Part shown: one piece after another, positions 1 through 64,000 of the stretch
How positions within the stretch are numbered: the stretch's first letter is position 1
How the letters are laid out: every line of letters begins with the position of its first letter
Position numbers and translations under genes: made by a program
Source: Podarcis muralis
Taxonomy: Eukaryota
DNA length: 64,000 bases
Direction: 5' to 3'
Assembly (NCBI RefSeq): GCF_964188315.1
Contig: NC_135659.1
Span: 72,726,001 to 72,790,000 of the forward strand
The notes under the pieces: generated by a model
Told to the model about the DNA's origin: nothing
Databases searched by the model: none
The model's input: only the letters and a program-made list of their open reading frames with translations

Positions 1-139
1 GTGGGGCGGGGCTTACCTGCCCCTTCTTCCCAATATTTTAATTCAAGTTGGCACGCTTGTCTACTGCCACCTCGTCAAAGACGTGGCTGTCAATCCTCTC
101 AGAGAAAGACTCGTCCACTATCAGATACCGTAGTTAATT

Positions 140-900
140 TTGCTTAGAAGAAACCCTCGGCGATTCAAAGACGGCCCTGCGCCAGAAAGAAAGCGAGCCT
201 TCATTCCCACCACCACACACACACGAATCGTGTTTGTTTCTAACACTGACGGAGACGGCATTCCCCGTGGAAAGGGCTTTTTGGAGAGAGTCCTTTGCCC
301 CCAGCTGGTGGTTTGCAAACTACCCGGGAGGCTTTCCCGCCCGGCCGGGGCTCGTTTCCTCCCTCAGAGCTCCTCGTTGGAGCGGCGCCCGCCAAAAGGC
401 TCCGCCCACGGCCGACACGGGAGCCCCTCAGCCTCCTTTCCCGGACTAGGGATGCGGTGGGTGGGGGAAAGGAGAGACGGTCCCTCTCCAGCCAGAGCTT
501 ACACTGCTCCGTTACGGAAGCCCTTGACGACGGCCAACGCCGCCTGGTATCTGCGCTGCTGCAGCAGGGAGTTGACGGTGTATAGCAGGGTCCGCAACAT
601 CGTCTCGCCCCCCATGGCCGAAGAATCTCTCGCGCTCTCCTTCTCTCTCGCGCTCGCACACCGATCCCGGCGCTTTCGCAACCCGAGGGGACGATTTGCC
701 TAGAGCACCGAATGCATGGAAATGGGGCTTGAGCAAAGAGCGTCGGTGTGGAAAACTCAACCCACGCACTACAGTTCCGCCCAACCGAGGGAAGGGCAAC
801 AAAAACGATAGCAGGTGCAAGCAGCTAGGGAAAAAAAAAGTTCTATGGGCTTCTCTCCGTTCAGTCACTGGTCCGATGAGGGCGAACGGGGCGGTGCCGC
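140..900. promoter_or_regulatory. CpG island / PXMP4 promoter and first exon
   Basis: Visibly GC- and CpG-rich over exon 1 and its flanks, against an AT-rich, CpG-depleted background. Confidence 0.8.
503..615 (-). CDS. PXMP4: PXMP4 coding exon 1 (peroxisomal membrane protein 4 / PMP24); remaining exons lie left of the window
   Basis: Minus-strand translation MGGETMLRTLLYTVNSLLQQRRYQAALAVVKGFRNGAV matches the vertebrate PXMP4 N-terminus (LL..RRY.AALAV.KGFRNGAV). The 113-nt exon ends at a GTAAGC donor (502-497). Head-to-head with ZNF341, as in mammals. Confidence 0.95.
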
Positions 901-1348
901 GCCTACCTCACTTTGCCCTTAGACAACCTTCGTTTGTCTTCTTGCTTACAACCTGTCAGGGGACGGCTTTGCTTCTCGTCGCCTCTGGCTCCACCTACTG
1001 TTGGGTTTTCTCTGCCTTCTCCCTTACCAATCTCAAATGGGCATCAGCCCCCACTGTGTTTCTCCCCCCCCCCCTATTTTACACAGCGCTAGTGGGAAAC
1101 GATTCTGTGTACAAGGTTGTCGTAAGTGACTCCCAGCCTAATCTGCCCCACATCTGGTGATAGAATAACACTGAACTATATTTTCACTTGCAGCACATTT
1201 TCAAAAACTTCGAGAACTACCTTCTTACACACACAGTAAGACTACTGCTTTTGAAAGAGCATAAACTCTTGATTTTGCTTCTGCATTAAAAAAAAAAAAA
1301 AGATGTTGTGGGTGTGGAGCCAAATCACATTTATAATGCATCTAGATT

Positions 1349-1500
1349 CAGGTAGGTAGCCGTGTTGGTCTGATGCAGTCGAAATATATATATTAAAAAA
1401 TAATAAAAATTGTCCAGTAGCACCTTAGAGACCAACTATGTTTGTTCTTGGTATAAGCTTTCATGTGCATATCTGAAGAAGTGTGCATGCACACAAAAGC
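1349..1500. mobile_element. Penelope-like element terminal remnant with inverted junction and decayed hammerhead motif
   Basis: Sequence tagccgtgttggtctg...agcaccttagagaccaac...ctgaagaagtgtgcatgcacac matches the recalled squamate Penelope terminal repeat. Inverted repeat gctttcatgtgca / tgcacacaaaagc. Confidence 0.7.
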
Positions 1501-1552
1501 ATCAACCTGCACCAGCACAGCCATCAGGAGGATCAACCACATCAATCTCCCC

Positions 1553-2100
1553 TGTTGGTATCCGTCTGTCTTAGGAGACAATGGAGGAGTGCGCCTTTGG
1601 GGGTGAAATCAAACTGTTGGAAGGTTACAGCGCCTTCGGGGGCTGTCGAGACCGATACGGGAGAGAGACATGTTTTGTTGCAGCTGAGGCAAATGAAGAT
1701 GTCTGGTTATGCTGCTGCACCATGGCATTTCTTCTCTCTGCGCCCCTCCCAGCAGTCATTCCTCCTCCTATGGATGCATGATCTGACTTTGTTTCTCCAG
1801 GCACTGTGGTCGTCTGCAAGGGATTCCCACACAGCAGGGTTGATGTTGCCAGCCTTCATGTCACATTTCCAGACATCTTTGTAACACAGAGTTGGTCTGC
1901 CAACAGGCCTAGTGCCTGAAACCAGGTTCCCATACAGAGCACATCCTTAAGGATCCCGCATCTTCCATTCTGTGAAAATGACTAAGCCAGCCTAGACGTC
2001 AATAAGACAGGAGTGCAAACATGCTTGGGAATGTGGGCTTGGAAGAACACATCTCTGTTTAAGACTCTGTCCTTTCGTGTGCCGTGCAAAATTTTTCTTA
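1553..2100 (-). mobile_element. RTE-clade LINE, 3' fragment
   Basis: Minus-strand translation includes SGTRPVGRPTLCYKDVWKCDMKAGNINPAVWESLADDHSAWR and a C-terminal CNKTCLSRIGL segment typical of RTE ORF ends. Frameshifts and stops are present. Confidence 0.85.
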
Positions 2101-2673
2101 AGCAGCAGGTGCCGCTTCTGACCATGGGCATAGGAGCCAGGATTTATGTATGGACACCCACCTGCCACCATCCTATGTCTGGCTCTGTCTAGCAGATTTG
2201 GAATGGCACGTCTCAACATTATTAAAGTCTCCCATCGGATACAACCGATGTGTAGAAAGGACTGAAAGGCCCTGAAAATAGAGGCAATGCGTGTACTTCT
2301 GTAACCCAAGAAAACAATTTAAAAACAGAGTTGTTTCGAATTACCTTTCTGTTGACTCAGAAAAATCTATCGAAATCTTTCTACTTTCAGTTAGTACTGT
2401 AGTAAAAGGAGCTGAGAAGCTTTATGGCTACTTTGAGTTAAGTATTTCCATTTATTTACATCACGGGGGTGCAGCTCCCCCCCCCCCCCCCGCGCTTGGA
2501 CGTTGCCCCCCACCCGCTTCCATAAAGCAGCGCCCTCAGCACGCGCGGAGCGGCTCTTCCCTCAGCCGGCCTCCCCTCCCCTCCCCGCCCCCTCTTGCTC
2601 CCCCTGGCGGCAAAGCGAGCCTCCCTCTTCCTTCCCACAATGCCCGTTTAGGCTGCTCTGCCTCGGCTCCAAG

Positions 2674-22335
<19,662 letters not shown>

Positions 22336-23799
22336 CTGAATAGTACTGTGACTTAATGGGGAAAATAATTCCTCTGCTGTTTGATGGAGATATGCTGCTG
22401 CAGGGGATTGGAAATGAATGAAATGTGTATGTGTACTGTATGTGTGAGTGTATGTTTCAGCTGCCATGATGCAGTGATCAGCATTCATAAAGAATTTTGT
22501 TGATAAAACTGAGAGTAGCTTCCCTTATCCAGATGAATTAATCATGCGGAGTACTGAAAGGTATGGTTGCATGCTTTTCTTTGAAAGATGCTTATTGGTT
22601 AACATAATTTATGATGATTCCTGAATCCAGTGAGAAACACAATACAGAACATTGAAATAACATACAAGACCTGATTTATTTTAATTGTAGTGCATCCCAT
22701 TTGTAATTATTTTCTGGAATTTGCAATACCCTGTATCTGGACAATTTGTCTTTCCAGCTGTAAGCAAACAATCCTTCGTACTGGGAATAAGTCCATTGTG
22801 TTCTCCATTTCGAATGTCATTCATAAATGCTCTCAACAGAAACATCCTATGACTCTGATGTATGTAGAAAAGAGACGCAGTTCTGCACAAATACCATGGT
22901 CCAGTTAAAATTTGAGCTTTCCCTCATGCACTTGCTAGGATTAGCATATGATGAGCAGCAACCTCATATAAAAGGAAACATGCCTAAATGCATGATTTAG
23001 AAATGTAAGTGTGCTGCAAGTGTACAGGCAGCTAGTGACTGCATTGTTAAGAAGGGCAGAGAAAAATAACGAGCAATTCTTGCTCAATTCTGTGTAATCA
23101 ACAATGCCTAATGAAGAATTGGAGAAGGAATGCGAGAGACAGGGGCAAGAGCGGGGAAAGTTGAACTAAACAATTTTATCAATTAACAACGTTCTCACTA
23201 AAACAACATCATCACCCACCCATAGCACTGATGTTACATTTTCAAGTTTTGCCATAGCCAGACCACGAACCTCAGAAAAACAAATGTACTGTATTTGGAA
23301 AAGCTTCATGCCTGAGCCCGAGTCACCTGGCATTTCAAGTACAATCTTTAACAATGATGTTTTATTTCTGCTTCTGTTATCATTCATTACTTTTCAATAC
23401 GGTATATCCTCCAAAGAGCTGAGAGTTGTATTTTAGTCCCACAACAACCCCATGAAGTAGGTTAGGCAAGAGAAACTGACTTGCTCAAGGTCACTTAATA
23501 TCGGCCCACATCCGAACCCACCATTCAAGCAAGTCACTATTAGAGGCTCCAAAAAGGTTCAACCTGTGGGCTCAGGGGTGGCTCAAGATATCAGCTGCCT
23601 GAGGTGAAGGACGAGATGGCACCTTTCCCCAAGGCCACAAACTGGTGGTTGAATCTTACTACAATACAGGTGAACTGGACGGTGTCTTCCCCAGCACATG
23701 GCTCTCATAACTACGGGTCTCCCCTCCCTGCACTTGCCTCTCTCTCCATCATGGTTATGGGGCATCTCCTAATGCTTTGGTGGAGGACAGGACTACATC

Positions 23800-23933
23800 N
23801 NNNNNNNNNNNNNNNNNNNNNNNNNNNNNNNNNNNNNNNNNNNNNNNNNNNNNNNNNNNNNNNNNNNNNNNNNNNNNNNNNNNNNNNNNNNNNNNNNNNN
23901 NNNNNNNNNNNNNNNNNNNNNNNNNNNNNNNNN
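23800..23933. other. Assembly gap (134 N)
   Basis: Run of n characters. Confidence 1.
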
Positions 23934-24850
23934 AGCGCTCCTCGCGCGTCGCCAAGTGACGTCACCCCCTCAGAGAACGAGAGGAAACCCTGAGTGAAAA
24001 AACTACGGCACCCGGCAGCCCTTGCGTGTTATTTACATACTCGCGGCCTGTTGAGTAGCGAGGGCTGGGGAAGAAGGCTGTGGGCGGAGCCGCCGTTGCC
24101 GTGGCGCCCGGAGTGACGTGAGAGAGAGAGATCTCGGGCGGTCCTACCGGGAGGCCGTGAGTCAGTCAAGGGGCAGCCGAGGCTGACGTGCCGGCGGGGG
24201 CTTTGCGTGTGTGGCATCTGTGTGTCAGTCAGGGAGTGGTCACCGAGAGGGCTCGGGCCTGTGAGAGGCCCTACAGCCGCCGCCACCGCCGCTGCTGGTG
24301 GAGGGGCCTCTCCGGTCGGGAGGAAGGCGGAGGTGGTGTCTCTTTCCTGGCGTTTTGCCTCAGCACCGGCGGTCTTCGGCCGGCCCCGCTTCCCTCCCTC
24401 ACGGTTGATCTTCTCGTAACCGGGAGGTCGCGGGGTGCCGCCGTTTCTCCGCTGCCGCTTTCTCCGCCTTCGGCCCAGCCATGTCGGGGCTGCTGGGCAA
24501 GCTGTTCGGGACGGGCGGGAAGGGCGGCGGCAAGGGGCCTTCCCCCCAGGAGGCCATCCAGCGGCTTCGCGACACGGAGGAGATGCTGAGCAAGAAGCAG
24601 GAGTTCCTGGAGAAGAAGATCGAGCAGGAGCTGGGGGCGGCCCGCAAACACGGCACCAAGAACAAGCGCGGTGAGCGGGGGCGGGAGGAGGAAGAGGTGG
24701 CTTCTCTCCTCGGGTGGGACTTCTTTTCAAAGTTCCCTTTATTTATGTATGCTGGTTTCCCACCCCCACAGTGAACTGCGCCCAAAGCGCCTCGTAATAA
24801 CCGCTAGCGGAGTCGCTGTCAAAACACGTAACATCATCGGGGAAGGGGAA
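23934..24850 (+). promoter_or_regulatory. CpG island / CHMP4B promoter and exon 1
   Basis: GC/CpG-rich. Palindromic CRE GTGACGTCAC at 23956-23965; further TGACGT at 24114 and 24184. Confidence 0.85.
24481..24670 (+). CDS. CHMP4B: CHMP4B exon 1
   Basis: MSGLLGKLFG...HGTKNKR; GTGAGC donor. Confidence 0.95.
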
Positions 24851-27800
24851 GCAACTTTACAGAACACATCAATTGCTTTCAAGTAAGGCAAAAGAAGATA
24901 GGTAGATATAAATCCGTAAATAAAAGTCTTGCAGTATTATAGTTGCTCCGTTTGATGCTTAACAAGCAGAGCACAAAATCAAAGCTTGCAGACCTAAATA
25001 AATAAAGCTGACCAACGTGACCAGTACTCCAAGGGGCCACAGCAGCCTAAAATCTACCTGTGGCAAGACGGGTGTAGAGACAGAAAGGTGCTTGGACCTT
25101 TCTAAAGGAAAGGATGGTGCTGGGGTTGGTTAGAGCAAAGTAAAAACACAGCTTAATAGGTAGGAAGAGAGCTTGCTTCATAATGTTGTGTATGTTTACT
25201 CAGAGATAAGACACCTTGCAATCTGTAGATTTTTACTTAAATGTGCCTAAGTTTGCGGTATTAGTGGCATTTTTGCCTTAAAAGCCTCCAGGGTAATGTT
25301 CAGCCTACTAAGAAAATAAAATAGATAAACTAAATGTGCAGCAACTATCAATGACATGGCACACAAGACAGGAGCAAAACACATTTCCATCACTGGGGTG
25401 GCCTGCTTGGACTCACCAGATCATTGTTATAAGGCTACAGTTCCGTAATTAAAAGTACCCAACCCAGAGCTCTTCCTCCATTCCTATTTTTGTGAGCCTC
25501 TTGTGAGTTTGGCATGCAGATAGGTTTTGCAGCCTTTTCTCTACACTGCTTTAAGCACAAAAGAGACTTCAGATGTTGAGGGGAGGAAGTAAAGGGGGCT
25601 GTTGTGTGAACTTCACTGGAGGCGTACAGGTTTATTCAATATAGTGAAATAAATGGCAGTTGGTGTTCAGAATGGGAACATTATTGTAATATATCTGAAA
25701 AATACGGTGTGCTTTATGTTTCCATGTGTCCATCTCCTATAGCAGGCATGTCCAACAGATTGATTGCGATCTACTGGTCAATCGCAGGGTGGCCCTGGTT
25801 GATCCTGGTCGATCTTTGGACAACTTTGGTCCACCCTCCAATTACAATGTAGATCACTGCCAATTTTTTATACTGTAAGTAGATCAGTGTCTTGGGAGTT
25901 CGGCGTGCCTGCCCTACAGTAAAAGTCTCTTTCATTTTTCTCAGGCCGTTAGTAGCATTTGCATCTTGAACTCTCCTGGTTTGGGGCCTATATACACATA
26001 AAAGTGTAAGGTAGCAGATGTCTTGTTTCTATAGTTTGGACTTTGGTTTTAATTCTTGACGCCAGCAATTTGCTGTACATCTATCCTGGTCTTACTTTCC
26101 CCCCATCCCTCTTTTGAGTTTTGCTCTTCAAGTTCTGCTGTAGCACTCAGATCTTGGGCTAGTTTGAGTGGGATTCTGCGAGGGAGTACCTTAGGGTTAG
26201 CCTCTAGATCCAGCATCTTTTCTATGTCCCTGCTCAGTTTTGGGTTGCTTCCTTGGGGCTGCATCCAGACCTGTGCAGGGCAGGGAGGCAGCTGGGTACA
26301 CTTGGCCCAGGCCTCAGAGGACTAAGCTGGCTGGGGGAGGGGGCGTGCTAGGGGCCTGCCAGACTTATGCTGTCGTGTCAAGAATAGGACTTCTCCCTCA
26401 GGCCTCAGACAAGCTCTACATGGGCCTGGCTGCATCCATTTGAAGCCTAGACCTAGGTAGTAACCTGCACTTTGTGCAGAGTGATCTATAATCTTTAAAC
26501 TAGCACCAACATTGTATTTCCTCATTGAGGCTTTCTCGCCGAGGCTAAGTTCTAAGCTAATCTCTTGTCAGGGTCAGTATTCCTTATTTCTTAGTTGAAC
26601 CTGAGGCACATTGAAAAGATATTAAACAAGAGGCTGTTTCTCTTATCTCATTTATGAAGCTGCAGTATATGTTCCATGTTATGTTGCTCAGGACTATTTT
26701 CCTTTAATTGACACTGTCTCATTCTTATCATGGTTTTGCTATTTAGTGTGCTGTGTATGCTTATGGTATTTAGAAGCAACAGGGTCTCCTTACAGTAATA
26801 CTGGAACTTTTTATCTCCACAGCAGAATATGTTTCTGTGTATACAATTTATGTACATTCTTTACCATTTATTTCTGTTGTCAGCTTTTATAATCATGACT
26901 TGTAAAAAATGCCAAAATAAAGGGAGAAAGCTATAGGCTTCTTTAATTCATCATCTGGCTAGTTGGAAAAGCTTAGTTTGCTGATCTGGCAAATGCTTCA
27001 TTCTATCAATGGTAAATGAGATTGGTTGTATAGTTACAAAAGAATGCTGCACTTTATGCTGTAATGCAATTTATTGACAGCTCATGTGGTGTTGTGGTAA
27101 AGAGATTGAGCTACAAATCAAGATGTCCCCATTTGACTCTTACTGTTCATTAGGTAGCTGTAGAATGATGCTGGTCTGCTTTGCAGGATGGTTGTAAAGA
27201 TCACAACAAAATAATTTCTGAATAGTAATATTTCATTAAGTACCACACTAGTCAGTGTGGGAGAAGATACTTGCTCCTTGCTTACCTCTGACAGTAGTTC
27301 ATACTACCTTGAGACTAGACTGAGGGCCAGCTTGGGCATGTTGAAGATCTGAGATCAGAATCTCCCGTATGCTTGTAAACCTCAAAACAGCTATGGGGAA
27401 GGAACACTAGGAAAGGTGTTTAAAATGAGCAAGCAAACAAACAAACAAAAATCTCATGCTATTTCCCTGATCTAAATCATTCCCTAAGCTCCAGGAGGAA
27501 AATGTCAGGTACAGATGTACAGTTCAGCAATGTCTTGTCATTCTTCTTAAAATTAAAGTGTTACTGCATCCCTTCATGCTGATTAGCGTGCATAGAATTA
27601 GAGAAAAATTCCTATGGTTGTCCCCCCAAACTCGCCAGTTTCAGCAGAAATCATGGTGTGTGTATGTACAATGCTACATTGTGTGTTGCAAGTGCTTACC
27701 ATTATGAAAGTTGAGCAGTAGAGCTCCACTATACTCTACAGTGGTACCTCGGGTTACATATGCTTCAGGTTACATATGCTTCAGGTTACACACTCCACTA

Positions 27801-30800
27801 ACCCAGAAATAGTGCTTCAGGTTAAGAACTTTGCTTCAGGATAAGAACAGAAATCAGGCTCCGGCTGCGCAGCAGCAGCAGGAGACCCCATTAGCTAAAG
27901 TGGTGCTTCAGGTTAAGCACAGTTTTAGGTTAAGAACGGACCTCCGGAACGAATTAAGTACTTAACCCGAGGTACGACTGTATCTGCTAATAGTCAAAAA
28001 GACATTTGCAGTGAGGCCAAGGAGGTTAAAATTTGAAAAACCTATTCCCTAATGTATACAACTCTCAAACTCTCGATGAGTAAGGACTTTCCCTTCATGT
28101 GAAGAAAGCTGCAGCAGATTGAGTCAATAGTGTGTCCCACAGTCAAGATGGCAGTTACTGCACGTGCTGTAGAGGAAAGTGAGGGGCAGATGGGGCTCAT
28201 CAACCTGGGAAGGTAGTCCATCTAAGAGAAGGAAAACTCTGGTCCTAAATCTCCACTGCCTTGTGGGACATCTTCGGAGAAGAAAAGGCTAAGGAGCAAA
28301 CCCTACACAAATCCAGAGTGAAGTCCCTAAGGTGGTGGGATGGCACCTTGTACGCCTCCTTCCGGTCAGCTACTCCTGCAGCCAAGCTGATGCCAAACGT
28401 ATTACTCTGCTTTTCTTTGGACCACATCAAGGCAGAGAAGGAGGATCTTGTCATCTGGGCAGCCCAGGACCTCCATACATACGGCCCAGGCTTGTTCCCT
28501 GGGGAGGTTACTTTGGTGCTCGGTTTGACTTCACCCCCAGAGGTGCAGTGCACTGTTTCTTGAGACAGATGGATGCCAGCAACAACTCTATTCCGAAGAT
28601 ACTTCAAATACTATAAAGATGCATTTTTAGAGAGGATGATACAAAAAACATAGGTTGAAATGTGACTGTAAGCTGATCTTCCTTTATGGTCACCGGTTGA
28701 TTATAAATCTTGGTACAAGTGCATTTAAAACTGCATTTCAGTCCTTTGCACAGAAATGACAATAGCAAGAAAGAATCTGTTGAGCAGCAACGTAGTACAT
28801 TTGAAACCTGTCTACGTCCCATCAAAATGAATGGAATTGCACTAAAGTTGTCAGTATCCCAATTTCCACTGCAGATTGCTGTTTACGTTGAGTTTAATCT
28901 TAAGAGTTCCACAAGAATCTGCATGCAGTTCTTAATGAGTGAAGTTTAGTGCTTCTGATGATGCGAGTTAGTGATTCAAGTTTATTGAGTGCTAAAAGGA
29001 ATTTTTTGCTATAAAGGAGAATTGCTATTCCTTAATTTGCAAGTCTCTTTTAAGAGGCATAATAGATTAGGGTCATCTCTGGTGTAACATACAGTGTAAA
29101 TAATGGAGCATAACTTAATATGACTGGGATGTTGAGGCTTCTGTTTTCCCTGCTTACTGAAATGTTCAGATTCATAATATTGCAAAGAAGATGCTAAATT
29201 TTATTATCATCTCTTTAGAAGTTATCTTTTTACCTCTGGATAGATAATGCTCTGGTAATAAATACCATTAATTTTTAGCTCAGTTGGAATTTATAACAAG
29301 AACAATTTTGCTATACATGCTTTGGAAATGACTTGTAAAAAAATTCAGTGCCTGAAAACTTCATTGTAACAGAACACTATAGTTATTCTCACAATTACCT
29401 GATTCAGATGGTCAAAATGACTTACTGCCACCTGACACTTAAATGCCCAGAAACAACACTCTGCCCAGGCGGTATATGAACAGATCTATTTCAGTGTTGG
29501 CCTGCGTCATATGTTAATTTAACTTGTGATGCTGAAAATAGGTGAAGTTGCATAGGGTTAGGCAACAAACTGGGCTGCTCTTTGTAGAATAGCATCATAG
29601 GATTCTTTGAAAAGATGGTTTTTAGAAGATAATGTAACTCATCCTGGCAGAAACAGTGCAGTGGCTCTACCATAACACTTGACCTACAGTTTGAATGTTT
29701 TACAGTGGAAAGCAGCTCAAATTCCAGCATTCACAGAGGGCAGCCAGATGAGGGAAATTTCTAAATGTAGGCTTTGTTTACTTCTTGAAAAGGTTTTACA
29801 AACTGCAGTTGGCTGGAGCTGTATTCCTGCTCAGTATAATTCCTGTTTAAGGTTTTAAACGATAAATTCATTTAATTAGGAACTTTCAGTGGGCAGTGGA
29901 AAATTGTAACTGTTGCATCTTAATTTTAATGGTATAATGACATTTCCTTTGCTATAGATGTTTAGCTCTTAAAATTAAAAACGGACACCTGATTGCATAC
30001 TATTTAATGTGAATAGTCTTGTATAGCCATTTTAGTTTTGTAACTGGCTATAATTCTGCTTGAGTACCAATTACTACATCAGTTCAAACTGCCCCAAACT
30101 CATCTGCTTCCATGTGTACCAGGCAGCCTAGTTTCTTGTATCTTGTTCAGTATGCCTGCTTGCATTTTCCAGTTCTCCGCTATGATAACATGCTAGAGTG
30201 AACTAGAAAATCTACACCTATGCAGAGGATTGCCTCCTTTTTTATATATACAATACAATAAAAGAAACTAGTAAAAGTAAAGGTACCCCTGCCCGTATGG
30301 GCCAGTTTTGTCAGACTCTAGGGTTGTGCGCTCATCTCACTCTAGAGGCCGGGAGCCGGCGCTGTCCACAGAGACTTCCGGGTCACGTGGCCAGCGTGAC
30401 ATAGCTGCTCTGGCAAGCCTGCACCAGCGCAGCACCCGGAACGCCGTTTACCTTCCCGCTATAAAGCGGTACCTATTTATCTACTTGCACTTAAGGGTGC
30501 TTTTGAACTGCTAGGTGGGCAGGAGCTGGGACTGAAAGACGGGAGCTCACCCCGCCGTGGGGATTCAAACCGCCGACCATACGATCGGCAAATCCTAGGC
30601 ACTGAGGTTTTACCCACAGCGCCACCCGCGACCTATTAAAAGAAACTAATCTAAATAAAAACAAAAACAGAGAAAGAAAGAGAAAACATAGTCATAAGTC
30701 TTGCTTGATTACTGTATTTTCCGGTGTATAAGATGACTGGATGTATAAGACGACCCCCAACTTTTCCAATTAAAATACAGAGTTTGTGATATACTCGCAA

Positions 30801-33800
30801 TATAAGACTACCCCTCTTCCAACGCACACCAAATAAAAAATAGAAAAACCAGTCTCCAGTCTGGCTCGGAAATCCGCTCACTTCCCAGTGGCCGGGGGGG
30901 GGGGGGCGCGGGCGGGTCCGTTTAAACAGAGGAGCGAGCCGGAGGGCTTCCTCTTTGGCTCGCTTCCTCAATCGCTATGACGTCGCTGAACTTTGGTCTG
31001 TTATTCCTTTTGTCAGACCTGCTGAAGCATTTTGGGGGGATTTTTTACTGCTTTTGTTGAGCCGCTCTCGTGGAATTTGCTTGGGACGTGGAACAGCAGA
31101 CAGGCGCCATTTCAACCCAGGGTGGCTGGGGGAAAAGCCTTTATTAGACGCCCCAATCAATTGGCAGTGGGTGAGTCCATCGCTGTGCATGGGGAGCAGG
31201 GCATTTGAGGGGAGTGCTCCCTCAATTGCCGCTCTCGCTTTACAACTTTGCCGCCCTCGTGGCGAAAAAGCTTCCGGGTTTCTCTGTTCCCAGCCACCTC
31301 CCCCTCTCTGCTTCCCCTGCCCAAACTGCTCCCTTCGTCGTTGCCCTCGCGGCTTGATAATCGGCTTCCCTCCCCTCCCCCAGCCATTTTCTACCTTTGC
31401 TTGCCCCTTCGGCTGTGCCACGCTCCGCTGCGCTTAGTGCTGTTGTTGGTTCCCTGCCTTTCCTTTTCTTTTACTGCGGGGGCTGCTTGGGCTGAGGCAG
31501 TGGCCACATGTCTAGTTGCTGGGGCAACACGAGGCCACCATTTTGGACCACATGGTCTACTACCGAGAGCGGTTAGGGTCATTCTGTTGCTGGTGATTGG
31601 GGAGGCTTCTGGGGCCAATTTCCAAGTGTATTTCTGCTTCATCTAGAGAGCTTGGTGTCCTCCGATTTAATTTGCTGTCGTTTTTTTCTTTGGTGGGGAG
31701 TTGCTGCAGGAGCTGCTGCTGTAGCTGGCGTAGAAGACGACCCCCGACTTTTGAGAAGATATTCCTGGGTTAAAAAGTAGTCTTATATGCCAGAAAATAC
31801 AGTACTTGAACATGCTTATCTCCTTTCATAGCATCCTCTGAAGAAGTGCAGGAATGTAGGGGGGTGGTGTGAAATTTCCAATGCTGACAAACAAAATTGA
31901 AGTGCCCCCGCCAAGCTGAGTTTTAATTGACACCAAGAAATGGGAAATCCTCATTGCCTCACTTTTTCCTTGAGGAGAAGGTGCCCTAGGGGTGGTTCTC
32001 CTGCAGCTACTTATGCCTGCCCTGTACCAAATGTCCTTGCTTACTCAGAGTGTTCTCTTCTCTTTCCTGCCCCCAAAGTATCTTAGATGGTGGTCATATA
32101 AAGTGTTTCCATTTCTTACATAGTGACTAAGACAATACATCCAGATTTTATGCATTTCTTGTGTTCATTTTACTTTACATTCTTTTGTAGTTTGAATAAT
32201 TCTTTGAGCCTTCTCTCTCATTACCTGCTAGTCTACCATATTAGAAAGATTGAATGAAGGTTTATTTGCCAACAAGCCTGTCCATGCCTTGTGTGCTAAG
32301 CATCTAAGCTTCTAGTACTTGGCTGTAGATCCTGCAGTTTGATACTGAGTAGACAAACAACTCAGCAACAAAATTGATTTGCTTAGAGAAAGACACCTAT
32401 TGGTAACAAAAGTTAATTAAACTGGGAACACAAAAGATGCGAGAGGCATAATTGGTAGCATAAATTTTAAGTGGTTTTATGTTCTGAACATCATGTTTGT
32501 AGAAACAGTTTTAGATGCACATTGTATATCAATCATCATTTGTCTTGTTTTTGTCCAGCTGCACTTCAAGCCCTAAAACGAAAGAAGAGGTATGAGAAGC
32601 AGCTTGCACAAATCGATGGCACATTATCGACAATCGAATTCCAGAGGGAAGCGCTGGAAAATGCCAACACCAACACTGAAGTGCTCAAGAATATGGGATT
32701 TGCTGCCAAAGCAATGAAAGCTGCTCACGACAACATGTAAGATGCTCTTCATCATTGGTTCATTGAATGGGCCAACTTTTCACTGAGTGCAGTACAAAGG
32801 GACACATTCACTCTTTGCCCATATTCCCTCTTTTTTGGATAGTTCTGGACAGTTATTATAAACCAGTCTGCACACAGTAATTCAAATTCTACATTGTGCA
32901 GCGGGACTTGTTTCTATAAAAGTATGTACAGATGTGTATAAGCTTTCAAGTAACTGATCATGCTCAGTATCATTACATGTAGACATGCTTTATCTGTAAG
33001 CAGCATATAGTTTGAAAAGTATGTGGCTTTCATGGTTAAAGTCTTTGAATTTTACTTCCAGATTATTATGCAACTGAATAGATGCAAACAATTTATTAGA
33101 GCAACCAGTTATTACTGTTACAATTTTTATTTAAATTAGTCTGAATTCTTGCTCAGGAAATAATGATTTCAAAGGAAGAAGTGTGTTTTAAATCAGCAGT
33201 ATTGTTTTCTTGATGATTTGAGTCAGTTTGCCCTGGTGGTTAGCTGAATATTTCCTTAAAGCTATTGAGACTTGTAATGATCTCCAAGACTAAACAGGTG
33301 AATGGTTCAAGTAACTTAAATCCTTTTCCTACAGGGATATTGACAAAGTAGATGAACTAATGCAAGACATTGCAGAACAGCAGGAGTTAGCAGAAGAAAT
33401 TTCAACAGCTATCTCCAAGCCTGTGGGAATCGGTGAAGAATTTGATGAGGTAAGTACCAAACAGTTTAAGACAAGTATGAGGTTTGTACACATACAAACT
33501 TAAGGATTTTGAAACACACTCACTTCTTGTGACTCAAAATATTACGACTCATTATTTTTCCATCTTAAATAACAACAGAAATGTGAGTTTAATACAGTGG
33601 TACCTCGCAAGACGAATGCCTCGCAAGACAAAAAACTCGCTAGACGAAAGGGTTTTTTGTTTTTTGAGCTGCTTCGCAAGACGATTTTCCCTATGGGCTT
33701 GCTTCGCAAGACGGAAACGTCTTGCAAGTTTGTTTCCTTTTTCTTAACACCGTTAATACAGTTGCGACTTGACTTCGAGGAGCAACTCATAGAACGCGGT

Positions 33801-35734
33801 GTGGTAGCCTTTTTTGAGGTTTTTAAAGACTTTGGCGATTTTTGAAGCTTTTGCAAAACTTTCCCGACACCGTGCTTCGCAAGACGAAAAAAATCGCAAG
33901 ACGACAAAACTCGCGGAACGAATTAATTTCGTCTTGCGAGGCACCACTGTACTCTGGCTTGCGCTTGGGAACAACAGAATAATTTGGATATGTAAATGTT
34001 TTAAGACACCTAGAATGCCCAGTTGTGTTGAGTTGGACATGAAGGTTTCTTACAATTATATGATGTTACAAAATTGGCAACAGTGATTTCTGGTGCTAGC
34101 ACCTGTAACTGCAGTGTCTCCTTCAATAATAGGATGAACTGATGGCTGAACTAGAGGAACTCGAACAGGAAGAATTGGATAAAAACTTGCTGGAGATCAG
34201 TGGTCCTGAAACAGTTCCACTTCCCAATGTGCCCTCAATATCTATACCTTCAAAACCAGGTGAGTGCCTTGCAATTGCTAAAGACAGGAGCATCTTGTAA
34301 CAAGTGCATTTGTCAAAACAGCATTGTAATATGCCATTCTTGTGGTTTTATTTCTGAACTACTGTACAAAATTTACACACACTAATCTGTTTCACAGAAG
34401 GAAAGCCAGTTAAGTTCCCTAGTTATCTTTAACTACAGATCTAATGTCATGGTTCTCAAAGCTGGGTGGGGGAGCTTCCTCAGGATCTATCTCTGACACC
34501 TTAGACCCCATAAGCAGTTTTCTGATCGCCTATTCCAACTAATCAATGGTTTCCAGGTTGGAATACTTCATTTACTTTTATTCCCCCAGGGATGAGAACA
34601 ATTGTCTCGAAGAAAAGGAACTTGGGTGACAAAATTCTTCCCCCATACCTTTAGTTTGAGAATCACTGTCTTGGGTATGAGAATAAATGGATGTGGTTCT
34701 GATTAAAATCCCTTGCCCATAGTGTTGTAGCATTGCACAGTTCTGATGGCAGCATGCAGATGTTGCCCATGTGTCGATAACACAGCAAGGAGCTTTTTAA
34801 ACCTGCCCTCCATTTTTCCATATAACCTGGCGTATCACCCCAGGGAAGCAAGCACCACTTTAAAACACTGCCTGCCATTTGGCAACTAAGCCATATTTAA
34901 GAAGAAGAGTTTGGATTTGATATCCCGCCTTTCACTCCCCTTCAGGAGTCTCAAAGCGGCTAACAATCTCCTTTCCCTTCCTCCCCCACAACAAACACTC
35001 TGTGAGGTGAGTGAGGCTGAGAGACTTCAAAGAAATGTGACTGGCCCAAGGTCACCCAGCAGCTGCTTGTGGAGGAGCGGAGACGCGAACCCGGTTACCC
35101 AGATTACATGACTACCGCTCTTAACCACTACACCACACTGGCTCTCAAGGAGCTTCTATTGACATAATCCCTAGAGAACTCGGGTTTGGATACCTGAAAG
35201 TATCCCTTTTAGGCTCCCATCTAGGTCTCTCTATTTCCTGAGATCATTGGAAGAGGCTGTCACTGGTTGTGCCACTGTCACAGATGTACATTATGCAGCA
35301 ATCTGGGAAAGGGTCTTTGGTGGCATCTGCCTTGTAGAGCTTCCTCTTTTCTGAAATAAGGCAAGCAACTCTTGAATTTTCAGAACATGCTTAGTACTTG
35401 TTCACTCAGGTATTTGTTGGTTGCTAAAATAATTGCTTGGGATGGGGTGTATATTTGTGTGACATAATTTTGTTGTGATTTTAAATATTTGATGATGTTA
35501 GTTTTTATTTTTTATTTTATTTTTTGTATTATGTTTACATGCCAGGAACTGCTCTTGTATTGGCCAGATGAAGAGTGGGTGTATAAATACCTAAAATAAA
35601 TACATTGGACAACTGCATACAATCACAATGTAGTGCTTAATCTTGTGGTGTTGTGTCTTTTTCTAGCTAAGAAGAAAGAAGAAGAAGAGGATGATGACAT
35701 GAAAGAGCTAGAAGCCTGGGCTGAAAACATATAA
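24481..35734 (+). CDS. CHMP4B: CHMP4B ESCRT-III subunit (Snf7 family), complete: join(24481-24670,32559-32736,33335-33449,34133-34259,35667-35734)
   Basis: Five exons of 190+178+115+127+68 = 678 nt (225 aa). Contains QEAIQRLRDTEEMLSKKQEFLEKKIEQEL, AALQALKRKKRYEKQLAQIDGTLSTIEFQREALENA, VPLPNVP and C-terminal MKELEAW (ALIX-binding M/LxxLxxW). Synteny with ZNF341 supports the 4B paralog. Confidence 0.97.
25743..25911. mobile_element. hAT-like MITE
   Basis: TIR CAGGCATGTCCAAC / GTTCGGCGTGCCTG; degenerate 8-bp flanks TCCTATAG / CCCTACAG (6 of 8 match). Confidence 0.7.
27739..27980. mobile_element. Tc1/mariner (Tigger/pogo-like) MITE, family B
   Basis: TA-flanked; TIR CAGTGGTACCTCGGGTTA / TAACCCGAGGTACGACTG; repeated GCTTCAGGTTA; second copy at 40381. 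Confidence 0.85.
28100..28586 (+). mobile_element. Short non-autonomous RTE-related retroelement
   Basis: The 3' ~60 nt (tttgacttcacccccagagg...gagacagatggatgcc + caacaac) match the reverse complement of the RTE tail at 1553-1615. No RT coding sequence. The 5' boundary is approximate. Confidence 0.65.
30271..30636 (-). mobile_element. Sauria SINE, full length with 12-bp TSD
   Basis: TSD TAAAAGAAACTA at 30259-30270 and 30637-30648; tRNA-like head and core as in the other copies. Confidence 0.9.
30712..31802. mobile_element. TA-flanked Tc1/mariner-type non-autonomous element with a GC/CpG-rich interior
   Basis: TA at 30710-30711 and 31803-31804. Imperfect ~27-bp TIRs CTGTATTTTCCGGTGTATAAGATGACT / AGTAGTCTTATATGCCAGAAAATACAG. 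Subterminal AAGACGACCCCC repeats. No transposase ORF. Confidence 0.8.
32559..32736 (+). CDS. CHMP4B: CHMP4B exon 2
   Basis: gtccag acceptor; AALQALKRKK...AAHDNM; GTAAGA donor. Confidence 0.96.
33335..33449 (+). CDS. CHMP4B: CHMP4B exon 3
   Basis: ctacag acceptor; DIDKVDELMQDIAEQQELAEEISTAISKPVGIGEEFDE; GTAAGT donor. Confidence 0.96.
33595..33949. mobile_element. Tc1/mariner MITE, family A (longer internal variant)
   Basis: TA-flanked; same TIR and GCAAGACGAA repeats as 6776-7054. Confidence 0.85.
34133..34259 (+). CDS. CHMP4B: CHMP4B exon 4
   Basis: DELMAELEELEQEELDKNLLEISGPETVPLPNVPSISIPSKP; GTGAGT donor. Confidence 0.95.
34899..35146 (-). mobile_element. tRNA-head / MIR-CORE-type lacertid SINE, full length, low divergence
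   Basis: Minus strand reads gagagccagtgtggtgtagtggttaagagcgg (A box)...gggttcgcgtctcc (B box)...tgggtgaccttggg core, ending in a (TCT)n tail. Confidence 0.8.
35667..35734 (+). CDS. CHMP4B: CHMP4B exon 5 (last coding)
   Basis: ttctag acceptor; AKKKEEEEDDDMKELEAWAENI then TAA. Confidence 0.95.
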
Positions 35735-35948
35735 CTACACCAGCTGCCCAGCTGGAGAAACAATTGAGACTCTGCTCACCTGTTGCTACAGGTGCATGTA
35801 TGGGTGGGAGACATCATTAAGCGCAACGCCTTTATTTCTTTAATCCCATAGCTGTGGGAATTGCATTCTGCATAGCATGGTCTGAGCAAGGGAAACAAAG
35901 TTTCCAAAGAAAGTTGCCTGCAGTTTAGGGTGTTGACTTACTTTAAAT

Positions 35949-35954
35949 AATAAA
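35949..35954 (+). promoter_or_regulatory. Candidate proximal poly(A) signal of CHMP4B
   Basis: AATAAA about 215 nt after the stop codon. Confidence 0.45.
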
Positions 35955-37651
35955 CCTTATTGGCAAAATTCCAACATTCAGCTTCTGGACTATGCTAATG
36001 CCACTGCTGGATCACCATCTTTCAGAGTTCTGACCATGCTGAATCTCGGGACTCGGGATACGAAGCCTGTAACTTAATTTGATGGAAACGCTTTTAGAAG
36101 TCTTGTAAAGTATTTCAAAAGGAAAAGTCATAAGCCGTTATTGGCTTATTATGCTTAGATGTACAAATGCATCACTTAGGCTTTTAGTTCTTTAAAGTCT
36201 CTATTTATATCCATTGGTGGCATTGACACTCCTCTCTCCGCATTACACTCACTTGGTCGCTGTTCCCAGTTGGATTTGGTGAGGTGGATTTGGAATGTTG
36301 AAGTAATTCTATGATGGAAGTAGGTGAAATTGACACTAGCTGTACATTTTTCTACATAGCACCTGGAATGTTGATTGCTATCTGTGATATCCAATTCCCA
36401 TTCAGACACAAACATACATTTATTTTAAATAAGGATCTATGGTTTGCACTGTATTAAATACCTTGATTGATTTTCGTACCTGCCTGATGTCTTCACTATG
36501 CATGTATGTAACAGAAACTTGGAGAACCTTGTTGGGATTTCCCCCACCCCATTTTGTACATCGGTATTCTCTGGTACTTTGGTCTTCCTTCGAGGCAGAA
36601 GTGTAGATATCCAAGTATGTGCCACTTTGGTTCTTAAGTTGAATATTCAGAATAGTATATGCTAGAAATACTAATACATTCTCCCCTCCCCCCAAATGAA
36701 CAGAATTTGAATAGTGCTAAGCAGGGCCTGTTTTTGAAAGCTTACTGCTGTGTCAGCCCATCTGATGTTGAATCCATTTGCCACATGGTGTTCATTAATT
36801 TGCTACAAACAACAACTCTGTGCCAGAGCCAGAAGCATTGCCTTGGTTAATAATAGGGCCTTTGCTCTTCATTCTGCATAAGTACATCATACGTTTTTCA
36901 GCATGCAACCTTTCAGCATTCTATATGGAACTCTGCCGCCAAGTATTTGTATAAAAGGAAGAAAACAGACAACCGCTACTGAAAATACACAACATCCCAC
37001 AGTAACTATCTTAGTATTGGTTTTGGAAAGGCTTAGTCCAAATGCTGGCTGAGGCAGCTGTCTTGGCAGTTTCTCTGCTCCATAATATGGTGGAAATCTC
37101 ATTTGAAAATTTCCCTGGGGTATAGCTGAAGATTATAGTCTGATATGCATTATGGTTGCTGCTCTTTTCAGCATACCCTTGTTTCCTATTAATGGTGTCC
37201 TTGTGCTTCCTATATCCGTGGATGTTCCGCTCCTCAGGATTGTTTGCCCATTTTCTCAAGAATGGTAAATTATGCCATTGTAATTCATGTTCTCATGCAT
37301 TCCCCTGCCCCCATGCACCATAGGGGGTGTGCAACCCCCCCCCCCCCAAAAAAAGTCAAGGGCTGATCTCCAATGCTAGTTATGATCAGAGTAGCCCCAT
37401 TAAAATGAATGGACTTTAAAGTCCATTGATTTTAATTCATCTATCTCAGTATGATTTAGTGTGAAATATATTCCTTCCATGTAGTTCTGAAGTAGCTATA
37501 ATTTTGTCTGGTCATCTCGCACCCCTGTCACGTGGCTTCCAGTGGAAATTGCCTAATTTTGTCTCTTTCAAAGATGGCTGGAATACAGTGATACACACTA
37601 CATTGTCGGTCCCTTTTGTAGATTTGTACTTGCAGTAATCCCCACTCTGTT

Positions 37652-37657
37652 ATTAAA
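37652..37657 (+). promoter_or_regulatory. Candidate distal poly(A) signal of CHMP4B
   Basis: ATTAAA preceded by two TGTA elements, at the end of a roughly 1.9-kb largely TE-free stretch. Confidence 0.4.
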
Positions 37658-38036
37658 GCTGATCATCCTATTGAGGACTGTGATTGCAAGGGTTTAGAAA
37701 ATTAGCCAGAGTGCCTAAATGAGATTCTTCTGAACCAGAGAACTGTAATAAGTCTAATCAATATAATGAATATGTTAAACCCCTTATTTCTGCTTCCGTG
37801 GACTAAGTCCAAGAGTCACATCTGTATATGGCTTTCACAGTTCTTCTACCATTTCCTTTCCCCTTTTTCCTGCCTAAACTATTGTATTCACCTGGAATTC
37901 TCTCTTTGATTACAAATAATACAAAATTCATTATAAAAATTATGAGGAAAAGGACAATCAAAGGCTGGGAGGGCTTCTCAAATCAAGTCTTGTTTACAAG
38001 CTCCCTTCATATGTTTATCTTGCAGACAACTTATTA

Positions 38037-38277
38037 CAGTCAAACCTCGGTTCCCAAACAGCTCCATTTTGGAACGTTTTGGCTCCTGAATGCCAAAAAC
38101 CCAGAAGTAAATGTTCTGGTTTTCAAACGTTTTTTGGAAGCTGAATGTCCAACGCAGCTTCCGCTTGAGTGCAGGAAGCTCTTGCAGCCAATCGGAAGCT
38201 GTGCCCTGGTTGTCAATTGTTTCGGAAGCTGAACGGGCTTCTGGAACACATTATGTTCAACAACCAAGGTTTGACTG
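38037..38277. mobile_element. Tc1/mariner MITE, family C
   Basis: TA-flanked; TIR CAGTCAAACCTCGGTT / AACCAAGGTTTGACTG; second 241-bp copy at 41988. Confidence 0.85.
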
Positions 38278-39033
38278 TAGAAGGGCAACCATTATGATTA
38301 TATACTTCATCCTAGTACATGATATGAGCAATTTTTTTTAGAATTTATAACTTTATTGATTTTCCTGAGAAACATCAGTAAAAACAGAAATGGCACAATG
38401 TATTAAATTATCCCATGTCCTCTTCCCTCTGGATTACAAATGTAAGACGGTTTAATAAAATCAACTTCACATTTCTAGAATGTACATCTCTATAACATCA
38501 GTGACTTTGTACTTCTCAAATATAGATCCATCCTGTTAACAGCTTCATCAAGAGCTGTATGAAACAAATCATACAGTTTAGATGCATATAGTCTAGTCTT
38601 AAGGGATGTGCTATATATCTTTAGGTACTGTAAACATAGACTATCCAAATGCAATTCCAACCCTTTGATCTTTGTTGCTGGAAGGTGTAGACTGTGGCAG
38701 GCATACTTGCCTGCTCTTAGAGAGGCTCTGTTCTTGCAGCTATGGAAAGCATGGTGCATGGAGCACTTCTGCTGCAGAGTGTTAGCCAACCTACAGCTCC
38801 ATAGCAAGGCTTTATGGGGCAAGGGCAAATTACAGCTGACAAGGATTATGCTGTATCCTAAGCTACTCCATTCCCCTGAGATGGGCCTAATTTGGGTGCC
38901 TCAGCTCTGCCAGCATGGAATTGGCACAGCAAAATATAGAGAGCACACACCGGCAATACATGTGCTATGCCCTAGCAGGCCTTTGGGTGTGGTGATCAAT
39001 CTGCTGGTCCTATTGGGGGTTAGTATTGCTCAG

Positions 39034-39377
39034 GGACAGCGCGGGTGGCGCTGTGGCTTAAACCACAGAGCCTAGGACTTGCCGATTACAAGGTCCGCGG
39101 TTCGAATCCCCACGACGGGGTGAGCTCCCGTTGCTCAGTCCCTGCTCCTGCCAACCTAGCAGTTCAAAAGCACGTCAAAGTGCAAGTAGATAAATAGGTA
39201 CCGCTCCAGTGGGAAAGTAAATGGCATTTCCATGCGCTGCTCTGGCTCGGCAGAAGCAGCTTTGTCATGCTGGCCACATGTACGCCGGCTCCCTTGGCCA
39301 ATAAAGTGAGATGAGTGCCGCAACCCCAGAGTCGGTCACGACTGGACCTAATGGTCAGGGGTCCCTTTACCTTTACC
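39034..39377 (+). mobile_element. Sauria SINE, full length with 10-bp TSD
   Basis: TSD TATTGCTCAG at 39024-39033 and 39378-39387; ggttcgaatccc B box; (ACCTTT)n tail. Confidence 0.92.
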
Positions 39378-39649
39378 TATTGCTCAGTTACTTGCATTTG
39401 TAGTCTCTCCCCGCCCCCGGTCTCTTACATCCTCAGCAAAGCAACAGATGAATCATATGGTATACAGGGCCACAATATTAATACAATACAATGCTTAAAA
39501 CAGTAAAATAAAAATGGAAGACTACCACAACCTACCAGTGTATATTTAGATGTGAGTCTCACACACAAGTGTATAGAAGCAGAATCAGCACAGAGAGAGA
39601 GAAGAACATGCTGATTCTTAATATTTCCCGCAATATTTTATAATAACTC

Positions 39650-40029
39650 AAGGACTGCCTCTCTGCATATGAACTGATGCGGACCCTCTGACCATCATCT
39701 GAGGCCCTTCTTCACATGTCTCCTCCATGAGAGGTCCAGAGGATGACAACGCGAGAAGGGGTCTTTTCTGCGGTGGCTCCCTGTTTGTAGAATGCTCTCC
39801 CCAAGAAAGCTTGCCTGGTGCCTTTGTTACGTATCTTCAGGCGCCAGGCAAAAACATACCTCTTCTCCCAGGCCTTTGGCTATTTAAACAATCTATGGCC
39901 TTTAAAAATGTGTGGGGTGGATATTGTTTTTATTTGTTACTTTGTTATGTATTTTTGTGTTTTATATTGTAAACCGCCCTGTGATCCTTGGATGAAGGCA
40001 GTATAGAAATTTAATTAATAATAATAATT
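39650..40029 (+). mobile_element. L2-type LINE 3' fragment with (AAT)n tail
   Basis: tctgaggcccttc...ccaggcaaaaacatacctcttctcccaggcctttgg...gtaaaccgccctgtgatcc...aataataat. Confidence 0.75.
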
Positions 40030-40380
40030 AGACACTCACAAAATCATTCTCCCAAACACGATCTCTGTTTACAATGCCTTTGTCAGGAAAGTAGTATTCT
40101 TGGTTTGATGCTCATATTTGAGAGTCACTTTCCTTACTCTGAAATTTGATTGCTGTTCAGAATAGATCATATAGTTGTGGCACTGTATGCTCTTCCAAGC
40201 ATTTTATTTCTCTGCCTCTCCACTTTTCAGAGTTTGATTTATCTTACTTACCAGAGCTGGTTGGTAATCGGGAATTTTAGCTTGCAGAGTAATCACTGAT
40301 GTTTATTTGTTGATGGTTTGTGTAATGCTTAAGCTTTAAGATTTCACATGAGATATGCAGTGGGATGATCCATGTATGTA

Positions 40381-40638
40381 CAATGGTACCTCAGGTTACA
40401 TACGCTTCAGGTTACATACGCTTCAGGTTACATACGCTTCAGGTTACATACTCCGGTAACCCAGAAATAGTGCTTCAGGTTAAGAACTTTGCTTCAGATT
40501 GAGAACAGAAATCGTGCTCCGGCGGCACGGCAGCAGCAGGAGGCCCCATTAGCTAAAGTGGTGCTTCAGGTTAAGAACAGTTTCAGGTTAAGAACGGACC
40601 TCCGGAACGAATTAAGTACGTAACCTGAGGTACCACTG
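40381..40638. mobile_element. Tc1/mariner MITE, family B
   Basis: TA-flanked; homologous to 27739-27980 with one extra 16-bp unit. Confidence 0.85.
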
Positions 40639-40924
40639 TATCTGCATTTCAGCCTTGGCCATTCACAAATCAATGGAATACTTAACTGAGCCACAGAAAT
40701 GAAATTCCTGTATTTGAACACTGGGTGGCAACCTTACACCATTCCATGTAAAATGTGTACTTCCTTGGGAAATCAGATGAATTTTGAAAGCTTATATATT
40801 ATTATTTTCTTTTTATGTTCCTGTAGTTCCTCAGTATAGGTAGTTTAGGGGAACTAGCTATACATGGCCAGTCAGGTTATTTGCTGTTGTATATTAATCT
40901 AGCTTAAGTGGAGTATTTTTTATC

Positions 40925-41115
40925 AAGGAAAGTAAACCCCTGGACAGTTAAGTCCAGTCAAAGGTGGCTATGGGGTTTCGGCGCTCATCTTGCTTTCAGG
41001 CCAAGGGAGCCAGCGTTTGTCCACAGACAGCTTTCCGGGTCATGTGACCTGCATGACTAAACCGCTTCTTGCGCAACGAAAAACCACGACGGAAACCAGA
41101 GCACACGGAAACGCT
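40925..41115 (-). mobile_element. Sauria SINE, 5'-truncated
   Basis: cccctggacagttaagtccagtc...tttccgggtcatgtg... Confidence 0.8.
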
Positions 41116-41357
41116 CTGGAATATAACGTGTGACTAGTGGCATGTCTAATTTATAGATCTGTTGAGTCCTCTGCCGCACTTGTACAACTGCCTGCCATGA
41201 TCTGCACTGCACTGTGAGCTAGTACCAGTGGGCAACCAACCCACATGATCTGTGCTATTGATATGTGCTTATGTCCTATGCAAGAAATAGTGTTGACAGT
41301 GGAGTCTTAAATTCTCCTGATTGCACATTTTCAATCTGTTCTGCAATAGTTAAGCGT

Positions 41358-41545
41358 GTAGGAAGCTGCCTTATTGCCAAGTCAGACTGTTAGTTCATCT
41401 GGCGCAGTACAGTCTTACAGTGACTGACAATGGCTCTCCATGGTTTGACAAGGAGTCTCTCCCAGCCTTATATAGAGATGCCAGGGGTCAAACCTCGGAC
41501 CTTCTGCATGCAAAGCGTTGCATCTACCACTGAGCTGCATCCCTT
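41358..41545 (-). mobile_element. tRNA-derived squamate SINE (Squam3-like)
   Basis: taggaagctgcc tail; ggaccttctgcatgcaaagc...ctaccactgagctgc head on the minus strand. Confidence 0.7.
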
Positions 41546-41559
41546 CCCTTGGTTGCCCA

Positions 41560-42300
41560 GATCAAATGACCTTTACTGGAAGATGGGCTGGAGTGCAACC
41601 TTGCTGGTTCTTGATCTTTCTGTACCAGTAGGCTCTGTGAAGTGGGTGTTGGAGGCACTGTAATATGGTGGTTCTGCTCTTATTTACAACATCAATACCA
41701 GAGAGAATTGGGAAGCTCCTCAGTCCACTGCCACTTGTCCTGCAGGATACCATATTGTTGTCAATGCTGTTTGATATCTATATGAAGCCACTGGGAGTAA
41801 TTGTCTGGGGTTTTGGAATGCAGTGTCGTCAGCATGCCAGCAAACTTCTCTCTTCCACCTGAATCAGGAGAGGCTGTTTAGGAGCTCAACCAGTGTCTAG
41901 AGGTAATAATGGGCCAGATGAAAGGCAGTAACTGATAAGACGAAGGTACTCTTGGGGAGCATTTCCTGGGTCCATGGGGTTGAGTTACAGTCAAACCTTG
42001 GTTCCTGAATGCCTCCGTTTTGAAACGTTTCGGCTCCTGAATGCCGAAAACCCGGAAGTAACTGCTCTGGTTTTTTAACAATTTTCAGAAGCTGAACATG
42101 CTACATGGTTTCCATTTTGAGTTTTCCTAGTGTATTGAGGCTTCCACTTTCAGTTTTTGGTTGTCGAACGTTTTGGAAGTCAAACAGTCTTCCTTAACGA
42201 ATTACATTTGACAACTAAGGTTTGACCATACTGTTCTGTTCTGGATGGAGTTACCCTTCCCTTGAAGGTCATAACTTGGGAATGCTCTTGAAGCTTCAGT
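41560..42300 (+). mobile_element. Degraded L2/CR1-type reverse transcriptase fragment, interrupted by a MITE
   Basis: Remnants ATLLVLDLS, LLSMLFDIYMKPLG, DKTKVLL and VLDGVTLPLK appear in colinear order. Confidence 0.7.
41988..42228. mobile_element. Tc1/mariner MITE, family C (nested in the L2 fragment)
   Basis: TA-flanked; CAGTCAAACCTTGGTT left TIR; homologous to 38037-38277. Confidence 0.82.
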
Positions 42301-44380
42301 GACACTCCTTGTCTGCTGATTCATAAGCTATTCTCCTTCTATGACTGGGATAGCTTAGCTATGGTACTATGTACTGTCATGTTTAGGCTGTAAAACTCCT
42401 TGCTTTCCTGTGCAAATAGCAGCTTCACAAATCCTGCCCTTTACTGAGTTAGACTACAGGTCCATCTAGCTTACTATTGTCCCTGGTGATGGCTTTCCAG
42501 AGTTTCAGTTGGTTCAGCCATACCTGGATATGCTGAGGATTGAACCCAGGACTGTCTGATAGCAAAACATTTGGTCTATCAATGAGCACAGAGGCCACTC
42601 CTCAAAGTCATACACCTCGCTTGATTACTTGAAGCTTTTTGTGTGAACTGACTCCAGTGAAAAGCATTATGTTTAGAAGGATCTGAGAAGATCTGGCTTA
42701 ATAGTGAAGTTTTTTCAAACTACTACGTTAGTGTTATACGTATGACCTTCATCATTCACACATGCAAGTTGGTGCTCTGCTGCTGAAATCATAAACATGC
42801 ATGAGTGAGCCACCCCTCCATTTTTGGCCCAGACACCAGTATCCAACAGACTGTTATCCTCCTCCATGTTAGATTTCTTGCTCATCAGCTCCCACTGAAG
42901 CTGGTTTATTTAATGGATTTTGGTACAGCCTACTAAAATAGGGTCTGATCCCTGTTGGGAGGTTTCAGAGGTCGGCATGATACAAATGGAATCTGAATGT
43001 GCATGCCATGTAGTAACTCACATCCTTGCTGCAGTACCAAAATGAGAATATGGTAAGCCCACGCCTAAAGCCAAAATTGTGTATAGTCAAAACACATTGG
43101 GTGCAATGTTGGGCAGGTCTTTTTTCCCTTTCCGCCCCCCTCTTTAATTTTTGTTGCCTGGTGCATGAAGCAGAATGTGCACGAGTTAAATGTGTGTAGG
43201 TTGTGGGCTTACTGTAATGACAAGCACATGTGCAGTATTGATAAACCACCTGTAGATGCCACTCGTGTCCTGGCTGTATATCAGCATCCTTCACTTTAGC
43301 AGTGGGATTCTGTCTTGTGTACACTGCTGTACATTCCCAGCAGTACAGGGTAGCGTTGTGTTATTGCAAGAGTCAGGTAATTATAGGAACAGTGATGTGA
43401 AAGCAAGGCTTCTGTCAGCAGAAAGTTCATCCCTACAATATTGTAGCCTTTGGGGGGGGTATGTTTCCTCTTTTAACAGTAAGTAGAGCACTGTTGAAAA
43501 GCAATTAACTTAGACTTTAATGGCACAAAATTCTCATTGACTGCAATGGATTTTGGTCCCCATAAGCATTTTGACAGATGAGACAGGTGCAGAAGGGGTT
43601 TCGGGTTCATTCATGCAACCTCTCCATGTGAAATCTTAAATAAATAAAATAAAAAACAAAAAACCACCAGCCTGGATTGTGCATAGCACATGGCAGCAAG
43701 CAGGAGGCTTGCTCACCCATTACATTGAACACACGGACAACCTTGCATGTACAAGTGTCTGTGGGAAAGAGTGTAGACTTGTTTATTTGTACAACTATTT
43801 ACACTGATTATGCACTTGTTGAATTTACTTGTGAATAACTAGGACTGTACAGCTCAACTATCTGTGTGCACAGATGGTACACTTGTTGAATGAACTGCAT
43901 GCACAAATAAGGATTTGTCATGCAGCTGTGCAAGTTACATGAGGAAGAGTTGTAGTGGTCTGTTAGGCTGAACTAATGTGCTCACGGTGAACAATTCAGA
44001 ATAATGTCTCTTGGACAACAGGGTGATAAAAGGAGGACAAAAGGAGGACATAATCAATGTCCATATCTGGCAATGAGTGGAAATGGAGAAGGGAGCCATG
44101 AGTGAAGCAGATAAAGACAAATGAATGTCAGCTCCGACAGTAATTCCCGTTTCCCTTAGGCTCATTCAGATTTCAGATTTGGCGATTAGCATTCCCTCCC
44201 CTCGTTGAACTTGTTTTTGCCCAATGGTTATTTATAGATGATAAGTCCTGAACATGGGGTTGTGTCGCTTACTTTGCAGGCAATGCCTGGAGATGCTGCA
44301 CCTCCTTTTGCAGGCTGCTTTCCGGTGGCCAACATTTAGTGCTAACCTGTCCTTGCTTTGGTGCTGTAAGCTGCATGTTG

Positions 44381-45120
44381 AATAATAATGATAATGATAA
44401 TAACTTATTATTTATACCCTGCCCATCTGGATGGGCTTCCCCAGTTGCTCTGGGCGGCTTTCAAATATTAAAATGCAGTAATGCATCAAACATTAAAAGT
44501 TTCCCTAAACAGGGCTGCCTTTAGATTTCTTCTAAAAGTCTGGTAGTTGTTGTTCTCTTTGACATCTGGTGGGAGGGCGTTCCACAGGGCGGGTGCCACT
44601 ACCAAGAAGGCCCTCTGCCTGGTTCCATGTAACTTGGCTTCTCACAGTGAGGGAACCGCCAGAAGACCCTTGGTGCTGGACCTCAGTGTCCGGGTAGAAG
44701 GGGGGTGGGGTGGAGACGCTCCTTCAGGTATACTTGGCTGAGGTCGTTTAGAGCTTGAAAGGTCACCACCAACACTTTGAATTGTGCTCAGAAACATACT
44801 GGGAGCCAATGTTGGTCTTTCAAGTCCGGTGTTATGTGGTCTCGGCGGCCGCCCCCAGTCACCAATCTAGTTGCCGCGTTCTGGATTAGTTGTAGTTTCT
44901 GGGTCATCTTCAAAGGTAGCCCCACATAGAGTGCATTGCAGTAGTCCAAGTGAGAGATAACTAGAGCATGCACCACTCTGGCGGGACAGTCCGCAGGCAG
45001 GTAGGGTCTCAGCCTGCCTACCAGATGGAGCTGGTAAAGAGCTGCCCTAGACACAGAATTGACCTGCACCTCCATGGACAGCTGTGAGTCCAAAATGACT
45101 CCCAGGCTGTGCACCTGACT
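44381..45120 (-). mobile_element. L2-type LINE 3' end with partial RT ORF
   Basis: ORF 44788-45126 reads VHSLGVILDSQLSM...ARVVHALVISHLDYCNALYVGLPLKM.QKLQLIQNAATRLVTG...DHITP.LKD.HWLPV, a classic L2/CR1-group RT C-terminus. (TAT)n tail at 44381-44410. Confidence 0.9.
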
Positions 45121-47170
45121 TTCCACAGTCTGTGGGAGGAAAGAGAGAGCACTTATTTTGGAAGGGTTCAGTAAGATGTTAGATCACAATCAAGCAGGGA
45201 TTCAGAAGCTTTGGACTAGCTGACCATTGGGGTCCCTCTCAACAGTTCATTTCTATGATTCTGTAAGTGACTGACTGCAGCATCTTAAATCCCATTTTGC
45301 CCTATAATATCCATACAGAAGCCACTATTTATGCCACCCATAGCACATTACGGCTCAACTGGGGTGGTGGCAGTGCAGAAGCAAAAGAGAGCAGGGCTGC
45401 TGCACCTTTAGGAGTTATGCAGAAGAGGGCATTTCTGCAGGTACACCTCACATTAAGGCAGGGAAGGGCTGTAGCTTAGTGGTAAGACATATCCTTTGCA
45501 TGCAAAAGGCCACAGGTTCAATTCCTGGTGTCTCCAGGTACAATTGTGAGCATCCACCCTGCTATTTTCTTTGCACATTTCTACATGTGTCACTGCACCT
45601 AAGTATGTCATTTTAGCAGCATAGCCATTTTAAATTTTGCATTTAAAATACTTCTTTTAAGTGGTGTAGGTAGGGCATTTTTTAAAAAAAGATGGAAAAG
45701 CATTTCAGCACAAGTTTAAAAATTGTTTCCAGAACCCCACACCTCTAAAATTGTGCTGATATGAAGAGGCATTAGGCTGAACTGCCTGAAACATCACTGT
45801 GCATGTCAAAACCATGCCTCTTCAAGAAGGCAGTAGTGCTCAGGCGATCTTTGCCTGTGGAGAATCCTTTCTGTACCCCAAACCCATTCAGAAGTCTCAA
45901 GGATGTGGAAGAATCACAGGGAAAACACAGGCCAGCAATAATTTGGGGATGATGTTATACAGATGCCCTCAGAAAGTGAGTAAACAAAGAGTGATAATCC
46001 CAGAGTAAATACCCAGTGTGTGAGCTCAGCCACCCTTACACTTTCATCTGGGTGGAATCCTATTACTAGTGGTACCGACTTGGAACGTTGCAGCATCTTT
46101 TTGGCAAGAGCCCACTCACTGAGGAGAGCTCCTGGCAATGTTTGCAACTGTAAAATATTTTCAATGTCTCTTCTAAAGCACATTAAATTTTCATAAATTG
46201 GAGGCTAATGTTTTAAACATGTCTCATTACAGGAGAGAAATTCGCCAGTCATCTCTGTTAATTAAAACCATTTCCCCCCTTCTCTCAAATTCAGAAAAGA
46301 GAGAAAAGCTTAAAGCAATGATGGGAAAGGCAAAGAGGGGTGCTAACTTGCCCCACTAGGAAACATTTTCAGCCAGTAGCAATTATTTCCAGTTTCTGGG
46401 ACCAAGGTTTTGCCAAGCTTGTTTATCTAGTTTATCCATCTTGCCTTTTGACTAATCACCAGGGCAGCAGAGAGAATCTTGCTGCATTGGGTGAAGTTCA
46501 GATTTGTTTTGTTTGACCTCCCACTTAACTTCAACGGGACTTCTTTCAGATCTGCATATGATTTAAACTGAATTAACAAATGCAAAGGATTGAACACAGC
46601 CATTTTGTTTTGCGAGAGTCAGAACCCCATATACCGGTAATTATATGTATTTTACAAAAATAGGCTCCACACTATCTCCTTTCCCCTTCCTAGGTGGCTT
46701 ACAATTATTATTATTTTAAAAGCTCTCAAGATACAAATCAAAACTGAGTGAAACCACAGCAAAAACAATGCCATAAAACAAAGCATCAACTGTATTCCGA
46801 TCTGCATGTGTGTCTATAAACATATGAGCTTGTGTTTTGTCTACGTGCTCATGGAACTAATTTGGGGAAACTGCTGGAAGTGATTGTGTGCCTCAGGTGA
46901 TATTGCGATGGATATGGTCACTAGTTTATAAACACCAGCATTGCCTTGCTTATTTGGGGGAAGTTGGCAAGAACCAACGAATACCAATCTTAACAAATCT
47001 ACAATGTTTATTTACACAAAATGGTGAATGGGGAGTAAATGGCCTTGCGGCTTGAAGCACCAACAAAGAAGGATAGCAAGATGGTTGGTTGTTTCACATT
47101 ACACAGTATACCCAAACTCACATGGAACACAGTGGAAGTTATTCAGCCAATTTTTACTCAAAGCAAACCT

Positions 47171-47333
47171 ATGATGATGATGATATTTGTACCCCACCCA
47201 TCTGGCTGGGTTTCCCCAGCCACTCGAGGCAGCTTACAGCACATATAAAAAATTGTAAAACATCAGACATTGAAAATTTCCCAATAGAGGGCTGCCTTCA
47301 GATGTCTTCTAAAAGTCAGGCAGTTGTTGATTT
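47171..47333 (-). mobile_element. L2-type LINE 3' tail fragment
   Basis: Same cccatctggctgggtttccccagcc...agggctgccttcagatgtcttctaaaagtc sequence as 44420-44540. Confidence 0.75.
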
Positions 47334-48411
47334 AGGTTGTTAAATGTAGGTTCATTCATTTCAGTGGGTCAGCTCTGAGAAAAGCTTATTTGAATGCCTC
47401 CCAATTCCCATCCTAGACTGATGGTCCAGAACAATAACTTTGTCAATGGTACTGAAAGCTCCTGAGAGGTGGAGAGTGAGCAAATAAGATTATACTCTCC
47501 CCATATAAGTGATCCAACACAGGCAACCAAGATAGGTTCATTGCCAAACCCAGAATAGAAGAAAGGCTGAAATGGATGTATATAATCAGGGTCACCCAAG
47601 ATTGCCTAGAGTTTTAGAACACCTTATACAAGCACAGGATATAAGCGAGTATAGCTGGGACTACTCAGTTTCATAATGCAGTATTAATCTCTTCCTGGAT
47701 CCATCTATTCATCCATTTCCTGCTCAATATTATCAGTCAGGTAGGCAAGCAGGCAAATAATAAGCCATTCCTTTCCAAGCACCTTTTCTGCATCCTCAGG
47801 CTGCAATAATCGAAATTCATCCAAAGAAATATGACTTAGCTGTGGCTGTTCTGCCCACATGATGGCATGCAAGTCAAGACAGATTCAAGCAACTGTGTTG
47901 TCACAGTGCTTAGCAAACAATTCACAATGGGTTCACTGAAGTTTCCTTAAGATCAGCGGCATGCCCTCTTGAAAAAGGCCTGGAGCACTCAGAATAGCTT
48001 CACAGGAAGGCACTGCAATGGTGGCAGGGAAAGTATTTATTCTCTGCTTCCATGACTGCTTTATAATTGATTTGCGTTGAGTTGGTGAGGCCAACAGATA
48101 GCCTGGCAGGCAGGGGAATCTGCCCTGTAGTTTGGGAGGAGGAAAGAGGTAAGAGAACTTAAAGTGGTGGATCAGTCATCAAGCTTGCAGGACCATGGAC
48201 AGATCACTGAGGGCAAGGAATGCACAGAAATGAAATCCAAGCTTCAAAGGGCACCTTGTATTCTTCCAAGACATCCCCCTCCCAGCCCCATGACTCAAGA
48301 ATTGTGATCCTTGGTCTGGAGCCTTTTAGGCACATCTTGGATACTGAGACATGGTTCCTTGGAGTGGAGTCTGGCTTGGGAGGAACTCTCTTTGGTTGCA
48401 GGAATCTCAAC

Positions 48412-48825
48412 TAAAGCATCCATGACAGATGACCATCCAACCTCTGCTTAAAAACCTCCAAGGAAGGAGAACCCACAACCTCCCAAAGGAGTCAATTCCA
48501 CTGTCAAACAGCTCATTGTCAGCTGATGTTTAGTCAGAATCTCCTTTCTTGTATCTTGAATCCATTGGTTCAAGCAGAAGGAAACACACTTGATCCCGTC
48601 TCCATGTGACAGCCCTTTAGATATTTGAAAATGGCTATCATATCTCCTCTCAGCCACCTCTATTCCATCTCACTCAATGGTTCCTCATAAAGCTTGGTTT
48701 CCAGATCCATGATCATCTTGGTTGCCCTCCTCTGCATGTCAATATCCTTCTTAAATTTGTATACCCCCCTTTACCCACAGGTATTAAGTTGTGGCACCCA
48801 GAACTGGATAGAATATTCCAGGTGT
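48412..48825 (-). mobile_element. CR1 LINE fragment
   Basis: ccatccaacctctgcttaaaaacctccaaggaaggaga...tttgaaaatggctatcatatctcc...gtggcacccagaactgga; remnants of the CR1 RT end. Confidence 0.7.
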
Positions 48826-50535
48826 ATATGAATTACCTTGAGTTTCTCTGTGTGCTTTATCTTCAGTGTCATATTTTCATTTTTTTAAAGAAATCTCTGT
48901 GTTCTCCTGGCTCCACGTTATGTATGACAAATATTGCAATATCTATTATGGTAGGGTATTTGGGGGTAGGGTGTGCACTAGAATTATGCCTGGTCCATTG
49001 TAATATATAGTTTTATCTGTTATGCTAGGTTTATACAAGTACACAATGAAACCATTTTTCTCAAAAACAGGCTGAAGAGTTTATTTATAGTAAGGAACTG
49101 ATTCATTGATACTTCCTATCCAGTTGATTGGGAATGAGCTTTGCAACCTCAGTATATCTGATAAGATATAATGTACAGGATAAGACACCTTCATGTTCTA
49201 TTGTTCTTGATTTATATTTGCATTTTCTGCAGGTATCTGTATCCATTGTCATTGTTCACTGGCAGCAAGTACAGAGCTTTGGATAGCAAAGTTTCAGTTT
49301 CTGCTTTAAACTGACCTGCCTTTAGACTTTTCACTGATGAGGGTATGCCCACATCTCCATTGCTAAAGCTGTCTGGGTATTGCCAGTCATTGGTGTAGCA
49401 CTAAAGAGTCGATCTGCAATGATGGCTGCAATGCATCCCTAATTATTATCATTGTATGATTATCCAATTGTTGGGTAATCTTAGAAGGGGGCATGGCTAT
49501 GAGGGAGTGTGGCTGTGACTGTCATAAAGGAACCCTGCAGTTCCGAATTTGCCACTACACAACTATTCCCATTGCAGGGTTTTGGAATTCCCTGTTTTGG
49601 TTCTTTCTTTTATTGATACTGAGAGTGGATGGAATAATTCATCACTGAGTTTTAGAGAGGTGACAGTTTAATCAGCCTAGGCCACTGCCTGGAAAACTGG
49701 GTGATCAGGTGCCTGATTGAGAAGAGTGCACTCTACCTTTTTCAAATCTCAGGGCAGATAGACTTTCCACTGAGAGATTTTCCTGATGCTTTCTGAACTT
49801 CATCACGGATGCGCAGGCTGACGAGCTAATTCAAGTCTTCATCAGACCATTTAATTATACCCATTGAGTAAGTCAGAGCTGGGACAGCTCCAGTGTTAAT
49901 TTCACTGGGCATTTCCCCCCTCCTTAGCTGTAAGCTAAATTTTCACTATTTTAAGAAATGTCTGCCTATGGAGATACTGGTAAGAGAATCTTAAACCTGA
50001 GTGGTCACTCTGATTGTTCCTACTGATACTGAAGTTCCTTTACATGGAATCGCTAGCAAGTGCAAGGAGCAGATCAGAGTCTACCAGGTGTTCTGGAAGT
50101 TCTTCATATTTACAGAACAATCCTAAGGGAGGGAAAATCCATAGTAGAAGAACTGCTAAATGTAAAGTGTATCTGGGCTCCCTTTAGCAGGGCAGAAATG
50201 TTATGTGCAGATACTTTGTAATTTTCCTACCACCGTTTCTTACTGATCTGCCCATTCTTTAGGTGGGGTTTTTTTTTGGGGGGGGGGTCATATTTCCCCT
50301 TCTATTGGTAACATATGCCAGTCTCAGACCTGGCATATACCCTCCCCCTTTCTTTTGTGTGTGAGTGGTGGTGGTGGGGTTCTAGCAAAGGAAGAGGTTT
50401 GGATCTAGTGGATCCAGAGCCTCGCCTGATCTGCCCCAACCTGCCTGTGGAATGACCCCCTTTCCCCTCTCTGTGTGGGTAAAGGAGACGTTTCCCCCAT
50501 TGCTCTGGGGAGGCATCCAGGAGCAGATCTCCCCT

Positions 50536-50540
<5 letters not shown>

Positions 50541-50588
<48 letters not shown>
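50541..50588. repeat. (GA)24 microsatellite
   Basis: Counted directly. Confidence 0.98.
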
Positions 50589-50591
<3 letters not shown>

Positions 50592-51583
50592 CAAAAGCAA
50601 AAGTGAGCGCTTGCTCCTTTATATCCTATGCCCCCTGGAATGTCCTCCTAGGGACCATGAGATCACACATTTTCTAAAAGGCCAAGTGACATTTTTATTA
50701 CTGGGATGAAAATTGTTGTGGCTCCTATGAGCCTGTCAAGTCTAGTTGGAGATTCATCCATACACCAGGTGTTTGTTTACTTTCCCATTAGATTTCCTAT
50801 GCTATAAGAGCATCCTTAGAGAGTCCTGCTCCATGTGTCATCTTTTCATTGAGTTAAATGATGCTCCGTTCAGGATATATCCCCCCCCCCATAGTGGTGC
50901 CATAGTTATAAAACATGATTGGTCACCTCTTTGATAGCTGGAGCCTTGCTGCTGCTGTTTTTAATGCTTCTTATGTAGATTTTTAATCCCCCCTCCCCAA
51001 TATAACCTTTGTAATTGTCACGTTCTTCTCCATGCTATATTATATTGCATGCTTTGATTTTCTTAAAAAAACAAACCCAAACAAGCTATTGAGCTCAATT
51101 ACCTTGAGCTCAATTGTATCAAAAGGCAGCAGAGAAATCCTGTCAATCAATAAGAAGAAACAGCATAGGGTTGCCAATAGAATGTTGGACGTGGAATAGG
51201 GAAGCAGCAAGCGAATGACTGGAAGAAGCAACCCTCCTTCCAAGCACTTGCTTTTGTATGCAGGCTTCTGCTTTCCTCCTTTCTCGGCTGTGGCAAGACT
51301 GCTAGCATTTCTGTTATTCTCTGTAAGCTGCTACATTGGCTGGGAAGATGGAAGGATGGTTGTCATTTCCAGAGGGATCTCAGACTGGGATGCTTTGGGC
51401 AGCCTGGGCAGAAATGAACAGGGTCAGTTTTACTTTCTGGCTCCTCCTTCTTCACATTGGTAAGCCTTTTCACTGCCCATAAAGCTGCTGAACTGAAAGG
51501 TGTTTGCAGTCACACAAGGACAGGGGTGTGTTTAAATTTTGCCTGCCCCCGAGGGCAATGAGATAAATTTAATTGCCCTCATC

Positions 51584-51681
51584 GTGGAATCCCTTGCAGA
51601 TGACTGCAGTGCCTGCAGACAGATAGACAGACAGGTTGTGTATCCATAAAGTGGAATGAAGAAACGCCATGGTGCATCTGC
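51584..51681 (+). mobile_element. Small RTE LINE fragment
   Basis: gtggaatcccttgcagatgac...gaagaaacgccatggtgcatctgc matches the reverse complement of the RTE at 1700-1835. Confidence 0.65.
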
Positions 51682-51704
51682 TTTTGGTTTTCCTCAATAC
51701 CTTA

Positions 51705-51894
51705 GGTAAAAAAAAGGTAAAGGACCCCTGGACAGTTAAGTCCAGTCAAAGGTGACTATGGGGTTGCAGCGCTCATCTCACTTCAGGCCGAGGGAGCTGG
51801 TGTTTGTCCACAGACAGCTTTCCGGGTCATGTGGCCAGCATGACTAAACCACTTCTGGTGCAACAGGATACCGTGACGGAAGCCAGAGCGCACG
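51705..51894 (-). mobile_element. Sauria SINE, 5'-truncated
   Basis: aaaggtaaaggacccctggacagttaagtccagtc... Confidence 0.82.
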
Positions 51895-51899
51895 TACCC

Positions 51900-52255
51900 T
51901 GAGCTTTTCATCTGAGGCCCTTCTCTATGTTCCCCATCCCTGACTGGTTCAGAGGGTGACAACATGAGAACGAACCTTTTCTGTGATGGCTCCCCATCTG
52001 TGGAACGCTCTCCCTAGAGAGGCTTCCCTGGCACCATCATTAGAGGTCTTTAAGCAACAGACAAAAACATTCCTCTTTACTCAGGCCTTTGGCCATGAAA
52101 TAAACTATGGCCTGTTAAAGCTGTGGGTGGGTGGGGAGACTGTTGTTATGATTATTTTATTATGGTACTGTATATTATGATGCTTTTTTATTACCTGGGA
52201 TCTTTTGATAAAGGGCAGTATATAAATGGGAGTAGTAGTAGTAGTAGTAGTAGTA

Positions 52256-52311
<56 letters not shown>
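51900..52311 (+). mobile_element. L2-type LINE 3' fragment ending in a compound microsatellite
   Basis: tctgaggcccttc...aaaacattcctctttactcaggcctttgg; tail (AGT)9(AAT)18. Confidence 0.7.
52231..52311. repeat. (AGT)9(AAT)18 compound microsatellite
   Basis: Counted directly. Confidence 0.97.
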
Positions 52312-52312
<1 letters not shown>

Positions 52313-53123
52313 GCATCTGCTTGGCCAGTGTGATAACAGGACGCTGGACTAGATGGGCCATTGGCCTCATCCATCTGAGCTCTTCTTCTCTGCTTAGCTT
52401 TGTAGAACATGTGACCAGACTCAGGGAAGAAGTCTGTAATTCACAAACACAATCAGCAAACATTTTCATGCACAGGGATTTAACTCGACTTCAGAGGGGC
52501 TTATTATAGGTAACTGACAGACTGTTACAAGTCAACGAGTCTGTTATTGTCTCAGGTATTTTAGAGCTCATCTGGGTAATGACTGGAGCTGTGCATGCAA
52601 TAAAATGTCTGTTGCAAAGAAGTCTCCAAGGAGGATGAAAATTACCTTCGTCTTTCGGCCATTTGATTCACTAATTATCCAGAAGAAAAGTTTGGATTGT
52701 GTGTCAGCTTCCTAAATTATTATAAAGTCTGCTGGAGGAAGAACACCATGGAGGGAGAGTGCTGGAGAACTGCTCCAGAAGATAAGAGGAAAAGTTGTCA
52801 ACTGCCTGCCTCGTTATAAACAGGTGTTCAAATGATTAGTTATCTGAAATTACCCTGTGCTTCAGAATGGAGGAAGGGCAGGATATAAAAACATTTAATA
52901 AATGAAAGCAAACAAGAACATTGCAGCAGATTTAATTCAGGCACTGATGAAGAGTTAGTTTTGTGTCTGCTGCATCTCATTGGAGCTGCTGTAGAAGTAC
53001 ATGAAAGGGACAAGCAGTGGAACGAAAAGGGCGAATGAGATAATAGCAGTTAAAAATAAAACCAAGACACAGTGTTGCCACCTTTGGTCAGGCAAAATAA
53101 AGGAAAGGTCAGGCAAAATATCA

Positions 53124-53269
53124 GTCCATCTAGCTCAGTTATGTCTACCCTGACTGGCAGTGGATCCATAGGGTTTCAGGCAGGGAACCCCTCCCAGCCC
53201 TACCTGGAGATTCCAGGGATAGAATCTGGGACTTTCTGTGTGCCATGAAACTGTTCTACCACTGAGCTA
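53124..53269 (-). mobile_element. tRNA-derived squamate SINE (Squam3-like), target of a later Sauria SINE insertion
   Basis: gtccatctagctcag...ccctacctggaga...ctaccactgagcta. Confidence 0.7.
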
Positions 53270-53270
53270 A

Positions 53271-53647
53271 AGATGCAGGTGGCACTGAGGTCTAAACCAC
53301 TGAGCTTCTTGGGCTTGCCAAACAGAAGGTCAGTGGTTTGAATCCCTGTGACGAGGTGAGCTCCTGTTGCTCTGTCTCAGCTCCTGCCAACCTAGCAGTT
53401 CAAAAGCACACCAGTGCAATAGATAAATAGGTACCGCTGTGTCGGGAAGGTAAACATCGTTTCCATGTGCTCTGGTTTCCGTCACGGTGTTCTGTTGTGC
53501 CAGAAGCGGTTTAGTATGTTGGCCACATGACCTGGAAAGCTGTCTGTGGACAAACGCTGGCTCCCTTGGCCTGAAAGCAAGATGAGCTCCACAACCCCAT
53601 AGTTGCCTTTGACTGGACTTAACTGTCCAGGAGTCCTTTACCCTTAC
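53271..53647 (+). mobile_element. Sauria SINE, full length with 14-bp TSD
   Basis: TSD CTACCACTGAGCTA at 53256-53269 and 53648-53661. Confidence 0.9.
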
Positions 53648-53855
53648 CTACCACTGAGCTACACCTCTGGTACAGAATAGCTATTTTGTGTCCAAATGCC
53701 TGACCCCTAAAAGTGTACAACTCCCACCAATTGATATGTGTTGTGTGTTTGAATACTCCCTCCCCCCTCTTTTATTAAGCAGTCTCTGCACTTAGAAAAC
53801 CAAGGGACAGAGTTCAAAATGCACTCCCCTACACATTCCAGGAAAAGATTTTCCA

Positions 53856-53975
53856 CATAGGAAGCTGCCTTATGTCCATCTCTTTCAGTATTGTTTACAT
53901 TGACTGACAGAGACTCTGAAGTGTTTCAGACAGGTGTTACCCAGAGATGCTGCAATTTGAACCTGGGACCTTTCA
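53856..53975 (-). mobile_element. tRNA-derived squamate SINE (Squam3-like), degraded
   Basis: cataggaagctgccttat...tttgaacctgggacctt. Confidence 0.6.
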
Positions 53976-54305
53976 TAAGCTTCCCAACACTTTCCCCAGC
54001 ATACTGGAAACTTGCAGAACCACTTTTTTCCCCAGACAGAAAAATGTATACATGTTTTCAGAGCAGGAATGGTGCTTTCAAACTACCTCCTCATTTAAAA
54101 TCTTAAATCTGTCATCATCCAGATTTAAAGTTCTCCGCTGAGTTTTTGTAGAGTTCCGTTGAAATACAGCTGCTTCTGTATTTCTCATTTGTACCAAATC
54201 AAGGCATCAGTTGTTAGCAGTCCAGGACTTAATGTCTATAGGCTGTTAATTATTGTGCCATAATGAACTGGAGCTTCTGAATTTCAAGGTAGAGGTGTCT
54301 TAGAG

Positions 54306-54409
54306 CAGGAATGGGGAACCTCTGGCCTTCCGGATGTTGTTGGCCTACAACTCCCATAATTCCTTGTCATTTATCTACTGGTTGGAGAAGCAGAGGCTCC
54401 TCATCCCTG
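54306..54409. mobile_element. hAT-like MITE
   Basis: TIR CAGGAATGGGGAACC / GGCTCCTCATCCCTG; flanks TCTTAGAG / CCCTAGAG (6 of 8 match). Confidence 0.65.
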
Positions 54410-56613
54410 CCCTAGAGCAAAAGTGACTTAACCTGTAGGTCTGTTGATGTTGTAAGACTACAACTCCCATCATCCCTCATCACTGGCCATACTGACTGAG
54501 ACTGGACAGCCATGTGTTTACCACCCCATCCCTGAGGGAAAAGAATTGTGCTTTACAGTCCTGACCTGGAACCATTGCCAGAACCTGTATGTTATGCCCA
54601 CTTTACAGCTGTGCAATTTGCTTCCTCTTGGAGCACAAGAAGTTTTCCCCCTCCTGTTCTGTGAAGGGGAGAACCAGAGACTCTGTAATTCAAGCTCACA
54701 CTGCTTCTCTTACGCCCCAGGAAGATAGATAGCCCAAGGAATTTGTTCCTGAATTACACAGCCAGGTTCCTGCTGAGAAGTTATTGACAACCAAGGCATC
54801 ACTATGGGGATTAGCTGGTACTGGAAAATGCTTTGAAATGGAATTGATGTGATGAAAAATGCAACTTCCCTTGCTGCTAATGTTGGGTTGGAGGTTTTGT
54901 TTTTCGTCAGTTTTTTGGGCAGTAAAATTCTATGCCATGGAAGAAACGGGTGTTGGATCAAACTCTCACTTCAGAAAGCCTGCAAAAGATAAAAGCAAGC
55001 CTGTGCTAAATTACATGGGGCTAATTAGCAAGATCACTGTAAGAAAATTGAAATGCATCTTCTTTCCTCAGCTTTGTACACATACACAGGGGAGAGAACT
55101 TAGCTCCGTGGTAGAAAACATGCTCTGTAGGCAGGAGGTTCCAGGTTCATTTGAAGAGGGGGTTCTATTTAGTTAAATTGTCTTATGTAGCAGAGCTGCA
55201 GAAGGTGATCTCTGTTTTAGACCTTGGTGGGTTGACTTCACAGCTGAGCAGCTTCCCCAACCTGTTGCTACCTTCCTCTTTTGAACTACAACGCTCACCA
55301 GCCCCCCTCCCCAATTGTAGGAGGGCACCAGACTGGTGAACAGACACTAGTGACTTTTGACATAGATTCCATTGAGCACATGGATTGATAATATGGACAG
55401 ATTAGCTACAGACAAACGAATTGCATGTTGATGCAAAATAAGAATGGATAAATATGAAGAAATCTGGAATGAATATTTAAGTGATAAGGTGGATAGTGGT
55501 GAGAAGTAGAAGGGGGAGAGAGAGGTGGGAAAATATTGTTTAAAAAGGTGTAGGCATACGTATATCAGTGTATCCAAATCTGAATTGTCAAATTGTGTTA
55601 TTACTGTTATTATGGTTTTTGTTGTATGTGTCTTTTGTGGTTAATGTTTGTATCGAAAAATTGATTAAATAAATTTTAATTTTTTAATTTTTTTTTAAAA
55701 TAGTGACTTTTGACATTAACCCAGAGGCAGAAGATGCCTTGCCTACCAGCCCTCTGTCCAAGCACAGCCTCCCTGTAACCCATTCCAGAAGCTGCTTCAT
55801 CCTTTTGGCTGAGCAGAGCAATGATATCAGGTATAGCCTGGAGTTGAAGAAGACGGCGGGATTTTCTCTTCCCATTCCCTCTTTCCCCACAACACTGATA
55901 AACCTGAAGCTGTAGAAATGCAGCATGCAAGTTACCCATGTGAGATGATCAAAAGGCAGCAAGAGCTGAGCCAAGTCAGCCAAGGCTGTGGAAATCAGTC
56001 CAGTAGAGGGATGACCTTATTGGGGAAAGCAGCCCAGAACCATCTCATTACATTGCAATAATGAGATAGCAGCAGTTTGCATGGGACATCAAACCAGAGA
56101 ACTGCCAGATTAAACCTCTTTCTGGAAACTAATCATAACTGCTAGAGAAGCTAAGAATATAGTTTCACTTGGACATGGGGCCCCATGAACAGTTCTTTAA
56201 AAAGCTCTTTTCATATGTTATATGACTGCATGGTGGGATGGCAGTGGTGGTGATGAACAGGCTTGTCCTTCATACATAATGAGAGAGTAGTGCTGTTTCA
56301 TGCAAAAAGCCTTCCAACTCCAAAACAAATCACACAGGCTGGTCCATTAGGGATCATAGGGCATTGCCCCACCAACCACAGTTTTGCCTTTAGTCAGCCT
56401 TCCACCAGCCTTCATTTTCACACACAGCCCAGAGGGCAGCATCACCCATCTGCTTTCTCCTCCTCAGTCTCAGCACTGCCATTGTTGAACACTGCAGAGA
56501 GGAGCATGGGGACAATGGTAAAATTAATTGGCTCTGTTTGTCACAGGAGATGGAGTGGACTGAGCATAAAGGAAAGCAGGATGGAAGTGAGTGGCAGAGA
56601 TATTGTGGTATGC

Positions 56614-56776
56614 GAAGGACCCGTAGTGCAGTGGTAGAGCATCTGTCTTCCACTCAGAAGGTCCCAGGTTCAATTCTTGGTGTCTCCAAGTAGGGCTGCG
56701 AATGTCACTTGCCCCAAACCCTGGAGTGTAACTGCCTGTAGAGCAGACAATACTGAGCTAGATGAACCAATACTGG
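56614..56776 (+). mobile_element. tRNA-derived squamate SINE (Squam3-like)
   Basis: gtagtgcagtggtagagcatctg (A box)...aggtcccaggttcaattc (B box)...aaaccctggag...acaatactgagctagatg. Confidence 0.75.
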
Positions 56777-57689
56777 TTTTCCTTCTGGGGATACTTAAAG
56801 CACAGCATTTAATATATGGATGTATATGTAACTCACTGTGAGCCCTTGTGTTAGGCAGCCTATAAATCTATGCTCCCTTTGGTTTTATATATAATATACC
56901 TCTATATTCTATGTCACATTTAATGGGCTTTAATTTTGCCTTTCATCTTGGTATCAAGTTTATTACGTGTGTTAACCTGATTGTTCTTTACCACTTGCCA
57001 TAACTTGATTTCTACACCTGCTTGCAAAAGAAAGAAAAATGCATTTGATTAGAGCGTGGACAGGGGTCCTCCTGATTCAAATGTACAGATTGCCCCTTTA
57101 TGTGGCTCGGAATTTAATGCTATTCAAATTGGAGGTGAAGCTTTTACTTAATAAGCAAGCAGGGGAGAGATCGCCTCCCCTCCCATGGCGCCAGCAAACA
57201 ATATGTTTGTTCCCACACCCTGCCTCTCCATCAGCATTAACTTCTTTGCCATCTTCCATTCGGCACGTTGCTGAAGCAAATGAAAGCGCTGGCTGGCAGC
57301 ACAGATCATTCCCATTCATCACTGCCTGCTAAGATGATGCTGTTGTCTCTGGCGACAATACAGGGGCACAAACCCAATTAGGAAGCTCATAGACTCGCAA
57401 ATGCAAACGCATTGTGTGCCTCCTGGTCTATTCAGCTCTAAAGAGCAACCCTGATACTTTCCCTTTGGCTTTTTCCTGACTAATGCTAATCCTGCCTCCA
57501 CTTATATTATTACTTAGGATTTCTACTGCTCTTTCCCCAAGGCCACCATATCATAATGCGTTATCTCATTAGACCTCGCAACAGCCCTGTAAGAGATGGC
57601 ACAGAGTCGCATCCCCATTTTACAGGAGTCCCCATTTGTTTACTGACTGCAGTGGGAGCAGCAGTGTTGCACCAGCTGGTCACATCCCT

Positions 57690-57816
57690 GAGGGCCATAG
57701 CTCTGGGTCACAGAACATGCAGAAGGTCCCAGAATCAATTCTTGGCATCTCCAAGGAGGGCTGGGAAAAACTGCTGCTTGAAACCTTGGAGAGCTGCTGT
57801 CTGTCAGTGTAGACTA
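57690..57816 (+). mobile_element. tRNA-derived squamate SINE (Squam3-like), degraded
   Basis: catgcagaaggtcccaga...gcatctccaaggagggctggg...gtcagtgtagac. Confidence 0.65.
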
Positions 57817-60800
57817 GGAATGGGGCACCCCAGGCCTGGTAGCTGAATGTGGCCCTCCAGACCTCTCTATTCGGCCCTTGTGGGACTCCCAGGCCACACC
57901 CCTCACCCTCCTCAAGGGTTTTTGCCTGGTTGGGATATGACCTTGAGCTCGCATGATGCCTCTTGCTTGTTTCATTGGAGGAAAGAGAGGAATGTGCGAG
58001 TGTGTATAGAAAGCAGCTATTACATCTTCCTCCTCCCTCCACCTCTGGCTTTTAGGCCCTGGAAAACCGCCCCGGACAGAACACAGCCTTGGACAAGGGA
58101 TGGGGGAGAAATTCAAACCAGTTTGTGTTTAAAGGTGAATCGATCATTCGCCCCTTCCGAAACAATATGAGAACACAAATGCAGCCGTCCTTCGAAATTC
58201 AGAGCTGTCAGGATTTTGTGGTGGTTCTCCAGTGTTTACAAAAATGCATATATTAGGTAATTTTAAAAAGTGCATACAAATGAACGCATTAGTGAAAACA
58301 ACATACAAACATGTATTATATTAGGAGGCATCGCTTGCAAAAAAAAATGCACACACAGAAAAGGTATTTATTAGGGAAAATGCACACTAAAATGGTGAAG
58401 AAGCTTCATGAGGATTTTTATTAAATAATAATAATTGCAAACTGCTGTAACAAGAACTAGATATCAGATTGGAAAAATGAGAAACTGGGAGATGTGGAAA
58501 TGGGCTGGAAAAGGCTCTGCACTTCTGGTGTTGATCATCCCGAACCAGATGGGCCAATAGTTTGGCTTCATGTAAGTCACCTTCCTAGCCTGCATGAAGC
58601 TCAGGGCCAGCCAGGCTGCATGGTGTATAGAACAGCTTAATGGCAAGTAAGGCTGGATGGGTGGGGGGAATGGATTGCTGCCATTACTGACCAACATTTA
58701 ATCATGGCAGAGTGCTGGGTCCACAGCAAAGTTGGCATGATCTGGAAAGAAGATGTCTGCATCCATTACAGCTAAAGTGTTACAGGAGCACCGGTGTCCC
58801 CCTTTCAAAGAAAAGGAAAGAAGGAAGACCTGTATAAAAGTATTTTATTTTTAGGCCACTGCAAGCCAGGCATCAATTTGCTTTTCTTTCAGCTAAAAAC
58901 TCGGCTCAGAGCCAGCATTGGTACTTGAAGATACAGCTATTTAATCTGAACAGTCCTCCTGATGGACTGACACTGGCTGTTCTCTGTGTCCTTGTATTTC
59001 CTTGTACGGTTCTCTCTTTTAACAAGCAGACTGCAACCCCTCTTTTGTCTCTATTAAACAGAAGAACAACGCAAATAAATCTGCAGTGGGCTGAGAAAGT
59101 GCTGCTCTTAGGAAGAGGTGATATACATTTGCAATTAAAGTGCGGCTCTGGATTACTCCCTGGAAAATAGGAAGCAAGGCCACACAAGGTCTCCTAGGAT
59201 TTGTGCAGAGCAGACACATTTAGAAGAACCAGGCTAATCTGAAGCAGGGTGGCTAGGAAGCAAGGAGAGGACACAAGAAACTCAGCTTCTCCAGAGGGTG
59301 GGAGAAACTTGGGAAGGCCTCTGTCAGGGGAGAGTGCCATGGGCAGAGTGGCTTCATAATGTCTTCCCCTGGGATTTAATTTAAAGTGTGGGAAGACAGG
59401 AAGGCTGCAGAGATACTTTTAGAATAAAAGCAAGGATGTCCAAAAATACTCCTTGGCCATCACAAGAGTAAAGCAAGCATGACAAAACCCCTGGATCTCA
59501 TTCCTGAATATTTCACTGAAATTTTCCCTCCCCCTTGATAATTTCTGAATGTCATTTCTTTTCTTGTTAGTTGGTGGAGAATGGTTAAAAAAGAAACAAC
59601 GCACAGGATACATTGTTTTTGCACAGCACTGGTTTAAACAAACTAGACACACAGAAGCTCACACACATCTCCTTGGCATGTTGATTTAGATCTGGAGAAC
59701 ATCCCACCACAGTGTAACTTAGTTTTAAACTCAGCGCCAAGATTTGCTGCTATTAAGAGAGGAACTGGAACAAGCAATGTGTGCTCAAAGGCTTAAAATG
59801 TTGCCTTGCTTCGCAAGCCCAAAATCTGCTTCATAAATAAATAGTGGGAAGCTCTGTCAAGAGAACTGAGTCTATTTGTCATTTTCATTATCTGAGCTAA
59901 GACAATGTCATCCCTCACCTGAGGTTTCAGAGCTAACATGGATCCCATGCAGCAGGTCAAGTTAATGCATCCTTTCCTTTCCTTTCTAGCATTCTTCCTT
60001 TGCGTGTTAATTCAGCAAATGCCTGGTCACAAACCAACCCAAATGTGTGGGAAAGAAAGAATTGGCAGGAGGAAGGGATGCTTTGGTCCTGCTGTGCCTG
60101 CCAAGTAACCCATTGCATCTGAGGCTCTGCCCCCCCCAAATTGGGAGTATGATGAAAACAGGAAAAGTGGGTATTGGCAGAGGAGAATTAGCTGTTTTGC
60201 TTCTTTTTTTCAATTCATATTCCTCTCTTCCTTCCAAAGGTGCCCAGGGTAACAACTCACCAGTCATTATTGGGGCTGTGCACCGGATCTGGCTGAGTGT
60301 CAACCCAAATCAGGCCTATTCTGAGCGACTAGGATGTTCAATGAGTTGGGTTCAGATAGCCATGGATCGCTATGAGTTGGGTGGTTCACACTGATCCGTA
60401 GCTGTCAGGGGTAAGGGCATAAAGAAGGGCGAGAGATAGGAAGGGCAGAAAATCCTTCAAAAAAGCCCAAGACCTATCTCTGATTGTTTCATGCATCTTC
60501 CAGGAAGCGGAAGGGCCAACTCCCAGCCTGCCTGAAGCCTCCTTCTCCAGCATTTACCCTCTCCACTCAAGAGCTGTTCATTGGAGGAATTGATCCTACA
60601 GGGATGCTGGTGATGGTCCACAGATGATTTTGCTTTAGGAGCATCACCTACTCAGGATTAACCCCCATCACCCACACAGGATAGATCCCTCTGCTCATGG
60701 AGCATCATCCACATCCTGTGGATGTGTGACCACATCCAGAGGACTGACCCCTCTGCTGAACAGCGGCATTGATATGAGGGAGAAGGAGGGGGCATCTCAG

Positions 60801-63800
60801 CACCCTTGGTCTTGGCTGGGATTGGGAATGGACCTCTGGTCTCAGTTCCCAGCTATATGTTTGATTAACATTTTAAAACCCCAATTAAACATTATTGCTG
60901 CCCCCAAATTTATTCAGGGGGTTGGATCTAGGGCAGGGTGGTAGTCCCCAGATCAACTCAGGGCAGGGTGACCTGATGTGTCAACCAAGATCTCAAGAGC
61001 TGCCAAGAACAGTGACTCCCAGTCATCAAATGCTATAAAATCTGACAACTGCTGCCAGTAAGAGTAGACAACAGATTAGCCACCTACCTTTCAGAGCAGG
61101 TACAGAGAGAGAGAGAGAGATGAAACAGAGTCGCCACTGCTCAGAGATGCTGTGATGGATTTCCTGCATTGGACGGGTCAGGGGGTTGGATTAGAAGACC
61201 TTTGAGATCCCTCCTAACTTTCATTCGGGGCTAGAAAGGCCAATGATGCGAGCAGGTATGTATCATGTTCATCACTGCCCCAAACGAACTGTGTGGGACT
61301 GTGGCACAGCTTTACCTTGCTGAAACTACCCTGATGATATGTTAATCTGGTGTGTTTCATTATCTCTCTGGGGAGAGACACACTGAACAGCAAGAGTGTC
61401 AGAATAAGAAAGCCCCAGGGAGCACCTGAAAGGATGGCCCTTAGGGTGACTGAACACTTGCTTTTTTATCCATGAATAGGTTTACACCTCAGCAGAGTTA
61501 ACATCAGTGTTTCTTTTTCTCCTTTTCCTCCTTCTCCTCCTCTATTTGCCAAGTTTTCTGCCCTTTAAACTTTTACATTGTTAACATGCAGGAGGAAAAT
61601 GCCTTAAGGGACGATGTTCATTTTGTCTAATCAATGTGTTTGCTTACAAACAGAGAATTCAAATACGGGCATCGTTTTCTCAAGGAGCATTTTAACTTGG
61701 TGCCATTTTCTTTGCCGGGGGAGGGGGAGAAAGGATTTGCTCATTTGCTTATTTGTTTTAGCTGCCGTTCAAATCTTCTTAATTAAAATGAACTTTGATA
61801 TGCTAACTAGATGTGATTTTCATTTAAAATTTGCAAATTATTTACAAAAAATGTTTGCAATAATTTTCATAATCTTGCACCAATGAGATATTAGCCATCT
61901 GCCAGGTGCAAATCCATCGTGTGATGAGGAGCTAATCAGAGCTGTTAGCCCACAGGAAGACTTTGGCAGGGAGTAAATTGTCTACCAGCTAATTATTCTC
62001 ATAGGAGGTTTGTTGGCTCATAATGAACGTTGATTGCATATTACAATTTGACATCCTATTCCACACCACAACTCTGTAGGACTGAGTAGAAGATTTCCAA
62101 TGTATCTACTTCCTGTTTCACTTCCTGTCACTTCCTGTATTTTTGTGCTATCTCTCTTGTTATGAGAAGCTTTAGGCACCTGTCTGAAGGCAAGCAGTTA
62201 GGCTAGTCCTATACTTATTTGCTTTTTCATATGGTATAGCTGTTTCTTCATTGGTCTAATCTTGACAAGTGATTATGGGGAAGGTTGTAGCAAAACGTAC
62301 CCAGTACTCAGTTGCACAAGTAATGGTCATGAACCTGAGAAAACTACACGTGAGGGCAATCGTCATTGTTCAAGTACATAGAATCATAGAATTGCAGAGT
62401 TAGAAGCAGTCGGTGTGTAGTTATGCATGCGGTCAATGTGTAAAGCCAAGATTTTTGTCTACCATTTCTGTTACTTAGATTTGCTTGCTGGCTACCATTT
62501 ATGCAAGAAGGGACTGAGCACAGTGTTGAAATCAGCATACCAAACTTGTGGAATGCCACAAATGTGATGCTAGATAGATCAATACGCCGTCTTTCCACCT
62601 CAAATGGCCCTCAAAGCAGATTACAACAACAACAAAAAATGCCATAAAGCACCAATACAGTTAAGATTTCATAGGTGGCCATGATCAGGCGGAAACTCAA
62701 GAGCATTGTGTTCAACATGGGGCTACCTTTCCCTGAGGAACAGTACATGGACCTCATCCTGCCAAAGTGCTTGGATTAGTGCAGTGGGCCACAAGAGTAC
62801 TTTGACATGGAACCTGTGGACCACACATTGTCATGTCATGTGGTGGGGGGGGGGCTGCACGGGGGCAGCAGGGAGTGAGGCCAAAATCTGACACCCACAC
62901 CCACACCCACACACCAGCCCTCACACTGCCTTTCCAAAGCCAGCTAAGCTAGGAAGTAGGTGTGAGGCTCTGGCAGGATCCTAGAGCCTTCCTACCTCCT
63001 TCTGAAAGCTGGGAAAGCACTAACTAGAATTTGGGAAGGAGGGAGGAAGCCTCTAGGACCCTACCAGAGCCCTCACTACTCCTTCCCAAAGCCCAGCGCT
63101 TTGCTTATGCAGCTTTGGAAGGCAGCGTGAAGGCGGGGGTGATGTCAAATGGTGCAGAGGGCCACCAAAAAGTCCTTGAGGGCTGCATGTTGAACTACCC
63201 AGGATTAGTGCATAGACCAGTCGAGGACTAGGCTGTGCATGGTTCCTGCTGGAGTTTTCCAAGTCCTAGATCACTGGAAAGGGCTGTATTTCCCAAGGCT
63301 AGACAGCTCATCCCACTTCCTTAACAAATCCTCACTGACTGCTCTGGGAGCTTTGCAAACTGTGCATGTCTACAAATTACCAGGAAGCACTGGGCACTCC
63401 CTGCTAGTTTAACATAAAAACAAAATACATTTTAAACGTTCAAAAGCAATCACATATCCGCACACTTACTAATTTCAAGGTTGCCACGGCCAGTCTCTCT
63501 CAGTCGTGAAATCTGGAAGTACCAAGGAATTGTTTTTAAAATGATTTAAAAATTGCTTTACAATTTATTTATACTAGCAGTTATACTAGATTAGGCTATA
63601 TTGCAAGTTGCTTTGGGAAGGCTGCCTTCCTTGAGAAACAGGGCATCAATAAATATAAAGAAATAAAACAAGCCAATTAATCAAGCACAATTGGAAACTA
63701 CAAAATTTAAAGCTGCTAGTAGCAACAAAGAGATAAAACGGCAAGTTCAAGGACCATAAAAGGCTTGGTGTTTTCACTGAGCACCTAAAAAATGACAGTT

Positions 63801-64000
63801 TAGGCCTGATAAATCTTCATTGGGAGGCAGTTCCGTAAAAGCGGAGAAGCCACTGCTCTGTGCTTAGCTGTGAAAACTTCACTTCTTATGCAGACAGATA
63901 CTGTTGACCAGGAATTGTTCAAATCTCAGTAAGAGTGATGTTGTTCTATTTGACACAAAATTCATAGTTAGGAGATATTTCTCATGAGTTCTTGTTTCAC

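What the first reader, a model, noticed from the sequence alone, without database searches (positions are those of the whole stretch)
30712..31802. Pack-type Tc1/mariner element carrying about 870 bp of CpG-island-like cargo inside CHMP4B intron 1
Seen: TA target duplication, ~27-bp TIRs and subterminal AAGAC(G/T)ACCCC repeats at both ends. They enclose a GC/CpG-rich interior (about 30860-31730) unlike the surrounding AT-rich intron. The interior contains a poly-G/GC box (30893-30915), a CRE-like TGACGTCG (30978-30985), TGGAACAGC (31089-31097, ZNF341-like), a GTGAGT donor-like site (31171), long pyrimidine tracts and a (CTG)n stretch, and has no transposase ORF. Known: plant Pack-MULEs and Pack-TYPE elements capture GC-rich host gene 5' fragments; this is much less described for vertebrate Tc1/mariner MITEs. 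Inference: a captured host promoter/first-intron fragment, possibly chimeric, being mobilised as a portable CpG island. Retained CpGs imply a young or unmethylated insertion.
Basis: partly seen in the sequence, partly recalled or inferred. Interest (0 to 1): 0.7.

Follow-up and report, generated by a model that had tools for sequence, protein, structure and literature searches.

The report
Transposase-less lizard transposon with GC-rich filler
A 1.1-kb cut-and-paste transposon without its own enzyme gene sits in the first intron of a wall lizard's CHMP4B gene and carries about 0.9 kb of GC-rich non-coding DNA between composite transposon ends, but whether that DNA was picked up from a host gene's promoter could not be tested here.

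Summary
Window 30712-31802 is a TA-flanked element with 27-29-nt terminal inverted repeats that chance does not explain. It has repeated TATAAGAC(G/T)ACCCC motifs, no coding capacity and a GC-rich interior, and it lies in CHMP4B intron 1.

The ends are composite. 30712-30780 reads as a complete 69-bp miniature element with its own right terminus. A second left-end-like site follows. The right end is a copy lacking its first ~31 nt. A 23-nt direct repeat brackets the interior.

Only the first two thirds of the interior are CpG-island-like (observed/expected 0.80 and 0.64; last third 0.36). A neighbouring young SINE scores 0.81, so CpG retention fits youth as well as protection from methylation.

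No parent copy or second copy lies in the 64-kb window.

The decisive tests could not be run: copy number, parent locus, empty sites, expression. Blank protein searches are uninformative, because close lizard relatives seem absent from those collections.

Verdict: a real composite non-autonomous Tc1/mariner-type element. Capture of a host promoter is unproven.

The scan noted similar "CpG cargo" transposons elsewhere in this genome (s1-189849, s1-179051, s1-189841), with mixed follow-up outcomes.

The parts
30710..30711 (.). TA flanking the left end (target-site duplication, left copy)
   Evidence: TA directly outside both termini
30712..30738 (+). left terminal inverted repeat (CTGTATTTTCCGGTGTATAAGATGACT)
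   Evidence: pairs with 31776-31802; 0 matches expected by chance
30743..30765 (+). 23-nt subterminal repeat, copy 1 (contains the TATAAGACGACCCC motif)
   Evidence: 91% identical direct copy at 31730-31752
30766..30780 (+). internal right-terminus-like sequence (CCAATTAAAATACAG; compare CCAGAAAATACAG at the true right end). It makes 30712-30780 a complete 69-bp miniature element
   Evidence: the 9-mer AAAATACAG has 5 hits in the window, 3 of them in this element, with 0.94 expected in 128 kb of both strands
30785..30814 (+). second left-end-like site (inner repeat): 21 of 27 positions match the reverse complement of the right TIR, and the inner 12 nt are identical
   Evidence: alignment; pair I7 (30800-30811 / 31777-31788, 100% complementary)
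30815..31729 (.). interior ('cargo'): non-coding, GC 55%, CpG observed/expected 0.58 (0.80, 0.64 and 0.36 by thirds of 30860-31730)
   Evidence: composition; no coding signal; no RNA family, no tRNA; no similar sequence elsewhere in the window
30894..30906 (+). G13 homopolymer followed by a GC box
31730..31752 (+). 23-nt subterminal repeat, copy 2, in direct orientation
31776..31802 (-). right terminal inverted repeat
31803..31804 (.). TA flanking the right end (target-site duplication, right copy)

Best explanation
A transposase-less cut-and-paste DNA transposon of the TA-targeting (Tc1/mariner/pogo) kind. It is built as a miniature element (30712-30780), then an inner end-like site, then about 0.92 kb of GC-rich non-coding filler, then a second right end lacking its first ~31 nt (31730-31802).

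Inferred history: in an ancestral copy at another locus the filler became joined to the ends. This happened either by template switching during repair of an excision gap, with the 23-nt direct repeat marking the overlap, or because the transposase skipped the miniature element's own right end and used a more distant one (end bypass). The whole 1.09-kb unit then inserted at a TA in CHMP4B intron 1, mobilised in trans by a related autonomous element.

The filler is most likely passenger DNA with no function at this site. Its CpG content reflects a GC-rich origin and moderate youth rather than a working CpG island.

Shown: the ends, the composite build, the composition and the lack of coding. Inferred: movement as one unit, how the filler was joined, and the lack of function.
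For: TIRs and flanking TA are beyond chance.

The internal right terminus and the second end-like site make the left end composite. The right end carries a direct copy of the left subterminal repeat. This asymmetry is not expected of a simple deletion derivative.

The GC shift coincides with the TE ends.

There is no other copy of this family in 64 kb. Two independent insertions 1 kb apart, in the right order and orientation, are therefore improbable.

The interior has no transposase remnant.

Animal TIR elements carrying foreign DNA, and the gap-filling, end-bypass and template-switch models, are described in PMC8277862.
Against: No second copy was seen, so movement as a unit is inferred only from a 2-bp TA, which any Tc1/mariner insertion has.

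The two bases after the internal right terminus are AG, not the TA expected if a complete miniature element had once inserted there.

The outer part of the second end-like site is strongly diverged. It may be a normal inner transposase-binding repeat of the family rather than a relic of a second copy.

The family consensus is unknown.
Confidence: 0.5

Rival explanations
1. Ordinary member of a multi-copy non-autonomous family. The whole 1.09 kb, interior included, is the family's invariant consensus, possibly derived from non-coding parts of an autonomous element, and no host parent copy is traceable.
For: This is the common outcome for such elements. An earlier follow-up in this genome reached that verdict for a hAT element with similar 'cargo' (s1-189841; unchecked here). 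The three TATAAGAC motifs on the left could be a normal array of binding sites.
Against: Autonomous Tc1/mariner elements have short non-coding regions, yet 0.9 kb here shows no coding remnant. The asymmetric right end and the internal right terminus point to a rearranged chimera.
Confidence: 0.2
2. One reading: a Pack-type capture of a host gene's promoter/first-exon/intron start, which still behaves as an unmethylated, portable CpG island and may supply a cryptic start site in the same orientation as CHMP4B.
For: The first 290 bp of the interior have CpG observed/expected 0.80, close to the 0.84-0.88 of the real promoter islands in the window. A GC box, a CRE-like site and a good splice-donor match lie in promoter-to-exon order on the + strand. 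Multicopy Pack-TIRs in animals tend to carry GC-rich DNA, and one frog case carries a 5'UTR (PMC8277862).
Against: No parent was found within 30 kb either side. No coding first exon is present: the ATG at 30978 opens only 27 codons (sequence). Each motif occurs once. Observed/expected falls to 0.36 in the last third. A neighbouring SINE has 0.81 merely from youth. TIR mismatches look like CpG decay, which implies methylation at this site. No expression or methylation data could be obtained.
Confidence: 0.15
3. Juxtaposition in place. A 69-bp miniature element (30712-30780) and a 5'-truncated copy (31730-31802) inserted independently, and the DNA between them is resident intron sequence or an older element. 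Nothing was ever carried.
For: 30712-30780 has both termini. A TA on each outer side is expected for any two Tc1/mariner insertions. Cut-and-paste elements often hop locally (general knowledge).
Against: The family has no other copy in 64 kb, so two hits 1 kb apart in matching order and orientation are unlikely. The GC/CpG-rich block is bounded by the ends, and the flanks are CpG-poor (0.07 in 31803-32550). AG rather than TA follows the internal terminus.
Confidence: 0.12

Closest known systems
Pack-TIRs of animals (Tan et al. 2021, Nat Commun 12:4280, PMC8277862) and plant Pack-MULEs / Pack-TYPE elements
   Same: A TIR element with TE sequence on both sides of an internal non-transposase segment. 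The carried DNA is GC-rich, as reported for multicopy Pack-TIRs. The composite ends and repeat at the breakpoints fit template switching or end bypass.
   Different: The defining parent copy outside any TE was not found and could not be searched for genome-wide. More than half of animal Pack-TIRs have the parent within 15 kb; here none lies within 30 kb. No captured exon was recognised.
Non-autonomous Tc1/mariner/pogo elements with unrelated interiors (MITE-like families, for example the Mariner-N and Tigger-derived families of vertebrates)
   Same: TA flanks, short TIRs, repeated subterminal motifs, no transposase, about 1 kb in size.
   Different: The family consensus and the autonomous partner are unknown. 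The TIR starts CTGTA rather than the usual CAGT/CAGG. The right end lacks an inverted inner repeat and instead carries a direct copy of the left one.
Composite 'miniature element + low-copy promoter-like DNA + second end' hAT elements noted by this scan in the same genome (s1-179051, s1-152869), and the Tigger-type element with 0.95 kb of CpG-rich cargo (s1-189849)
   Same: The same three-part build and the same cargo size and composition, in the same genome.
   Different: Those are AI notes on other DNA, and I could not compare the sequences. The hAT cases belong to another superfamily. Whether s1-189849 is the same family is unknown.

Membership tests
Tc1/mariner/pogo-superfamily non-autonomous element | TA target-site duplication | tested here: met
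   TA lies directly outside both termini. A 2-bp duplication carries little information on its own.
Tc1/mariner/pogo-superfamily non-autonomous element | terminal inverted repeats | tested here: met
   27-29 nt, 83% complementary. The 22-nt core has 0 chance matches.
Tc1/mariner/pogo-superfamily non-autonomous element | an autonomous relative with a DDE/D transposase sharing these ends | not testable with these tools
   No lizard genome or repeat library is searchable here. There is no transposase remnant in the element.
Tc1/mariner/pogo-superfamily non-autonomous element | further copies at other TA sites | tested here: inconclusive
   None in the 64-kb window. Scans of the metagenome, prokaryote-genome and viral collections gave only chance hits or nothing. 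The host genome itself could not be searched.
Pack-TIR / Pack-type element | TE sequence on both sides of the internal segment | tested here: met
   Left 103 nt and right 73 nt carry the TIRs and shared repeats.
Pack-TIR / Pack-type element | internal segment is non-TE host DNA | tested here: inconclusive
   No transposase, Pfam, Rfam or tRNA signal, and no similarity to other repeats in the window. Absence of a TE signature is not proof of host origin.
Pack-TIR / Pack-type element | a parent copy elsewhere that is not flanked by TEs | not testable with these tools
   No parent within the window. Genome-wide search was impossible.
CpG island | at least 500 bp with GC at least 55% and CpG observed/expected at least 0.65 | tested here: met
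   Met only marginally. The 500-bp windows starting at 30801 and 30901 give GC 0.55-0.57 and observed/expected 0.67-0.69. The whole interior gives 0.59 and the last third 0.36.
CpG island | unmethylated in the germline / acts as a promoter | not testable with these tools
   No methylation or RNA data could be reached.

The most novel reading that the evidence does not exclude
A Tc1/mariner-type Pack element in a reptile that picked up a working promoter-type CpG island and spreads it. Copies such as this one would stay unmethylated and seed new transcription start sites inside host genes; here that would be a cryptic first exon (about 30920-31170, donor at 31171) in the sense orientation 1.4 kb upstream of CHMP4B exon 2.
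Probability: 0.06. Interest if true: 0.65.

Novelty: new member of a known kind. Interest (0 to 1): 0.3.

Why it matters
If the interior proved to be a captured host promoter that has moved to several sites, this would be one of few vertebrate examples of a Tc1/mariner-type Pack element. It would also be a natural test of whether a CpG island keeps its unmethylated state when transplanted. As it stands, it is a well-delimited composite non-autonomous transposon in an intron of a housekeeping gene. It is useful for repeat annotation of lacertid genomes. It also adds one more instance of a recurring three-part build in this genome: miniature element, then about 0.9 kb of GC-rich DNA, then a second end.

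Tried and rejected
I did not resend a trimmed stretch, so read laying could not be used.
- Word-based protein searches with the 160-aa interior ORF and with the left-end ORF found nothing. The full phmmer search of 1.84 billion representatives with the interior ORF found nothing.
- These blanks are uninformative. The exon-2 ORF search returned many vertebrate contigs, but none shared the intron-coded part, so close lacertid relatives seem absent from the collection.
- Pfam on seven ORFs: nothing. Rfam: only one sub-threshold match outside the element. tRNA scan: nothing.
- A metagenome scan with the degenerate TIR gave four microbial chance hits. Scans of genome contigs and viral contigs with the 22-nt repeat gave none.
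- A paper search for the repeat as text gave only unrelated primers.
- Two other AAAATACAG sites in the window (14132, 62135) are chance matches.
- The end segments do not fold better than shuffles.
- A simple IR-DR (Sleeping Beauty-like) reading was rejected because the right end has no inverted inner repeat.
- A source among the three promoter islands of the window was rejected.
Only the exon-2 ORF was used, by reference.
Full report
**What is there**

Window 30712-31802 (1,091 bp) is bounded by inverted arms 30710-30738 and 31776-31804. The arms are 29 nt long and 83% complementary, and each includes a flanking TA. The 22-nt core of the left arm, allowing up to 3 mismatches, matches only itself and its inverted partner in 64 kb. 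None of 100 dinucleotide-preserving shuffles gave a match.

The motif TATAAGACGACCCC recurs at 30744, 30801 and 31731, against 0.2 expected. Weaker versions lie inside both TIRs.

CHMP4B is on the + strand. The exon 1 coding sequence runs through about 24.6-24.7 kb and exon 2 is 32561-32737. The element therefore lies in intron 1, 0.76 kb upstream of exon 2.

The right-end copy of the subterminal motif is in direct, not inverted, orientation. It belongs to a 23-nt direct repeat, 30743-30765 and 31730-31752, 91% identical, that brackets the interior.

Just after the left copy comes CCAATTAAAATACAG (30766-30780). This resembles the true right terminus, CCAGAAAATACAG. The 9-mer AAAATACAG has five hits in the window on both strands. 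Three are in this element, against 0.94 expected for the whole window. The other two, at 14132 and 62135, are unrelated. So 30712-30780 reads as a complete 69-bp miniature element.

Four bases later, 30785-30811 aligns to the reverse complement of the right TIR at 21 of 27 positions. The inner 12 nt are identical (pair I7).

The right end, 31730-31802, equals such a miniature element without its first ~31 nt. The build is therefore:
- a miniature element;
- an inner end-like site;
- about 0.92 kb of other DNA (30815-31729);
- a second right end.

A symmetric IR-DR structure is not present, because the right side has no inverted inner repeat.

**The interior**

GC is 55-56% and CpG observed/expected is 0.58-0.59. 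The rest of intron 1 has 0.27. The three real promoter islands of the window have 0.84-0.88. By thirds the interior values are 0.80, 0.64 and 0.36, so only about 30860-31440 is island-like. Takai-Jones-type thresholds are met marginally for the 500-bp windows starting at 30801 and 30901.

The Squam1-type SINE next door (about 30268-30632, - strand) has 0.81 (SINE name from PMC10058329). Young repeats in this intron therefore keep their CpGs without being islands.

At one aligned TIR position the left arm has TG where the right arm has CA. The other left-arm and right-arm TIR differences include CCGG/CTGG and GACGAC/GATGAC. These are CpG-decay-type changes. They suggest, as inference only, that the ends have been methylated.

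The named motifs (G13 and GC box, TGACGTCG, TGGAACAGC, GTGAGT) are all at the stated places, but each occurs once. The ATG at 30978 opens only 27 codons (sequence).

No ORF has a Pfam match. No RNA family or tRNA is found. TRF finds only a 2.6-copy 12-mer at 31697-31727.

**Search for relatives**

Nothing else in the window resembles the ends or the interior, and that includes the three promoter islands.

Protein-level detours found nothing. A control search with the exon-2 ORF returned 655 vertebrate ORFs. Among the 13 I aligned, chosen from the best-scoring hits and those covering most of the query, none shares the intron-coded part. Close lacertid relatives thus appear to be missing from those collections, and the blanks mean nothing.

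Pattern scans of the metagenome, prokaryote-genome and viral collections gave only chance hits or none.

Only the exon-2 ORF was searched, by reference.

**Explanation**

Best supported (0.5): a transposase-less TA-targeting TIR transposon that carries filler DNA joined to miniature-element ends in an ancestral copy, and that then inserted here as one unit.

Two mechanisms described for animal Pack-TIRs fit (PMC8277862):
- Template switching during gap repair. The duplicated 23-nt repeat would mark where the two repair tracts overlapped.
- End bypass. The transposase would have ignored the miniature element's own right end and used a distal one.

Against a clean end-bypass story, AG and not TA follows the internal terminus.

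One-unit movement is favoured over two independent insertions for two reasons. The family has no other copy in 64 kb, and the GC/CpG block stops at the ends: the right flank 31803-32550 has observed/expected 0.07. It is not shown, however, because a 2-bp TA proves little.

Rivals:
- an ordinary multi-copy family with an invariant interior (0.2);
- juxtaposition in place around resident DNA (0.12).

**Comparison and novelty**

Vertebrate Pack-TIRs are known. Tan et al. report 370 in 100 animal genomes, with multicopy cases in frog and alligator that favour GC-rich DNA, one of them a 5'UTR.

This element meets the structural criteria, but the defining parent copy was not testable. More than half of animal Pack-TIRs have the parent within 15 kb. 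No parent is seen here within 30 kb.

Earlier notes of this scan describe the same three-part build in hAT elements (s1-179051, s1-152869) and a Tigger-type element with 0.95 kb of CpG-rich cargo (s1-189849), all in this genome. Follow-up verdicts ranged from 'moved as a unit, source not found' to 'ordinary large family'. They are unchecked leads, and I could not compare the sequences.

I file this as a new member of a known kind and score interest at 0.3.

Noticed in passing
window 30268-30632 (- strand): A tRNA-derived SINE, Squam1-like by its GTAAAGGTACCCCTGCCCGT... body, with its head about 80 bp from the element's left end. Its CpG observed/expected is 0.81, so it is probably young. ARAGORN does not call a tRNA in it.
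   Followed up: partly
window 30827-30840 and 31682-31695: A 14-nt inverted repeat (CACCAAATAAAAAA / TTTTTTCTTTGGTG, 13 of 14 complementary) brackets the GC-rich core inside the element. It equals or beats 12 of 1000 shuffles and 5 of 994 real-sequence pairs. It is A-rich, so possibly chance; possibly the ends of a nested unit.
   Followed up: partly
window 1064, 2477, 4736, 16107, 30894, 37335, 50278, 50881, 62845: Nine G or C homopolymer runs of 10-15 nt in 64 kb. This is more than expected for 44% GC, and no similarity around them was shared in BLAST.
   Followed up: no
window 23800-23933: A run of 134 N directly upstream of the CHMP4B promoter island and exon 1.
   Followed up: no
window 14130-14142: TACTGTATTTTGG, an 11-nt match to the TA plus TIR start, sits about 100 bp upstream of a ZNF341 zinc-finger exon. 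There is no further similarity, so I judged it chance.
   Followed up: yes
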